Part shown: piece after piece, positions 1 through 64,000 of the stretch | Layout of the letters: every line of letters starts with the position of its first letter | How positions within the stretch are numbered: the stretch's first letter is position 1 | Origin: Desulfurococcales archaeon | Lineage (GTDB): Archaea > Thermoproteota > Thermoprotei_A > Sulfolobales > Desulfurococcaceae | Reading direction: 5' to 3' | DNA length: 64,000 nucleotides | NCBI GenBank assembly: GCA_027022365.1 | Contig: JALVYU010000026.1 | Span: 192,001 to 256,000, forward strand | Position numbers and translations under genes: made by a program | The notes under the pieces: model-generated | The model's database searches: none | The model's input: only the letters and a program-made list of their open reading frames with translations | What the model was told of the DNA's origin: nothing

Positions 1-545
1 TCGTTGAAGCTTCTCGATGCATCCACCATTATGAGTAGTCCTTTATCAACGAGGTACAAGTAGTTCTGCCTGACCTTCTCGAGGATTTCCAGCTGTTCGT
101 ACTCGGGGAACCTAGACGATAATCCCTTCCTTCTCTTAAGCCCTAACCCGGGATCTATGTCTAGGTAGATCGCTATGTCGGGCCTCATGGCGAATCTGTT
201 GATCTCGAGTATCCAATCTATTGGTGCTCCCATGGCTCCCTGGTAGGCCGCACTACTGTAGTAGTAGCGGTCGCACAAAACTATCTTTCCTTCACGGATG
301 GCTGGTTCTATGACCATTTCGATGTGTAGTAATCGGTCGGCAGCATATGTTAGGGCGTCTAGGAAAGCCGACCGAAAACTACTGTATTCGTTCTTGAGTA
401 TCTCTACATAGCGGGTATTGTACGGCTCATACGTGTATAGCGCTTGGTACTTGCTTTTTTCGATATCTTCTAATAGCTTATAGGCGATGCTGGTCTTGCC
501 AGCCCCATCTATTCCTTCCAGAACAACAAGTTTTCCCCTACTCAA
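1..545 (-). CDS. tmk: thymidylate (dTMP) kinase, 3' part outside the window
   Basis: Manual minus-strand translation from TTG at 545: MSRGKLVVLEGIDGAGKTS (P-loop) ... YAADR ... LCDRYYYSSAAYQG. Not in the ORF track because it runs off the window. Confidence 0.9.
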   Translation of the reverse strand, partial: MSRGKLVVLEGIDGAGKTSIAYKLLEDIEKSKYQALYTYEPYNTRYVEILKNEYSSFRSAFLDALTYAADRLLHIEMVIEPAIREGKIVLCDRYYYSSAAYQGAMGAPIDWILEINRFAMRPDIAIYLDIDPGLGLKRRKGLSSRFPEYEQLEILEKVRQNYLYLVDKGLLIMVDASRSFN

Positions 546-936
546 TAAACAGCACCTCTTCCCCGCGTCCATGAAGTATTATGGCATGCTCCCTGTTCTT
601 AACGTGTCCTACTAATTCCTCATACTCCTCCCTGACTATAAACAATGGTATATCTGCAAGGACTGCTCCAGCAATGAGTATTGGCTCGGCATCATGCACA
701 ATCATACATGCAGGTGCATGGCCATAGTATTTAAGGCCATATATTATGTACGTGCCGACAGTCGAACCTCTTGTTCCAGGGAAGATGAGGGCTTTTCCGC
801 CGATGTAGTGGCCCTCAACAGTTCTACCCATCCTAGGATCTACTTCGCCGAAGAAACTGATCCTGTGATCGACTACTAGGGCTTCCGCCCTACAGCTGCC
901 GTCAACTATGATCTTGTCGATCCTTATCCTCTTCAA
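538..936 (-). CDS. aconitase X swivel-domain protein (DUF126); probable phosphomevalonate dehydratase small subunit
   Basis: ISFFGEVDP and GTRGSTVG motifs; adjacent to AcnX large subunit and UbiD. Confidence 0.8.
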   Translation of the reverse strand: MKRIRIDKIIVDGSCRAEALVVDHRISFFGEVDPRMGRTVEGHYIGGKALIFPGTRGSTVGTYIIYGLKYYGHAPACMIVHDAEPILIAGAVLADIPLFIVREEYEELVGHVKNREHAIILHGRGEEVLFIE

Positions 937-2102
937 TACTTTGCACCGATAATTTCCTCTATGCTTGCAAGGTACACGTCTAGTTTGTGTAGTCTTCTCA
1001 GATAGAAGAACGCCTTACCACTATTAGTGACCACTAGTCCGGGTTTATACTTGAACCTCGTTACAACTGGACATGTGCCCGCAATAACTTCTATACATTT
1101 CTTCCTAAGAATACCAAATTCTCTTCCGAACACGCTAAACACTATAGGTGGTATTGATAAGATCATTTTACCCCTAGCCTTCCATAAGCATTTTTCCAGT
1201 GACCGCATTATCTTGAGCACCTCGGCGCCTGAAAGGTGTGGGCACCCGATATAAGCAAGATCATAGTCTCCCCTACTCCACAAGTAGTCTCTATAGTCTT
1301 TCAGGAGATCCTCCCTCCTCAATGAGATCTTGTCAACTATATCCTCCCCATAGGTTCTCGGAGGCGTCACTCCACGGATCACTATTAGGGCGTGGCTCCC
1401 AGTCGCAGCTGCAGACGCCAGCAATAGCTTGATCTCATGAATACTTGGCCTCGGAGTAAGTTCTAGCAGGGGTATATTGTTGATGCTCTCCCCGATCCAT
1501 AGGCCTAGGAGGCTCGCCGTCAGATCATCTAGCCGGTCATGGAATCTAATCATAACTCTAGCCGTGCGCTCCTCGATCTTGTGGAGCCCTGCGTCGTATA
1601 TATACCCTGTTATTGATGCTAGGAGCGCTATAGGGCCCCCCTCCCTGTTCGTCCTGGCCCCATAGAAGCTGTTGGCCATAGCTACGGCATTACTCTCCCC
1701 CCACGCTAGGTGTTCATGGGGCGCGGGGGCTCTCAGCATGTATGGAAGGCATGTATAAGTGGGTTTTATCCTCATTTTCTCGAGTGCTTTATTGACGAGG
1801 AGTTGTTGCTCTAGATGACTATGATCGATCAGACTCGATTCTCCAGTAAGGTCTACACAGGTGGGATTGGACGTGGTGTAGACAGCTGTTTCCGCACCAC
1901 TACTGGCTAATTCTTCCAGAAACTTTAGGCCCGGCTCACCTATGTTTGTGTAGGATATGCCGGAGACATGTGCATGCCTTATCTTAACCAGCCTGTCGGC
2001 GCCCAGCGCCTCCCCTACCCGGACAATCACCTTTAGGGCTTTCGCTTTCACCCAGCCTTCTTCCCCGGCAAGTATTCTTTCCTGTTCCCTGGTCAGGTAC
2101 AT
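933..2102 (-). CDS. aconitase X catalytic subunit (DUF521); probable phosphomevalonate dehydratase large subunit
   Basis: MYLTREQE..GEEG start, HVSGISY, YTCLPY, ESNAV..ANS..GARTNREGGP, IGCPH, TCPVV motifs. Confidence 0.85.
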   Translation of the reverse strand: MYLTREQERILAGEEGWVKAKALKVIVRVGEALGADRLVKIRHAHVSGISYTNIGEPGLKFLEELASSGAETAVYTTSNPTCVDLTGESSLIDHSHLEQQLLVNKALEKMRIKPTYTCLPYMLRAPAPHEHLAWGESNAVAMANSFYGARTNREGGPIALLASITGYIYDAGLHKIEERTARVMIRFHDRLDDLTASLLGLWIGESINNIPLLELTPRPSIHEIKLLLASAAATGSHALIVIRGVTPPRTYGEDIVDKISLRREDLLKDYRDYLWSRGDYDLAYIGCPHLSGAEVLKIMRSLEKCLWKARGKMILSIPPIVFSVFGREFGILRKKCIEVIAGTCPVVTRFKYKPGLVVTNSGKAFFYLRRLHKLDVYLASIEEIIGAKY

Positions 2103-3376
2103 TAGCTGGGCTTCACCATCCTATACTTTGTCCACGGCTCGGACAACGGCTTTGTCGCATCTATGATCACCTTATCACATACTCCCTCATCGCATCTAGG
2201 GTCTAGTGTACTTCCCCTAGTCCTTCTAATCACATGTATGTCCTCGCTTGGTTTGACGCGTGTCGCTATGGCCCATTCAACCATGAATGAGTCATCCACG
2301 TCTATATCGTGATCAACGACGATAACCAGTTTGGCGCTAGGGTGGGCAGCGAGCGCGGCCATCCCGGCGTTGACCGCCTCTCCCTCTCTCGTTTTCTCGA
2401 TTGAGACGATTATGTGCAACCATGAAGAGCCTCCACGCGTAAGTCTCACGGACTTGACGCCGGCCACGGCTTTCTTCACGCTCTCATATATTACTGGCTC
2501 CTTCGGGAAACCCATGAACATGTAGTGTTCGTGATATCCCGGGACTATTGCGTGGACCATTGGGTCATGTTTTTTGTTCACATATATCGCGTCAACCTCC
2601 AGTACTGGCTGTAGCCTCTTCTTATCGACCATTCGGAGTATATCGACAAAGGGGCCCTCCCATGCTTTATCCCGTGTTATCCTTCCCTCGATTATTACCG
2701 AGGCGTTTACCGGGATATTTAGGCCGTGGATAGGGGTTTCTACGACACGTTTATCCCCTGTTATCCTAGCATAGATGTCTAGCTCGTATTTCCCGAGCGG
2801 CGGGCTGGTCGCGGCCGCTAGCTCGAAGACAGGGTGCGCGCCTAGGATGACCGCTACAGGCGTGTCTTCTCCTTTCTCAGCATGTTTTTTAACTATGTAG
2901 TAGAGGTGGCGTGGAACTATTCTTAGTGTTGCTCTGCGTGGTCCCAGCCTCATAATCCTGTGTATGCTGGCGTTATGGATGTTGTTCCATTTAGTAATAA
3001 CGATAGATCCTGTTAGATAGTATCCCCCGTCTTCTCGGTAGAATTTTATGAACGGTATATCTTCGAGACTACCACTATATTTCTCATAGTAGTCTTCGAA
3101 CACTTCAAGACTGTATTTTGGGGGCGGGCTATTAATAGCGTTGATGTATTTTTCATAGAGTACTGTATCACTGTCTACTTGGAACAGGCTATACAGATCT
3201 TTCCTTGTCGTTACTATGTTTGAGTAGCAGGGAAGTTTTGCTCCTTTAACCCTGTATATGTATAGGGTGTCGGGATTCCTGTTGCTTATCCTTGTTATGG
3301 TGTATTCGGCCTCTATTTCCCCTAGATCCTCTATTTTCTTCCCACTAGCCAGGCTTATCGCAGGGTGAACAAGCAT
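2102..3376 (-). CDS. UbiD-family decarboxylase; probable trans-anhydromevalonate phosphate decarboxylase
   Basis: NASIHR, EGPF, VVDHDIDV, WAIATR, GSTLDP, IDATKP motifs; operon with AcnX subunits. Confidence 0.85.
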   Translation of the reverse strand: MLVHPAISLASGKKIEDLGEIEAEYTITRISNRNPDTLYIYRVKGAKLPCYSNIVTTRKDLYSLFQVDSDTVLYEKYINAINSPPPKYSLEVFEDYYEKYSGSLEDIPFIKFYREDGGYYLTGSIVITKWNNIHNASIHRIMRLGPRRATLRIVPRHLYYIVKKHAEKGEDTPVAVILGAHPVFELAAATSPPLGKYELDIYARITGDKRVVETPIHGLNIPVNASVIIEGRITRDKAWEGPFVDILRMVDKKRLQPVLEVDAIYVNKKHDPMVHAIVPGYHEHYMFMGFPKEPVIYESVKKAVAGVKSVRLTRGGSSWLHIIVSIEKTREGEAVNAGMAALAAHPSAKLVIVVDHDIDVDDSFMVEWAIATRVKPSEDIHVIRRTRGSTLDPRCDEGVCDKVIIDATKPLSEPWTKYRMVKPS

Positions 3377-3387
3377 TTGCCTAGCAC

Positions 3388-4635
3388 CTAGTATTCGAGC
3401 AATGATTCGTGATATTCTTCTGTGAGCTTATATCTTGCGAGTCTGACTATGTGTGTATTTGTTAGTTCTTTAGTCTTCAGGTAGATTGTCCCGCCTGCGA
3501 AGTCTATTTTCTCGATCATCGCGGGATAGTCTGTCTGGTCACCAATAAGGGCTGCATAAGCCCGTTTCTCGAATCCGGCCACATAGTACCTTATCCTCTG
3601 TACGCCGAAAGCGCTTTTCAATAGGTCGAGCCGCGGGCTCTTGATCGGTTCTTGGACAACCATATATAGTGTGTCCGGAGTCTTTGACGCATATAGTGGC
3701 TTCACACCAATTATCTCCCGTATTAATGCGGGATCCACTGGTGCTCCATGGAATAATGGGTGGCCTGAGATTATAGTGGCGGCCAGCCCTAGTCTTACCG
3801 GTTTGCCGCCGTCAAGGTATTCCCTGTATTTTTCTGATCTCAAACACCTTCTATCTTCTCTGTTTCTCTCCCTCTTGCTGGGCGGCGGCTTGATCATCTT
3901 CACCTTTATCCCGATCGAGCTATATTTATTATAGATCTCGTAGAGGGTACCCCCAATAACCACTAAGTAGTCAGGCCTTATCTCCTCGATGAGTGTTGAC
4001 TTGTATATTGTTGCATAGGTATCCATTATCCACCCATCAGTATCTATTATGACAGGCGATCTATTGTCTCGTATGGAGATATCTATCAATTGTTTTATGG
4101 CCTGTATTATCTGGAACATGTGCCCCTGGGGCTTGATATCTCCTATAAACTTCATTGCCTGGGGCTTGAGGGTCCTCATCCACACGGTTTTCCCGCTGGG
4201 ATAGGATAGAGTTATGAAGCCCGGGGGCCCTATATCTGCTTGTCCTACATCACCATCTATTATCGCTGGTTTTCCCCCGTTTCTGAGCGCAATGTTTGAT
4301 AATAGTATTGATACGGATGATTTCCCCGAGTCAACTTGGCCGATAACCATTATTTTGCGGGGCTTATCATTGATTATTTCCTCAGCTGTTTTTCTCCATT
4401 CAAGATACGGGTCCTCTTGGCCTGCCGCCTGAATCGTTCCCTCGGAGCCAAGGTTTACGTCTAGTATTGATTCTTTCAGGGCCAGGATGGTATAGCTTCT
4501 TAGTCTGTGTATGATTATTCTCTCGCCTGCACTATATAGTGCTCCGAGAACCTCTATTTCCCCCGTGGCTACGTTTAGTGCGGCTGGGCCGAAGACCCTT
4601 ATAAGCTCACCCTCTGCTAGATGGATTCTCGGCAT
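3388..4635 (-). CDS. Clp1/Grc3-family polynucleotide 5'-hydroxyl kinase
   Basis: GQVDSGKS P-loop, DGDVGQADIGPPG, IIDTDGW, arginine-rich lid. Confidence 0.85.
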   Translation of the reverse strand: MPRIHLAEGELIRVFGPAALNVATGEIEVLGALYSAGERIIIHRLRSYTILALKESILDVNLGSEGTIQAAGQEDPYLEWRKTAEEIINDKPRKIMVIGQVDSGKSSVSILLSNIALRNGGKPAIIDGDVGQADIGPPGFITLSYPSGKTVWMRTLKPQAMKFIGDIKPQGHMFQIIQAIKQLIDISIRDNRSPVIIDTDGWIMDTYATIYKSTLIEEIRPDYLVVIGGTLYEIYNKYSSIGIKVKMIKPPPSKRERNREDRRCLRSEKYREYLDGGKPVRLGLAATIISGHPLFHGAPVDPALIREIIGVKPLYASKTPDTLYMVVQEPIKSPRLDLLKSAFGVQRIRYYVAGFEKRAYAALIGDQTDYPAMIEKIDFAGGTIYLKTKELTNTHIVRLARYKLTEEYHESLLEY

Positions 4636-4636
4636 C

Positions 4637-5305
4637 TTACGCTATTACCTCGATTCCTTTTCTTAGTGCGATTGATAAGGCTGCATAGGCGTCCTTGTTC
4701 CTATATGGTTTGAGCATGTTTTTTATTCTCTCAACTATCTCTCCCGTGCCGTTTTTCGGCGTGGTTTTAGCCTCATCCACTATTTCTACGGCTATGTCTC
4801 TCTCGGCTTTTTTCAGCGTGTATGCTATTCTCCACCCGTTGTGGCATTGTCCGACACGCACTTTCAGTGTCTTGTATGGATATTCCTGCTTGATCCTCTC
4901 GATCTCTTTTGCCAGGGGGGCCTCTGGATCTAATCTCTTCATCTCGAGGATCTCCGAGTCTCCCAGCACTATAATGTATGGGCTGGGCCCGGGATCAACT
5001 CCTACTATGATCTCATTATATGTTTCTTTGAGTTTTGTTCTTAGGATTGCTTTCTCGACGACTAGCGACCGGTGTTCTGGATCATATACTATCTCTAGGT
5101 CTTTTCTCCCCGCTACTTGGTCGACGAAGTACTTGTAGTCCGTATAGAGTACGCTATAGTATGGTATGTTGTCAGGTGTATAGTATAGGGTGTAAGGTAT
5201 TCTACGGGCTTTCAGCCTGTCAAGGACTTTCATGAACCATCTCGGATCATATACTGCAAGCACCAGTGCTCTGTATCTTGGCGTGCTCAATGTCAGTTCT
5301 TCCAC
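4637..5305 (-). CDS. conserved hypothetical protein, possible RNase H-like fold
   Basis: IIVGVDPG motif and C-terminal DAYAALSIA; co-oriented with Clp1. Confidence 0.5.
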   Translation of the reverse strand: MEELTLSTPRYRALVLAVYDPRWFMKVLDRLKARRIPYTLYYTPDNIPYYSVLYTDYKYFVDQVAGRKDLEIVYDPEHRSLVVEKAILRTKLKETYNEIIVGVDPGPSPYIIVLGDSEILEMKRLDPEAPLAKEIERIKQEYPYKTLKVRVGQCHNGWRIAYTLKKAERDIAVEIVDEAKTTPKNGTGEIVERIKNMLKPYRNKDAYAALSIALRKGIEVIA

Positions 5306-5400
5306 CCTTTTCGTGGACAGGTTTCAGACTATAATCCTTTATTATATTGTAACCTCTATTTTTATCCTCATGTAACCGCTAATGGGTGGTGCCATAATTA

Positions 5401-6060
5401 TTGGGTGGCGCGCGAAGTATTACTGGCTGGGGTGCCCTCGATAAGATTATTGGGTCCCCGCCGCGCGCCATCCTATTTTATGGGGAAGCCGGTATCGGTA
5501 AGACGAACATGTTGCTATGGATCGCGAAGAATGTGTGTAGGGAGAGCTGCCCATGTATCTATATCAGTACTGAGGGCTCCCTGTACCAGGGGATCGTTGC
5601 ACGTAGGCCTGAGGACTACGAGCATGTATTGTTTGGTGAGACCAGGGATTTGTATGGTTTGCTTGAGACGATTATTCGAGGGGTTTACCCGGTTGAACCC
5701 TGTGCTGTGTTTGTGGATAGTATTAATGCTCCGTTCCGAGAGGCGTCGGGGTCTGAGGAATCCATACCCTTATTTGGACTCATACTTGCTCTGCTGAGGA
5801 AGAAGACCGATGAGGGTAGGGCCTACTTGTTCGCCTCGGCCCAGGTGAGGGGTTTGACCGAGCTTGAGCCGCGTGGTGAGGGGGAGGAGGTTGTCGCTAG
5901 CGGCATGTCTATCCTTGAGTACTGGTTTGACGTAATAGTTTTTCTGGGTGTAGAGGAGGGGCTCCGCTATGCCCGTATTGTTAAGCCTGAGGGATTGGAG
6001 GCTGAGGCATACTTCGTGATCGAGAATGGGGGTGTTGAATGGTTTGAGTCTCTCGAATAA
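5401..6060 (+). CDS. RecA/RadB-like ATPase
   Basis: GEAGIGKT Walker A, YISTEG, VFVDSI Walker B. Confidence 0.75.
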   Translation: MGGARSITGWGALDKIIGSPPRAILFYGEAGIGKTNMLLWIAKNVCRESCPCIYISTEGSLYQGIVARRPEDYEHVLFGETRDLYGLLETIIRGVYPVEPCAVFVDSINAPFREASGSEESIPLFGLILALLRKKTDEGRAYLFASAQVRGLTELEPRGEGEEVVASGMSILEYWFDVIVFLGVEEGLRYARIVKPEGLEAEAYFVIENGGVEWFESLE

Positions 6061-6571
6061 TGTCTTCACGGTGTGTTTTTTGCTCTGGTTCATAAGGTAT
6101 TATGTGCCCCCAATGATCGCTAATGCTTCTCCACTACTAGTTAGTGGCTCTCATCCTATCGATGGTGGTAGAGTATTTATCGACGGCAAGCCCCTGCTCG
6201 GGCCTGGTAAGACTGTTGAGGGCTTCATCACCGGGGCCTTAATGGCTCTTTTTTCTTCAATGCTTGTATCAGTTATTGTTGGTGACGAGTATTTTGTCCC
6301 CTACGGATTTATTGGTGGTGTCGCTGGTTTACTGGGGGATATGGTGGCTTCGTTCTTTAAGAGGCGTTTGGGGCTTAAGCAAGGTGATCCTCTCCCCATT
6401 ATTGATCAGCTGGACTTCGCAGTAGCTTCAACCATATTTTACTGGTTTGTAGACCCGGGTTTTGCTTATAGGCCTTTGTTCGTACTCTACGCGTTTATTA
6501 TTATCTTGGTTCTCCATATTGTCACCAATAATATCGCCTATTATATGGGGGTTAAGGATAGACGATGGTAG
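6026..6571 (+). CDS. carS: CDP-archaeol synthase (DUF46)
   Basis: ANASP, PIDGGR..DG..LLGPGKTVEG, GDMVASFFKRRLG, IDQLDF motifs. Confidence 0.85.
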   Translation: MGVLNGLSLSNNVFTVCFLLWFIRYYVPPMIANASPLLVSGSHPIDGGRVFIDGKPLLGPGKTVEGFITGALMALFSSMLVSVIVGDEYFVPYGFIGGVAGLLGDMVASFFKRRLGLKQGDPLPIIDQLDFAVASTIFYWFVDPGFAYRPLFVLYAFIIILVLHIVTNNIAYYMGVKDRRW

Positions 6572-6654
6572 TTTTTCGCTAGATTTATTATAGGTAATGT
6601 TTTAAGTTGGTTTGGATTGATACTACTGCGTAGTTGGAGCGGAATGGTTGAGGG

Positions 6655-6951
6655 GTGCTACGGTTGAGGATCCCCAAGATGATAGTGACGTATTGTCCGA
6701 GGTGCAAGACCCATACACCGCATACTGTGACGATTTATAAGCATGGCAAGAGGAGGAGCATGGCTCAGGGTGAGCGTAGATACGCGGCTAAGAAGAAAGG
6801 TTATGGTTCTAAGAGGAAGAGCGAGCAGAAGAGATTCGCTAAGGTTACCAAGAAGGTTGTGCTTAAGCTTAAGTGTAGGAAATGCGGCTATATCTTGCAT
6901 AGGAGAGGTATTCGTATGAAGAAGTATGAGCTTGTGGAGGTGACTCGTTAG
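6655..6951 (+). CDS. rpl44e: 50S ribosomal protein L44e
   Basis: [14 protein letters not shown] ... [16 protein letters not shown]. Confidence 0.95.
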
Positions 6952-6953
6952 CC

Positions 6954-7163
6954 ATGGTTAAGAGGAGAAAGATCCTTATTCCTCAGCCTAGGAGTAGATT
7001 CTTGAAGGTTGTGTGTAAGACCTGTGGTGCTGAGAATATAGTGTTTAGCCACGCGACCTTCCCGGCTCGATGCAAGGTATGCGGTACTCTGCTTGTCAGG
7101 CCTACTGGTGGGAAGGCCGAAATTATAAGGGAGCATGCCGAGATTGTTGCTGAGCTCGGATGA
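6954..7163 (+). CDS. rps27e: 30S ribosomal protein S27e
   Basis: PRSRFLKVVCKTCG..NIVFSHA..CKVCG..PTGGKA. Confidence 0.95.
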   Translation: MVKRRKILIPQPRSRFLKVVCKTCGAENIVFSHATFPARCKVCGTLLVRPTGGKAEIIREHAEIVAELG

Positions 7164-7332
7164 GATCGTTTCTCTTGTTCTTCATCTTTTCTCGTAATAT
7201 AGGTCTTTGATTATCCTAGTGTCTATTCTTCATAGGATGTATAGTAGTCGATAAGATTACTTCATTGTTTATTGGCGGAGGAAGATATGTATTATTTAAA
7301 AATTGAGTGTTTGTTATTACTTGTTCTCTTGA

Positions 7333-8025
7333 TTAGAATAATGCTGTACCTATAAGTATTGTTAGGAAGCTGACTAGCGGCACCGTTATGTTGTCATCGA
7401 TCGGGTTTGACTCGAAGTGTTCAACGATGCTTGCAAGTAGGCCTGCTAATGCCCCTATCCATCCTAAGGCTATATATCCTATTGGTATGACTACTGCGGC
7501 CATTGCTATGTTTCCTATCCAGGACTTTGTTCTTTTATTGTACAGCATGTTTCGAATAATACCTGTTACGCCGTCGCCGAACGCCATAAAGGCTACGGGT
7601 ATTACACCGTACCACCAGTTGTGGAAGATTAACCACGCAAGCGTAATGGTTACTCCCCACATAATTATGAAGTGTATCTCGTAGTTGTTCTCCTCTACTT
7701 GGAACCAGTCCATTAGTTGATTCCTTCTTCTAGGCAGCCATGTCAATATGGCTAGGATTACGGCTAGTAGTGCTGGGTACAACGGTGTTGTGTAGAAGAA
7801 TGGTACTAGAACCGATACAAGTCCTCCGGCCAGTATGTGTATTACTTTCCTATTATAGTAGACGGCCTTAATGTGTGTCATCCCTCTAGCACGCATCTTC
7901 TGGTACAAGAACTTCGTCAGTGGTCCGACGACGATCATTACCCAGATGAACAAGACCAGGGTAATTAAGCCCTCCCTAATCAATACACTAATATCCATGT
8001 TGTTCACCGAACCCAGTACATACAA
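7333..8025 (-). CDS. dolichol/phytol kinase-like membrane protein
   Basis: RKVIHIL, FGDGVTG, KSWIG, DDNITVP motifs; multiple TM helices. Confidence 0.75.
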   Translation of the reverse strand: MYVLGSVNNMDISVLIREGLITLVLFIWVMIVVGPLTKFLYQKMRARGMTHIKAVYYNRKVIHILAGGLVSVLVPFFYTTPLYPALLAVILAILTWLPRRRNQLMDWFQVEENNYEIHFIIMWGVTITLAWLIFHNWWYGVIPVAFMAFGDGVTGIIRNMLYNKRTKSWIGNIAMAAVVIPIGYIALGWIGALAGLLASIVEHFESNPIDDNITVPLVSFLTILIGTALF

Positions 8026-8107
8026 TACATACAGCTAAGTACAGCTACACACTAGAAAAATCTTCTAAATGTAAATATAAAAACCATACAGGCACAGAAA
8101 ACCCTCG

Positions 8108-8164
8108 GGGATGATGAAGGCCGTACTCACAGAGACAAGTGAAGAAACCTTTAAGTCCTGACCA
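8108..8164 (+). ncRNA. C/D box guide sRNA, both guides complementary to 16S rRNA
   Basis: C ATGATGA 8111-8117, D' CAGA 8130-8133, C' GTGAAGA 8139-8145, D CTGA 8158-8161. Guides GGCCGTACTC and CCTTTAAGT complement conserved 16S GAGUACGGCC...ACUUAAAGG (16S sequence recalled, not searched). Confidence 0.85.
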
Positions 8165-8181
8165 CGCCAGAAACTCGAAAC

Positions 8182-8240
8182 GTGTGATGAAGGCTAGATA
8201 AACTGAAATACACGGTGATGAAGGTTTCTGGTACTGAAAA
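8182..8240 (+). ncRNA. C/D box guide sRNA
   Basis: Perfect boxes GTGATGA 8184-8190, CTGA 8203-8206, GTGATGA 8215-8221, CTGA 8234-8237, with two 12-nt guides. Confidence 0.85.
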
Positions 8241-8494
8241 CAATTATAGAACACATCAACCCCAACATGATATATTACCAGCATGATCCGAGTTATCACC
8301 GATACCATTGATACATGATTTTATATAGCCTGAACATGCCAGTAAAACAGCCATCTTATAAAAATCGCAATAAATATGAGCCACAAATACACATAGCATC
8401 AGCACATCTCGTTAATTTAATTCCCAGATAACACACCTATACAACTTATTAGAAGAAATGGTGGCGGGGCCCCCACAATGGTAGCGGGGGGTGG

Positions 8495-9207
8495 ATTCTC
8501 CCGGGGCGGCTGTCCGCAGAGTCTTATTCGCTATATGTAATGAGTATTATTGACCCTTTTAAAACTTACTACAAATCTTAGTCAAAGCCCTTTTCTCAGC
8601 TTGATGATGAATATCCATGATGTTATATAGATTGCATACGTTATCTTTTCTACTAATAACTAATCTATAAAATCCCCAGGTCTCGCCATAATTATATCTT
8701 AGAATCTATGCTGATTTTCCTAAGCATTTTGAATATCTAACACTCCGTAATAGTTCACAGAATTGATGATAACTCTATGTTTTTGTTTATCAATATGTCC
8801 TTCATCTATAAATGCTGAGATCCAATTAATGAGTATATTGGGACTTTTTCTTATGAATGCCTGTGCTCTCCATAATTTTTGAATTATTTGCACCTAAACG
8901 TCTAAGTGTGTAGTAAAGATATCTTGATTTAACTCTTGCTATATAGACGTGTTTTTGGATGAATATACAATAGTCGGGCTTATCTTCAAAACATCATATA
9001 TGTCTCTGGCAAATGAACTAATTAGTTCAATTGATTTATTAATATATTCTATAATGTAACGTTTTCCTCTATCTCCTTTCTCGACATATATATGTCCATC
9101 TCCGCAAATATGTGCATGAATCCTTGCAAAATAAGGATTATCCATTAAGGACATGTTATTCCCGTTTTAGATAGAATAGGAGAATATAAAGCGGACAGCC
9201 GCCCCGT
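8495..9207 (-). other. tRNA intervening sequence 3 (T-loop, about 59/60), 713 nt
   Basis: Interrupts TTCAAA|TCCACC; ends closed by a perfect 16-bp inverted repeat (8502-8517 / 9191-9206); relaxed BHB. Junction is ambiguous by 1-2 nt because of A runs. Confidence 0.85.
8558..9154 (-). pseudogene. frameshifted two-motif LAGLIDADG homing endonuclease inside intervening sequence 3
   Basis: Motif 1 FARIHAHICGDGHI in ORF 8939-9154. Further frames give VYIARVKSRYLY, then WISAFIDEGHI (motif 2) ... RVIINSVN, then FYRLVIS. Several frameshifts are required. Confidence 0.75.
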
Positions 9208-9229
9208 TTTGAACCACCGACCTCGGGGT

Positions 9230-9250
9230 GTCCCTGAGGCGGCAGCCTCT
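9230..9250 (-). other. canonical 37/38 tRNA intron, 21 nt
   Basis: AGAGGCTGCCGCCTCAGGGAC: GAGGC/GCCTC hairpin, central helix CUCA/AGGG with one mismatch, bulges UA|A and AC|A. Confidence 0.88.
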
Positions 9251-9306
9251 TATGAGCTTCGCGGGGCGGGGCTACCGTCCCTGCTACTACCTTTATTATT
9301 GGGGGT

Positions 9307-9323
9307 CTTATAAAGTTTTATTC
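9307..9323 (-). promoter_or_regulatory. BRE/TATA-like promoter upstream of the middle tRNA piece
   Basis: GAATAAAACTTTATAAG on the minus strand, about 25 nt upstream of the GC-rich repeat at 9281; overlaps the AbrB stop codon. Confidence 0.55.
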
Positions 9324-9481
9324 TTAGGTGTTATGAGTAAGCCTTTTCTTTTATTGTTAATATAAATTTCGACACTAAGTTCTATCCCTTCTTTCCAGCC
9401 TAAGGCTTCAACTAATTGTTTTGGTAGTGTTATTTCATAGGTGTAATATTTTTGTTTACCTTTCCTCTTTCTAAGTTTCAT
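9308..9481 (-). CDS. AbrB/MazE/SpoVT-family DNA-binding protein, 57 aa (absent from the ORF track)
   Basis: MKLRKRKGKQKYYTYEITLPKQLVEALGWKEGIELSVEIYINNKRKGLLITPKNKTL*; ITLPK....LG...G swapped-hairpin signature; GGTGA RBS upstream of the ATG. Confidence 0.8.
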   Translation of the reverse strand: MKLRKRKGKQKYYTYEITLPKQLVEALGWKEGIELSVEIYINNKRKGLLITPKNKTL

Positions 9482-9514
9482 TATTTCACCAAGAAATACT
9501 ATATAATCGTAGAT

Positions 9515-9550
9515 AATAAATTTATATAGGAATTCTTTACAGAATTCCTA
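9515..9550. promoter_or_regulatory. divergent TATA region and palindromic operator candidate between AbrB and the homing endonuclease
   Basis: AAATTTATATA followed by perfect inverted repeat TAGGAATTCT-ttac-AGAATTCCTA (9527-9550); GAGGTGA RBS before ATG 9565. Confidence 0.6.
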
Positions 9551-9564
9551 ACAGAGGTGAAGAA

Positions 9565-10644
9565 ATGAAGCAGTCTATGGGTAATATTATCGCAAATTTG
9601 CTGGAAAATTATGGATCAAACTATCTTAATAAATGGAAATCAAGAGAACATTTACTGGGTAGAAGAAAGTTTTTGGTATATAATGTCGATGAACAAATAA
9701 AGTCAGAAATTCTATTTCTTCTTTATAAAGAACTTCACAACATAAAAACAACTACCTTTAAAGAAGTAAAGTTCTTGAGTAAGTGCTTAGTAATTAGGTC
9801 AACGCATGAGGCCCCGCTATGGTATAGATTAGGCTTAGCATTAAGCGATGGCTCTGTCCTAGGTAAAAGTAATATAATATTCTCTACATCAAAACCACAC
9901 ACAATAGATGCCGTGATGTATGGATTTAGTTATATAAAGATCTACGTAGCTAGATACATGCTAAGTATAAAAACTAACAAGATAATACCTGTTATTAACA
10001 TCGTAGTGAAGGATCCGGATACTGCATTACTTCTAAGACGTATTAAAGAAAACAAACTAGATACGGATCAATTTATAGATGCACTAGTTAATGATAGAAT
10101 GGCGTTGGCACAATTCCTAGCTGGGATAATAGATGGTGATGGAAGTATAGATTGTGATAATATAAGAATATGCATTGATAAACGTGATCCTCTATACACG
10201 ATTTTACAAAAAATCTTTAGAAATAATTTGGTTTATGATGAAAAACGATATATGTTAAGGATAAAAACACGAGCCGTTAGGGAACTAAGCATTTTAGAAG
10301 AACTAATAAATAACATAGTCTCGGAACATAAGAAAACTATGATTAAAAGAATCCTGAGAAAAAGAAAAAGATTCGTTCTAAACAACATCACATTAACAAA
10401 TTATAAAATTAAAGAAATCCTAGACAAACTTGATAATGATGATCTAAAAACACTTACCTTATTTAAATTTAGAAAAAAGCAAAAATATACCTATGCATAC
10501 ATCTCCTTTAACAAAAAGAATAAAAACTATATATTCAGCTTAATTAACAAGCTACTCTATAAAATAGAATCCGTACTTTTCTTAAACCTCCTCGATTCTG
10601 TTAAGGAAGGTAACAGAGAATATGTAATTTATAACAAAGAATAG
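9565..10644 (+). CDS. LAGLIDADG homing endonuclease (two motifs), antisense to the host tRNA
   Basis: YRLGLALSDGSV and QFLAGIIDGDGSI motifs; Lys/Asn-rich and AT-rich; lies wholly within intervening sequence 1. Confidence 0.85.
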   Translation: MKQSMGNIIANLLENYGSNYLNKWKSREHLLGRRKFLVYNVDEQIKSEILFLLYKELHNIKTTTFKEVKFLSKCLVIRSTHEAPLWYRLGLALSDGSVLGKSNIIFSTSKPHTIDAVMYGFSYIKIYVARYMLSIKTNKIIPVINIVVKDPDTALLLRRIKENKLDTDQFIDALVNDRMALAQFLAGIIDGDGSIDCDNIRICIDKRDPLYTILQKIFRNNLVYDEKRYMLRIKTRAVRELSILEELINNIVSEHKKTMIKRILRKRKRFVLNNITLTNYKIKEILDKLDNDDLKTLTLFKFRKKQKYTYAYISFNKKNKNYIFSLINKLLYKIESVLFLNLLDSVKEGNREYVIYNKE

Positions 10645-10774
10645 TAGAACTTATCAAAACACTTAGAATATATATTGAGATGGGGAAGGGACGGTAGCCC
10701 CTGCACCTCCCGCGGGCTACCTGGCTGCCCTACCCCGCTGTTTTGCCCCGCCGTATTGTTTGTGGTGTTTTTCG

Positions 10775-10792
10775 GTGGTTATAAGGTTTTCT
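10775..10792 (-). promoter_or_regulatory. BRE/TATA promoter of the tRNA-iMet 5' piece
   Basis: AGAAAACCTTATAACC about 40 nt upstream of A1 (10739). Confidence 0.65.
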
Positions 10793-10855
10793 GGGCTTTT
10801 CTTCTTGTTGTGTTGTTTCTTTCTAGGAGGAGGGAGAGGGGAGGGGAAAAAGGAG

Positions 10856-11602
10856 TTATTTTAGCTGGTTTAGCGGTGTGTATGTTTTTGCCGGTATGTA
10901 TGGTAGGATGTGGCGGGTTGTTTTTGGGCTGTATACTTTTCCTTGCCTAGCTATTTCTATTACTTCTTGTTTTGTCGGTGGTTTTCTCAGAAACAGGTAG
11001 TCGATCTCTCCTTTTTCGAGGTCTTGTATTGCTTCTTCGCGTAAGCCGTAATAGGCGAGCTTTATTTTTCCCTCGACGTTAAGCTTGTTTAGGATCTTTG
11101 ATACTTTCTTTTGTTCTTCTACGCCTCCCTTTATGATCCATGCTCTACCGTCTCGAGACAATATTATGAAGGCTATACCTCCCTGCTCCAATAGTTTTAT
11201 CGCTTGCTCCGCATCGAGCTTGGACTCGTTTATATCTAGTTCTTTAGACGCTTCTCGCAGGAAGTCATCGATACTACCTATAATAGCGGGATACCATGTC
11301 TCGAGCCTGATACTATCGTCAAAGTAATCTACGACGATCGCTGGTGCTTTGCGATACCCCAGCTCTTTTAGAGCAGCCCAACGATGATGTCCATCAACAA
11401 TCAAGTACTTATCAGTCCCCGGTATAGGGGCAACTATGATGGGCATATCCACAGCGCCCAAGTCCATGATCATCTTCTTTACATCCTCAAGGCGCTTAGT
11501 AACAATCTCCTCGTGCGGCACCATATTATCAACATCGATCAGAACTGGCTCAACCCGCTTAACCGGTATATTTAGCTTCGGCAGCTTTATGATCACTGAC
11601 AC
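10856..11602 (-). CDS. serK: ParB/Srx-fold free serine kinase
   Basis: PHEE, IVDGHHRWAAL, C-terminal PKTTRH; clustered with serA and a class V aminotransferase. Confidence 0.8.
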   Translation of the reverse strand: MSVIIKLPKLNIPVKRVEPVLIDVDNMVPHEEIVTKRLEDVKKMIMDLGAVDMPIIVAPIPGTDKYLIVDGHHRWAALKELGYRKAPAIVVDYFDDSIRLETWYPAIIGSIDDFLREASKELDINESKLDAEQAIKLLEQGGIAFIILSRDGRAWIIKGGVEEQKKVSKILNKLNVEGKIKLAYYGLREEAIQDLEKGEIDYLFLRKPPTKQEVIEIARQGKVYSPKTTRHILPYIPAKTYTPLNQLK

Positions 11603-11736
11603 AAGGCACCAGCCCCACAGCTTCTCTTGAGAGACAAGAATATACTAACATCTATAAAACGGTAATTGCATATACATACAATAGATATTCGTAGATAAAT
11701 TAGAGAAAAGAGAAGAAGATAAAAAGAAAGAATAAT

Positions 11737-12663
11737 TTAGTTAGACTTAAAGAATTCAATGATTTTCTCTGCGATCTGGACGCCAGCCCTCTCCTGGGCT
11801 TCGGTAGTCGTCGAGCCTATGTGTGGTGTTAGCACAACATTATCGAACTTGGTCAGCGGATGATCCTTGGGTAGAGGCTCCTCCTCATACACGTCAAGCC
11901 CCGCACCAGCAATCCAACCGTTAGATAATGCCTTGACAAGGGCTTCGGTGTCGACGACGCCGCCTCTTGCGGTGTTTATCAGTATTGCTGAGGGCTTCAT
12001 AAGCTTTAACCGTTCTTCGTTAATCATATGTCTCGTTGAAGGCAGTAAGGGCACGTGCAGGCTGACTATATCAGCTTCCCTCAAAACATCGTCAAGCTCT
12101 CTATACTCGGCATTAAGTTCTCTTTCAACATCTTCTATCTTCCCACGAGCATCATAGTAGATTATCTTCATACCGAAACCATAATAGGCTATACGGGCTA
12201 CCTCCCTGCCAATCCTGCCCATACCGATAATGCCGAGGGTTTTTCCCCTTAGCTCAAACCCCATGCACTGCTTCTTGGCCCAAACACCCTCACGCATCTT
12301 ACGATCGGCGAAGGCGATCTTACGTGCAACAGCAAGCATTAATCCAATAGCTAGCTCGGCAACACTCCTTGAAGGAGCACCGGGAGTATTCAGTACTGTG
12401 ATCCCTTTCTCCTTGGCCGCCTCAAGATCGATGTTATCAATGCCGACGCCAGCCCTGCCAATAACCCTTAGCTTCTCCGCGGCCTCGATAACTCTCCTAG
12501 TAACCCTCGGCTTAGACCTCACAATGATAGCGTCGGCGTCCTTTATCAGCTCGATGAGCTCGTCCTCGGAAGGATACTCTTTAACAATGACTTCGAAGCC
12601 AGCGCTTCGGAGCTTCTCGATCGCTTTGGGATGAAGGGGTGCGGCAACCAGCACCTTTACCAT
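11737..12663 (-). CDS. serA: D-3-phosphoglycerate / D-2-hydroxyacid dehydrogenase
   Basis: RAGVGIDNID, GIIGMGRIG, INTARGGVVD, LTPHIG. Confidence 0.85.
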   Translation of the reverse strand: MVKVLVAAPLHPKAIEKLRSAGFEVIVKEYPSEDELIELIKDADAIIVRSKPRVTRRVIEAAEKLRVIGRAGVGIDNIDLEAAKEKGITVLNTPGAPSRSVAELAIGLMLAVARKIAFADRKMREGVWAKKQCMGFELRGKTLGIIGMGRIGREVARIAYYGFGMKIIYYDARGKIEDVERELNAEYRELDDVLREADIVSLHVPLLPSTRHMINEERLKLMKPSAILINTARGGVVDTEALVKALSNGWIAGAGLDVYEEEPLPKDHPLTKFDNVVLTPHIGSTTTEAQERAGVQIAEKIIEFFKSN

Positions 12664-12761
12664 AGCGTATCACCTACAACAATAGTATGGATACTTTCAT
12701 CTTAATAAATTAGGTAACAGCGAGAAGAGGAAGAGAAGAAAAAGAGTCGGCTGAAAACAAT

Positions 12762-13934
12762 TTATTTCTGTTTGAGTTCCTCGATAACCTCCCTTAAGTT
12801 CTTGAACAGCTCATCGATCTCTTCATCGGTGATATAACCCATATGCCCGATCCTAAACGTGTACTCCTTGACGGGCCCATAGCCCTTCGCTATCTCGAAG
12901 CCGCGCTCCCTCATCTTGTTATAGACGTCAACACCCCTGACACCCGGTGGCGTCTTAACAACAGTTATGGTAGGGCTATAGTATCCCGGAGTAGCGAACA
13001 GCTCCAACCCCAGGTCAAGCACACCCTTCCTAATTCTTTCCGCACGCCTAGCATACATGTCGAGCCAAGCCTTCTTACCGCCCATAGCCTCAATGGTTCT
13101 CAGCACAACGTTCAACGCGATAATCTGTGGTATCGGGGGCGTCGAAGGGGTAGACCATTGTTTCTCCAAGTACTTCTTGTACTTCAACAAGTCGAAATAC
13201 CAGCCCCTGTTTGGAATGTTCTTGGCCTTCTCGAATACTGCCTCACTTACAGCAGCCATGGCAAGGCCTGGCGGTACACCGAACGCTTTCTGGCTACTGG
13301 CAAAGACCAGATCGAGGCCCCACTCATCAACCTTTATATCGGCTGCACCCATAGCCGAGACGGCATCGACAAACACGAGCTTGTCATGCTCCTTAGCAAC
13401 CTTGGCGAGTTCAGGCAATGGATTGAGAACACCTGTGCTTGTCTCATTATATGTTATCGTAACTGCTTCGACATCGGGGTTCTTCTTCAGTGCCTCGTCC
13501 AGTTCCTCGGGGAGGACAGGCTCGCCGGGCTTCTTTTCAAGAACAACAGCTTTACGGCCGTTGCTCTCAACTACTTCACGGTATCTGTTGCCGAAAGCAC
13601 CGATGATCGTTACTAGGACTTTGCCGCCGGGAGTTACGGCGTTCCTGATGCTGGCCTCCATGAACCCGGTGCCGCTAGCAGGTATTAGAAGTACCGTAGC
13701 CTTTTTTGCCTCGAGGAACTCTGCAAGCCTCAGGGTTGTGTCGCGGTGGAGTGCCTGATACTCCTTAGACCTGTGGCTGAACATCTGGAAACTCATAGCC
13801 TTCAGTACTTCGGGAAAACACGCTACTGGCCCAGCAGTGAATAGTTTCAGCTTCTTAGGCCATATAATCTTCTCAACTTCGCGTAGGATCTCATCACAGT
13901 TCATAGCACATACCCTCCAGTATGCTTCAGTCAA
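12762..13934 (-). CDS. class V PLP aminotransferase (serine-pyruvate/phosphoserine type)
   Basis: FTAGPV, NETSTG, VDAVS, SSQKAFGVPPG, FRIGHMG. Confidence 0.85.
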   Translation of the reverse strand: MTEAYWRVCAMNCDEILREVEKIIWPKKLKLFTAGPVACFPEVLKAMSFQMFSHRSKEYQALHRDTTLRLAEFLEAKKATVLLIPASGTGFMEASIRNAVTPGGKVLVTIIGAFGNRYREVVESNGRKAVVLEKKPGEPVLPEELDEALKKNPDVEAVTITYNETSTGVLNPLPELAKVAKEHDKLVFVDAVSAMGAADIKVDEWGLDLVFASSQKAFGVPPGLAMAAVSEAVFEKAKNIPNRGWYFDLLKYKKYLEKQWSTPSTPPIPQIIALNVVLRTIEAMGGKKAWLDMYARRAERIRKGVLDLGLELFATPGYYSPTITVVKTPPGVRGVDVYNKMRERGFEIAKGYGPVKEYTFRIGHMGYITDEEIDELFKNLREVIEELKQK

Positions 13935-13993
13935 TTTTGCCTATATAGAGATATGCTAGTAATATATGATTCCATACGATCAAGGAGAGGCGG

Positions 13994-14048
13994 TCCCAGT
14001 CGCTCCACCTACATCATCGCTCAGATCGTCTCTGCCCGGTCATCCCAG
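13994..14048 (-). ncRNA. probable C/D box sRNA with degenerate boxes
   Basis: GGGATGA / CTGA / ATGATGT / CTGG. D guide GGTGGAGCGA is complementary to crenarchaeal 16S GUCGCUCCACC near position 1410 (recalled). Confidence 0.55.
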
Positions 14049-14107
14049 ACATGTCTATAAATCCAATACCTTATATATCCAGATACTGATCAATAATCCT
14101 GGGTCAG

Positions 14108-14431
14108 ATGATCATGGTGGAAGAAGAGATCGATTATAGCGAGATAGTGCCCGAAGATGTGCTGGAGGAGATCGAGGAATACGAGGCAAAACCGAACAGG
14201 CGGAAAACAAGGAAAAAATACCCCTCTAGCAGAGACATAGTAGAAGCCGTAAAAGAAGCAGCCCTCCATGCAAGGGGGATACATCCCGACGAATTCCCGG
14301 ATCTGGTTTACCGAATACTCGAGGAACAAGGCTTTGACACAAGGTACGTTACTGTGAAAAGGATCTGGAGAACCTACGAGAAACTAGTAAGGACAGGAGT
14401 TATACCTGACACACTACACGTCGTCTATTAA
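14108..14431 (+). CDS. conserved hypothetical protein
   Basis: Clean ORF with archaeal composition; RIWRTYEKLV..G.I.D.L C-terminus. Confidence 0.65.
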   Translation: MIMVEEEIDYSEIVPEDVLEEIEEYEAKPNRRKTRKKYPSSRDIVEAVKEAALHARGIHPDEFPDLVYRILEEQGFDTRYVTVKRIWRTYEKLVRTGVIPDTLHVVY

Positions 14432-14457
14432 TAATCAGCTGGTTAAGGGAAGAAGCC

Positions 14458-14886
14458 ATGACAGGCGATAAAGACAGTGTCACGCCCGGAATCTACGTTA
14501 AACTACCATCTGGTACATGGGTGAAAATACAGGGGAAACTAGAGAGACTAGTAAGGACGTCGCGGAAAGGTAGGGGAAAACCGAAAACTAGTGTAGCATA
14601 CACGTTGATCGGTAAAAGCCTGGATAATCCCCCCAAAAAGCCCAGCGGGATACCTGAAAGAATATACGTTTCCTCGACTAGAATAACAAAGCTCCTCATA
14701 AAACTACTTGATGAGATCAAGATTGATAAAGAAATAATACTTGTCTGGCCACGGACCAAGGAGACCTATGTTATCGAAATATATTATCCAAGGAGAGCGA
14801 TCGTTGACAGGATAAGAAAGCTTGCAGAAGAGCTAAAAATACTGAGGCAGATCAAGGAGAAAGCCGTAGGCTCCTCCTCACGATGA
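14458..14886 (+). CDS. hypothetical basic protein
   Basis: ORF in tandem with the upstream gene. Confidence 0.6.
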   Translation: MTGDKDSVTPGIYVKLPSGTWVKIQGKLERLVRTSRKGRGKPKTSVAYTLIGKSLDNPPKKPSGIPERIYVSSTRITKLLIKLLDEIKIDKEIILVWPRTKETYVIEIYYPRRAIVDRIRKLAEELKILRQIKEKAVGSSSR

Positions 14887-15055
14887 TGTTTGGCCCGCTA
14901 TTCTCTATTATTATCTGCTCAATAGTGATCCTATACCCGCATACAGGGCATCTATAATAGAACGTTATTCTATGGCTTCCATCACTCATTCTCTCCGATT
15001 CTTCTACAAGATACATTGGCCTGCCATCCTTTTTACAGTACAATGTACCGGTCAT
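14852..15055 (-). CDS. small Zn-ribbon protein
   Basis: CKKD ... CPVCG pattern. Confidence 0.55.
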   Translation of the reverse strand: MTGTLYCKKDGRPMYLVEESERMSDGSHRITFYYRCPVCGYRITIEQIIIENSGPNIIVRRSLRLSP

Positions 15056-15156
15056 ATCGTGTCCCCGGCAAAAATCTCTGTATTCTAGGGGTAAGTAGTA
15101 ATTTAGTACCCAATATATACGTATGCTTAGAGAACAGCTTCACCGGTGTAAAAGGA

Positions 15157-16260
15157 ATGGACTTCATATATAAGCTTCGCAAGCTACATGAGGAGACAGG
15201 TCTCGACGACATTGTGATAATCTCTTCTGAGAATATCGAGTACTTTCTCGGCGTACCAACCATAGCAGACTCGATGATAGTGCTCTACAGCCATAAAGGA
15301 GACATAGAAGTCTATGTGCCGATACTCGAGTACTACAGGTACAGAGACATGCTCAGTAAACAGGATGTAGAAGTCTATGCAGTATCCAAGAAGATCAAGC
15401 CAAACGATGCAAAGGTCTTCGAGGGCGAATACAAGGATCTTTTCGAAAAAATAGGTACGGGGAAAGAGAAGATAGGATGCGACATAGGCTACTCATCACC
15501 ACTAGTAAATCCACTACGGGAAAAGCTGGGAGAGAAAATAGCTGATATATCAGAGACTATCATGGGCTATAGGATGAAGAAAGAATCTTGGGAGATCGAG
15601 AGGATAAAAAAGGCAGTAAAAATTACGCAGAACTCGATAAAAGCGCTCGTTTCCTACATACAGGAAGGAATAACTGAGGCGCAGCTCGCTGGCATATTCG
15701 AGCATAGAGCTAGACAGTACAATGTATCACAGTACGCTTTCGACCCAATTATCGTCTTCAACCCGGGGACAAGCTATCCGCACAATATACCTGGTCCTAA
15801 CAAGCTCAGAAGACCGAATCTCATCCTGGTAGATGTTGGTGTCAAGTACCAGGGGAGATGCAGCGACCTAACAAGAATGATCCTCTGGGGTAGGCCCAGA
15901 AAAGAATGGAGAAGGGCGTTAGAAGCTGTCAACGAAGCCATAAATGAGGTTATCGACAAGGCAGAGCCGGGGATGACTGGAGAAGAAATAGCGAAGATAG
16001 CCATAGACGTAATAGCAAAACATGGCTATAGAGAGAGATTTATCCACGGACTAGGACATGGACTAGGAGTGGTCGTCCATGAACACCCCTACTTAACACT
16101 AGGATCGACTACCAAGGTGGAACCCGGCGCGGTGTTCACCATTGAGCCCGGCGTATATATACCCGGCGAATTCGGCATTAGAATAGAAGAAGATGCTGTG
16201 ATGACAGGGAAAGGAGTAAAAATACTCTCGTCAGGCCTCGAGAGAATAATTACTCCTTAA
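15157..16260 (+). CDS. Xaa-Pro aminopeptidase (M24)
   Basis: YPH, DVG...CSDLTR, HGLGHGLG..VHE, TIEPGVY, GIRIEED; likely start is ATG 15157 rather than 15016. Confidence 0.9.
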   Translation: MDFIYKLRKLHEETGLDDIVIISSENIEYFLGVPTIADSMIVLYSHKGDIEVYVPILEYYRYRDMLSKQDVEVYAVSKKIKPNDAKVFEGEYKDLFEKIGTGKEKIGCDIGYSSPLVNPLREKLGEKIADISETIMGYRMKKESWEIERIKKAVKITQNSIKALVSYIQEGITEAQLAGIFEHRARQYNVSQYAFDPIIVFNPGTSYPHNIPGPNKLRRPNLILVDVGVKYQGRCSDLTRMILWGRPRKEWRRALEAVNEAINEVIDKAEPGMTGEEIAKIAIDVIAKHGYRERFIHGLGHGLGVVVHEHPYLTLGSTTKVEPGAVFTIEPGVYIPGEFGIRIEEDAVMTGKGVKILSSGLERIITP

Positions 16261-17065
16261 GGAACTTCGGAAAATCAAGTATTTCTTTGCCGCCGATAAG
16301 CATCGATCTAAGGCGGCTAATACCATCCGTTCTCCCATCGATCTCAATACCCTCAACATCAATAACGGGCAAGCCGAACCTCTTAGCAATAGCGTAGCCA
16401 CACGCGATATCGAGGTTTCTAAGCTTACCAGTATTATTGATAAATAGCGAGAACCTGCCTATGGCAGCATATGTTGATTCGAGAGCTGCCGAGCCGAGCA
16501 CCCTTATTCTTGAACCAAGCCTGTATCTGCCATGTAAATACCTCTCAACAACCATGAATAGCGATGGATCATTAGTATAAACAGTGGCTATACCCGATTC
16601 TAGCTCGCGGCGCTCATGCATAACCGCCCCATTAACATACACGTTCTCTTCATCGAAACTGTATATTTCACGTACAAACACATTAGCGACAGCACCGCTT
16701 AGTGCCTGGCTTAAGTAGGGTTTATCAATGCTATAGAAAACCACGGAAACCGCGGCAACCGGTATTCCGAGGACATAGTTGAGAGAACCGTCCAGTGGAT
16801 CTGTCAGCAAGACCAGATTGGGCCTATCACTTATTCTCACAATTCCTTTCTCTTCGGACACGATCAGAACATCTAGGCCTTCAGCCTCAACAAGATCAAT
16901 TAGGAAATCTTCAGCAAGTCTATCAGCTCTTCTCGTCGTATCGCCAGAGGCGCCTCTGCCTAATACCTCGTCCAATCCCTTCGTTCCATGAATATCGCGC
17001 AGATATCCAGCAACTTCACCAACTATTCTCCGGGCTATTCTCTCTAGTTCTTTCGCATCCAACAT
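16250..17065 (-). CDS. inositol monophosphatase / FBPase family protein
   Basis: SEE, DPLDGSLNY, RVLGSAALE, DIACG. Confidence 0.85.
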   Translation of the reverse strand: MLDAKELERIARRIVGEVAGYLRDIHGTKGLDEVLGRGASGDTTRRADRLAEDFLIDLVEAEGLDVLIVSEEKGIVRISDRPNLVLLTDPLDGSLNYVLGIPVAAVSVVFYSIDKPYLSQALSGAVANVFVREIYSFDEENVYVNGAVMHERRELESGIATVYTNDPSLFMVVERYLHGRYRLGSRIRVLGSAALESTYAAIGRFSLFINNTGKLRNLDIACGYAIAKRFGLPVIDVEGIEIDGRTDGISRLRSMLIGGKEILDFPKFLKE

Positions 17066-17158
17066 AATTACCTCTTATGGGCTTGATAGTATCCTAATAT
17101 AGGTTTTAAACAGTACATAGTTATATCTCTTGAACAAGTAATATAATGAAGATAAAAA

Positions 17159-18418
17159 ATGGGTGATACAATGAAGCTTATAGAAGCAACATTCAAGCCT
17201 GCCAAGGACAAAGTCATCGAAGGCGTAGAAGATACTGTGCCATTTATTCTATCGATCAAGGGAGTACATAGCGCATCACCACCAGTAGCCTTTCTCATAA
17301 TGATAGATGTCAGTTACTCGATGGACGGTGAAAAGATATTCAGGGCAAAACAGGCCGCGCTGAAAATTCTTGAGCTTATTCGTGACAAAGACTATGTCGG
17401 GGTATATGGGTTCTGCGGTAAAGTCAAAGAAGTACTAAAGCCAATACCCTTCACCGATAAGAAGCTCGTCGAGAAGGCCATTGTTTCGCTTAAACTAGAT
17501 AGTGGTACGAATATTTATGAAGCATTGAAAGTCTTAGCGGAGCAGGCTAGGAAGCTTGTAGAGTCAAAAACAGTATCTGCTGTTAGAGCAATATTCATCA
17601 CGGACGGAGAACCCACATCTGGGCCGAAGAAGCCCAAGAAAATACTCGAGATGGCAAGAAAGCTCCGTGAGGCTGGCGGGACAGCTCTAGTGATCGGTGT
17701 AGGCGATAAATATAATGAGAAACTGCTCCTAGATATTGCGCGTGCCGTTAACGGTGTATTCGAACATGCACAGGATCCGGAAGCACTTGAAAAAACCATG
17801 TACGAATACACGTCGATCGTAAGAGAGCTGTGTGCGAGAGAAATAGTCGCAACGTTTGTCTCATCACCGTACACTCGTGTGAATATCTATAATAGAGAAT
17901 CTATAACCATCGACAACGAGACCAGAGTAAACATTGGAGACATACATTATGGAGAGGTGATTGATGTAGTTGGCGAATTGCTCGTGGAGCCTATGGTTTC
18001 AGGCACACACGAGGCATTAACCATAACAATATCGTACATCAACCCAGAAACTGGTGAACAAGAATTCCTAAAACCAATCAAGTTCTCACTAAACATCATA
18101 GAGAGAAGCCGTGCTGGCGAAATAATGGTGGATAATACCGTAGAAGCAGAAGTAAGAGCCGTCAAGGCCGCACTGGCCCTGAGCGAGAATGTGGGTAAGA
18201 AGCCTAAGAAAGAGGAGATCGAGAAGCAGTTCGAAGAACTCGTAGAGGCTACACGTGTACTGGGCTCAAAGAACCTCGTGACAAGAACCATGAGTATAAA
18301 GGAGATGTTGAGCGAAGAAGGATTCACACCCGACGTAACCAAGGAGATGGCGAGTATAATATCAAAGATTTTATCTGGAAGAATCGAAAAAGAGAAAGAA
18401 GAAGGTGAAAAAGAATGA
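17159..18418 (+). CDS. von Willebrand factor A domain protein (ArnB-like)
   Basis: MIDAS motif DVSYSM, GTNIYEAL, FITDGEP. Confidence 0.85.
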   Translation: MGDTMKLIEATFKPAKDKVIEGVEDTVPFILSIKGVHSASPPVAFLIMIDVSYSMDGEKIFRAKQAALKILELIRDKDYVGVYGFCGKVKEVLKPIPFTDKKLVEKAIVSLKLDSGTNIYEALKVLAEQARKLVESKTVSAVRAIFITDGEPTSGPKKPKKILEMARKLREAGGTALVIGVGDKYNEKLLLDIARAVNGVFEHAQDPEALEKTMYEYTSIVRELCAREIVATFVSSPYTRVNIYNRESITIDNETRVNIGDIHYGEVIDVVGELLVEPMVSGTHEALTITISYINPETGEQEFLKPIKFSLNIIERSRAGEIMVDNTVEAEVRAVKAALALSENVGKKPKKEEIEKQFEELVEATRVLGSKNLVTRTMSIKEMLSEEGFTPDVTKEMASIISKILSGRIEKEKEEGEKE

Positions 18419-18765
18419 GCGAGGCAAAGGGAGAGAAGCCCAAATTACTAAAACTAACTGTCGTCAAGAGTAATTTCTTCATGCCGCAGAATCAATGGGT
18501 CTTAGAACCGGGAGAATACATTCTCGGAAGATATCCTACTAACGACATAGTAATTCCTGATCCGTATGTGTCTCGTCGCCACGCAAGAATATTCTTTAAA
18601 GAAGGAGAATGGTACATAGAAGACCTAGGTAGTACTAATGGTACACTTGTAAATAACGAAGATATTAAGGGAAAAGAACCTGTCAAGCTAGAGGATGGTT
18701 CAGAAATAGTTGTTGGTTTAACAATACTCGCAGTATCATTTGTTGAGAAAACAGAGGAAGAATAA
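18415..18765 (+). CDS. FHA domain protein (ArnA-like)
   Basis: LGR, VSRRHARI, DLGSTNGT. Confidence 0.9.
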   Translation: MSEAKGEKPKLLKLTVVKSNFFMPQNQWVLEPGEYILGRYPTNDIVIPDPYVSRRHARIFFKEGEWYIEDLGSTNGTLVNNEDIKGKEPVKLEDGSEIVVGLTILAVSFVEKTEEE

Positions 18766-18856
18766 ACAACTTAAACAACGATGTAGTTAAATAACATATT
18801 CAATGACAAGGTTGTATTTGGTTTTCATTATTTGTCAGTATACTGGTGGATGAGAA

Positions 18857-20452
18857 TTGGTTGATTTAAGGCCGTATTCAAGAATAGATGATTCAAGCAA
18901 TGTATTTGTAGATCCAGTAGTATTATCAACTATTTTACTTAAACAAAAAATGATTGTCGCTAATAAGAAGGCTAATTTAGCCCAATTCATAGACGAGTTA
19001 AAAACAAGAGCGATAAATGCTGCTAAAAATGAGCAAGTACTATACGTAACCGTGCGAGCCGCAGATTCATCCTGGAGAATAAGGCTTTTACTCTACTCTA
19101 CAAATATCGTTGGAATGATTTACGAGACTAGGGAAGGCACACAGATAGTAGGCGGTTTAGCTTATAGTAATTTCATAAAAGAGGTCTATCCTAGCAACCC
19201 AATGGTAAAATACAGTATGGGTGTGCTTCCAATAGATGAACTCCCTGATCAGCTGAAAGAGCATGTAATAAACTGTAGGCAGGAAAAATCAAGGGAAAAA
19301 CCCCCATATATTTGGCTCAATAAAATGATATATGATATATATATTGACAAGATATTGACTGAGAAAGGAGCCTACATGTATGTTCTCCTAGGCCGCGATA
19401 GATTCGGATATAGGTACGCGGTTAAAATACCGAGAGAAAAAACCATTGAGGGGAAACCACTAGCTGTTAGTAGTAGGTCGATGGGATTAAACGAGGTGCT
19501 CAAAGGAGTCTTCAATTCCCTAGAAGTAGCCCACTCTAATAGGCAGGGTATACGCGAATCATTAATGCTCAGAGGATACGATGAAGCGCTCGCCGATAAA
19601 CTGCTTGTCTATAGGAAATACATACTATATCCGAAAGCGATTATAGTGTTAAGAGATATTTATACAGAAGATGAATATATGTCGAGCCCGCCAATAGTGA
19701 TCGAGGATTATGCTGATCTAGGAGACCTGGATGGCAGGATCAAAAAATACAAGATCGATCCGAGAGAAGTAGCCTTTATAGCGATACGTACATCTGGCGC
19801 TCTAGGATTGATACACGCGAATCATTATGTACACATGGATATTAAGCCTCAGAACATACTGTTAAGGGAAGACGATGGAGAACCTTATGGGTACGCCCCA
19901 CTAATAAGTGATTTCGTTGGAACACCGCATTTGTTCAACGAAACCATAGAGTTAAAGAAGTCGACGCCAGAATATGCTGATCCTCTAGCCCTGATAAGAG
20001 GAAAGGCTGGATACAATTACGATGTATACAGCTTAGGGCTGACATTATTCTATGCCGCTACACGCCAGAAGCTTAAGACAAGGATCCTTGTAAACCTATT
20101 GATACTTAAAAACCTCTACGGCACGCCTGTCCCTCTAAGAGTATTTTTGATCGAAAACCCAGATCTAGTTCAAATACATAGAAGGCTCGAAGTAATTCTG
20201 CGCAACTATACTAGCTCAACCAGAAAATCACCACCAGAAGAACTAATGTCAAACATATTATCCATAATAGGAGATCATGATGCAAATGCTGTCAAAACTA
20301 TACGTAAGAAATTACCTGATAGACTAGTCAAAGTGATTCTTAAAGCGATAACATTAGATGAGCAAAAAAGATATCAAGATGCTATCGCTATGTGGAACGA
20401 TCTAATGTCTGCTCTTGTTGAGCTAGGATATACAAACCTTATACCGAAATAG
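18857..20452 (+). CDS. Hanks-type Ser/Thr protein kinase
   Basis: YAVKIP, HMDIKPQNILL, ISDFVG (DFG variant), TPEYADP, DVYSLG. Confidence 0.85.
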   Translation: MVDLRPYSRIDDSSNVFVDPVVLSTILLKQKMIVANKKANLAQFIDELKTRAINAAKNEQVLYVTVRAADSSWRIRLLLYSTNIVGMIYETREGTQIVGGLAYSNFIKEVYPSNPMVKYSMGVLPIDELPDQLKEHVINCRQEKSREKPPYIWLNKMIYDIYIDKILTEKGAYMYVLLGRDRFGYRYAVKIPREKTIEGKPLAVSSRSMGLNEVLKGVFNSLEVAHSNRQGIRESLMLRGYDEALADKLLVYRKYILYPKAIIVLRDIYTEDEYMSSPPIVIEDYADLGDLDGRIKKYKIDPREVAFIAIRTSGALGLIHANHYVHMDIKPQNILLREDDGEPYGYAPLISDFVGTPHLFNETIELKKSTPEYADPLALIRGKAGYNYDVYSLGLTLFYAATRQKLKTRILVNLLILKNLYGTPVPLRVFLIENPDLVQIHRRLEVILRNYTSSTRKSPPEELMSNILSIIGDHDANAVKTIRKKLPDRLVKVILKAITLDEQKRYQDAIAMWNDLMSALVELGYTNLIPK

Positions 20453-20800
20453 CTGTTGTAGTTACCCAGATGTTTTACATCAAGTTCTTTTACTCATCTA
20501 TTTTTCATTAGAACCAATATGTTTTCGTCTTTACGATAATGTTGTCTTGGACAATGATTCACAATAACGTGTATTCTGTTTATATTTTAGTATTGATCAT
20601 TATATGCTTGGAACATTATCTTTGCTAATACGTATACATGGTACTGTTTATAGAATACATACTATTTAACGTCAATACAGTGATGTAAAATAATTGTAGG
20701 TAGAATATAACAGGTTTTATTAAACCAATATAAATCTGTAAAAAAGAAATAATTAATTGTATTTATTAGTATATATTATATGGACACAGGGTGACCAATA

Positions 20801-21832
20801 GTGGTAGAGAAAAGAAAGATACAGAAAACGGGTTCTTCCTCATATATCGTTACATTACCAAAAGAATGGATAGATATGATGGGACTAAAATCAGGTGATT
20901 ACGTACTAATATATGAGCATGAGGGTAAACTAATAATTACTTCTCCTAAAGCGGAGGCTAGACAACTGAGCGGAGAGATCCATATCAAAGAGGATATCGA
21001 TAACCAGGAAATATTCCGTGTACTCGTCGCGATGTACCTCGCTGGCTATGACAACATAGCTGTAACGTTCTCATCTAACATTCCTAATCTGGCGCGACGG
21101 ATAAGCGAGCTCAAGAATATGGCAAGGATCAAGCTTGCCGGTATAGAGGTTGTCGACGAAACCTATAATTCAATATCATTTAAGATACTCCTTGACCTAA
21201 AGGAGCTACCGCTCATTAGAGCGATAAGGAGGCTACACTTGATAGTTAACGGCATGCTCAACGATGCTCTAAATGCGTTCATAAAGAAAGACAAGGAACT
21301 GGCTGCTGCGGTAATACAACGTGATGATGAAGCAGATAGGTTTCACTTCATGATCGTTAGACAGTTAGCCCTAGCACTACTTGATATCAAGATAATGTAT
21401 GAGCTCGGAATCTCGAACCCCGTTGAGGCAATCAACTATAGAATAGTCGTTAGAAACCTCGAGAGAATAGCTGATCATGCCGTAAATATAGCTAAGAGGA
21501 TCAAGCACATGCCCGAGGATTGCGTCTTATGCCAGGAAACCTATGAGCTCGGTCAGAGAATAATCAGTACTTTCAACAACGCAATGGATAACCTATACAA
21601 ATTAGGGAGAAAGAAGGCGGAAGAGGTGATCAGAGATGCGCAGAAAATAGTCGGTGAGATAGAGGATGTATTACTGAACAAGATCCTCTTAGGAAACATA
21701 AGTGATCAAGAGAAAATAGTCTTAACACTAATCTACGATAGTCTACGGAGAATCACAAGATATAGTAGCGGAATAGCCGAAGCTACTCTAAACATCAAAG
21801 TTAACAAGAACAACATCATAGATATTAAATAA
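20801..21832 (+). CDS. AbrB-PhoU phosphate uptake regulator
   Basis: RKIQKTGSSSYIVTLPKEW N-terminus; PhoU repeats (DDEADR, LERIADHAVNIA). Confidence 0.85.
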   Translation: MVEKRKIQKTGSSSYIVTLPKEWIDMMGLKSGDYVLIYEHEGKLIITSPKAEARQLSGEIHIKEDIDNQEIFRVLVAMYLAGYDNIAVTFSSNIPNLARRISELKNMARIKLAGIEVVDETYNSISFKILLDLKELPLIRAIRRLHLIVNGMLNDALNAFIKKDKELAAAVIQRDDEADRFHFMIVRQLALALLDIKIMYELGISNPVEAINYRIVVRNLERIADHAVNIAKRIKHMPEDCVLCQETYELGQRIISTFNNAMDNLYKLGRKKAEEVIRDAQKIVGEIEDVLLNKILLGNISDQEKIVLTLIYDSLRRITRYSSGIAEATLNIKVNKNNIIDIK

Positions 21833-21865
21833 GTTAAATTAGGAGCAATACAATAAACTCTATAC

Positions 21866-21931
21866 GAGTGCCCCGGAGCCTACGCAACGCCCCCGAGTAC
21901 CGGGGGAGTATGAGCGTAGGACGGGTCACTC
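21866..21931. other. GC-rich multi-segment hairpin, candidate structured RNA
   Basis: Nested stems GAGTG/CACTC, CCTACGC/GCGTAGG and CCCCCG/CGGGGG in an AT-rich convergent intergenic region. Confidence 0.5.
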
Positions 21932-22074
21932 CCGGCCATAACAACATGTCGCATTGTCTGAATTCTAGTAGATTCTTATTATGATATAAAAGCAGCAGGC
22001 ATGATAAGTTATTAAGAATTAAAAAATAATGAATAAGTGGTAGCTATGCGTTCGCCTTTTCCAGAAAAGAATGA

Positions 22075-22353
22075 TCATTCTTTTCTTGCAGGTATATAGG
22101 TTCTCTTCTCCGGGGGTTCAAGTTCATCCATGTTTCTAAGAGCTTCAAGGTAAGAATCATAGTCGTCGGTAGGCAGTAGTTTCCTAACCCTAATATATGA
22201 TTCTATTAGTTCGTCAGGGATATTATCCAGCCTACCAAACAGATGAGTGTATCCCTGGTTCCTAAGCCATTCCATAAAGTCTTCTTCGAGGCCCGCATCG
22301 ACTATTAATTTGACAAGCTCGTATTTTTCAGAAGGGCTCAACTTGGGCGTCAT
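22075..22353 (-). CDS. hypothetical protein
   Basis: ORF with plausible composition. Confidence 0.6.
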   Translation of the reverse strand: MTPKLSPSEKYELVKLIVDAGLEEDFMEWLRNQGYTHLFGRLDNIPDELIESYIRVRKLLPTDDYDSYLEALRNMDELEPPEKRTYIPARKE

Positions 22354-22431
22354 AGAAGAATCCCTGCGAGGAATCCTGTGCCGAAAATAGTTTTGTCGCC
22401 GGCCCTAATTAAGGCTTAGGTTTACGGATCC

Positions 22432-23646
22432 TTATTCTTCCTCTTCTTCTATGCCCTCGTATTCAATGTTCAGAGACTCAAGTTTTTCTATAAGATTGGC
22501 CTCGGTTCCTGAATAGTATTTTATTAGGAGTGTATCACCGGGTTTAACTATGGTATTAGGTTTAGGCATGGGTATTATCTTGTTGTTTCTATAAAGAGCT
22601 ATCACGAGAACGCCTAGGTCGTCCAATGCAAGAGATTCTAGTGTTCTTTCCTTGAATCCTTCAGGGATCTTCAGTCTTGCTACTTGTTCTACGCTTTCTT
22701 CCTCTACCCTCCTAACAATAGGATGGATCGGTAGGTTTGACGCCAATGGCACTATTAGTTCTGTCGCTGCATCAGCTATGTTTTCCATAGATGTTACGAA
22801 GCTCATGAGGCCGGCCTTTTCTTCAGGCTCGCCATTGTACTCGGATAATATGTATAGGATCATTTTGTACGCCAGGTCGTCAACGACCTCTTCAAGATTT
22901 AGTACTTCGTTGGCGGCGATTTTATCGTTATTTACTATTGCGTGGAACGCTAGATCAATCATGACGTCAGAGATATTCTTGAGATAAGCTATTTTCTTAG
23001 CTAGTTTTTCCTCTACAACATTAGTGCTTGGTTTCCTAAGAGCGATTTCATCGCCCAACATCTTTGCAACTAGGCTTAGAGAATCGAAGGTTCCCCGCAC
23101 GATCAATATGTCGCCGACCTTGATCTCCGTGTCCTCGTCAGGGTTTATGATCCAGTGATCCTCTCTCCTGATAGCGATTATGTTGAAGCCTGTCATCATC
23201 TCATACAGTCTGTCTATGCTAAAGCCTTCGTAGGCTTTGTTCTTAACGATTATTCTCGCAATAACTTCCTCGGACTCGAGAAGCGCTGCGCGTACTTGTT
23301 CACTAATTCCTGTACCTCTCAATACGAGCATGGCTATATCAGCTGCCGAATCACTTAATTTATCGAGGGCATTTGCCATCCTATACACGCTTACCATCTC
23401 CTCGGCGTCACGCACTGTTTTGACGGCAAGGCTTGCCTGCATTACCAGGAGGCTCCAAGCGGCATCTAGTTTGTCTTCTACACGCTGTACTTCATAGGCA
23501 AGGCTAGAGTCATTCACTACTACTGAGTAGTAGGCTAGATCGACCATTAGTCTCGAGTACTCGCTCATATCGGTTAATAGTTCATATACAGGTATGGGTT
23601 CGTACTTGACTTGCCTTGGCGCCTTTATAGGCAATATCTTCTTCAC
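22432..23646 (-). CDS. PhoU / TrkA-C (RCK_C) domain protein
   Basis: Duplicated PhoU-like helices (MVDLAYYS, MIDLAFHA) and TrkA-C segments (IIAIRR...INPDEDTEIKVGDILIVRG). Confidence 0.8.
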   Translation of the reverse strand: MKKILPIKAPRQVKYEPIPVYELLTDMSEYSRLMVDLAYYSVVVNDSSLAYEVQRVEDKLDAAWSLLVMQASLAVKTVRDAEEMVSVYRMANALDKLSDSAADIAMLVLRGTGISEQVRAALLESEEVIARIIVKNKAYEGFSIDRLYEMMTGFNIIAIRREDHWIINPDEDTEIKVGDILIVRGTFDSLSLVAKMLGDEIALRKPSTNVVEEKLAKKIAYLKNISDVMIDLAFHAIVNNDKIAANEVLNLEEVVDDLAYKMILYILSEYNGEPEEKAGLMSFVTSMENIADAATELIVPLASNLPIHPIVRRVEEESVEQVARLKIPEGFKERTLESLALDDLGVLVIALYRNNKIIPMPKPNTIVKPGDTLLIKYYSGTEANLIEKLESLNIEYEGIEEEEE

Positions 23647-23695
23647 CTAATAGTGGAGGGGATTAATGTTCAGAATACATGAATTATTGACTGGA

Positions 23696-24946
23696 TTAAT
23701 AAATCCTATATCTTAGTATGCCTACTATGCCCCCGAAGGTCTTCTTAAGCCATGCTCCCTCCGGTATATCGTCGCTCAAATAAACTGGTTTGGCACCAAA
23801 TTTCTTCGCGAGCTCAGCCCACTCCAGAGCATCCGCTCTGCTCTCATCGATTATCAGTGTCTTGACAGCTCCCATTTGAAGTGCTTGCCTAACTTCATCC
23901 TCACCATAAATAATAAGGCCGTCGTCCTTCGCCATGTGGAGCTTGAACTCCTCGACAGCCTTTAGTGCATCAACATATTCTTGTTCTTTCAAAATATCCG
24001 CAGCCTTCATGATCATCTCTCTAAGCCCTACCTCACCCTGATAACCAACATCGATTAGTCTCGGTAGCACGATCTGCTTGAGCCTATAATCTAGATAATT
24101 TCCTTCTAGGAAATCGTATTTACTATAGGCTGGGCCACCGATAAGTATCGCTTTTAGTTTTCCTTGCTCGAGAAGTGGTAGGAAATGCTTCTTGGCATGC
24201 TCAGCAACTCTTTTGTAAAACTCGTCTACAAGTTGCTCTATTATACGGTCAAAACGTCGCTGACTCTGACCGCCCCTGTGGTGTTTGCCTGGGATATAGG
24301 CTTCTAGTTCTTCGAGGACTTCGAGTCTACTGCCTTTAAGCAGTCCAAGTGTTGCTGCGTCTCTCTCGACAAGTATTAGTCCGACAAGATTTGACTCTAG
24401 CACCATTTCTTCTAGGAATTCTGTGTGGAACTCCTTGTCGGTTCTATAGTAGTATACGGGCACTTTCTCAGGCGGTATGAGCATTATACATATGAAGTCA
24501 CCGGTATTCATGTCCTCTCCACAAAACAGTGCCAATCCCTTATCAGGTATCTTTGGAACCTTGCTGAGTCTCTCGATGGCTGCCGATAGTGCTCTCTGGA
24601 CGGCGTTTCGTGTTTTCTTCAATTTGATGTTATCAGTAATAGAAAGCTCTTGTCGCAGCATGTTCAGTACGTCGCTTACAGGTCTTCCCGGAGGAATATA
24701 CAGGCTCAACAATACAGTCGCGGGTGCACGCCATTTCTTGAGCTCATTAATTATGTTTTTCAGCTGCCTCCGATCAACACGGAGCGACTGGAGCTTCTCC
24801 TCACTATAGCTAAAAACCCACCCCTCATACACCTCTCTCACGCATAATTCATTAACTCGTGGATGTTGAAACTCTATTATATAGGTTTGGAACAGGTGAT
24901 AGCATTGCGTGTAGTAAAAACACCGTTTTGGCGTCCGAGCGAGCAA
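23696..24946 (-). CDS. prf1: peptide chain release factor aRF1 (true start probably about 40 codons downstream)
   Basis: NIKL, GKHHRGGQSQRRF, FGGIVGILRY. Confidence 0.95.
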   Translation of the reverse strand: MLARTPKRCFYYTQCYHLFQTYIIEFQHPRVNELCVREVYEGWVFSYSEEKLQSLRVDRRQLKNIINELKKWRAPATVLLSLYIPPGRPVSDVLNMLRQELSITDNIKLKKTRNAVQRALSAAIERLSKVPKIPDKGLALFCGEDMNTGDFICIMLIPPEKVPVYYYRTDKEFHTEFLEEMVLESNLVGLILVERDAATLGLLKGSRLEVLEELEAYIPGKHHRGGQSQRRFDRIIEQLVDEFYKRVAEHAKKHFLPLLEQGKLKAILIGGPAYSKYDFLEGNYLDYRLKQIVLPRLIDVGYQGEVGLREMIMKAADILKEQEYVDALKAVEEFKLHMAKDDGLIIYGEDEVRQALQMGAVKTLIIDESRADALEWAELAKKFGAKPVYLSDDIPEGAWLKKTFGGIVGILRYRIY

Positions 24947-25549
24947 GTTGTTGAGGAAGCATACAGGGCAATAAGAAGTGGATGGCTTGTTGTAGGTCCG
25001 ACGGATACCGTATACGGTATTTTCAGCGATGTATATAATGATGAATACGTGGAGAAGGTTTTCCTTGTTAAGCGTAGAGAAAAAACTAAGCCCTTACCTG
25101 TACTAGCATCTAGCATAGCGGCTGTTGAAGAGATCGTTGAGATGAATAACAAGTTAAGAGCATTTCTCACAGCGGTCTGGCCTGGCCCGATAACGATTGT
25201 TTTCAACGATATTGATTGTAATATATTCTCTAGTCTTGTGTGTAGGAATAATAGTGTAGCTCTACGTGTTCCTGCAGCGCCTTTTCCGCGAAAACTAGCA
25301 GAAATGAATGGAGGATTCATAACAGGGTCAAGTGCTAATATTTCCGGCGAGCCGTCCCCCTTGAACATTGAGGAAGCCATACATTATTTCAACGGGGACG
25401 TGCAGATATATGTGGATTCAGGCGAGACACCACTTAAAGCACCGTCAACAATTGTTAGTATAAATGACCGGGAATTATCCCTAATCAGACAAGGAGCCGT
25501 AGATTACGTTATCATATCGAGAATCTACCGTAGAATAATGAGTGGTTGA
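24863..25549 (+). CDS. threonylcarbamoyl-AMP synthase (Sua5/TsaC)
   Basis: PTDTVYG, KRR..KPL, WPGPIT, SSANISG, PSTIV. Confidence 0.9.
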   Translation: MLKLYYIGLEQVIALRVVKTPFWRPSEQVVEEAYRAIRSGWLVVGPTDTVYGIFSDVYNDEYVEKVFLVKRREKTKPLPVLASSIAAVEEIVEMNNKLRAFLTAVWPGPITIVFNDIDCNIFSSLVCRNNSVALRVPAAPFPRKLAEMNGGFITGSSANISGEPSPLNIEEAIHYFNGDVQIYVDSGETPLKAPSTIVSINDRELSLIRQGAVDYVIISRIYRRIMSG

Positions 25550-26523
25550 GATTGAATATTCAGGAAATAAAGATCTCCAAGAAAACAATAGTACTTGTTA
25601 TTCTTGTTGTTACTACAGTTATGATAGCCTATAATGTTATTACAGAAGGGATGAAACCGCCAATCATAGATCCGCTTAATCTTCTCCTAGCCTTTATTGT
25701 ATTCTTCGGGGCTTGGCTGGTCTCAGCTATTAGATTAAGAACCATACACGCCAGCCTCGATCCCGAGAAGAAGCTTCCGCTGAAAGAATACTTATACGCA
25801 AGATTGCTAGGCGGGTTAATGGCATATATAACGCCGTCTGCAATAGGGGGAGAGCCCGCTCGTGCATATTATTTATCATACAAGTGTCATGAACGGTTCT
25901 CAAAATACTTCGCCCTAGTCATATACGAGGTTCTATACGATGTATTCGTTACATCAATAGGTGCTGTAGTATTTAGCCTATTCTACCTGCCATTAACGAT
26001 ACCTATAATCATCGTGGGAATAGCAAACACGAGTTTTTGGGGAACGATGTACCTCTTACTCGAAAACATGATTGATCCCGATAACGCGCCGCGCATCATA
26101 AGATTTGTGGTTAGAATAGTCAACGACCAGCTCAGTAAACGATTAGGCGATTCCTACACATCTTTTGCCTCATCTTTTAAGACGATTGTTTCAAGAATGA
26201 ATATTACCAGAAGATTCGTTGTTTGTGCCTTAACAATTGTTTTTCAAATACTATTTGGTATCACGATCTATTTATTGGGCTTCAATGTTTACAACGTAAA
26301 CGTTGTGAGAGCTATAGTTGCTTATTTTCTAGCAATAACAGCTAGCGCTCTCCCTACACCCGGCGGAGCTGGTACCATGGAATATGGTTTATCTATAACT
26401 CTTCCTCCAGGACTAGTTATTCTTTCACGCTCATTCATATATTATACGACCGTAATTATGGGGATTATTATCTTATACCATAGCGGTATAAGAGAAATTA
26501 TTGAAAGAAACAGCGGGTCTTAA
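25546..26523 (+). CDS. LPG-synthase TM / flippase-like membrane protein (UPF0104)
   Basis: TPSAIGGEPAR, PTPGGAGTME; multiple TM helices. Confidence 0.75.
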   Translation: MRLNIQEIKISKKTIVLVILVVTTVMIAYNVITEGMKPPIIDPLNLLLAFIVFFGAWLVSAIRLRTIHASLDPEKKLPLKEYLYARLLGGLMAYITPSAIGGEPARAYYLSYKCHERFSKYFALVIYEVLYDVFVTSIGAVVFSLFYLPLTIPIIIVGIANTSFWGTMYLLLENMIDPDNAPRIIRFVVRIVNDQLSKRLGDSYTSFASSFKTIVSRMNITRRFVVCALTIVFQILFGITIYLLGFNVYNVNVVRAIVAYFLAITASALPTPGGAGTMEYGLSITLPPGLVILSRSFIYYTTVIMGIIILYHSGIREIIERNSGS

Positions 26524-26592
26524 CAAGTTTGCATAAAATATTTTTAATTAATCAATACAAATAGTGTTTGAAATAAAATGAGTTGATATAAA

Positions 26593-27213
26593 ATGTTAAG
26601 TCAGATTTATGCTAATAGTAGTATTGTTCTACTGAATTTGTCGGGATTTGATCTTGTTGTGACTCCGGAAGTGGAAAACTTTATTCCAGAGTTTTGGCAC
26701 ACGAAAAAGACTGATGAATGGCAATACATAATACTCCCAAGGAGATCGGTCAGCTTTCTCCAAGTATTCAAGATACTGTCAGACAATTGTTCAGGTAAAC
26801 TTTGTTATTCACGAATATTCTTCTACGAACTACGAGATAGACCCGTGGATTTAGTCTTAGAACCCATAGATACTAAGACATTCATTATATATGGTTCGAA
26901 TCCCCCATTTCCACGAATAGTTAGAAGAATACTTGCTAATCCTAAGTATAGCAATACAGTTATATTTATCGCTAAATTCAATGAGACAAAATATGATAAA
27001 TACAGGAAATCTACGGCAATAGCTCGCCGCATATTCATGGAATTATCGCCACTAACAATCAGTAGAGGACTAGGCAGGTTATTGGGTGTAAAACTTGAAA
27101 ACATAAGTGGTCGCATGAAAGTAACCCTATGCGTTAGCAGGGAAGGAATAAAATCTACCGAGACTATGGGAGGAGTATTAGTTGATATAAGAAGTATAAA
27201 CCAGTGTCTTTAA
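26593..27213 (+). CDS. hypothetical protein
   Basis: Long clean ORF. Confidence 0.6.
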   Translation: MLSQIYANSSIVLLNLSGFDLVVTPEVENFIPEFWHTKKTDEWQYIILPRRSVSFLQVFKILSDNCSGKLCYSRIFFYELRDRPVDLVLEPIDTKTFIIYGSNPPFPRIVRRILANPKYSNTVIFIAKFNETKYDKYRKSTAIARRIFMELSPLTISRGLGRLLGVKLENISGRMKVTLCVSREGIKSTETMGGVLVDIRSINQCL

Positions 27214-27307
27214 TACAGGGCCCTACAAGTTTTATTCTCAGCCCTATCCATTATCACACGGGTTCACGACTACTTTATCAGTATTACTGATTAAAGGTGT
27301 CTAGTTT

Positions 27308-27601
27308 ATGAAGGAAATAAACATTGTTTTACATACCACTAGAACAAGTCAAGGAATAGTACTAGATAACATAGTTGGATTCACGGTTGAATTACTTAGG
27401 AAAATATATGGTTTACCCGTCGTCTATAGTGTTCTTTATGATAATCCCGATATACCTTACTTAATTGTAGACAATATGCCTCCGCTCTATCTTTATGAAC
27501 AGCCTGAAATCGACACCCTGATCAATATAGTGAGAGCCGTATATGATATATATAGCATTGAGACAATACATAATGAGAGACTCGTACCAAGTGAGATCTA
27601 G
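27308..27601 (+). CDS. hypothetical protein
   Basis: ORF with GGTG RBS. Confidence 0.55.
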   Translation: MKEINIVLHTTRTSQGIVLDNIVGFTVELLRKIYGLPVVYSVLYDNPDIPYLIVDNMPPLYLYEQPEIDTLINIVRAVYDIYSIETIHNERLVPSEI

Positions 27602-27618
27602 CTGGAAACTATCCGCAA

Positions 27619-28017
27619 TTATACGAGTTCCATATTAGCGCCTATCTCGTAGAACGGGCATTTATCCCAATAAAGGGCGCATTTCTTGACAGCGCTTCTA
27701 GTTATGTATCTTTCAGTTATGTAACAATAGGCTACATACATGTTATCGCCGGCTTTTACCAATTTATAAAACGGGCAGTCCGAGTCTACAGGCTCCGACA
27801 ACACGTGGACCAACGGATAATAGCCTCTACGGATCTCAACACCTAAAGCCTCTGCAAGTCCTTCTTCAGGGCCGGGCTTCTCATATAGTGGGCATGAAGT
27901 GAATTTATTTGTTAGACAAATGTCTTCAACTACAGGCTCGGGTGAAGGACTGCCATATTTTGCAATTGCTCTCTTACTGTAACACAATCCACTATTGTAC
28001 CAAGGGCACTTAGGCAA
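27619..28017 (-). CDS. Cys-rich putative metal-binding protein with internal repeat
   Basis: CPWY..C, C...CPLY, CPFY..C, C...CPFY. Confidence 0.6.
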   Translation of the reverse strand: MPKCPWYNSGLCYSKRAIAKYGSPSPEPVVEDICLTNKFTSCPLYEKPGPEEGLAEALGVEIRRGYYPLVHVLSEPVDSDCPFYKLVKAGDNMYVAYCYITERYITRSAVKKCALYWDKCPFYEIGANMELV

Positions 28018-28222
28018 GCTTAATCCCTTGTCGACTCTTTATTAGGTCTTCCCTTTAAATAGACTGTTATTGTCCAGTATTCTTTTTTAAAATTACTAAA
28101 CATTTATGGATTTATGAGAAAATATTGCTGGATTTGAACTCTGTATAAGCTCATTTAAGAAAAGATATATTTAGAGATAATGTGTTATAGAATACTATGC
28201 AGAATATATCAGTTACATCAAG

Positions 28223-28864
28223 GTGTGGAGGGTGAAGAACATGAGCATCCAGGAAAAAATCAACGAGATGACTGAAGAGATAACAATTGATCTGTCGCAT
28301 ATACCTTTAAGGCCAACAAGCAAGAAAGAGATACAACAGCTTGAGATGGCGCTAATCATAGCAACGCTATACTCGCCTGAAGTAATAGAATTAATCAAAG
28401 ATCCTATTGAGCGTGCAACATGGGTTGATAGCCTCGCAGTTGCTGCTGCTGCTTTAGCGCGATATAAGGCGGGCTACTCGATCAGACAGATTGCTGATGA
28501 AGTGGGAAGAAGTGAAACAATGATAAGGGCTCATCTTAGCGGTAAAACAAAAGCTGGAAAACTAGTACTTCAAACGTATGAGAAATTAAAGCGAGGCGAG
28601 TTGAAAATAGTTGTACCGTTCTTAAAAGTACCGAAGACCATGGTGGAAGCCGACTTACAAGCGATACGTGAGGAGAAGAAGAAATTTGAAGAGGAGCTGA
28701 AGAAAACGAAGGAAGAACTAGAAAACTTGAAGAAACAATACGAGGATCTCAAGAACAAGTATGATCAGCTACTACACGAGAAGCAAGAATTAGAGGATAG
28801 GCTCAACAAGTTTACAGAAGCACTCAAGAAGATCAAGGAGATTATCGAGAACTTCACTCTTTAA
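28223..28864 (+). CDS. HTH transcriptional regulator with C-terminal coiled coil (COG1318-like)
   Basis: TWVDSLAVAA..LAR..G.SIRQIADEVGRSETMIRAHL.GKTKAG. Confidence 0.75.
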   Translation: MWRVKNMSIQEKINEMTEEITIDLSHIPLRPTSKKEIQQLEMALIIATLYSPEVIELIKDPIERATWVDSLAVAAAALARYKAGYSIRQIADEVGRSETMIRAHLSGKTKAGKLVLQTYEKLKRGELKIVVPFLKVPKTMVEADLQAIREEKKKFEEELKKTKEELENLKKQYEDLKNKYDQLLHEKQELEDRLNKFTEALKKIKEIIENFTL

Positions 28865-29225
28865 TCCTAATGCTTAGATGTATTTTTTCTGATTCCTTAT
28901 CCTTTATCTGTATCTCAATCTTTGATATGTTCTGTAATTTGAAATCCTCATCCCTCCTCAGTACAACTTGATACTTAAAACCATTAATGCTTCCTACAAC
29001 TTTGTACTCGTAGCCCTTAGAGGCGTCGCTAATACTCTTTTCTATTAGCTCAAATAGTATATTTGGTTGAATATTCATTTGCTCATATCTAGCTATGCCA
29101 AGCCAAGTATAATTTCCTCTCCTCACCTTAAATTTCTGTATAATTTTTCCATCCTCTCTATGTATGGGCATTCCTATCTTCATTTCCATAATGATCGCCT
29201 CCATTTGTAAACATATTTTTACCAT
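28854..29225 (-). CDS. hypothetical protein
   Basis: ORF only. Confidence 0.5.
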   Translation of the reverse strand: MVKICLQMEAIIMEMKIGMPIHREDGKIIQKFKVRRGNYTWLGIARYEQMNIQPNILFELIEKSISDASKGYEYKVVGSINGFKYQVVLRRDEDFKLQNISKIEIQIKDKESEKIHLSIRIKE

Positions 29226-29295
29226 TAAATATATAGATCTTAACTAATCTCTCTATAAATTTTTGAAAATAGCCTAGTGAAGAATAATTATATGA

Positions 29296-30318
29296 TTACG
29301 TGTTCCTAAATCTATCCAAGAATTTTAGCCTCTTAGAAGGATGAGGATGAGAACTAAATAATTCTTCCAGGAGACTAGGTTTAAGCGATTTAACATATTC
29401 TATTAGATAATCTATATCATGTGTACTTACCATTATTATGTTCTCGGGATCACTTATCAGTAGCATCTTCAGCTGAGAAGCCTTGGCAATCTGTGTCCTC
29501 ATTCTCTCTGACAACCTGCCCGTAGCGGCGAGTATCTTGACTAGTGCTCTCTGAAGATAATAGGCTCCATTTTTGACTGTTAGTGCTGAGTGCATGTCTG
29601 CATAATATTCTCGTAGTCTTGAAAGATAAAGTACACCTAGATTCAGAATAAATGCTATGACCATGAGGCCCAAGCCTATGATCATTATCGCGATTGGGCT
29701 TAGATCGTTTTCATCCCTATTGCCGAACCCGTAAAACCATCCCCAGCGGAGCATGATGTTTCCTAGCCACCATAGAATAGCTGGGAGTAACCCTATCATC
29801 ATCATTACCATGACATCCTTATGCTTTAGATGCCCTATCTCATGTCCTATTACAGCCTCGACTTCCCTCGGTTCTAAAATATTTAGGAGGCCACGTGTAA
29901 CCGCTATCCTATATCCCGCGATGATGTTACCATATGCAAATGCGTTAGGTACGTCCATTTCTGCAAGCATAAGGCGCGGTCTCTTGATACCGCTTTCCCT
30001 CGATATCTTATCTACGGCTTCCCTAAGCCATGAAGGCGCTCTATCGTCATAGGGCTCGACATGATACATAGCGTCTATTAGGTATGGGGAGATCAACCAT
30101 TGTATAAAGTATATCATTGTTACCATTGCGACAAGAGATTCTATGCTTATACCGCCAATTAATGGTGATATAGCCCATAATATTAATAGGCTCGCCCCTG
30201 TAACAATTAAGATTGATATGAGCATTGATAAGTAGAGCTTCCACATCAACGTACAAACACCGTAATACTCCACGATATCCTTTAGAATTACTCCTTTGCA
30301 CCCCTTATAAATACTCAA
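29296..30318 (-). CDS. htpX: HtpX-family M48 membrane zinc protease
   Basis: PNAFA, HEIGH, SRLREYYAD, SHP..KR. Confidence 0.9.
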   Translation of the reverse strand: MSIYKGCKGVILKDIVEYYGVCTLMWKLYLSMLISILIVTGASLLILWAISPLIGGISIESLVAMVTMIYFIQWLISPYLIDAMYHVEPYDDRAPSWLREAVDKISRESGIKRPRLMLAEMDVPNAFAYGNIIAGYRIAVTRGLLNILEPREVEAVIGHEIGHLKHKDVMVMMMIGLLPAILWWLGNIMLRWGWFYGFGNRDENDLSPIAIMIIGLGLMVIAFILNLGVLYLSRLREYYADMHSALTVKNGAYYLQRALVKILAATGRLSERMRTQIAKASQLKMLLISDPENIIMVSTHDIDYLIEYVKSLKPSLLEELFSSHPHPSKRLKFLDRFRNT

Positions 30319-30343
30319 TGTTCAATCAAGATAACAGAAACGG

Positions 30344-30655
30344 GTGGAAGCAATGTCTGAACTAGCTGTAGCGGTACTTGATCTTCATGGCCGTCTAATA
30401 ACGTGTAGCTCTACCAGCTCAATGCCTTATTCAAAAATACAGAATGCGGTTAGAATAGGCTACGACATATTCAGAACCGTTGATTTCATTGTAAGAGAAC
30501 TAGGTTATGAAACGCCTAAAAACGTCAGCGTGAAGACCGAGGATCTAGAGCTGACGGTATTTAGGCGCAGAGATAAAGTTGTCGTAGCAATGATATATGA
30601 GCCGAGCATACCAGTATCAATAAATAGCAATGCTACTGCCTCAATGGAGGCCTAA
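30344..30655 (+). CDS. hypothetical protein, possibly Roadblock/LC7-like
   Basis: AVAVLDLHGRLI beta-hairpin start and C-terminal beta strands. Confidence 0.45.
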   Translation: MEAMSELAVAVLDLHGRLITCSSTSSMPYSKIQNAVRIGYDIFRTVDFIVRELGYETPKNVSVKTEDLELTVFRRRDKVVVAMIYEPSIPVSINSNATASMEA

Positions 30656-30695
30656 ATACGAGTAAAATATTTACCAATCCATATTTCGATTCAGA

Positions 30696-31421
30696 TCATA
30701 AGTTAAGGATTTTCTTTCCATTAAGCTCAATCATTTTAACCACATATTCACGTTCAACGCCCTTTAAGGAACTGATCAGCTCAATTGTTTTCTCAATAAG
30801 GAATGGATTGAGCTGAAGCGACTTATACTTGTACGGGCCATCAGATTCCGTAACCATTATTTTAAGTGGGGCTTTCTCAATTATCCTCTTATGTTTTTCT
30901 TGAATAAGTGCTGCAGGATTAATACCTATAAAGTAGCCCATCGACTCAATATCTTTCAATAGATCCGCAGGACCAGTATACCAATGGAAATATGCTCTCT
31001 TTACATCGTATTTTACGAGTAAATTGAATACTTCACGCCAAGTCTTTGGAGTGTGGAGATTGTATATGAAATCATGTGATCTACCTGCTTCTAGGAAAGC
31101 CTTTAAGATTTCGTTCTGTTTATTAATCGTTTCAGCGACAAATAATCGATCAAGACCAACTTCTCCAATACACTTTACATCGTTCTCGATCGCTAAGTCA
31201 ACAAGCTTGTAGACATCATTAATGTTGTATTTAGTGATCTCCCAAGGATGTATTCCAATGCAAGGTATTATCTTACCTTTAAACTTTTTTCCGATCTCAA
31301 TATTTTTTATACTCGTACTAGGATCATCGGCGACAGATACAACTAAGATTTTATTGTTAATGAATTCAATGATGGATTTTTCATCGTATTCGTGGGCATG
31401 ACAATGCATATCAATGATCAT
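30696..31421 (-). CDS. TatD-family nuclease
   Basis: DMHCH, GIHPW, IGEVGLD, FHWYTG, ESDGPY. Confidence 0.9.
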   Translation of the reverse strand: MIIDMHCHAHEYDEKSIIEFINNKILVVSVADDPSTSIKNIEIGKKFKGKIIPCIGIHPWEITKYNINDVYKLVDLAIENDVKCIGEVGLDRLFVAETINKQNEILKAFLEAGRSHDFIYNLHTPKTWREVFNLLVKYDVKRAYFHWYTGPADLLKDIESMGYFIGINPAALIQEKHKRIIEKAPLKIMVTESDGPYKYKSLQLNPFLIEKTIELISSLKGVEREYVVKMIELNGKKILNL

Positions 31422-32145
31422 GGATAATTATCTCCCTCCCTTTTCCAAGCTTTTTGTAGGTGAGATCAAATCTCTTTGTCTCAACAAATAATTTGTTATC
31501 ACTAGTAAACACATTTATCTTACTATATCCTATGATGCCTTTTATGATTGATATTATAATATGATGAGACAAGAGACCATCCGTTATCAGATCAGCGAGT
31601 TTCTGGACAATATCGGTATCACTGATAAAAAGTCTCAAAAAATTCTGTGTAGCATACGATAGTGGTTTACTGGTTCTGCCCGACAGGATCGTGAGCATAG
31701 AGTACTTTGGCTCTAAGAATGGGATAAAAAATATGCACGCATTGTGTCCAATTAATGATTTAATGACCAATGAATAGTATGAAATGTTTTGTAGAACATC
31801 TAGCTCTTTATAACTAGTATTATTCTTGAGAACATATAGATTATCATCGAATTTTTTCATATATGCCTTAGTGCGAACACAATATATCTTCTTGCCCTGT
31901 AGGAAATCCGGAAAAGACCATAGAAAACCCTTGTCTTTACCCCAGACAAGTTCTTGGAAGTCCTTACCAGGGCATATTATATTATCGGTAGCACTAACCA
32001 TGAATAAGATGTTGTATGAGGAGAGTTTCTCAAGAACTAATATGCCGTCTCTAATGTATTTAGCTTCATTCACATTGCATTTAACCGTATTATTATTCAC
32101 GACGCAGATATCATAATATGCTAGATCATGCATGGTGCTTCGCAC
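31411..32145 (-). CDS. hypothetical protein
   Basis: Long ORF overlapping the tatD start. Confidence 0.55.
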   Translation of the reverse strand: MRSTMHDLAYYDICVVNNNTVKCNVNEAKYIRDGILVLEKLSSYNILFMVSATDNIICPGKDFQELVWGKDKGFLWSFPDFLQGKKIYCVRTKAYMKKFDDNLYVLKNNTSYKELDVLQNISYYSLVIKSLIGHNACIFFIPFLEPKYSMLTILSGRTSKPLSYATQNFLRLFISDTDIVQKLADLITDGLLSHHIIISIIKGIIGYSKINVFTSDNKLFVETKRFDLTYKKLGKGREIIIHDH

Positions 32146-32196
32146 CGTATTCTTAATTTAAGCCCGGTAATAATAACCTGTATGTTAGCCCGCGTA

Positions 32197-32253
32197 GGGA
32201 TGATGAGTTTGCCGATTACCGTAGCTTGTGCGGAATCTCCCGAAATCTGACCA
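32197..32253 (+). ncRNA. C/D box guide sRNA, probably targeting 23S rRNA
   Basis: C ATGATGA 32200-32206, D CTGA 32247-32250. Guides TTTGCCGA and TCTCCCGAA complement adjacent conserved 23S UCGGCAAA...UUCGGGAGA (recalled). Confidence 0.75.
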
Positions 32254-32265
32254 TGGTGTTGCTTA

Positions 32266-32931
32266 GTGAGTAAGAACCTAGTATTACTAGACTATGATCT
32301 AACTATTATGGATAACATGATTGATTTCTATGAGGCTTTCTCAGAATCCTTGAAGAGATTTGGTTGCAAACCAGTATCTTATGATATATTTATTAAACAT
32401 GTACTGGACGATAGTCTGCATGATCTTCTTCCCCCAGAAATACGACCACTGAAGTTTTGGATGTATTTCCGGAGAATATACCCTAGTAAATCAGGATATC
32501 CTATGAAGGGAATTAAGCGCTTTCTCATTGTATTGAAGAGCCTGAATACACCAGTAGTAGTTATCTCCGGAAGAGATTCTCACCCTCTTCTTTTATGGCA
32601 TGAGCTGGCGCGGTTCGGGTTAGATGATTATATAGATGAAATATATACGGTGTTTGATCTAAGGATGCATGGCGGTATCGAAGAAGAACTGTTCGATAAA
32701 AGCTGGCTCATAAGAATGGTTATAAAAAAGTATTACGTAGAACCATCACACGCTATATATATTGGCGATTATAAGCAAGATTACATCAGCTGCTCTAAGG
32801 CAGGGGTAAGATTCATTGGCATAACTAGGTATCGTGAAAGAGCCGAAACTCTCAGAAAACTTGGTGCTGAGATTATAGTAAGCGATTTTGATGAATTATT
32901 TTGTTATTTAGACAGGATAATTCGTTTCTAG
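32266..32931 (+). CDS. HAD-superfamily hydrolase
   Basis: DYDLT motif I, IGD..QD motif IV. Confidence 0.8.
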   Translation: MSKNLVLLDYDLTIMDNMIDFYEAFSESLKRFGCKPVSYDIFIKHVLDDSLHDLLPPEIRPLKFWMYFRRIYPSKSGYPMKGIKRFLIVLKSLNTPVVVISGRDSHPLLLWHELARFGLDDYIDEIYTVFDLRMHGGIEEELFDKSWLIRMVIKKYYVEPSHAIYIGDYKQDYISCSKAGVRFIGITRYRERAETLRKLGAEIIVSDFDELFCYLDRIIRF

Positions 32932-32996
32932 TTCATGTCATAGCTAAAGATAGAAGATAAAATAAAGAGGACAAAGAAAATAGTTTTCAAGACCGA

Positions 32997-33299
32997 TCAG
33001 TAAACTATAGCCATATACCGTCCGTCAGGCCCCATTGTTGCAAGTCCCTGTTCGATAAGTGTTGATAAGGCCTTTCTTATTTTGTCTTCACTGGCAATGC
33101 CGGATAATATGGTATGTATTTCCCTGAGATTCATTGGTCTCTCGCTTATTAGTTCTCGGATTATCTCTATGAGTTCGTCCTCATTAGGCGCCGTCATCAG
33201 CACGATGTCGCTATCCTCGTGGAGTATCTTTAACCTGATCTTCTTCATGAAGTACTCTATTTCCTTGTCCGTTAAGCTGATATTGTTCATGCCTTCCAC
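32997..33299 (-). CDS. winged-HTH protein
   Basis: PMNLREIH...SEDKIRKALSTL..G. Confidence 0.65.
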   Translation of the reverse strand: MEGMNNISLTDKEIEYFMKKIRLKILHEDSDIVLMTAPNEDELIEIIRELISERPMNLREIHTILSGIASEDKIRKALSTLIEQGLATMGPDGRYMAIVY

Positions 33300-33380
33300 C
33301 GATCTATTGATCGTCGCCTCTGTCTGGATAAGTTATATTGTATAGAACCGGATAACTTTTTTGGTAGCCTTCTTACACTG

Positions 33381-34709
33381 GTGTTTATGGAGTTGCCACG
33401 TGCGGCCCTAATACTGTATCGCACAAGGTTCACTCGATATAGTGTGAATGTTATATCAGCTGTAGCGGATCTCATTGATGATGTCGACGTCTATATAGTT
33501 GAAAACATTGAGCCATCGAAATCAACTAATCTATTCGACGTCTTAAAAGCAAAATATAGTATCGGCATAGTAGCTGTTTCTCTAAACACCTTTGCACTAG
33601 TAGATGATAATTTCCGTGCAAAGCTAGTTAGGTTGATTAGGACCGCAAAGAAGAAAAGGTTCATAACCCTAGCTGGAGGCCCCCATGCATCCGGTGACCC
33701 GCTGGGAACTCTAAATATTCTGGGCTTTGACTACGCGGTAATCGGCGAAGGAGAAGAGACTATCTATGAGTTTCTTTCAACAATAGTGAATTCTCTTGAT
33801 CCACTTAAGGTTAAGGGTTTGTTCACCGTTGTTGATGAAAAACCATTATTTACTGGGCAAAGAAACAAGCATGTTGATCTAGATGATTATCCCCCATTCC
33901 CGTACTGGAGGCATCTGTACAATCCCATTGAGATAACTCGGGGCTGTCCACATGGTTGCAAATACTGTCAGGTAAGTTATGTCTTTGGAAAGGAAATGAG
34001 ACATAGAAGCATAAATGTAATCATAGAGCATATCGACATAATGCTCAGTGATGGATTAAATGATGTGAGGTTTGTATCGCCGGACAGTTTGTCGTATGGG
34101 CTTAAATACTATAAGCGAGAACCGGCTTTGGAGGTTATTGAAGAATTGTTTACTCGGATCCATAATGTCTTCGAGAAACATGGGAGAGGAAGACTTTTCT
34201 TTGGAACTTTTCCAAGTGAGGTAAGGCCGGAACACTTGACAAGAGAAGCCGCGAGACTATTGTCGCGATATGTACATAACAAAAACCTGATCATGGGGGC
34301 TCAATCCGGGAGCAACCGAGTCCTTAAGATCCTTGGACGGGGACATACTATTGAAGATGTATTTGAAGCAGTCGAAAACGCTACCAAATATGGGTTTCGG
34401 CCGGATATAGACTTCATCGTGGGACTCCCGGTTGAAGAGGAAGAGGATCTTGTTCTAACACTTAAGGCTATCAAAAAGCTTGTAGATCTGGGTGCACGGA
34501 TACATCTCCATACTTTCATGCCGTTGCCAGGCACACCATACGCGTATAAGTCGCCAAAACATGTGCCGCAATGGTTTAGACGTGAAATCATGAGGATTAT
34601 AGGGAAGGGCGGAGGATACGGTCAATGGCTTAAACAAGAAGAAATATCTCGTAAAATAGTCGAGCTAAGACGGAAGGGGATAATACTTCCGAGAACGCGG
34701 CTCAAATAA
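33381..34709 (+). CDS. B12-binding / radical SAM protein
   Basis: AGGPHASG, GEGEE, RGCPHGCKYC. Confidence 0.85.
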   Translation: MFMELPRAALILYRTRFTRYSVNVISAVADLIDDVDVYIVENIEPSKSTNLFDVLKAKYSIGIVAVSLNTFALVDDNFRAKLVRLIRTAKKKRFITLAGGPHASGDPLGTLNILGFDYAVIGEGEETIYEFLSTIVNSLDPLKVKGLFTVVDEKPLFTGQRNKHVDLDDYPPFPYWRHLYNPIEITRGCPHGCKYCQVSYVFGKEMRHRSINVIIEHIDIMLSDGLNDVRFVSPDSLSYGLKYYKREPALEVIEELFTRIHNVFEKHGRGRLFFGTFPSEVRPEHLTREAARLLSRYVHNKNLIMGAQSGSNRVLKILGRGHTIEDVFEAVENATKYGFRPDIDFIVGLPVEEEEDLVLTLKAIKKLVDLGARIHLHTFMPLPGTPYAYKSPKHVPQWFRREIMRIIGKGGGYGQWLKQEEISRKIVELRRKGIILPRTRLK

Positions 34710-34760
34710 GCGCCCGGCGTCATCACATATTCAGTCCCGCCATAGTATAGTTCATTGCCG
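34700..34760 (-). ncRNA. possible C/D box sRNA
   Basis: CAATGA / CTGA (34731-34734) / GTGATGA (34720-34726) / TTGA; outer boxes degenerate. Confidence 0.45.
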
Positions 34761-34830
34761 CGTGTATGTTATTGATATATATTGGGAGAAATAAACCTAT
34801 TATAGCTATGGATAACCGAGGGAGAACATC

Positions 34831-35151
34831 ATGCCTGAGCTGGATGTATTAGGAAGGATACTCACTGAGTCGAAGAAAGGGGTAATTATACAGATATATG
34901 TTAAGCCAGGCTCTAACAGAGAGGAATTAGTTCTTGAGGGCGGCGAACTTGTGTTCTATACTACTGAACCTCCCGAAAAAGGAAGAGCAAATGCAGCATT
35001 GATCAAATACTTATCCAAAAGGCTGGGAATACCAGTTTCAAAAATAGACATAGTGAGTGGTCAGCATGATAGACTGAAAATGATCCTTATCAAAGACATG
35101 AAATTCGATGAAATAGTAGAGCTGATCAGTAATATCAAAGAAGAGAAATAA
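34831..35151 (+). CDS. DUF167 / YggU family protein
   Basis: VKPG, PPEKGRAN..LIKYL. Confidence 0.8.
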   Translation: MPELDVLGRILTESKKGVIIQIYVKPGSNREELVLEGGELVFYTTEPPEKGRANAALIKYLSKRLGIPVSKIDIVSGQHDRLKMILIKDMKFDEIVELISNIKEEK

Positions 35152-35478
35152 CTAGGTCTTTTCTCTTATTTTGAATCTGGGTGGAGCTATTCTTTCGCTC
35201 TTGCATCGTGGGCACCTACTTGGTTTTCGCGGTTTTTTCAAGTCCTTGAACAAATAGCCGCACTTCATACAATATGGGGGCACCATGACTATTTCGAGGC
35301 GTCCACGGCTTTTTCGGCTAAGTGATTTGGCGGCATGTAGAATCGCTTCGTAGACCAGGCGTCGATCACTCCGTCTAAGCCCAAGCAGAGCTATAATATC
35401 ATCTATCGTTAGGGGCGTTTCAGTGTTTTTAAGCACCTCAATTATTTTCTCGCGAAGAGTAAGATCGTCGGATAACAT
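35152..35478 (-). CDS. HTH plus Zn-ribbon transcriptional regulator
   Basis: PPYCMKCGY..KPSRCPRCKSERI.PP.F. Confidence 0.8.
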   Translation of the reverse strand: MLSDDLTLREKIIEVLKNTETPLTIDDIIALLGLRRSDRRLVYEAILHAAKSLSRKSRGRLEIVMVPPYCMKCGYLFKDLKKPRKPSRCPRCKSERIAPPRFKIREKT

Positions 35479-35539
35479 GGGCTATCACTGGAAACTATTT
35501 CTAACAATTGAATCCTTAATATTGATTGGTGGGAAATAG

Positions 35540-36802
35540 ATGAGCTTCGGGGATGTGGATAAACTAATCGATAAGATATACGATTACAGCCTTGAGGCCA
35601 GGGAAATAATTTCTCGACATGCCCACAAAACACCTCTAATAACAAGCTATACACTATCAAGTATTGTTGGTCGTAATGTCTACTTGAAGCTTGAGAATCT
35701 ACAGAAAACGGGTAGCTTTAAAGTTAGGGGAGCGATCTACAAGGTTTATAAGATCATAGAGGAGGCGCGCTCCAGGGGCGAGGAGGTAAAAGGAGTAGTA
35801 GCAGCTAGCAGCGGCAATCATGCTCAGGGGGTAGCGTACGCAGCAAGAGTATTCGGGCTGAAAGCCGTCATAGTCATGCCGAAAACAACCTCGGCCACGA
35901 AAGTCAATGCAACTAGAAGTTATGGCGCAGAAGTTGTTCTCCACGGCAATATATATGATGAAGCCTATGAGAAAGCCATGGAGATCGCTCGGGAGAAAAA
36001 CTATGTGTTCGTGCATCCTTATGATGATCCCCATGTCATTGCTGGACAAGCCACAATAGGCCATGAGATAATGGACGAACTAGCATCTCCCGGGTGTGTG
36101 CTCGTACCAATAGGGGGTGGAGGCCTAATCTCTGGTATAAGTATAGTGGTCAAGAAAAGAAAACCCGACACAAAGGTAATAGGGATTCAGCCAAAGAATG
36201 CACCAGCAATGTACAGGCTCCTCACGAGGAGCCTGGAAAACTATAGACCTAAACCATCAATAGCTGACGGGGTCGTAGTGAAGAAGCCAGGACAGATAAC
36301 GAGTAAGATCGTGGAGAAACTCGTGGACGATATAGTCTTAGTAGATGAAGAGGATATATCATATGCTATCAACTTCCTTCTCGAGAGAGCCAAGATAGTG
36401 GCAGAAGGAGCTGGTGCCCTACCAATAGCTGCACTGCTCTCGGGAAAATATGCTCCGCTAAAAGAACCAGTTGTATGTGTAGTCAGCGGAGGAAACATCG
36501 ATCCAACACTGTTGTCGAGGATTATCATGCATGAACTAGCGAAAGACGGAAGACTAGTCTCCCTAATAGGCGAAGTAGATGATAGGCCGGGAGAACTGGG
36601 CAAGGTGATAAAACTACTAGCCGAACATATGCTAAACATCGTTGATATAAGACATGATCGCTGGGATCCCGCCTTACTGCCCTCGAAAGCAAGAGTTGAG
36701 ATAATAGTGGAGGCGAAAACACTCGATGATGTAGTGAGGGCTCTAGAGGAGCTCGAGGAGAAGGGACTAAAGTTCAGAGCGAGAAGTGAGCTAGTGAAAT
36801 AG
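35540..36802 (+). CDS. threonine/serine dehydratase with ACT domain
   Basis: KLENLQKTGSFKVRGA, SSGNHAQG, GGGGL, DRPGEL. Confidence 0.9.
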   Translation: MSFGDVDKLIDKIYDYSLEAREIISRHAHKTPLITSYTLSSIVGRNVYLKLENLQKTGSFKVRGAIYKVYKIIEEARSRGEEVKGVVAASSGNHAQGVAYAARVFGLKAVIVMPKTTSATKVNATRSYGAEVVLHGNIYDEAYEKAMEIAREKNYVFVHPYDDPHVIAGQATIGHEIMDELASPGCVLVPIGGGGLISGISIVVKKRKPDTKVIGIQPKNAPAMYRLLTRSLENYRPKPSIADGVVVKKPGQITSKIVEKLVDDIVLVDEEDISYAINFLLERAKIVAEGAGALPIAALLSGKYAPLKEPVVCVVSGGNIDPTLLSRIIMHELAKDGRLVSLIGEVDDRPGELGKVIKLLAEHMLNIVDIRHDRWDPALLPSKARVEIIVEAKTLDDVVRALEELEEKGLKFRARSELVK

Positions 36803-37447
36803 TTTTTTCAAATACTTGGGGATTTCTATTAGGTCCCCAATAACATAATCAGCATACCTACACGCCGTTCCACACGGGCTCATTGCGAAGGAGACGCCTA
36901 CATCTCTGAATATAGTGATATCCCATGAACTATCACCGACGTAGACAGTCTTACTCATAGGGATCCCATGCTTTTCTGCAAGCTCACACATGATTTCCAA
37001 CTTCTTGTCAGGAGGAACTCTTGGTACTCCGCCTGGGATAAGCTCGTCGCCGATGAATAGTAGCTCATTATAATAGCATTCACTAATACCCAGCTCGCGG
37101 CATACGCGGCTGACCAGTAAATCGACACCACTGCTAATAACGATCGTTTTAAAGCCGTCTTCTTTTAACATCTCAACTGCTCTTTTGGCAGAGCTCCTTA
37201 TTCTAATACCGGATAAAGCTTTGACTACATCTTTCTTCGTAATAGGTCTGCCGTAACTGTGGATCATTAGTGCTATATCGATCTTCATCCAGTCCAAGTA
37301 ACTGATTAAACCCCGCTTATACAGGTCAGCGAAATAACTATTGTCTCTGCTCCCGAAGTATTCGTGTAGCACACCCCAACTGCTATGCTCAACAGTTAGT
37401 ACGCCATCACAATCAAAGAACACTAGTCCTTTCAAGGCTTGATGCAC
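36791..37447 (-). CDS. HAD-IB phosphatase (phosphoserine phosphatase-like)
   Basis: FDCDGVL, SSW..LH, VGDS..D. Confidence 0.75.
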   Translation of the reverse strand: MHQALKGLVFFDCDGVLTVEHSSWGVLHEYFGSRDNSYFADLYKRGLISYLDWMKIDIALMIHSYGRPITKKDVVKALSGIRIRSSAKRAVEMLKEDGFKTIVISSGVDLLVSRVCRELGISECYYNELLFIGDELIPGGVPRVPPDKKLEIMCELAEKHGIPMSKTVYVGDSSWDITIFRDVGVSFAMSPCGTACRYADYVIGDLIEIPKYLKKLFH

Positions 37448-38015
37448 CAGATGTACTCATTGACGAAACGATGTTTTTGATATAGTCTAGTAGCTCATCA
37501 AGTGTTTTCGCACTGTATTTCAGCTTAATTGTGCCAGATACATCATACGTAGAATCGCCTATCTCTATAACGAGCTCTACATCGTCTAGCTTGAGAGAAA
37601 CCCTGTTATCATCAATACCTATCTTTGCCTTCGGAAACTCTTTTTTCAAGTTCTCAACAATATTCTCCGGCGTTAGTGGTTTTTCCTCGCCAGCAAGACT
37701 TGGTAGTACCTCGTCAATAGCCTTCACAACACTTGGGAGCTCTGAATATAGCTTCTTGGTCTCGGTAAGTATCTCCTTGAGAACGTCCAGCTTGCTAGCC
37801 GATTTAAACAGAGATACTACAAGCTTGAAGTCCGCGCTCTTCAAGTATTTAGCGAGATTTTCGGGGTTACCGCCGAAGCTACTGAAATTATATTTTTCCT
37901 CGGCCTTTGCAATCATTTTCCGTACTTCGTCGATAATGCTAGCGACACTTTTATTGTTCGAATACTCCGCCAGCTTAGAGTTCACAATATGTCTCAGAAA
38001 ATCCGGGTACCTCAT
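37413..38015 (-). CDS. hypothetical protein
   Basis: Long ORF overlapping the downstream gene. Confidence 0.6.
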   Translation of the reverse strand: MRYPDFLRHIVNSKLAEYSNNKSVASIIDEVRKMIAKAEEKYNFSSFGGNPENLAKYLKSADFKLVVSLFKSASKLDVLKEILTETKKLYSELPSVVKAIDEVLPSLAGEEKPLTPENIVENLKKEFPKAKIGIDDNRVSLKLDDVELVIEIGDSTYDVSGTIKLKYSAKTLDELLDYIKNIVSSMSTSGASSLERTSVL

Positions 38016-38147
38016 TGTTTTCTCCCTGCGGTGATAAGAGTGTTGAAGACTCTAATAATGCTGACTGATCAATATAATTATGCATAAACGATATAATGTT
38101 CTCTGACGATTAGATACAGGGAAAAACAAGAATTATGGGATGCATTC

Positions 38148-38453
38148 GTGGCTAGACATAGAGCTCGTAAACATCGTTGGAACCCCTATACAAGCGAAGT
38201 CCAAAGATTCAGCGTCTATCCTCGTATACAGGTTCCAAAAGAGAAATCGATTAGAATAGGCGAAGAGTTCATCGTTAAGATCAACGATGTCGATGAAAAA
38301 GGAAGAGGCATAGCAAGATACCAGGGACACCAAGTTATAGTCTATGATGCGAGCCTGGGCTCGAAGGTACGGGTTAAAGCAGTCAGAAAGATCGGTGAAA
38401 CGATCTACGCGGAAATAGTTGAAACCCTCAGTGAAACTGATACGGAATACTAG
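38148..38453 (+). CDS. TRAM-domain RNA-binding protein
   Basis: V.I.D...GRGIAR..G..V.V....G..V.V. Confidence 0.75.
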   Translation: MARHRARKHRWNPYTSEVQRFSVYPRIQVPKEKSIRIGEEFIVKINDVDEKGRGIARYQGHQVIVYDASLGSKVRVKAVRKIGETIYAEIVETLSETDTEY

Positions 38454-38483
38454 ACCTGCCACTGCCAATATAACGGGATTATT

Positions 38484-38822
38484 ATGCAGCGCGGAGTCAG
38501 CTTTATAAAGCAGGTCATCAGGGAATTCGGTATAGACAATGTATCGGCACTATTTTCTGGAGAACCACTTGTTTCCACTGATGCATGGAAGCTAGTAGAT
38601 ATAGCACGTAGGCACAAATATTGGGTAGAATATGAGGATGAAGAAGGCGATCCTCCTCAATGCTATGTTCTTGTTATAGTCGTTGATGACAAATACATAA
38701 TAGTGCTTGCAAGGAGTCATGGAGAGAGCGTGGCGTATATGTATGAGAAAGAAAGCGTCAATATGGATGAGGCAATACGTTATGCGCGAAAGATATTCAA
38801 TGAGTGTTGTTCACAGCTATAG
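38484..38822 (+). CDS. hypothetical protein
   Basis: ORF only. Confidence 0.55.
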   Translation: MQRGVSFIKQVIREFGIDNVSALFSGEPLVSTDAWKLVDIARRHKYWVEYEDEEGDPPQCYVLVIVVDDKYIIVLARSHGESVAYMYEKESVNMDEAIRYARKIFNECCSQL

Positions 38823-38917
38823 GTTCTCCCTGTGTAGATATAATATAGCGGAAGCAGAATATTAGAATCTTAAAACTAAATATTATTTTTAAGCCAGCGA
38901 ATAAAGCGTGGTGTTTT

Positions 38918-40327
38918 ATGGGGTCTATAGGGTTTATCAGGGATCCCGTATACAACTACATCGAGTATGATAAATCGCTTGAAAAACCAGTGATGGATAC
39001 CGCTCCCATGCAGAGACTAAGGCTTCTCCATCAGCTCCAACTATCCTATCTAGTATATCCAGGCGCTGAACATTCAAGATTTCAACACAGTATAGGCGTA
39101 ATGCACTTAGCGGGTCTTTTCGCTAAGAGCTTACTCCAGGGGATTAGCAAGGAATCTATCATAGAGGGCTATAAAGCCGTAGAACTCATCAAAGCAACAC
39201 GTATCGCAGGCCTCCTACATGATATAGGTCATGGGCCGTTCAGTCATGCCTTCGAGGAGGCGATCTATTGGACTTATGAACATAGCCTGAACATCAAGAA
39301 CCATGAAGAAGCAGGATACAATATAATAAAGAATACTGAGATCAAGTATATCCTTGAGGAGAATGGTCTGCTCGATATTGTTCTCCAACTATTATCTAAT
39401 AAGCAGCCCGAAGAACCCATACTTAAACTCTTAAGGAAGACTGTGAAAGAATGGATATATCCTGCCGATATACTCGATTTCCTCATACGTGATAGCTACT
39501 ATACAGGTACAAGAGAGTACGGACTAATAGACTATTACAGGCTTATAAGGCTCAGCCACGCCTCCCCCTTTGAACCGGGAAACATAGTTTTGGAGCTAAG
39601 GGCAAGAGGAGCACTAGCCTCTTATCTTAGATCCCGCATAGCAATGTTCGAAAACGTTTACTTCCACCCGGTAACACTTGTATTCAATAAGGCTGCGATA
39701 GAACTGCTAAGAATAACCGATGATATAAGTGGTGGTATATACAGAGAAGCAATTAACTCCCTCGGAAAAGGGGATCCAACAAAATATCTCTCCCTCAACG
39801 ATTATGAGGCGTTGAGACTAGCTTCAAACTATCGTGATAAGGATAAACGGATAAGTAGACTATATTCAAGCATAGTCAATAGGAAGCCTCTATGGAAGCT
39901 GTTGTACGAGGAAAAATACGTCTTATCACCGATCAATCTGAGGGGGCCAGTATCCATATTATTCAAAAGGAGAACTGCAATAGAATTCAGGGACAGGATA
40001 GAGAAAGCGGTGCGCGAGGAAATCATTGATAAAGGATTAAAGTATAAGGAAATGGAGGACTTCTGGGTAGCGATAAATACTCTTCGTCCCGTTCCACCAT
40101 TACCTGTTGGTAAGATAACATTCATTGATATCCCGAACAATATCACTAAATCAATTGATATACCTCATCTCCTCGACGAGGACGGCATATTGTTTAAACT
40201 ATTAATCAGAGTCTATGGCCCAGCCGATCTCAAGAAGTCGCCTGATAGGTTCAAATACGTAGAAGCTGTACGTGATGCTGTTAAAAAAGAACTTGAACCG
40301 AGCGCTTTGGGGGAAATAACCATGTAA
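38918..40327 (+). CDS. HD-domain dNTP triphosphohydrolase-like protein
   Basis: IRDPV, QRLR...Q, HSRFQHSIG, LLHDIGHGPFSH, DFLIRD, VYFHP. Confidence 0.85.
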   Translation: MGSIGFIRDPVYNYIEYDKSLEKPVMDTAPMQRLRLLHQLQLSYLVYPGAEHSRFQHSIGVMHLAGLFAKSLLQGISKESIIEGYKAVELIKATRIAGLLHDIGHGPFSHAFEEAIYWTYEHSLNIKNHEEAGYNIIKNTEIKYILEENGLLDIVLQLLSNKQPEEPILKLLRKTVKEWIYPADILDFLIRDSYYTGTREYGLIDYYRLIRLSHASPFEPGNIVLELRARGALASYLRSRIAMFENVYFHPVTLVFNKAAIELLRITDDISGGIYREAINSLGKGDPTKYLSLNDYEALRLASNYRDKDKRISRLYSSIVNRKPLWKLLYEEKYVLSPINLRGPVSILFKRRTAIEFRDRIEKAVREEIIDKGLKYKEMEDFWVAINTLRPVPPLPVGKITFIDIPNNITKSIDIPHLLDEDGILFKLLIRVYGPADLKKSPDRFKYVEAVRDAVKKELEPSALGEITM

Positions 40328-40354
40328 GAGCATAAATACTAATTACATCTTAAA

Positions 40355-40849
40355 TTACATCTTATAACCGATCTTTCTCAGGAACTCTTTTCGCTCTTTC
40401 TTATCCTCTTCGGTCTCAACACCAACTGGCGGATACCCATCCACTACTCCTATGATGGCTCTACCCTGATCAGTCTCGGCCACTATGACTTGTATAGGGT
40501 TAGCGGTAGCAACATATAGTTCTACGATTTCCTGAACGTTCTTCAGCTGATTCAAGATGTTTATCGGCCAAGCATTTCTAATGAAGAGCACAAAGGTATG
40601 CCCTGCACCGATCTTCAGAGCCGCCTCGATGGCTTTCTTGACGAGCTCCTCATCATTGCCCTCCCATCTCACGAGTCGTTTGCCACTCGCTTCGTTAAAC
40701 GCGAATCCGAACTTAATCCCAGGCACACTAGTTACTAGGGCCTCATATATGTCCTCAACGCTCTTAATAAAATGGGTTCGCCCAATAATTATGTTGGCTC
40801 CCTCTGGGATTGGTACGCTGATAACGTGGAGCTTCACATTGGCTGACAC
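40355..40849 (-). CDS. adenosine-specific kinase (DUF355)
   Basis: [24 protein letters not shown]. Confidence 0.85.
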
Positions 40850-40949
40850 AGATGTTCACCCCCTCCTAAGCCTTACCGTTAAATATTAATGGGTGTTACC
40901 AACTAATATGCACTGACATAATTAGAACATATTCTCCTATCTAGGTGTA

Positions 40950-41588
40950 TTGGTTTTGGTTAAAGTTTTAGCAAAAACAGTATACTACGAGCCGAGAAAA
41001 ATAGGAAATGACACAGTAAGGATTACCCTACTTGAAAGAATAGAAGCTGAATGGAATGAACACAATCTTCGTAAGCACGAGAAACTAATAGATCGTATGT
41101 TAGTGCTAGCCCATAACAATGTCGTTAGACATATGAGTAGTGTAGGTGGAGAAAACAAGTATATTTTCTCAGAAGTCGAAGCCCCCGGTCTACGTGCAAT
41201 AGTTGGTGACGGCCAAATAAAGGACACGGAGACACTGTTGTTCCTTAAGCCGGAACCAGTAACACGCATTGTGATCCTCAAGAAGAATAAGGAGACAGAC
41301 ATGCTCGAAAAAATATTGGAGCTCAATATATCCAAAGAACTATGGTGCTATGAAACCAAATTAGAGTTCTTGAAAAACATGGAATGGGACGCCATACTCG
41401 TAGAATCTCCAGAGAGAAAAAGGATCATACTGAGAGAAGAGGCTAAGCTACCCCTACGTGAGAAAATCGTTGAGGAGTCAATGAAGCCTAGAACCCATAG
41501 AAAAACGAAGGCGAAGAAGAAAAAGACAAAATCCGACAAGAAGAAAAAGAGAAACAAGACAAAGAGAAAGAAAAGGCGTAGACGATGA
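40950..41588 (+). CDS. hypothetical protein with Lys/Arg-rich tail
   Basis: ORF overlapping the PNP start. Confidence 0.6.
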   Translation: MVLVKVLAKTVYYEPRKIGNDTVRITLLERIEAEWNEHNLRKHEKLIDRMLVLAHNNVVRHMSSVGGENKYIFSEVEAPGLRAIVGDGQIKDTETLLFLKPEPVTRIVILKKNKETDMLEKILELNISKELWCYETKLEFLKNMEWDAILVESPERKRIILREEAKLPLREKIVEESMKPRTHRKTKAKKKKTKSDKKKKRNKTKRKKRRRR

Positions 41589-42310
41589 GCGGCCCCCCAT
41601 TCCACATAAAAGCCAAGAAGGAGGATATAGCTGAAAACGTCATCGCCGTCGGTGATCCTGGAAGAGCCAAGATGCTAGCTGAGCTTCTTGACGATGCGAG
41701 ACTAGTTAATGAGCACAGAGGCTTCCTGATTTATACGGGTACCTACAAAGGCAAAGAAATAACTATAGCAACACACGGGATAGGATGCCCATCAGCCGCT
41801 ATCGTCTTCGAAGAACTAGGCATGCTCGGCGCGAAAAGAATTGTCAGGCTCGGAACAACAGGTGGCATGAAGCCCGAAATGGAAATCGGGGACGTCGTGG
41901 TTGCAACTGGCGCCGTATATCCGCCAGGCGGATGCGGTGTTGGAATGTATCTTGATGGACATTGCGGTCCGACAGCCCCTGACCCGGTGTTATCAACAAG
42001 GATCATGGATGAACTAGACAAGGAGGGCATTAAGTACTACTATGGCCCCGTATTTAGCAGCGATGCATTCTATGCTGAGGATCCGGGCTTTGCGAAGAAA
42101 TGGTCGGAGAAAGGCGTCATAGCAGTCGAGATGGAAGCAGCCATACTTTTCACACTTGGATGGATGAGGGGTTGGAGCACAGCAGCAGTACTTATAGTTA
42201 GTGATAACCTGTTGGCGGAAAAACAGTACCTGGCTACAAGCGAAGAACTACGTGCTAGAATCGAGAGAGTTGCAAAAACGATTATGAATGTCTATACTAA
42301 ATACTATTAA
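41585..42310 (+). CDS. purine nucleoside / MTA phosphorylase (PNP_UDP_1)
   Basis: GDPGRA, HGIG.PS, RLGTTG, SSDAFY, VEMEAA. Confidence 0.9.
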   Translation: MSGPPFHIKAKKEDIAENVIAVGDPGRAKMLAELLDDARLVNEHRGFLIYTGTYKGKEITIATHGIGCPSAAIVFEELGMLGAKRIVRLGTTGGMKPEMEIGDVVVATGAVYPPGGCGVGMYLDGHCGPTAPDPVLSTRIMDELDKEGIKYYYGPVFSSDAFYAEDPGFAKKWSEKGVIAVEMEAAILFTLGWMRGWSTAAVLIVSDNLLAEKQYLATSEELRARIERVAKTIMNVYTKYY

Positions 42311-42344
42311 ACACTTTGTTTTTCATATCTAAGATCCCGTATTA

Positions 42345-43793
42345 TTGGGGAGAAAAATGCTTCCTAAGATTAAGATATACAATACATTGTCAAGAGACTA
42401 TGAGGAATTCACGCCCATAAAACCGGGCATTGTCAAGATGTATGTATGTGGCCCGACAGTCTACGACTACAACCATATCGGTCACGGTAAACCCTATGTG
42501 ATATACGATGCTATGAAAAGATACTTTTCGCTCAGAGGCTATCATGTTGTCCATGTGATGAATATTACAGATATTGATGACAAGATCATCAGGAGAGCTC
42601 AGCGTGAAAATCGTTCATGGAGAGAGATTGCAGATCAGTATACAAAGGACTATCTTGAGAGCCTAGAGAAACTAAATGTACATGTGGATATACATCCTAG
42701 AGTAACTGATCACATTAAGGAAATAATTGATTTCATACAAGTGCTGATCGATAAGGGATATGCTTATGTTGCGCCCAGCGGGAGCGTGTACTTCGAAGTT
42801 GACAAATACCCCGATTACGGTAGGTTATCAGGTAGACTGGACCGTTCACTCTGGAATCAAGAACAAGAATTCCTCGGAGAAAAGAAGAAACCCTATGATT
42901 TTGCCCTCTGGAAAGCTGCTAAACCCGGAGAGCCCAGCTGGGAATCACCATGGGGAAGAGGAAGACCCGGATGGCACATAGAATGCAGTGTCATGAGCAC
43001 ACGTTATTTAGGCAAACAATTCGATATACATGGTGGAGGAACAGACCTAATATTCCCACATCATGAGAACGAGCGAGCCCAGAGCGAAGCAGCCCTAGGT
43101 GTAAAGCCCTGGGTTAAGTACTGGGTCCATGTGGGAATGGTTGAGATCTCCGGGGAAAAGATGAGCAAAAGTCTTGGAAACATAATAACGCTTAGAGAAG
43201 CCTTTAAGAAATGGGGCCCGGAGACCCTCAGGCTGTGGTATCTCACGGGACATTACCGTAAACCACTTATATTCACAGATGAAGCCTTGAACCAAGCATC
43301 CAAACTATACGAACGACTAGTTGCATCTATTCAGCTCGTAGAGAAGCTAAGCAGGGAAGCAATCGATATGCATCGTATGGATGAACAGGACATTGCATTG
43401 CTTAATGAGATCCTAGAAACACATACACGGTTCCACGAGGCACTGAGCAATGATTTCAACACGCCTGAGGCGTTGGCGGCGGTGAGAAAACTTACGAACA
43501 TAGTATTTAAGGAGCTCCAGTACAGGCCAAAATACATGCTTGTATGGACAACATATAGGTTATTCAAGGAATTCAATGTTGTTCTAGGGGTTCTCGACAA
43601 ATATTTCACAAAGACACCTGAAGAGCTCGAGACATTTGTGGAATCACTGATAAAAATCGTTGTTGATATTAGGTCAAGGCTTAGGCAGAAAAAAGAATAC
43701 GAGTTATCCGACTTCATACGAGAAGAACTCGCAAAAATAGGAGTTGTACTAATGGATCGAGGTAAGGAGACCAACTGGATGATTAAGCGATGA
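42345..43793 (+). CDS. cysS: cysteine--tRNA ligase
   Basis: [25 protein letters not shown]. Confidence 0.97.
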
Positions 43794-44491
43794 CAATATC
43801 GGCTAAACGTAAATAGAGGAGTAGCGAAAGAATAGCCCTTTCTTTTCTCGAAGAGCTAGGATACAGGATCATCGATACTCATGTCCGTATAAAACAGCAT
43901 GGTTTCGAAATAGCAGAAATAGATGCTATTGTCGATGATGAGAATGGGAATAGATATGCTGTTGAGATCAAGGCTGGAAGGATAGATGTTAATGGTGTCC
44001 GCCAGGCATATGTGAATGCGGTTGTTGCCGGATATAAACCACTAGTGGTGGCCAAGGGGTACGCGGATGACTCGGCACGAGAGCTTGCCGATAAACTTGG
44101 TGTTAAGGTGATACAGTTAAGTGATTATTTTCTAATTGAAGCGGAGGAGCTAGAGAACATAATAAGGGACACGATAACAAATACTTTGGCCGACTTCCTC
44201 ACGATCATAGCTGAAGATAAACAAATACCTCCCGGAGACCTAGTGCTTCTAGAGCAAATAGTGGCTTCTCCAACGATAAAGGATCTCTCGGAAAAACTTG
44301 ATCTGCATATACGTGATGTTGTGAAAGAAATAAAGAGATTACAGAACAAGGGCATAATTCCGAAGAATGCGAAGAGCTACGGAAAAGTCAGGCTCTATGC
44401 CGCTATGAGACTAACGGGTTATCACTTTGGGCTCTTGAAGAAACTCATATCTTCTTTGCACGAACAATGCACTCGGGGGGAACATACTTAG
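43790..44491 (+). pseudogene. RecB-like PD-(D/E)XK nuclease with in-frame TAG at codon 9
   Basis: ATG 43790 overlaps the cysS stop: [24 protein letters not shown]...EIDAIV...AVEIKAG, in frame with ORF 44012-44491; TAG at 43814-43816. Confidence 0.7.
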
Positions 44492-45098
44492 TCAGAAAAA
44501 TACGATCAGTTGCATAGAGCAACTCATAGCCATGTCTCTCAAGACACTTTGGGTTAATGATGAGAATAACTGGTTTACCATGCCTTCTTCCTGTATCGAT
44601 AGCTGTTTCTTCATCGATTGTTAGATGAACATATTGGCGCTTCATAGGCTTAATCCCCTCCTTCAAGATGCTCTTAATAGAAGACAGTGATGTTCCGTGA
44701 TATAGGGGTTTATCCCATTTTATCCTAGGATAATTAATGGATACTTTGAAGCTATGGCCATACCTAGCACGTATCATTCCGTTTTTCAGCTCAAATCTAC
44801 CCTTGGGATCAAGCCTCGCTATGGCAACTACATGCTCATAAGTGATCCATTGGTAAAACTCCCTGTTGTGCCAGCACTTCTTAATACCTCTGACGAGTTC
44901 ATCTATTTTTACCCATCCTTCACTATCGGGTTCTACACATGCTTCCCGCGGAAAATGTCTGAGGATACCGCTAATCAATTTGCTGAGCTTGACGCGCCTA
45001 GCAGGATCGATCAATAGTGTCCAGCCCCCAACACATTCATTATGGTTCTCAACATATCTGCCATCCGCGCACTTGTATATCGGCCTCAAGGACTTCAC
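44445..45098 (-). CDS. kptA: RNA 2'-phosphotransferase Tpt1/KptA
   Basis: LSK..SGILRH, KGRF, IRARYGHS, LYHGT, RQYVHLT. Confidence 0.9.
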   Translation of the reverse strand: MKSLRPIYKCADGRYVENHNECVGGWTLLIDPARRVKLSKLISGILRHFPREACVEPDSEGWVKIDELVRGIKKCWHNREFYQWITYEHVVAIARLDPKGRFELKNGMIRARYGHSFKVSINYPRIKWDKPLYHGTSLSSIKSILKEGIKPMKRQYVHLTIDEETAIDTGRRHGKPVILIINPKCLERHGYELLYATDRIFLTKYVPPECIVRAKKI

Positions 45099-45144
45099 CC
45101 TACGATACCATTATAATCCTAGAAAAGATATAGTGTTAGACCAA

Positions 45145-45226
45145 GCTATGAGGAACGCGCCGGAAGCTGGAGCCTCTCCGTAGGCCAGGGCGGGGAGGCC
45201 ATGAATGAACACTCTTTCTCTGAGCA
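45145..45226 (+). ncRNA. probable C/D box sRNA with an internal hairpin
   Basis: ATGAGGA 45148-45154, CTGG, hairpin 45173-45198, ATGAATGA, CTGA 45220-45223. D guide CACTCTTT complements 23S AAAGAGUG (recalled). Confidence 0.5.
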
Positions 45227-45255
45227 CTATCATGGTTGGAGAACCGCATATGGAT

Positions 45256-46245
45256 TTATAGATTATCAATGATGCCTAACAAATACTCGATAATCTTATC
45301 AGGTTTTGGTGGTGATATTTCTATTCTTAGTGACGCCTGCTTGTACCTATCAATATTATTGAGTACATCAAGTATTTTGGAAGCAATAGTCTCAGGATCA
45401 CTTGATGGACTATAAACTATTAGTCCCGTATCTTCGTATATCCATGCTAGACCCTGTTCTTTTGACGTTATAATCGGGCGTCTGCTACCTATAGCTCGTG
45501 CTACAATACTGGTAGAGGTGTGATCTATGTCCGTTACGATTACTGCTGTAACCCTTGGAATTACACTTTCAAGCGTATCGCTCATCACACATACTACACG
45601 TGGATCTATGTTGCAATTTTCTTTATTCTCCTTGGTGAGCCCGATTACTATAAGTGGGGTTATTTCGACTTCTCTTAATAGCTCGATCAATCTCTTAATG
45701 GTCTTATATTCGATTTTCTTGGACATTATCAATATCTTAGGAGGATCAACAGGTATCTCTCCTATGAACTTCTCTTTCTCCCACGAGTATATAGGGAGAT
45801 AGATATAATCAAACTTATCAAATATGAAGCCGAATAATAGCCTCTCTCTCGGGGTGGTGTAACCAATCATAATGTAGGTGCCGCGCGCTCTTAATCGGCT
45901 GAGGGCTAGATTGACTGCGGATAGCAGTGCGATATTCTTAGAGCTAATGTTATGGTGGGGATCGGGCGGTATTATAAGTAGTAGGAAGACAGGCTTCACT
46001 TTTGCAATTGACGATAGTATTACCGGGAGATGTCTGTCAATCCTAGAAATAATTACAATACGAGCATTTTCGGGAACAGACCTCAATACAAATAATTTCT
46101 CAATATAAGTTCTAAGATTCTTAAGCCGAATATCATGGAGAGAAACATACTCCGTCCTTGCCCCCATCTTCTCGAAAAGCTCGATGAATCTCTTATCAAA
46201 CTCCGGATCGTATCTGCTTATAACAAATATTTCCCTGCGCATCAT
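45256..46245 (-). CDS. GT-B glycosyltransferase-like protein
   Basis: C-terminal AI..RRPIITS...G...DPETIASKI pattern. Confidence 0.5.
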   Translation of the reverse strand: MMRREIFVISRYDPEFDKRFIELFEKMGARTEYVSLHDIRLKNLRTYIEKLFVLRSVPENARIVIISRIDRHLPVILSSIAKVKPVFLLLIIPPDPHHNISSKNIALLSAVNLALSRLRARGTYIMIGYTTPRERLLFGFIFDKFDYIYLPIYSWEKEKFIGEIPVDPPKILIMSKKIEYKTIKRLIELLREVEITPLIVIGLTKENKENCNIDPRVVCVMSDTLESVIPRVTAVIVTDIDHTSTSIVARAIGSRRPIITSKEQGLAWIYEDTGLIVYSPSSDPETIASKILDVLNNIDRYKQASLRIEISPPKPDKIIEYLLGIIDNL

Positions 46246-46306
46246 GCATCATCAAATTAACTAGGATGACTAGCCAGATAAATACTTGTAGGGAGATGAG
46301 CCGGTC

Positions 46307-47449
46307 TTGCCGAGCACATTTGATGAAATCATCGCCTTGAAGGAGGAGATTAGGGACAAGCTCAGCCATAAGCTCTCCAAGAAAGAAATACGTGAAGCCG
46401 TTCATGATCCTCATGCTCGTAGGAGGCCGAGGCCTTGCGGATTAACAGTTCATACAGGTATAGGTTGTCCTCTACGATGCGTGTATTGTTACATATATGA
46501 TATGGGGTTCCAGAGCAATGCCAGGCAATATCCCTTAAGCCCCGAGCAACTAGTATATGCATTAGCCTCTAACCCGTATTTCATACCGGGTAGAAACGGC
46601 ACATTAATAGCTATGGGCTCGGTGACCGAGCCTTTCCTACCACAGACAAAGGATCTCAGTATCGGATATATCGAGGCGATAACTAAGTATCTGGGCAACC
46701 CTATACAGTTTTCGACAAAAATCTATATCGATAAGCGAGACGCCCAGAGAATAGCCAGTATAGACCCCGATATAAGCCCGTTGATAACAATAGTTACTAT
46801 TAAACATAGAGCCGAACTAGAGCCATATGCCCCAATACCCGAGCTTAGGTTCAAGACCATAGAGAATCTCTCGGAAGCAGGTCTTAAACCGATTCTCTTT
46901 TACAGACCCATAATTCCCGGAATAGCTGAAGAAGAATATGAAGAAATACTTGCGAGGGCCAAGGCAACTGGAGCTATAGGCGTAGTTGCTGGAGGGCTGA
47001 GGGTCACAAAGAACATATTGTCTAGACTGTCAGAGAAAGGTGTTCCTGTCAAGGAAATTCTTCAACGAATAACAAGGCCTCTCCGCGGCAACGAGCAAGT
47101 CCCAGTCAGGGTATCCGATCTGAAGATGAAGATCAAGGATAAGGCCTTATCGCTGGGCCTCATCTTTTTCCCGCAGGCCTGTATGGCTAACATATATACG
47201 CATGGTATGTATTGCCTCCGTATGGTCATGGAAAGAATAGTTTCAGCCGGATTTAATTTACCATCCACTGCGGAAATAGAAAATATAGTTAAGAAAGCCG
47301 GTCTTACACCAACAAGAATACGTTTCACGCGCTACACACTAATTATAAGTGTTAAGGAACCATGCGATAAAGTTAGAAAGCTTCTGTTACAAGAATTTAT
47401 CAAATATAGGTATAAGATCTGCGTTTCTATAAAATGTGAGAAAACATGA
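46307..47449 (+). CDS. radical SAM protein
   Basis: GCPLRCVYCY; GSVTEPF. Confidence 0.8.
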   Translation: MPSTFDEIIALKEEIRDKLSHKLSKKEIREAVHDPHARRRPRPCGLTVHTGIGCPLRCVYCYIYDMGFQSNARQYPLSPEQLVYALASNPYFIPGRNGTLIAMGSVTEPFLPQTKDLSIGYIEAITKYLGNPIQFSTKIYIDKRDAQRIASIDPDISPLITIVTIKHRAELEPYAPIPELRFKTIENLSEAGLKPILFYRPIIPGIAEEEYEEILARAKATGAIGVVAGGLRVTKNILSRLSEKGVPVKEILQRITRPLRGNEQVPVRVSDLKMKIKDKALSLGLIFFPQACMANIYTHGMYCLRMVMERIVSAGFNLPSTAEIENIVKKAGLTPTRIRFTRYTLIISVKEPCDKVRKLLLQEFIKYRYKICVSIKCEKT

Positions 47450-47683
47450 TCACTTTGATCTTATCTTTGCAATAATTTCACTAGCGAGCTTTGCTAGGTC
47501 TTCCTCCGAAACTATATCTCTAACATGAGTCTTTGATACATACAGGTCTACCTTGCCCGACAGCTTATCTTTAACTCTGATAAGGTCTCCATCTTTTCGA
47601 TGATATATATCCAACAGCTCTACCTGCTCTTTAGACAATAGATCAGCTAGTATCTTGCTCGGCGTTTTCGGCATGTTGTCCAC
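47450..47683 (-). CDS. hypothetical protein
   Basis: ORF only. Confidence 0.55.
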   Translation of the reverse strand: MDNMPKTPSKILADLLSKEQVELLDIYHRKDGDLIRVKDKLSGKVDLYVSKTHVRDIVSEEDLAKLASEIIAKIRSK

Positions 47684-47776
47684 CTTCTAGCCTACATCTT
47701 GAAACTGGGATATTTTGAATCAAAAGTGTAGTTAAATACTTTATCTGTCAATCATTGTTCTCTTGAAAGGTGTTCA

Positions 47777-48208
47777 GTGATGATTAGAAAGTATCTACGA
47801 TGGGGCGACGGATACATTGTGTTTGAACTAAGAGATTCAGAGTATTTATTACTATTTTCAAACAACACAATATTGTTTAGGCCACGATTGGTATTTGTGG
47901 AGAAGAATGTAGCTGGAAATAGGATTGTTTACTCCAAGAAAAAGAGATATGTTTATGTTATCTTTTCGAAAAATCTTTTTCCCTATAGCGAGCTCGGAAA
48001 GAAAGCTATTGACGAATACATTGGTTATCAGATCGAAGTACGCTACACGAGACTAAAATATGGTAACTATCTAACCATAAATTTCCCAGGAGCTTATCTA
48101 TATGATCACGCCATATTAACCGATGAACAAATGTGTATAATAATATCGGCGAAGAGAAACGCTTATTTTGAGAGAGCAGATGACGGGCTCACCATCTATC
48201 TTGTTTAG
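47777..48208 (+). CDS. hypothetical protein
   Basis: ORF with RBS. Confidence 0.55.
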   Translation: MMIRKYLRWGDGYIVFELRDSEYLLLFSNNTILFRPRLVFVEKNVAGNRIVYSKKKRYVYVIFSKNLFPYSELGKKAIDEYIGYQIEVRYTRLKYGNYLTINFPGAYLYDHAILTDEQMCIIISAKRNAYFERADDGLTIYLV

Positions 48209-49011
48209 TCCGCATATTTTATCGTTGTGCCGATAAATTCCTCTCCTTTTATGGCTCTAATGGTGTTTTCAACATCAAATCCTGACACAATATGGATAGG
48301 AGCACCTATCCTACACGATAGATTATACATTTTAATTACCTTACCGACTATTCCACCAGTCGCATCTGTACTCGTATTTTTGGATATTTTATCGATCACG
48401 TCCTTGTAGTTATTCTTATTGATAATTCTGATGAGCTCGGCGTCATCGTATTTGGTAGGATCACGATTATACACTCCTTTAACATTGGTTAAAAGCACAA
48501 CACGCACGGGTCTGATATGTTTTGACAGCTCTAGGAAAACGTCTTCTGTGGATAGGACCCTAAACACTCTTGTTAGGGAGTGAATACACTCACCATATAC
48601 TACTGGTACAACATCGTTTCTTAGCGCGATCTTTATCGGTTCCGCGAACACTTCAAGGCCCTGTTCCCCCTCATATATTATAGCTGATGTTTGAAAAGAG
48701 ACAGCTGGAATACCGTTATTCACAAGATAATCAACAATTAAGTGATTAAGATCCCTTGTAGCCTCTTGGCATTTTACAAGCGTCGAAGTAGATCCTTCTT
48801 CGCTACATAGGACTATTGGATGGGCAAAACTGCCTCCACCATTGCCTAGCAGGATATCGTATTCATCGATTACTTCTCTGATTATCTTTGCAGAATTTTT
48901 GAGTGCATTGAAATTAATAGAGTAAAACTTATCCTTGTAGGTGATGAAGCTACCTCCAAGCTTAACAAATACTATGTCTTTACCAGTCTTCAAGACGTGG
49001 TCACCTATCAT
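48205..49011 (-). CDS. isopentenyl phosphate kinase (amino-acid kinase fold)
   Basis: VKLGGSFIT.K, GGGSFAH, DATGGI..K. Confidence 0.8.
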   Translation of the reverse strand: MIGDHVLKTGKDIVFVKLGGSFITYKDKFYSINFNALKNSAKIIREVIDEYDILLGNGGGSFAHPIVLCSEEGSTSTLVKCQEATRDLNHLIVDYLVNNGIPAVSFQTSAIIYEGEQGLEVFAEPIKIALRNDVVPVVYGECIHSLTRVFRVLSTEDVFLELSKHIRPVRVVLLTNVKGVYNRDPTKYDDAELIRIINKNNYKDVIDKISKNTSTDATGGIVGKVIKMYNLSCRIGAPIHIVSGFDVENTIRAIKGEEFIGTTIKYAD

Positions 49012-50475
49012 TACTATAATAAATTTTTATCAGTCATTAAAACTATAATGAAGAAATGGTGTGGACGTCTAGTGGTAGGTCGAAGGAATTATGTGAACGG
49101 GTTTAAAGACTTTATAGAACGCTTTTGGCATAAGCGGGGGATTTTCTTTCTTCTACTAGCTAACATATACATTTTCATCGTCGCTCCATACAACTGGAAT
49201 TACTACGATGTCAAATATTTTATTGAGTGGAGCAAAATTACAGTAACGCATGGATTATTCTCCGTATATGCATTAGCGGATAAAGTATCATATCCTCCTC
49301 TTGCTGTCGTCCTTTTTGTTCCTTTTTACTTGCTCGCAATTATGATCTCGTATAATCTCTTCGTTGTTAGGTTCGTGGTAAAACTTCCTTTGATTATAAT
49401 GTTTAATTTGATCTACTATGTTTTACTCAAATATTATGGCTGGAATACCGCCAAGTACTGGCTTATTAATTATGGCGCATATTCAACAATTTTTGGTTAT
49501 CAGTTCGATTTATACACGTCAATGTTTTTACTTTTAAGCCTTATAAGCATGGCACGATACAAAAACCCTGTATTAACGGGAGTGTTCCTTGCGCTTGCAA
49601 TACTTGTTAAGCCTCTCGTGGTTTTCGTTGGCTTTATTCCGCTGATCAAGTATTATATTGAACATAAAACAGGAGATCTAATACGCTATGTTGGTGCTGG
49701 TCTGATTACTGGATTAGCAATTGTGTTGCCGTTTATGATGTATAATCCTATTGATTTCCTTAGGAAAGTCGTGATGTTCCACAGCGATCGCCTACCTCAA
49801 GATCTGAGTATATGGGCTATACCATTGTATGTTTTGAGATATAACTACATGTTGCTCCCCTCATGGGAGATCTGGTTGTGGTTGCCAGTAATGATTACAG
49901 GAGTAACTGCTTATCTTTACGTCTTCTATAAAAGCAATGAAACCAATGAGTTATCCCTAGCAAAGGCATACGCAGCCATAATAATTGTATGCCTTATAAC
50001 CAATAAGGTCGGCAATCTAAACTATTTGACATGGGTTATCCCCTTCCTTGCAATATTATTATCCGAAGGGGCACTAGGTTCATGGGGTATGAAAGCACTA
50101 TATATATCCTTACCGATAGTCTCGATGCTATTATATCCGTTTACAATATTTGGTTCAGCTGCAGTAGTACATGGCCAAGTATTCATTGCTGAGGATAAGA
50201 AGTTCTATTCAGCTGTATGGTTGATCCAGGAATCTTTTCTTGGTTCGGAATCTATAGTTCATGAGATGATTTCAATCGGTAGGGCTTACCTCTACAGCTT
50301 TATGGCTATACTATATTATTACAGATGGGCTTCAAGTATCCTATACACAGTAATATACAACTCTATGTTAGCCGCGATTCTATACCGTATCTATGGGCTA
50401 AGAAGAATTGAGCTTGGCTTATCTCGTCATAAGAGGCCGTCTAAAATCCTACTTACAAGCTCTACAACACCCTGA
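48997..50475 (+). CDS. GT-C-type membrane glycosyltransferase-like protein
   Basis: DV.YF..W, YPPL, QFD, KP motifs; many TM helices. Confidence 0.65.
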   Translation: MVTYHYYNKFLSVIKTIMKKWCGRLVVGRRNYVNGFKDFIERFWHKRGIFFLLLANIYIFIVAPYNWNYYDVKYFIEWSKITVTHGLFSVYALADKVSYPPLAVVLFVPFYLLAIMISYNLFVVRFVVKLPLIIMFNLIYYVLLKYYGWNTAKYWLINYGAYSTIFGYQFDLYTSMFLLLSLISMARYKNPVLTGVFLALAILVKPLVVFVGFIPLIKYYIEHKTGDLIRYVGAGLITGLAIVLPFMMYNPIDFLRKVVMFHSDRLPQDLSIWAIPLYVLRYNYMLLPSWEIWLWLPVMITGVTAYLYVFYKSNETNELSLAKAYAAIIIVCLITNKVGNLNYLTWVIPFLAILLSEGALGSWGMKALYISLPIVSMLLYPFTIFGSAAVVHGQVFIAEDKKFYSAVWLIQESFLGSESIVHEMISIGRAYLYSFMAILYYYRWASSILYTVIYNSMLAAILYRIYGLRRIELGLSRHKRPSKILLTSSTTP

Positions 50476-51149
50476 CCACTCGGCTTCGTGGTTACGAGGT
50501 CTACGAGCCTCTTGAGTTCATCGTCCGCATTTCCAACAGCAACCTTTAATCCAACATATCTTATGAAATCATAGTCCATTACACTGTCTCCAACGCCAAT
50601 AGCTTCTTCAGGTTTTACTCCTAGTTTCTTCATGACATGTACAAGGGCTTTCCCCTTACCAGCATCTTTAGGAGTTAAGTGGATAGCATATCCGCTAAAA
50701 CCTACCTTGATATTAGGGTCTCTCTTCTTGACGAATGCCTTTATTTCATTAACTATTTCATCGGCTTTTCCTCTGTATTCAGACCTTATTTTCAGGGCAA
50801 AATCATATGATCTGAACTTATTCTGCCAAGAGCCGTATACGTAATCAGAAAATTCATTCAGTACTTCCTCGTAAATTTTCCTCGCAGAATACCTTGTCAG
50901 TACCTCGAATTCGTTCCCATCCCAGTAAATTATGCATCCCGTCTCCCCAATAGCTGGCCCGGATAATCCAATGTATTTTTTGAGAGCTGCCACTGCGGGG
51001 ATCATATTGCTCGATACAAGTACTACACTAACTCCGCTTTTCTCCAATGCCCTGAGAGCTCTCAGGGCATCGAGGTCAAGCTCCACTGTATTGCGGCTCA
51101 GTGAGAGAGTTCCATCAATATCAAATGCGGCAAGCCTATATTTTGTCAT
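50427..51149 (-). CDS. phosphoglycolate phosphatase (HAD IIB)
   Basis: FDIDGTL, GKGKAL, GVGDSVMD, AVGNAD. Confidence 0.85.
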   Translation of the reverse strand: MTKYRLAAFDIDGTLSLSRNTVELDLDALRALRALEKSGVSVVLVSSNMIPAVAALKKYIGLSGPAIGETGCIIYWDGNEFEVLTRYSARKIYEEVLNEFSDYVYGSWQNKFRSYDFALKIRSEYRGKADEIVNEIKAFVKKRDPNIKVGFSGYAIHLTPKDAGKGKALVHVMKKLGVKPEEAIGVGDSVMDYDFIRYVGLKVAVGNADDELKRLVDLVTTKPSGQGVVELVSRILDGLL

Positions 51150-51258
51150 TTTATACTCCCCCGAATACTCGTTCTAATCGGCGTTATAGGATTGTAATAA
51201 TCAACTATTAAATCTATTAAATCATAGGTTCACTAGAGTCATAGACGGTGGCGTAATC

Positions 51259-52068
51259 GTGATGACACTGTACTTCGTTGGATTAGGTCTAAGCAGTAAA
51301 CATCTAACATTGGAGGCCATAGATGCTATCAACAAGGCTGATAAGATAATCATTGATACCTATACGAGCATAATACACGGCTTTACGCCTGAGCAGATTG
51401 CTAGTCTTAACCCACGCGCCGAACTAGTATTGGCGCGCCGAAAGGATCTTGAGGGAAGATCTATAAAAGAAATCGTCGACGAGGCTAAGCGGAAAAATAT
51501 AGCAATACTTGTCCCGGGGGATCCCTTCATCGCGACCACTCATGACGCCATAAGAATAGAGGCTCTTGAGCAAGGAGTTACTGTGAAGACAATCCATGGT
51601 GTATCAATATACTCGGTCGCAGCCTCAGCAACAGGTCTTCAAATATACAGGTTCGGAAAAACAGTGACACTCGTATATCCTGAAGCCTTCAAGCCCTACT
51701 CAACAATCGAAACTATATATGGGAACCTCATGAGGAATCTCCACACCCTCGTCCTGCTCGACCTAAAGCTAGAGGAGAAAAAGGCTATGAGAATAACCGA
51801 GGCCGTAGACATACTGCTGGAGCTAGATGAAAAAAGAATTCTCTCCAAAATAATAGCTGTTGGGCTATCAAGAGCGGGAACACCCGAACAAGTAGTACAT
51901 GCAGATATGTTCCCAGAGCTCAAAAAATATGATTACGCGGGCCCGCCAGAATCAATGATAATTGTTGCTAAGCCCCACCCTGTGGAGTTGGACGCCCTCA
52001 AGCTAATATGCGGCCTGCCAGATACCGTTATAAACAAGATCAATGATAGTTATTCAAAACTGTTTTAA
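51259..52068 (+). CDS. dph5: diphthine synthase
   Basis: LYFVGLGL, GDPFIATTH, GLQIYRFGKTVT, LHTLVLLD. Confidence 0.92.
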   Translation: MMTLYFVGLGLSSKHLTLEAIDAINKADKIIIDTYTSIIHGFTPEQIASLNPRAELVLARRKDLEGRSIKEIVDEAKRKNIAILVPGDPFIATTHDAIRIEALEQGVTVKTIHGVSIYSVAASATGLQIYRFGKTVTLVYPEAFKPYSTIETIYGNLMRNLHTLVLLDLKLEEKKAMRITEAVDILLELDEKRILSKIIAVGLSRAGTPEQVVHADMFPELKKYDYAGPPESMIIVAKPHPVELDALKLICGLPDTVINKINDSYSKLF

Positions 52069-53233
52069 TCCGGGGTGTATAGCCGTGACAAAGTATCCCT
52101 ATATCTTAATGGCCATACTAGTGCTGGCGATGGTGTTGCTATCTCCTTTGTCTTATAGTTACCCCGTTACAGTAAAAGATGCGCTGAACAGAATAGTTGA
52201 GATAAAGACAGCCCCGAAACACGTGGTGTCATTATCACCAAGCATAACAGAAATCATGGCATCGCTCGGTCTACTGGATAGACTAGTGGGTGTAGATTCT
52301 ATATCATATAAAGATCCTTACTATGGCATCGCGGAGTTCTGTAAATCACATAACGTATCAGATGTCGGAGGGTATTGGTGGTCAGCAATAAAAACAGAAA
52401 AAATATTGGCGTTAAAACCTGATCTTATCCTGGCTGATGCTGGAGCGCATGTTAAACTCCTTAAGTTCTTCGAGAACTATAACCTCACAGTAGTTTATCT
52501 TCATGCAGGTGCTTCCAAGTCGCTCGAGGACATATATTCCGATATAGACATGATCGCGAGGATATTCAATGTATCCGAAACAAGGGTTTCACAACTAATC
52601 CAGTCTATAGATAACAACATATCCCTGGCAAGACAATACATCGCGCCATACAAGACTGTTAGAGCAGTAGTTGTTGTAGGCTTCTATGAAGGCATATGGG
52701 TGGCCGGCAAAGCCACCTTTATCGATGATCTCCTCTCAAAAATAGGAATAACTAATGCCGCAACAACTATTGGCTGGAAAGCAGTAAATATAGAAACCAT
52801 AATGTCGTGGAAGCCACAAATAGTAATAATAGATACAACCTATGTCACCAATAAGACCTTAACCGAGTACGGCCTCAACAAGATCAATGCAAAACTGATC
52901 TTCTTAAACAAAACAGAAGTAGACCTGTTATCGAGGCCAGGACCATTAATCGGCGAAGCATCAGTGCTTCTAGCTAAAAGAATAGCTGACGCATTAGGCC
53001 CAGCACCAACCCCCACACCAGTAACTAAAACAATAGTTTCAACAAGCACAGTATCTCATACCGTTGTCAAAACTAGTGTAACAACTGTGACGAAGGAATA
53101 CGCCTCCGCTACAACCATAACGAGTACAAAAACTGTTGGACAGACCGCATCCTACGGGGAGATAATTGGTATCTCTATTGCAGTAATCATAGTTGGCATA
53201 GCAATCGGATACGCTATTAGTAGGAGACACTGA
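52043..53233 (+). CDS. ABC substrate-binding protein (cobalamin/Fe-siderophore type) with Thr-rich linker and C-terminal TM anchor
   Basis: VVSLSPSITE, ILALKPDL, RPGP. Confidence 0.85.
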   Translation: MIVIQNCFNPGCIAVTKYPYILMAILVLAMVLLSPLSYSYPVTVKDALNRIVEIKTAPKHVVSLSPSITEIMASLGLLDRLVGVDSISYKDPYYGIAEFCKSHNVSDVGGYWWSAIKTEKILALKPDLILADAGAHVKLLKFFENYNLTVVYLHAGASKSLEDIYSDIDMIARIFNVSETRVSQLIQSIDNNISLARQYIAPYKTVRAVVVVGFYEGIWVAGKATFIDDLLSKIGITNAATTIGWKAVNIETIMSWKPQIVIIDTTYVTNKTLTEYGLNKINAKLIFLNKTEVDLLSRPGPLIGEASVLLAKRIADALGPAPTPTPVTKTIVSTSTVSHTVVKTSVTTVTKEYASATTITSTKTVGQTASYGEIIGISIAVIIVGIAIGYAISRRH

Positions 53234-53245
53234 CTGTGATAAATT

Positions 53246-54235
53246 ATGAGCATCTATAGACTACACAGGAGAAAGATAATTATTTTTACAACAATAACAG
53301 CCGTACTTTCTCTTCTTCTCCTTGTAATGTCTTATCTGTTCCTGCATATGGGTTACGGTTCATCCACAATAATATATCAATACAGACTTAACAGGATAAC
53401 GGCAGCCATTTTAGTCGGTTTGATACTAGGTCTCACGGGCGCGCTACTCCAGTCAAGCCTACGGAACCCTCTTGTCGACCACTACATACTGGGTATTGGA
53501 AGCGGTGGAGTATTCGCCGTCATGTTATTCTACCTATTCAGGTCAAACGCTTATTCCCTAGCGATATTAACCATTATCGCTGCGGCGGGAGGTCTAGTAG
53601 CGCTTACCATAACTATAATGGTGGCTGAATCAGTCGGTGGAGGTGATATAGCATATGTTCTTGCAGGCATAGGTGTTAACTCGATGTTTTCTGGTGCAAG
53701 CCTCCTATTATCATATATTGTCGCCAGTAAAAACCCGTATATCGCCTACGCGCTTGTAGGTAGCTTCATCGCTATAGATCCTGACTGGATACCGTTGTTG
53801 GAAGTAATTTCCGCAATATCATTTGTTCTATACATCCTTTCATCTAAACCGCTTAATACGTTGTTGATGGGCGACGAGTACGCTGCGCAACAAGGATATA
53901 ATCCCAGGACTACGCGTCTGTTGATAGTTCTTTTCTCGGGCGTCATAGGTGCCTCTGTTGTTGCCTGCTGCGGCCTCATCGGGTTCATCGGGCTCGTGTC
54001 CCCACACATAGCTAGACTTATGCTCGGAACAAGCGATAATAGGCTTATACCGGTGATAGCTGGGTTAACTGGCGCCATTCTCCTGCTGTTAAGCGATAAT
54101 TTCTCGAGGCTCGTACTCGCCGGCCCATTCCTAGTGTCTGTAGGCGAGGTTCCAGCTGGCGCGATAGTGTCTTTGTTTGGTGCACCATTCTTTATATCGA
54201 TAATGATAAGAAGGCTTAGGGGTCACGGGGCTTGA
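53246..54235 (+). CDS. FecCD/BtuC-type ABC permease
   Basis: LQ..LRNPL, GLIGFIGLVSPH, GAPFF. Confidence 0.88.
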   Translation: MSIYRLHRRKIIIFTTITAVLSLLLLVMSYLFLHMGYGSSTIIYQYRLNRITAAILVGLILGLTGALLQSSLRNPLVDHYILGIGSGGVFAVMLFYLFRSNAYSLAILTIIAAAGGLVALTITIMVAESVGGGDIAYVLAGIGVNSMFSGASLLLSYIVASKNPYIAYALVGSFIAIDPDWIPLLEVISAISFVLYILSSKPLNTLLMGDEYAAQQGYNPRTTRLLIVLFSGVIGASVVACCGLIGFIGLVSPHIARLMLGTSDNRLIPVIAGLTGAILLLLSDNFSRLVLAGPFLVSVGEVPAGAIVSLFGAPFFISIMIRRLRGHGA

Positions 54236-55008
54236 ACCGATTGAATGATATATTAATAGATGTCGAGATGGCAGGATATAGAAATAATATTGTATTTAAA
54301 GATCTTCATCTAAGAATACCCGGTTATAAGATAACTGCGATCTTAGGCCCCAACGGCTCCGGCAAAACAACCCTACTAAGAATGTTGTTTAAGCGGGTCA
54401 AGTATAGGGGCACAATTGTAATAGATTTCAAAGAACTAGCTAGGATTAGGGGCTCTGATATTGCGAGGCTCTTAGCCTACATGGGCGATATTAGCCTTCC
54501 AGAAATGATGGGGTTAAGGGTATTCGAGGCATTATTAATTTCAAGGTCTAGTCTATACACTGGCCTGATTGAGAAAATTAAAGATATACATGAGGCGGAG
54601 GCAGTCATGGCGGAGACCGGTATAAAGCACTTGGCTGATAGAAGGCTTAATGAACTCAGTAGCGGTGAGCTTAGAAAGGTAGTACTTGCTATGGCACTTG
54701 TTAAGAGGCCAAAGTACTTGTTACTCGATGAGCCAGATAGTCATCTAGATATATCATCTAGAATAGAAATATCTAGGCTCATAAAAAAATGCCGAAAAAA
54801 TACTACTATCATAATCACAACTCATGACCCCGTATTTGCAGTTAATACAGCAGACTACTTCATATTACTACGAGATGGGAAGATCATCGATAAAGGAACA
54901 ATAGAAGAGGTGATCGGGAGGAAGAGCATAGAAAAAGCCTTTGGTGCTAGGCTAAAATATGTTTATGATAAAGGCAAACTAATAGGCATAATTCCGGTTT
55001 ATGACTAA
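54232..55008 (+). CDS. ABC ATP-binding protein
   Basis: GPNGSGKT, LSSGE, LLDEP. Confidence 0.9.
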   Translation: MNRLNDILIDVEMAGYRNNIVFKDLHLRIPGYKITAILGPNGSGKTTLLRMLFKRVKYRGTIVIDFKELARIRGSDIARLLAYMGDISLPEMMGLRVFEALLISRSSLYTGLIEKIKDIHEAEAVMAETGIKHLADRRLNELSSGELRKVVLAMALVKRPKYLLLDEPDSHLDISSRIEISRLIKKCRKNTTIIITTHDPVFAVNTADYFILLRDGKIIDKGTIEEVIGRKSIEKAFGARLKYVYDKGKLIGIIPVYD

Positions 55009-55011
55009 GCA

Positions 55012-55575
55012 TTAATCCCCGATATTATCAAGTAATCCCATCACTTCCTCGCTCGATAATATCTTAGCACCATATACTTTCTCCATGTACCCTAGGGCGT
55101 ACTCGTGGTCTTCCCTACTGAACGCGGCAACAGCATCTCTGACAACTATAAGGTTGAAACCATAATAGAATGCATCCCATGCAGTATGAAGTACACAGAT
55201 ATGCGTATGTATGCCTGTCAATATAACCGTGTCAATGCCTAGATCGTGAAGTACGTTAAGCAATCCAGTATCTCTGAAACCGCTGTAGTTTCTCTTATAC
55301 AATACTATATCTTCGAGGCTAGGCTTCAGCTCGTCAATGACTCTGTTCTCAGGCGAATCATAGAGTGCATGCTCTCCCCATATCTTGAGTTCATGGTCGA
55401 AGGGGAAGTGCCTGTCGCACAGATATATGACCGGTACATTTTTCTCTCTAGCCTTGATGAGGAGCTTGTTTATCACTGGAACTATCTTCTCAGCATCAGG
55501 ACTTTTGAGCCTCCCGTGAACGAACTCGTGGATCATATCTATAACTAGGACGGCAGGCCTCATGATGTAGTACAC
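55012..55575 (-). CDS. isochorismatase/nicotinamidase-family cysteine hydrolase
   Basis: VIDM, K..YSGF, THICVLHT. Confidence 0.85.
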   Translation of the reverse strand: MYYIMRPAVLVIDMIHEFVHGRLKSPDAEKIVPVINKLLIKAREKNVPVIYLCDRHFPFDHELKIWGEHALYDSPENRVIDELKPSLEDIVLYKRNYSGFRDTGLLNVLHDLGIDTVILTGIHTHICVLHTAWDAFYYGFNLIVVRDAVAAFSREDHEYALGYMEKVYGAKILSSEEVMGLLDNIGD

Positions 55576-55620
55576 CGTTTAGAAAATACTATATAACCGC
55601 TAATAGTTCTTAGGGATAAC

Positions 55621-55680
55621 ATGTGATGAACGACTTCGGAACAGAGCATCTGCGATGAAGAACCGTGTGAGGGCTGAGTG
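55621..55680 (+). ncRNA. C/D box guide sRNA
   Basis: GTGATGA 55623-55629, D' CAGA, C' ATGAAGA, D CTGA 55674-55677; TATA about 25-30 nt upstream. Confidence 0.8.
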
Positions 55681-55884
55681 GTAGGCATTCGGAGCCCTAC
55701 CTTAATCATTTGATTAAATAATTCATGATTTCTCTAAAACAGATAGTATTCATGGCTTATTAGGCATACTTTACCAGGAGCTGAGCTCTGTATATGAAAA
55801 GTTCTAGAGACATTAGTATCTTTTACACTTCTATCTTCATCCGTAACTGAACTATATTCTGTGTTTTCTTAAATGGTGTAATCT

Positions 55885-56502
55885 ATGCCTAGGGAGGTCA
55901 GGGTTCTCGCTGTCGAGGATAAGCCTTGGTGGATGCAGCCATTGTTCAGCTTCCCGTTTATAGGGGATCTAAGCGTCCGCCAACTCCTCATCTTGATGCT
56001 GTTTATTGTACCCGTAGTAGTACTAAGCATTACCGCTGGTCTAGGATTCATGGAGACCTTCGCTTTCTCATTGATAATGCTCTTCATAGGGCTCGGCATC
56101 GCTAAGAAACCAGTAAAATCGGTTCTCCCGGAAAAACAGCTTCTCGTCTTTCTAACCGGGAGGTATAAGCCTCGGGCCTTGGCCAGGAGTGCTGAGACGG
56201 TTGCCGAGAGAAGACATGTAGCAGGAGTTCCTGAAACAGTCGAAGTTGTAGCACGTGATTCTACCCGGATACCTACGGTCAAAATCGTGGGTGTCTTGAG
56301 GGATCCTCTCGGAAACCCCCTTGCGAACCAAGAGCTGGAAGTCCATGTTAACGGTAGGCTGCATACCCGGGTTAGAACAGGGTCTTCCGGCGAGTACGCA
56401 GTGTATTATACCCCGGATGGCCCGGGCCTATATGAGGTAGAGATCAGGCTTGGTGGTAGAACTATTCTCAGGAAAAGGGTTAGGGTGGGTGTGCGGGGTT
56501 GA
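55885..56502 (+). CDS. membrane protein (PrgI/VirB3-like N-terminus) with Ig-like C-terminal domain
   Basis: Two TM helices after GDLSVRQL; beta-rich C-terminus; directly upstream of the VirB4-like gene. Confidence 0.55.
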   Translation: MPREVRVLAVEDKPWWMQPLFSFPFIGDLSVRQLLILMLFIVPVVVLSITAGLGFMETFAFSLIMLFIGLGIAKKPVKSVLPEKQLLVFLTGRYKPRALARSAETVAERRHVAGVPETVEVVARDSTRIPTVKIVGVLRDPLGNPLANQELEVHVNGRLHTRVRTGSSGEYAVYYTPDGPGLYEVEIRLGGRTILRKRVRVGVRG

Positions 56503-58328
56503 AGAGGTATTATTACCAGGTTTACCCGGTGAACTATTCTCTGCTCCACGAGGACGAGCAGATCAGTATTATCGAGGGCTTCAAGGATCTCCTAAACCAG
56601 GTGAGGGGGGACCTGATAATAACCTGTAGGAGGGAGGTTAAGGAAATACGCTGGGAGGATCGCGTGTTCGAAGCCGACCTCTACAGCTTCTATATAGAGT
56701 CTTTGGAGCGTATCGATGAGTTGTTAGAGGTTTCAGGCCTGCTCTACCAGCCTCTCCTGAACCCGCCTCCGAGCCTCCTCGATCCCGGCCGGGCCCTGGT
56801 CAAGCCCAGATACATTATCCATGATGGGAGGATCTACCGTGTCCTATCGGCCTACAGGTTGCCTGCAACGCTTACAGAGGGCTTCTTGCAAGAGATCCTT
56901 CCACTGGTCGATGAAGCGAGGATCCTTGTAAAGCCCCTCCACAGACACTATGCTGTCAGAATGCTTCAGCATAGATACAGGTTTCTAAGAGCCCTCATGG
57001 CCAGCTACCAGTATGAGGGTAGGCCACCCGACTTACACATCGAAGAGGAATATACCGTCCTCGAGGAGCTTCTTCAATCGCTTGTTAGGAGGGAGACCAG
57101 TCTATTCGGTATTAGATTCGTATTGGTAGTAAGTGGTGGTTCTCGTGAGGAGGCTAGGGCTAGAGCAGAGTATGTAAAACGTGAATTGGAATCTATGGGT
57201 TTTGACGTTGACAGCCCGGCTTTTCTACAGTGGCTTATGTATGAGCTAAAAGAACCTAACCCTATTTACACTGATACTCATACCTTGGGAGCTTTCTTCC
57301 CATTCATATCTAACACGCTTATGGAGACCGACGAGGTATTCCTCGGGCTGTCTAGGATCGATAAGAGCCCGGTGTTCTACGATATCTACATCCATACAAA
57401 CTATAACCTGGTGGTTCTAGGTATTCCGGGCGCCGGTAAATCGGTTACCGGCAAAGTACTCATATACAGGTATTATAGGAGGTATGGAGAGGACATCGAC
57501 TTCTACGTTATAGATCCTGAGAACGAGTACCGACCCCTTCTACATCAGTCAGGGGGGCAGGTCATAGAGGTCAAGCCCGGGGAACCCCTAGGCCTCGACC
57601 CGTTAAAGCTACTACCGAAAAGCGATGCCGTCGACGTAGTCTCTACACTAGCTAATATTCCAGGGCATCTATACGGAGAGTTAGCCAGCCTTGTAAAGAA
57701 ACATGAAAGTATATGGAGCCTTTACGGAGAAGCTTCCGATGAACTTAGAAAATATCTGAAAGGACTACTCGAGGGACCCGAGTCATTTGTTTTCCAGGGA
57801 GAACCGGTTGAATTGGGCAACCGTGTCGGTATATTGCTTCGCGGTGTTGAGAGCGAGAAGCTCAAAAACATTATATCACTCCTAGTATTCGCTAGGATCT
57901 GGAGGAACATTGAGGAAGCCCCAAGATCGAGGAGAAAAGTTGTTGTCGTCGATGAGGCCTGGCTCCTCCTAAAGAACCCTAATGCTGCTAGGTGGATGGA
58001 GGCTATTTCTAGGAGAGGCCGTAAACGCAATGTTGCATTCATATTTCTTACCCAGCAACCACAGGATGTTCTACGCAACCCGGTTGGTAGCCTCATAGTC
58101 AGGAATGCTGCTTCTAAGCTCCTCCTTATGCAGGATATTAATGCCATCGATGCGGTCTCTAAAGAGTTCAAGCTGAGCGAGGCCGAGAAGCAGGAGCTTC
58201 TCCGGGCTCAGCCAGGCGAGGGGATCCTTATCACGGAGAACACTAGGCTCTCGCTTAGGATCACCCTCTCGAAGAAGGAGTATAGGCTCTTCACTACCAG
58301 GCCTACAGAGGTCGAAGAGGCGGCCTAG
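56499..58328 (+). CDS. VirB4/TraC-like conjugation-type ATPase
   Basis: GIPGAGKS, IDPENEY, VVDEAW, RRGRKRN, LTQQPQD. Confidence 0.85.
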   Translation: MKRYYYQVYPVNYSLLHEDEQISIIEGFKDLLNQVRGDLIITCRREVKEIRWEDRVFEADLYSFYIESLERIDELLEVSGLLYQPLLNPPPSLLDPGRALVKPRYIIHDGRIYRVLSAYRLPATLTEGFLQEILPLVDEARILVKPLHRHYAVRMLQHRYRFLRALMASYQYEGRPPDLHIEEEYTVLEELLQSLVRRETSLFGIRFVLVVSGGSREEARARAEYVKRELESMGFDVDSPAFLQWLMYELKEPNPIYTDTHTLGAFFPFISNTLMETDEVFLGLSRIDKSPVFYDIYIHTNYNLVVLGIPGAGKSVTGKVLIYRYYRRYGEDIDFYVIDPENEYRPLLHQSGGQVIEVKPGEPLGLDPLKLLPKSDAVDVVSTLANIPGHLYGELASLVKKHESIWSLYGEASDELRKYLKGLLEGPESFVFQGEPVELGNRVGILLRGVESEKLKNIISLLVFARIWRNIEEAPRSRRKVVVVDEAWLLLKNPNAARWMEAISRRGRKRNVAFIFLTQQPQDVLRNPVGSLIVRNAASKLLLMQDINAIDAVSKEFKLSEAEKQELLRAQPGEGILITENTRLSLRITLSKKEYRLFTTRPTEVEEAA

Positions 58329-58329
58329 A

Positions 58330-59925
58330 TTGAAGAAGATCAGGCTCCCCTTCAAGATTAAACTATTGTTTTCCCCACGGGAGAGGAGACAGCAGATCGT
58401 GGGGGCTGGCCCGCGTCTTATCAGCTATCATGCTAGTGCATATGTTACCTCTGGCGAGATTATCAAGGTCTACAATACTGGTTATGAGAACATGGCCACG
58501 GTCTACATCGTAGATGAGGGCGGTAGGGGACTATACATTGTTGATGAGCCCAGGGTGCCGGAGGAAGTCAAGAATGTCTATGGCCTCATAATGGAGCATC
58601 TGAGCTACTCCCTGAAGCCGGCCCAGGTTTCTAATATTGAGGACTATGTGAAGAACCTGGTGTGGGAGGCGGCTGAGGAGCTCGGAGTCGTAGATATTGT
58701 AGAGCAACACATCAAGACCCTGAACTACTATATTATGAGGGATGTCATAGGCTATGGCTATATTGATGTCCCTATGAGGGATCCCCTTGTTGAAGAGATC
58801 AGTATGGAGGGGCCGGGTGTACCAGTAGCTATTGTTCACCGCGATGTCTCTAACTATACGTGGCTGGACACAAACATTGTTATACCGAGCGAGGAGGAAG
58901 CGGCTGTATTTGTCCAGAAACTGGCCCAGAAGTGTGGTAAGTATATATCGACGGCTTTCCCGATCCTAGAGGCCCGTTCCCCGGAAGGTCATAGAATAGC
59001 CTTGGCTCTAGGCGAGGTATCTGGCCGGGGCTCCAGTTTCACGATTAGGAAGTTCCCTGAGAAGCCCCTCACGATTACTCAGCTCATAGATTATGGAACC
59101 CTATCCCCCCTCATGGCGGCTTATTTCTGGATCCTCCTCGAAAACCTAGCGTTTATCCTAATAATAGGAGGGATGGCTACAGGGAAGACCACTACACTTC
59201 AAGCCCTTCTAACTTTAGGTCCACCAGACTACAAGTACGTTACGATCGAGGACACGCCAGAACTAAGGCTTCCTCATACCCACTGGGATCCATTGTATAC
59301 CAGGAAAGGCTATACAATAGGATCCTCACAACTCGACATAGACCTCTTTGAGTTAACAAAATTCTCGCTAAGGAGGAGAGGCCAATATATTGTGGTAGGC
59401 GAGGTCCGTGGAAAGGAGATCCAGTCCCTGGTCCAGGCTGCGGCTACTGGCCAGGGGTCTATGTGTACTTTTCATGCTAACTCTATCGAGGAGGCTTTCT
59501 TGAGGATTACTAGCCCCCCGCTCGATGTTAAGCCAGCCTTCCTCATGCTGATATGGAGTATAGTCCTTATGAGGCGTGTAAGACTGAAGGACGGCCGTGT
59601 TGTCCGGAGAATGGCTAAGGTATGGGAAATAACCGGGCTAGATCTAGAATCAAACAAACCAATACCCCTAAACTATACGGAGGTATTCTCTTGGGATCCG
59701 TTCACGGACTCCTTCAAACCAGATACACCCGAGGAAGTTATCAGTAGGAGCTATAGGTTGAAGCAAGTAGCTAAAGCCAGCGGCTTAGCATCGAATGAGC
59801 TTCTGGAAGAGATAAGAATAAGGGCTAGGTATCTTGAGGAGATGGTGAAGGATAAGGTATTCGATTACAATGATGTATCCAAGAGATTGTTTAAATATTA
59901 TAAGAGTAAGATAAAAAAGAATTAG
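58330..59925 (+). CDS. type II/IV secretion ATPase (VirB11/TadA/FlaI family)
   Basis: GGMATGKTT, TIEDTPEL, VVGEVRG, TFHA. Confidence 0.88.
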   Translation: MKKIRLPFKIKLLFSPRERRQQIVGAGPRLISYHASAYVTSGEIIKVYNTGYENMATVYIVDEGGRGLYIVDEPRVPEEVKNVYGLIMEHLSYSLKPAQVSNIEDYVKNLVWEAAEELGVVDIVEQHIKTLNYYIMRDVIGYGYIDVPMRDPLVEEISMEGPGVPVAIVHRDVSNYTWLDTNIVIPSEEEAAVFVQKLAQKCGKYISTAFPILEARSPEGHRIALALGEVSGRGSSFTIRKFPEKPLTITQLIDYGTLSPLMAAYFWILLENLAFILIIGGMATGKTTTLQALLTLGPPDYKYVTIEDTPELRLPHTHWDPLYTRKGYTIGSSQLDIDLFELTKFSLRRRGQYIVVGEVRGKEIQSLVQAAATGQGSMCTFHANSIEEAFLRITSPPLDVKPAFLMLIWSIVLMRRVRLKDGRVVRRMAKVWEITGLDLESNKPIPLNYTEVFSWDPFTDSFKPDTPEEVISRSYRLKQVAKASGLASNELLEEIRIRARYLEEMVKDKVFDYNDVSKRLFKYYKSKIKKN

Positions 59926-60021
59926 CTATCTTTATTTATAATTTGTTATAATTTATATTGTTATAAAGGAAAAGTATTCTCAGATATGTATGTTTATTAA
60001 AAAGTGCTTGTTTAGAGATTT

Positions 60022-62328
60022 TTAAGATAGCTGTGGGGCTGTTACATGAATATTTATTTCACAACTTAGATAGTCTCCGACATCTTTATCGTAATTTATA
60101 TTCATATATGAGTCACTTGATGTTGCCAGATAGTTCCATTCTATATAGAATGATGCATGTGCTTCATTGACGCGTGTTCCACTACCTGAATAGTAGAATC
60201 TTATCGGTATATCGAGGCTGTTACTGCCAGTATCCATAGTACTCGGGTCAAGTGAATACAGTATTTTATCCGCGATACTAGCGCTTACTCCAATGACTGT
60301 AACTGCGGCTTCAAACACTGTTTCATATGGTATAGGAACTATAAGATCAGCTACAAATAGTATTGTCGAAGCCGCATTGGCGTAATCTTCGATTGCTACC
60401 GCTATGGATCTAGCTTGTGATATTTTCCTGTGAACATCGCTTGTTACATCGTTTTGGTTCATATCATTAGCATATACAACGTTGAAGTCTTTATACCCAA
60501 ATCCTGGCTGACCCTCATTGGGATTATTTGTGCCGACCTTTGCATTGATCTCCATCTTGCTGATCTTATAGTAGTTGCTTGTCGGATGATAGGGGGCTAA
60601 GCAAACAGATTCTTGACAGTACTGGTACCATACTTCCTTAGTGTACCCGAGATATAGACGTATTGTAGCATATTCTAAGTTTTTATTCCAATAGATATCG
60701 TAAATTCCTAGGTAGCCATGGTTGTTTATCCACCAATATCTCTCCTCACCGAATTCCCAGTTATAATACGCTACGGCTTTTGTTCCGTCGAATTCATGTT
60801 CGATATAAAAGTCGACTCTGCTTACATAAGCTTTTATGGGTGGAGGCGTTGGACCATAGTCGTAACATTCAAACTCGATCTTAAGCATGATTGATTCGGC
60901 ATCGCTCGGTATTTCAACGTAGTCTGCTATTTGATGATACTTGCCATCGCTGAGATCGATCCATGGTCCGTATGTGGTGGTAGCGGGGTCTCCTTCAACT
61001 TTATAATAGCCCTCTATTTCTAATAGTATATAACCATTATTGTTACGATGACGTAATTTATCCATTATTTTAAATGCTAAATCAAGTGAGCTACCATTTT
61101 TAATAACGATCTCTTGATCTTTATCGATTAAAGCTTGTAGTACGTTTAATTTTTCTGTACCATCCGAGAGAACCGCTTCGGCGAATTTAAGAGGCTCTAA
61201 TTGTTTCTTTTTAATTTCCTTAACATTATTTGAATCGGCTAGTGCTATGTAATTGATTTTATGAAAGCCCGTTGAGACTATCTTGATCGCTATGTCTCTA
61301 CTATTATGCAGGGGCGTTGCTGATAGATCTATTGCCTCAAGATACCAATTATGCCTAGGCTCTATCGTGGCTATTTTTATCCACTTCCCATTAGAATAAC
61401 CATATATTATTAATGATGTTTTATACAGAACATCCGTACCAAGTAGTAGTAACTTGGGCTTGTGCCCCAGTCTCGGAAAAATAACAGTATATGTATCATT
61501 AGGCCTTGTCGTGATGTAGCCTATGTTCATAAACCATACCTTGAATGCAAAGTTATTACCATATTTATCCAGTACCTTGATTGGTCTGACAAGTCTATTT
61601 TTGTCTTTTATAATAAAGACTTTGCCTGTACTGCTCTCAGAGACAACTATGTCCCCCTTAGTCTTTGTTATATAGTATGCTTTAATATTGTAAATATGGT
61701 CTTCTTCTCCATCTCTTTCTATGATTCTAAATTTAATCTTATTTTCATTTATACTGAATTGACTGGGATAGATCAAGTAATAATCCTTCTTCACCTCAGT
61801 ACCTTTAGCCAGTGGAAGCAGGTTATTGATATATACATATTTTCCATCGATAAAGCTATATAATCGGGGGCAACCACCTCCAGAAGAACCCGTGGATACC
61901 GTTACGGCTATTCTGGCTCTAATCTTCCCGGAAGATGGTTGTTCTGCTCTAACATATGCGTAAAAGAGTACTTTCTCGCTCTTCACAGAGTTTATATGTG
62001 TATTATCAGAGTACTGATATATGGATGCATAACCATTCGTAGAATAAAGGTACAGTGCATAATCTCCTCTAATACCCTTGCCATATGCTCTGCTATAACT
62101 GTCAGCTATAATGTTCCAATAACTAGGATCTCCTTCATGATCGAAAGTTAGACCCTTGAATAATTCACCTACATTATAGTACTTGCTAGGTATTGTAAAA
62201 TCATAGTTATACGGCCCTTCTACTAATGTAGTGGATTCAGCGTGCACTGTCGGAATATAGGCTGGTATAATGACAATAGATAATGTAATGAATATTGCGA
62301 GAAAGGGGATACCTGTCTTCCCCCTCAT
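60022..62328 (-). CDS. large secreted multidomain protein
   Basis: Signal peptide ending VHA|ES; beta-rich domains; hydrophobic helical hairpin near the C-terminus. Confidence 0.7.
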   Translation of the reverse strand: MRGKTGIPFLAIFITLSIVIIPAYIPTVHAESTTLVEGPYNYDFTIPSKYYNVGELFKGLTFDHEGDPSYWNIIADSYSRAYGKGIRGDYALYLYSTNGYASIYQYSDNTHINSVKSEKVLFYAYVRAEQPSSGKIRARIAVTVSTGSSGGGCPRLYSFIDGKYVYINNLLPLAKGTEVKKDYYLIYPSQFSINENKIKFRIIERDGEEDHIYNIKAYYITKTKGDIVVSESSTGKVFIIKDKNRLVRPIKVLDKYGNNFAFKVWFMNIGYITTRPNDTYTVIFPRLGHKPKLLLLGTDVLYKTSLIIYGYSNGKWIKIATIEPRHNWYLEAIDLSATPLHNSRDIAIKIVSTGFHKINYIALADSNNVKEIKKKQLEPLKFAEAVLSDGTEKLNVLQALIDKDQEIVIKNGSSLDLAFKIMDKLRHRNNNGYILLEIEGYYKVEGDPATTTYGPWIDLSDGKYHQIADYVEIPSDAESIMLKIEFECYDYGPTPPPIKAYVSRVDFYIEHEFDGTKAVAYYNWEFGEERYWWINNHGYLGIYDIYWNKNLEYATIRLYLGYTKEVWYQYCQESVCLAPYHPTSNYYKISKMEINAKVGTNNPNEGQPGFGYKDFNVVYANDMNQNDVTSDVHRKISQARSIAVAIEDYANAASTILFVADLIVPIPYETVFEAAVTVIGVSASIADKILYSLDPSTMDTGSNSLDIPIRFYYSGSGTRVNEAHASFYIEWNYLATSSDSYMNINYDKDVGDYLSCEINIHVTAPQLS

Positions 62329-62463
62329 ACTCAGGCACCATAGTTTTCTTCACCTAGGGAAATAAATATATCTTATATAAAATGATCATCTAATGTCATG
62401 GAGGTAACATTTATATAAACGTTTCTTTTTCGTGTATTATCGTTAGGAGTTGTTGGTTTTGAA

Positions 62464-63570
62464 GTGGTTGCAATGCTTCTCAGGAAGTGGATGAAGCTGT
62501 TGTTTATTATTGTTATTGTTGTTGGTTTTGCTCTCTACACTTTCTTCTTCCTCACGTATTACAGATACTATCCTGGGGTATCGGGTAATAACGAGATCAT
62601 AGTTAGCATAGGGAGCGTTAAGAAAGCAGAGGATGTAGTAGAGAGGATACTCGATAAATATTGGGGTAAGGTTGATAAGCTTTGGATCTACAAGACGAAT
62701 ATTTACTGGAGCAGAAAAGACATACAGATCGAATATGATAGTTATCCCCTGAACTACTCGTATGAGTTCCGGGTTTTTATTCTCCGAAAAATACTCGGCC
62801 AGATCGAGGCGAGAACGGAGCTTTATTTTAGGGCGCCTCATCATCCGTGGGATAATGTTACATGGATACAATATGACCGGGTCCACAACAGGCTACTGAT
62901 ATACCATAACGGTATTTTCTCAGGAGATGAGCCATCGGGAGCTGGCAATGTTAATGCACTCTTCTACCTCGATAAGAATAGGTTCGTGATAATCAATCTC
63001 GTACCAGCAGAATACTGCATACCGAACGGAACCAGCCTAACCACCTTCAAATACAACGGAACATATATAAAGCTCCCCAGCCCCTGTAGCCCTAGAGATC
63101 GCGAACATCTAAGATTCTGGTACATTTATTTCGTCCCACCATACATTCACACCTTTACCGAGCCCTATGATGAAGAACTAGCCCCAGTATATATAGCAAA
63201 TATTGTCGTGATAACACATAATATGACGGATAAAGTCTTCATGGACAAGAACTTCAGAGAATATCTTGGGGAATTGAGGCGGCTTAGAGATGAATGGATC
63301 AAGAGGTTCAATGATACTGGGTTCACGGCATTACGGGATGAACATGGAAAAGTGGCCGAACTAGACTTCGACTCGAGAGAAATCCCGCAAACACTGGAAA
63401 ACACGAGGTTCTTCAAGGAGTTCGAGGAAAACCTCACAGATATCCTCTGGCACACGCTCATAAAACCCATCCTACAATACATACATGTCCACGCAAACAG
63501 CCTATGGGACATAATGTTCGCACTACTAATAAACAAGCATGAAGCAATATACCTAGAACCTCTAACGTGA
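62464..63570 (+). CDS. membrane-anchored hypothetical protein
   Basis: N-terminal TM helix; divergent from the secreted protein. Confidence 0.65.
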   Translation: MVAMLLRKWMKLLFIIVIVVGFALYTFFFLTYYRYYPGVSGNNEIIVSIGSVKKAEDVVERILDKYWGKVDKLWIYKTNIYWSRKDIQIEYDSYPLNYSYEFRVFILRKILGQIEARTELYFRAPHHPWDNVTWIQYDRVHNRLLIYHNGIFSGDEPSGAGNVNALFYLDKNRFVIINLVPAEYCIPNGTSLTTFKYNGTYIKLPSPCSPRDREHLRFWYIYFVPPYIHTFTEPYDEELAPVYIANIVVITHNMTDKVFMDKNFREYLGELRRLRDEWIKRFNDTGFTALRDEHGKVAELDFDSREIPQTLENTRFFKEFEENLTDILWHTLIKPILQYIHVHANSLWDIMFALLINKHEAIYLEPLT

Positions 63571-64000
63571 TAGAAATAAATTAATTAGGAATTTTGATCC
63601 GATAAAAGTGAAGTAGCCTTAGGAGGGGCTGACGCGGCCTCACGCCTCTAGCACGGGTATTTGGCGACCTCCGGTGCACTCTAGTCATAACTATAAAAGA
63701 GGATCTAGCGATTCCGCTCATTTTGAGTAAAAATGATGGAGATTAGAAATTTAGTGAGCCATTTTAGCTGGGAAAGACTACTCTTTCTCCTTAGCATGAG
63801 TGTTAATTTCTATATGGACAATGTATGTATTCGGTTAAACATGTATCGAACATACTTCATATAAACAATTACGTAGAAAGGTTATCTATAGGTTGATAAA
63901 GCAAAGTTACTTATAAATAACAATGCTTGTACACCAAGTTTTTCTCTATATAGAATTACATAAGCATAGGCTCTCTGAATTTGCCTATCTTTTCTAACAA

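Follow-up and report, generated by a model that had tools for sequence, protein, structure and literature searches.

An initiator tRNA-Met gene interrupted by homing-endonuclease genes and probably assembled in part by trans-splicing in a Desulfurococcales archaeon

The origin of split tRNA genes and their relation to tRNA introns have been debated since 2005. [quoted passage not shown] In the available text of one comparative study, northern blots resolve the two tandem halves of the A. pernix tRNA-Asp gene as distinct transcripts, with read-through seen by RT-PCR only, and this gene was suggested to be a possible evolutionary intermediate with a mobile element as its cause (Chan et al., 2011; PMC3218864). 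The same text proposes an unidentified mobile element that repeatedly targets the same tRNA position. As reviews summarize it, the tri-split tRNA-Gly of Caldivirga maquilingensis consists of dispersed pieces that are common to isoacceptors (Fujishima et al., 2009, via PMC4033280 and PMC10714607). In our literature searches, no report of endonuclease cassettes within split archaeal tRNA genes came up.

Within the window, a 64,000-nt stretch of a Desulfurococcales archaeon genome, the minus strand carries an initiator tRNA-Met(CAU) gene in four exons with interruptions at 30/31 (1451 nt), 37/38 (21 nt), and 59/60 (712 nt). Exon 1 (10739-10709, 31 nt) supplies tRNA positions 1-30, exon 2 (9257-9251, GCTCATA) positions 31-37 with the anticodon inside, exon 3 (9229-9208) positions 38-59, and exon 4 (8495-8479) positions 60-76 with the CCA encoded. 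Once the gaps are removed, the joined exons form a 77-nt tRNA-Met(cat) with an A1:U72 pair, and their minimum free energy structure is the standard cloverleaf (-36.1 kcal/mol). Outside the exons, a 5' leader strand, GGCGGGGC (10752-10745, minus), pairs with a 3' trailer strand, GCCCCGCC (8470-8463, minus), which is followed by ACCA; cofolding pairs both strands, and this leader/trailer pair is found in most relatives and covaries. The locus extends beyond the lower limit given in the original prediction (8520 to 10792), as exon 4, the leader arm that precedes it (8517-8502), and the trailer helix are all found at coordinates below 8520. No second initiator-type gene was found in the genome, which is 99.97% complete and assembled in 44 contigs. 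Both ARAGORN and Rfam miss the initiator tRNA in the window, so that annotation of genomes from this group will show no initiator tRNA.

The long gaps divide the gene into piece 1 (exon 1 and its trailer), piece 2 (exons 2 and 3 with the small intron), and a last piece (exon 4), and the ends that face each gap are complementary. At 30/31, the piece 1 trailer arm GGGGCTACCGTCCC (10701-10688, minus) is the exact complement of the 14-nt, GC-rich piece 2 leader arm GGGACGGTAGCCCC (9281-9268, minus), as had been anticipated; the helix is perfect over 14-15 bp, with a cofold gain of -13.5 kcal/mol, and the expected pyrimidine run, CTTCCCCATCTC, occupies 10688-10677 (minus), following the trailer arm. 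Similarly, at 59/60 the piece 2 trailer arm CGGGGCGGCTGTCCGC (9206-9191, minus) is a 16-nt exact complement of the last-piece leader arm GCGGACAGCCGCCCCG (8517-8502, minus), forming a perfect 16-bp helix with a cofold gain of -22.2 kcal/mol. As in split tRNAs, these GC-rich trailers and leaders adjoin BHB motifs. Perfect arms of 13-20 bp occur at long gaps only, the median for 21 short introns being 5 bp (range 2-11), and the arm pairs differ in sequence between lineages with their complementarity kept. Read by hand, BHB motifs with two 3-nt bulges and a 4-bp helix between them lie at the exon junctions. The 30/31 motif has a central helix CGCG/CGCG and junctions within the bulges (GG/A and AA/G), and it is of a relaxed form in which the exon-side outer helix is missing or weak; unconstrained cofolding did not reproduce the canonical 30/31 motif and preferred a continuous helix with a 4-nt bulge. 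The hand-read motifs at 37/38 and 59/60 have both outer helices, with three of four central pairs formed.

The 30/31 gap (10708-9258, minus; GC 0.31) contains a 359-aa LAGLIDADG homing-endonuclease gene on the plus strand (9565-10644), antisense to the tRNA. Its product has two LAGLIDADG motifs, LGLALSDGS and FLAGxIDGDG, with D95 and D192 invariant in all four aligned sequences, and its AlphaFold model (pLDDT 86.7) has a LAGLIDADG fold; the Pfam LAGLIDADG_3 score of 20.7 bits falls below the curated cut-off of 22.5. The best PDB structures among the Foldseek matches listed were bI3 maturase, PI-PfuI, I-Tsp061I, I-AniI, and I-DmoI, with E-values down to 4e-5 and TM-scores of only 0.3-0.5; a LAGLIDADG domain of WhiA was also among the top matches listed. 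Atlas neighbours of this ORF bear LAGLIDADG_3, which is a lead only. In all seven full-length relatives, too, the endonuclease gene runs antisense to exon 1 and lies immediately next to the trailer of that exon. Additionally, the gap encodes a 57-aa AbrB/MazE-like ORF in the tRNA sense (9481-9308, minus), which scores 28.9 bits with Pfam PF04014 (cut-off 24.7) and 16.7 bits, below the cut-off, with the NCBIfam AbrB model; the genomes G005 and G035 have it too (62% identity in G035). An mRNA of this sense gene would enter piece 2 and could supply it without a TATA box. The two genes are separated by a divergent promoter region (9482-9564) with matrix matches on both strands, at 9493-9508 (10.4 bits) and 9514-9529 (8.4 bits) on the plus strand and at 9535-9520 (6.0 bits) on the minus strand. 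The tRNA-sense strand of the gap contains 12 runs of five or more T in 1451 nt, compared with 0.33 per kb on the sense strands of long ORFs. Directly behind the piece 1 trailer there is no T5 run, the first T4 lying at 10659 and the first T5 at 10526.

Promoter-like sites were scored with a 16-mer matrix built from 44 tRNA upstream regions of the host genome, a training set of ARAGORN calls that is partly wrong for tRNAs with non-canonical introns. By this measure of sequence, pieces 1, 2, and last each have a candidate promoter of their own, of 10.5, 12.5, and 6.9 bits. The BRE/TATA-like box of piece 1, GAAAACCTTATAACCA (10791-10776, minus), ends 36 nt upstream of the start of the mature tRNA and includes the CTTATAA that had been pointed out (10785-10779). 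The box of piece 2, ATAAAACTTTATAAGA (9321-9306, minus), ends 23 nt before the leader helix, outscores the box at the gene's own 5' end, ranks first among the 2435 sense-strand positions of the locus, and stands above 66% of tRNA promoters; here the predicted BRE and TTTATAA were recovered, with TTTATAA at 9314-9308 and AAAAC before it. The weak box of the last piece, AGTAAGTTTTAAAAGG (8570-8555, minus), within which the original prediction had singled out TTTTAAAA (8564-8557), ends 37 nt before the leader helix, ranks ninth in the locus, and stands above 23% of tRNA promoters; its score is reached by 4.7% of 360 control windows and, taken alone, it is marginal. Both internal boxes were also said to coincide with stop codons of the embedded ORFs. 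Each does overlap a TAA, that of the AbrB-like ORF (9310-9308) in the first case and, in the second, one at 8561-8559 that closes a 48-aa frame of the broken gene in the 59/60 gap, but the native stop of the latter gene family is a TGA 18 nt upstream (8584-8582). Since, moreover, the box of G035 lies ~115 nt beyond the AbrB-like ORF, the overlap is lineage-specific and incidental rather than a feature of design.

The two remaining interruptions differ in kind. The 21-nt sequence at 37/38 (9250-9230, minus; inner helix GAGGC/GCCTC) is an ordinary short BHB intron. The 59/60 gap (9207-8496, minus; GC 0.33) contains a LAGLIDADG gene in the tRNA sense that is broken into frames at 9154-8939, 8893-8720, 8705-8559, and 8659-8582 (minus), and whose G005 orthologue is intact (192 aa; LAGLIDADG_3 31.7 bits, above the cut-off). 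No run of five or more T occurs on the sense strand of these 712 nt, and across lineages the 59/60 gaps have 0-1 T5 runs. A promoter-like site ahead of this ORF is absent in six of six lineages (-0.2 bits or less), so transcription of piece 2 must enter the gap if the ORF is to be expressed. These sequence features favour one primary transcript that spans the exons and the gap, and the 59/60 junction may well be spliced in cis.

Compared with the described systems, the locus resembles A. pernix tRNA-Asp as portrayed in Chan et al. (2011; PMC3218864), where the halves are also adjacent on the same strand, a GC-rich stem of ~14 bp adjoins the BHB, and a BRE/TATA element lies inside the 'intron', there 20-25 nt upstream of the intron's 3' end. 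The A. pernix gap, however, is ~121 nt long and sits at 37/38, with no gene mentioned in that text, whereas gaps of 1451 and 712 nt with LAGLIDADG genes break the host gene at 30/31 and 59/60; further, that gene encodes tRNA-Asp rather than the initiator, and its separate transcripts are shown by northern blot where ours are inferred. [quoted passage not shown] Its halves, unlike the collinear initiator pieces, are kilobases apart or permuted, which makes trans-splicing obligatory there, and no endonuclease gene between them is mentioned in that source. The Thermofilum pendens initiator tRNA-Met, again in Chan et al. (2011), is the same tRNA, is broken at 59/60, and has a 37/38 intron, but that gene is circularly permuted, a short spacer and one promoter taking the place of a collinear arrangement with a 712-nt, gene-bearing gap. 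With the LAGLIDADG introns of archaeal rRNA the locus shares BHB boundaries, a stable-RNA host gene, a monomeric two-motif LAGLIDADG protein, and variable presence among relatives; the 59/60 element matches that pattern. The host gene here is nevertheless a tRNA gene, and the 30/31 element departs from the pattern in its antisense endonuclease, its second gene, and its promoter-like box for the downstream part of the tRNA.

Of the 38 genomes that have the initiator gene, 20 carry it uninterrupted or with short introns only. The host exons are identical or almost so to the uninterrupted genes, and the site of the 30/31 endonuclease is uninterrupted in relatives, a polymorphism of homing type. 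In G003, of the same genus, the endonuclease at this site is only 41% identical while the flanking DNA is 78.5% identical; the 59/60 element of G007 has 92% DNA identity within an unrelated flank. G005 retains the host architecture, with a nucleotide identity that varies along the sequence (94-97%), and three more lineages (L072, L073, and L074) show the same layout. At gaps of at least 160 nt at 30/31 and 37/38, a distance of 21-27 nt separates the end of the best box from the leader helix at 10 of 10 measurable junctions, and the spacers between box and helix are unrelated in sequence with the position conserved. Scores of at least 6.9 bits are found in 13 of 15 junction windows, which come from related genomes and so are not fully independent, as against 4.7% of the controls; the low-scoring boxes are that of G011 (3.5 bits) and that of the G024 middle piece (6.3 bits). 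Equivalents of the last-piece box score 12.9 (G019), 12.3 (G026), and 11.1 bits (L074). In G026, exon 1 and exons 2-4 are encoded on different strands, and the arms measure 12 bp. G024 also has its exon 1 on the other strand, together with a separate middle exon of 7 nt that has its own TATA box; the arms there are 16 and 14 bp long. With pieces on opposite strands, trans-splicing is obligatory in both, and G024 is by arrangement tri-split. As far as the reviews describe it, the Caldivirga tri-split tRNA likewise has three pieces, leaders that correspond to introns of related species, and one canonical with at least one non-canonical junction, but the pieces of our host stand in tandem; the one exception in this comparison is the relative G024, in which a piece is encoded on the other strand and the middle exon has just 7 nt.

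The host genome contains two further tRNAs of similar construction. Its tRNA-Lys(CUU), of Staphylothermus type, is split at 30/31, with a distance of 3.9 kb between the halves, whose order is permuted; a 9.2-bit box ends 25 nt before the leader, and the 5' half ends in a pyrimidine run of the same kind as in initiator piece 1. The tRNA-Phe(GAA) gene is built like the initiator gene: its 30/31 gap measures 666 nt, its box scores 16.1 bits and stops 22 nt short of the leader, and the 5' trailer is followed by a T6 run. The pieces of tRNA-Lys(CUU), like those of G024 and G026, are unable to share one transcript, which is not the case for the host initiator gene. The collinear arrangement of its pieces would physically allow a cis precursor of 2.3 kb, and A. 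pernix does produce small amounts of read-through RNA. The genome also encodes the processing enzymes, a splicing endonuclease with two PF01974 (EndA-family) genes (104.5 and 40.6 bits) and an RtcB ligase (605 bits).

From these data we infer which transcripts are made. The 30/31 gap would be a homing-endonuclease cassette, composed of the antisense LAGLIDADG gene and the AbrB-like sense gene, which are separated by a divergent promoter, and bracketed by GC-rich arms. Piece 1 would be transcribed from its own promoter, with transcription ending shortly past the trailer, and the remainder of the gene from a second promoter, starting ~4 nt ahead of the complementary leader. The two RNAs would then pair through their arms and display the BHB motif, which the two-subunit splicing endonuclease would cleave before RtcB ligates the exons, that is, trans-splicing at 30/31. 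The 37/38 sequence would be removed as an ordinary cis intron, and the 59/60 gap, a classical endonuclease-bearing BHB intron whose sense ORF is now broken, would probably share a transcript with piece 2 and be spliced in cis, with the weak internal box also permitting the 17-nt last exon to join in trans. We assign a probability of roughly 0.6 to this explanation as a whole, including that the split gene is the sole, functional initiator tRNA-Met gene of the organism.

Alternatively, the gene might be a true tri-split, in which exon 1, exons 2-3 with the small intron, and exon 4 are expressed from three promoters and assembled in trans with negligible read-through. A TATA-like box does precede each piece at an appropriate distance, the counterpart of the exon 4 box is strong in G019, G026, and L074, the 59/60 arms are as long and perfect as those of other long gaps, and G024 has just such an arrangement. 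In the host, however, the exon 4 box reaches only the level of 4.7% of control windows, the sense ORF of the 59/60 gap is promoterless in all six lineages, and the gap is free of T5 runs. We therefore consider this reading unlikely, and the tri-split suggested by the original prediction, borne out as to a box before each piece, is probably too strong a term for the host genome.

Somewhat less likely still is a gene spliced entirely in cis, where two of the three BHB introns owe their unusual length to endonuclease genes, as in archaeal rRNA, and in which the boxes arise by chance in AT-rich DNA or serve the ORFs. Collinear pieces on one strand, a BHB that can be drawn at all three junctions, and a first internal box that overlaps a stop codon all fit such a gene, as does a gap GC content of 31-33%, at which TATA-like words are common. 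Yet the piece 2 box is the top match of the locus, its position at the ORFs' 3' end leaves it unable to serve them, and its spacing recurs in 10 of 10 measured relative junctions with unrelated flanks. Moreover, the T-run density and the antisense endonuclease, conserved in seven of seven relatives, point away from read-through; arms of at least 13 bp are confined to long gaps; and the inversions in G024 and G026 would be tolerable only if trans-splicing already worked. Collectively, the sequence features at 30/31 argue against a single primary transcript there. Decay of the gene, with a working initiator tRNA elsewhere or absent from the assembly, could draw on the one broken endonuclease gene of two and on the 44 contigs, but is very improbable given exons that match the relatives' uninterrupted genes, perfectly complementary arms, an architecture maintained in G005, and the lack of a second initiator-type gene in the nearly complete genome.

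The proposal that the locus is a possible intermediate between a cis intron and a trans-spliced split tRNA is supported, the strong and positionally conserved box before piece 2 being part of the evidence. The proposal that endonuclease-bearing introns may generate split tRNAs is likewise consistent with our tests, including the obligate-trans relatives and the host tRNA-Lys(CUU) with the same spacing. More tentatively, and with the odds slightly against it, the 30/31 element may represent a novel type of homing element, in which a LAGLIDADG cassette carries with it both GC-rich BHB arms and a promoter from which the downstream portion of the host gene is expressed. Its insertion would split an essential tRNA gene that the host endonuclease and ligase repair at the RNA level, with no transcription through the element; such cassettes could be the mobile elements that create split tRNA genes, with inversion (as in G026 and G024) or endonuclease decay leading to 'classical' split and tri-split tRNAs. 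A mobile element appears to be caught in place at the initiator tRNA locus. Within one Desulfurococcales family, a single essential gene presents a graded series from uninterrupted, through short cis introns and endonuclease-bearing gaps of 0.7-1.6 kb with internal promoter-like boxes, to pieces divided between the two strands, one such case being a tri-split that has an exon of 7 nt, and the pathway from intron to split gene thereby becomes testable. The long gaps of the initiator gene lie about ten times above the published range for archaeal tRNA introns, 11-129 nt (2014 review, PMC4090602).

The window carries, on its minus strand, a tRNA-Met(CAU) gene of the initiator type that is divided into four exons: exon 1 at 10739-10709 (positions 1-30), exon 2 at 9257-9251 (GCTCATA, positions 31-37), exon 3 at 9229-9208 (positions 38-59) and exon 4 at 8495-8479 (positions 60-76, with CCA encoded), the splice junctions having been placed by reasoning from the cloverleaf. 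Joined by these coordinates, the exons give 77 nt that ARAGORN calls as tRNA-Met(cat), with a perfect cloverleaf and the archaeal initiator A1:U72 pair. ARAGORN called no tRNA in the raw window, Rfam gave no match across it at gathering threshold, and a permissive Rfam scan of 8000-11200 (E up to 10) returned sub-threshold C/D-box matches only. No second initiator-type gene was found in the source genome (1.74 Mb in 44 contigs, 99.97% complete), whose remaining two CAT tRNAs are one elongator and one bacterial-looking gene on a 5-kb contig; given the lack of another initiator-type gene in a near-complete genome, this gene must work. The bacterial-looking tRNA-Met (contig C1, 4385-4457, on 5.4 kb) may reflect contamination of the bin. 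The arrangement recurs in DNA contigs of other assemblies, one (X4) covering 9208-10772 and another (X13) covering 8459-9581, and in the DNA contigs of some community members 13-18 other nucleotides, or 687 others, stand in place of the 59/60 gap.

Three interruptions separate the exons on this strand, at 30/31 (10708-9258, 1451 nt, GC 0.31), 37/38 (9250-9230, 21 nt) and 59/60 (9207-8496, 712 nt, GC 0.33); a 2014 review gives a range of 11-129 nt for archaeal tRNA introns (PMC4090602). Read by hand, all three junctions can be drawn as bulge-helix-bulge (BHB) motifs with cleavage past the second bulge base. At 30/31 the central helix, CGCG/CGCG, is perfect and flanked by the bulges GG↓A and AA↓G, but the exon-side helix is missing. 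At 37/38 and 59/60 both outer helices are present, and three of the four central positions pair. Beside the BHB, each long gap is bounded by perfect GC-rich complementary arms, 10701-10688 with 9281-9268 at 30/31 (14-15 bp) and 9206-9191 with 8517-8502 at 59/60 (16 bp). Cofolding of the putative pieces gains -13.5 kcal/mol at 30/31 and -22.2 kcal/mol at 59/60, the unconstrained cofold at 30/31 being a continuous helix with a 4-nt bulge and not a canonical BHB. Perfect arms of 13-20 bp are confined to long gaps, such as the 1289-nt gap of the relative G003 (18-bp arm), and across 21 short introns the median length of the longest perfect stem is 5 bp (range 2-11); in another relative, G035, 9 perfect bp lie inside a longer imperfect arm.

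A separate 8-bp helix encloses the whole initiator tRNA, formed by the 5' leader at 10752-10745 and the 3' trailer at 8470-8463 (GGCGGGGC/GCCCCGCC), and may be a processing stem. A leader/trailer pair of this kind occurs, with covariation, in about 20 of the 27 loci examined (for instance TGGGGCC/GGCCCCA, TGGGAGG/CCTCCCA, GGGGGGC/GCCCCCC), and six loci lack it in the trailer; a search by hand found no canonical BHB in this helix. Directly after the trailer strand stands ACCA, resembling a second acceptor end, and GCCCCGCC is found again inside the leader of the piece holding exons 2 and 3 (9272-9265).

The original prediction assigned a TATA-like box to each tRNA piece, and every one of its motifs is in place. 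Their excess over chance in AT-rich DNA was assessed with a 16-mer BRE/TATA matrix derived from the regions upstream of 44 ARAGORN-called tRNA genes of the same genome. The box at 9321-9306 (ATAAAACTTTATAAGA), ahead of exons 2-3, scores 12.5 bits, the highest of 2435 positions on the tRNA-sense strand (10850-8400), and exceeds 66% of the tRNA promoters; the promoter at the 5' end of the gene itself (10791-10776) scores 10.5 bits, and the box before exon 4 (8570-8555) ranks ninth with 6.9 bits. The first of these boxes ends 23 nt ahead of its leader arm, with a predicted start about 26 nt from the TATA centre at A9285 or G9284, 3-4 nt ahead of the arm, and the box before exon 4 ends 37 nt ahead of its own arm. 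The coincidence of both internal boxes with stop codons, also part of the prediction, is literally true in the source genome; the overlap is incidental, because the native stop of the intron-3 gene lies 18 nt upstream and the box in G035 lies about 115 nt past the AbrB-like ORF. Another candidate, TTTATATT at 9190-9183, considered as promoter of a leaderless intron-3 mRNA, was rejected with a score of -0.2 bits and is absent in three relatives (G019, G026 and the locus L074).

Both long gaps carry genes. A 359-aa ORF in the 30/31 gap (9565-10644, plus strand, antisense to the tRNA) matches LAGLIDADG_3 of Pfam at 20.7 bits, below the 22.5 cut-off; both LAGLIDADG motifs are present, and D95 and D192 are invariant in four aligned relatives. 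Its AlphaFold model (pLDDT 86.7) finds LAGLIDADG proteins as best PDB matches (bI3 maturase, PI-PfuI, I-Tsp061I, I-DmoI and I-AniI), with E-values down to 4e-5 and modest TM-scores of 0.3-0.5; I-Tsp061I and I-DmoI are archaeal intron enzymes, and the Atlas neighbours of the ORF are consistent with the assignment. NCBIfam gave no match to this ORF, and phmmer searches of PDB sequences with it and with the intron-3 ORF of the congeneric genome G005 returned nothing meaningful (E of at least 0.2). Divergent from the 359-aa ORF, on the tRNA strand, is a 57-aa AbrB/MazE-type ORF (9481-9308; PF04014, 28.9 bits versus a cut-off of 24.7). In the 59/60 gap lies a second LAGLIDADG gene, on the sense strand and broken in the source genome; G005 (192 aa, matching LAGLIDADG_3 at 31.7 bits) and three other relatives (G007, G019 and G026) have it intact. 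No further copies of either endonuclease were found by tblastn against the source genome.

To survey the locus among relatives, we compared it by BLAST with 41 genomes (the source and 40 relatives), fetched all 38 matching loci and placed their exons; the three genomes without a match are 79%, 77% and 99% complete. Twenty of the 38 loci have no intron or only short ones (<100 nt), an example of an uninterrupted allele being the G014 type; 16, including the source genome, have at least one gap of at least 160 nt with all detected pieces on one strand (four being cut by contig ends), and two have pieces on opposite strands. The 110 nt upstream of the 3' exon were searched for the best matrix match at each long gap. 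At 30/31 and 37/38 the end of this match lies 21-27 nt ahead of the leader helix in all ten junctions with a measurable helix, and at four 59/60 junctions it lies 22-37 nt ahead. When the seven 30/31 junctions are aligned on the 3' splice site, all have an AAAG(N)TTTATAAG-type box at about -50, amid unrelated spacers and upstream sequence. The best scores in 15 junction windows have a median of 9.0 bits, compared with 0.23 in 360 control windows from the same gaps, and reach at least 6.9 bits in 13 of 15 against 4.7% of controls (Mann-Whitney p = 4.5e-10, overstated since kin are not independent); the two windows that fall short come from G011, at 3.5 bits, and from the G024 middle piece, at 6.3 bits. 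Searching the species collection with an alignment of the endonuclease yielded seven full-length relatives, and in each of them the endonuclease gene runs antisense to exon 1, directly against the trailer of that exon. Of the seven, four match known arrangements and are probably the genomes already surveyed, and three are new (L072, L073 and L074) and carry the same box.

In the two relatives with pieces on opposite strands, the arrangement is obligately trans. G026 has exon 1 and the adjoining antisense endonuclease gene on one strand and exons 2-4 with an intact intron-3 gene on the other, where a box (AAAGTTTAAAAGCC) stands 20 nt ahead of a leader that pairs over 12 bp with the trailer of exon 1. 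G024 (locus L029, contig C4, 191000-194600) is tri-partite: exon 1 is on the minus strand (2596-2566 of the locus), and the other units are on the plus strand (about 2091-2176 and 2337-2374). The middle unit, about 400 nt from exon 1, has its own TATA box and consists of AAAAGTTTATAAAG, 23 nt, a 16-nt leader complementary to the trailer of exon 1, a 7-nt exon that supplies the anticodon loop (GCTCATA) and a 14-nt trailer; a second box, ahead of the complementary leader of exons 3-4, comes about 110 nt beyond it. The joined exons of both genomes are called as tRNA-Met(cat), the 3' junction assigned to the last piece of G024 possibly being off by a few bases because its lineage seems to have a further short intron. 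In this and five other genomes (G006, G016, G029, G022 and G018; loci L015, L016, L020, L025 and L028), ...cctcggRgRY-AC-a... is conserved upstream of exon 3 and the base before CCCGAGG varies (T, G, A), which suggests that position 39/40 holds one more short intron in these lineages, next to a micro-exon of 2 nt (AC). Had trans-splicing not been functional beforehand in a collinear ancestor, inversions of this kind would be lethal; this is the strongest argument that the homologous box of the source genome is a working promoter.

Whether the source gene is spliced in cis or in trans is best considered junction by junction. Splicing in cis at 30/31 would depend on a full-length precursor, and on the tRNA-sense strand this gap of 1451 nt holds 12 T-runs of at least five (8.3 per kb), compared with 0.33 per kb on the sense strands of long ORFs and 1.65 per kb on their antisense strands. 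Archaeal RNA polymerase terminates at oligo-T tracts. These runs, the conserved antisense orientation of the endonuclease gene and the strong promoter-like box downstream combine to make a precursor reading through 30/31 unlikely. At 59/60 the ORF is in sense orientation, the gap contains no T5 run in the source genome (0-1 in relatives), and none of six lineages has a promoter-like site before the ORF (best -0.2 bits), so that expression of the endonuclease would require transcription from the promoter of exons 2-3 to enter the gap; such transcription probably continues as far as exon 4. The box ahead of exon 4, weak in the source genome, is strong in G019, G026 and L074. We therefore read the gene, from its sequence, as split at 30/31 and interrupted by an ordinary intron at 37/38, with the 59/60 junction capable of splicing in cis and backed up by a promoter of its own. 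The intermediate between cis-intron and trans-split tRNA that the original prediction proposed is thus supported at the level of sequence and comparison, by the junction features, the relatives and other tRNAs of the same genome. A precedent is tRNA-Asp of A. pernix, whose tandem halves are separate transcripts with trace read-through and were called a "possible evolutionary intermediate" by Chan et al. (PMC3218864).

Two further tRNAs of the source genome have similar features. The tRNA-Lys(CUU) gene is split at 30/31 in permuted order, with its 5' half at 151934 on the minus strand of contig C7, its 3' half about 3.9 kb upstream (about 155818-155750, minus strand) and 15-nt arms, the arrangement published for Staphylothermus (PMC3218864); a 9.2-bit box ends 25 nt before the 15-nt leader of the 3' half, and the 5' half ends in TTCCTCATTT, which resembles TTCCCCATCTC after the trailer of initiator exon 1. 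The tRNA-Phe(GAA) gene, outside the window on the minus strand of contig C26 (c325169-324429), is interrupted at 30/31 by 666 nt that end in the same GCGAA↓G 3' junction and contain a LAGLIDADG-like ORF, in sense orientation and broken. A T6 run follows 35 nt past the 5' trailer, and a 16.1-bit box ends 22 nt before a 15-nt leader arm and exceeds the 5' promoter of the gene (13.0 bits); this is a second tRNA of the same build. The genome encodes RtcB (C26, 388867-390171) and two EndA-family proteins (in the C26 regions 594618-594869 and 391845-392081), the number expected of a broad-specificity splicing heterotetramer. Near 526336 on the minus strand of C26, the first ~40 nt of a tRNA-Ala(GGC) stand alone with their own AAAACTTTATAAGC box and continue into unrelated sequence; the fragment may represent a further split piece or the scar of an integration.

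Within the genus, G005 has the same architecture, with 97% identity over the 2.35-kb locus and 94% over a longer stretch with flanks, and its endonucleases are in the reverse state to the source genome, frameshifted in the 30/31 gap and intact at 59/60. G003 and G002 lack the 59/60 gap, and their 30/31 endonuclease is only 41% identical in protein, with the flank of G003 78.5% identical in DNA to that of the source genome. G007, from another genus, is uninterrupted at 30/31 and 37/38 and has a 59/60 element of 92% DNA identity next to a flank without similarity to the source genome (its contig is 2.3 kb long, and the bin shows 7% contamination). Seventeen species records, most of them from Desulfurococcales, have short introns at 30/31 that share the boundaries CGGG↓AGG...CCGCGAA↓G. 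The pattern is that of homing elements, which are gained, decay and give way to others.

The BHB introns of archaeal rRNA genes are known to carry LAGLIDADG genes. Split, tri-split and permuted tRNAs have already been described, as have junctions at 30/31 and 59/60 (PMC3218864, PMC4033280). Our literature search, which covered sources other than subscription journals, found no description of an archaeal tRNA gene whose pieces are separated by endonuclease genes, nor of a split initiator tRNA in Desulfurococcales. The window adds conserved internal promoter-like boxes, an antisense cassette and a sense intron inside one gene, and a graded series among kin that extends to a tri-split gene with a 7-nt exon.

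The flanks of the locus hold several other features. Two tandem C/D-box sRNA-like sequences on the plus strand (8107-8163 and 8181-8240) have clear C, D', C' and D boxes at scores below Rfam gathering (sR41, 19.3 bits; sR5, 22.1 bits, E = 0.037), and overlap a probably spurious 87-aa ORF (8045-8308). Upstream of the tRNA, on the minus strand, lies a gene for an L-serine kinase SerK-type protein (10856-11602; SerK_C 116.5 bits, ParB_N 37.8 bits), followed by a 308-aa ORF at 11737-12663.
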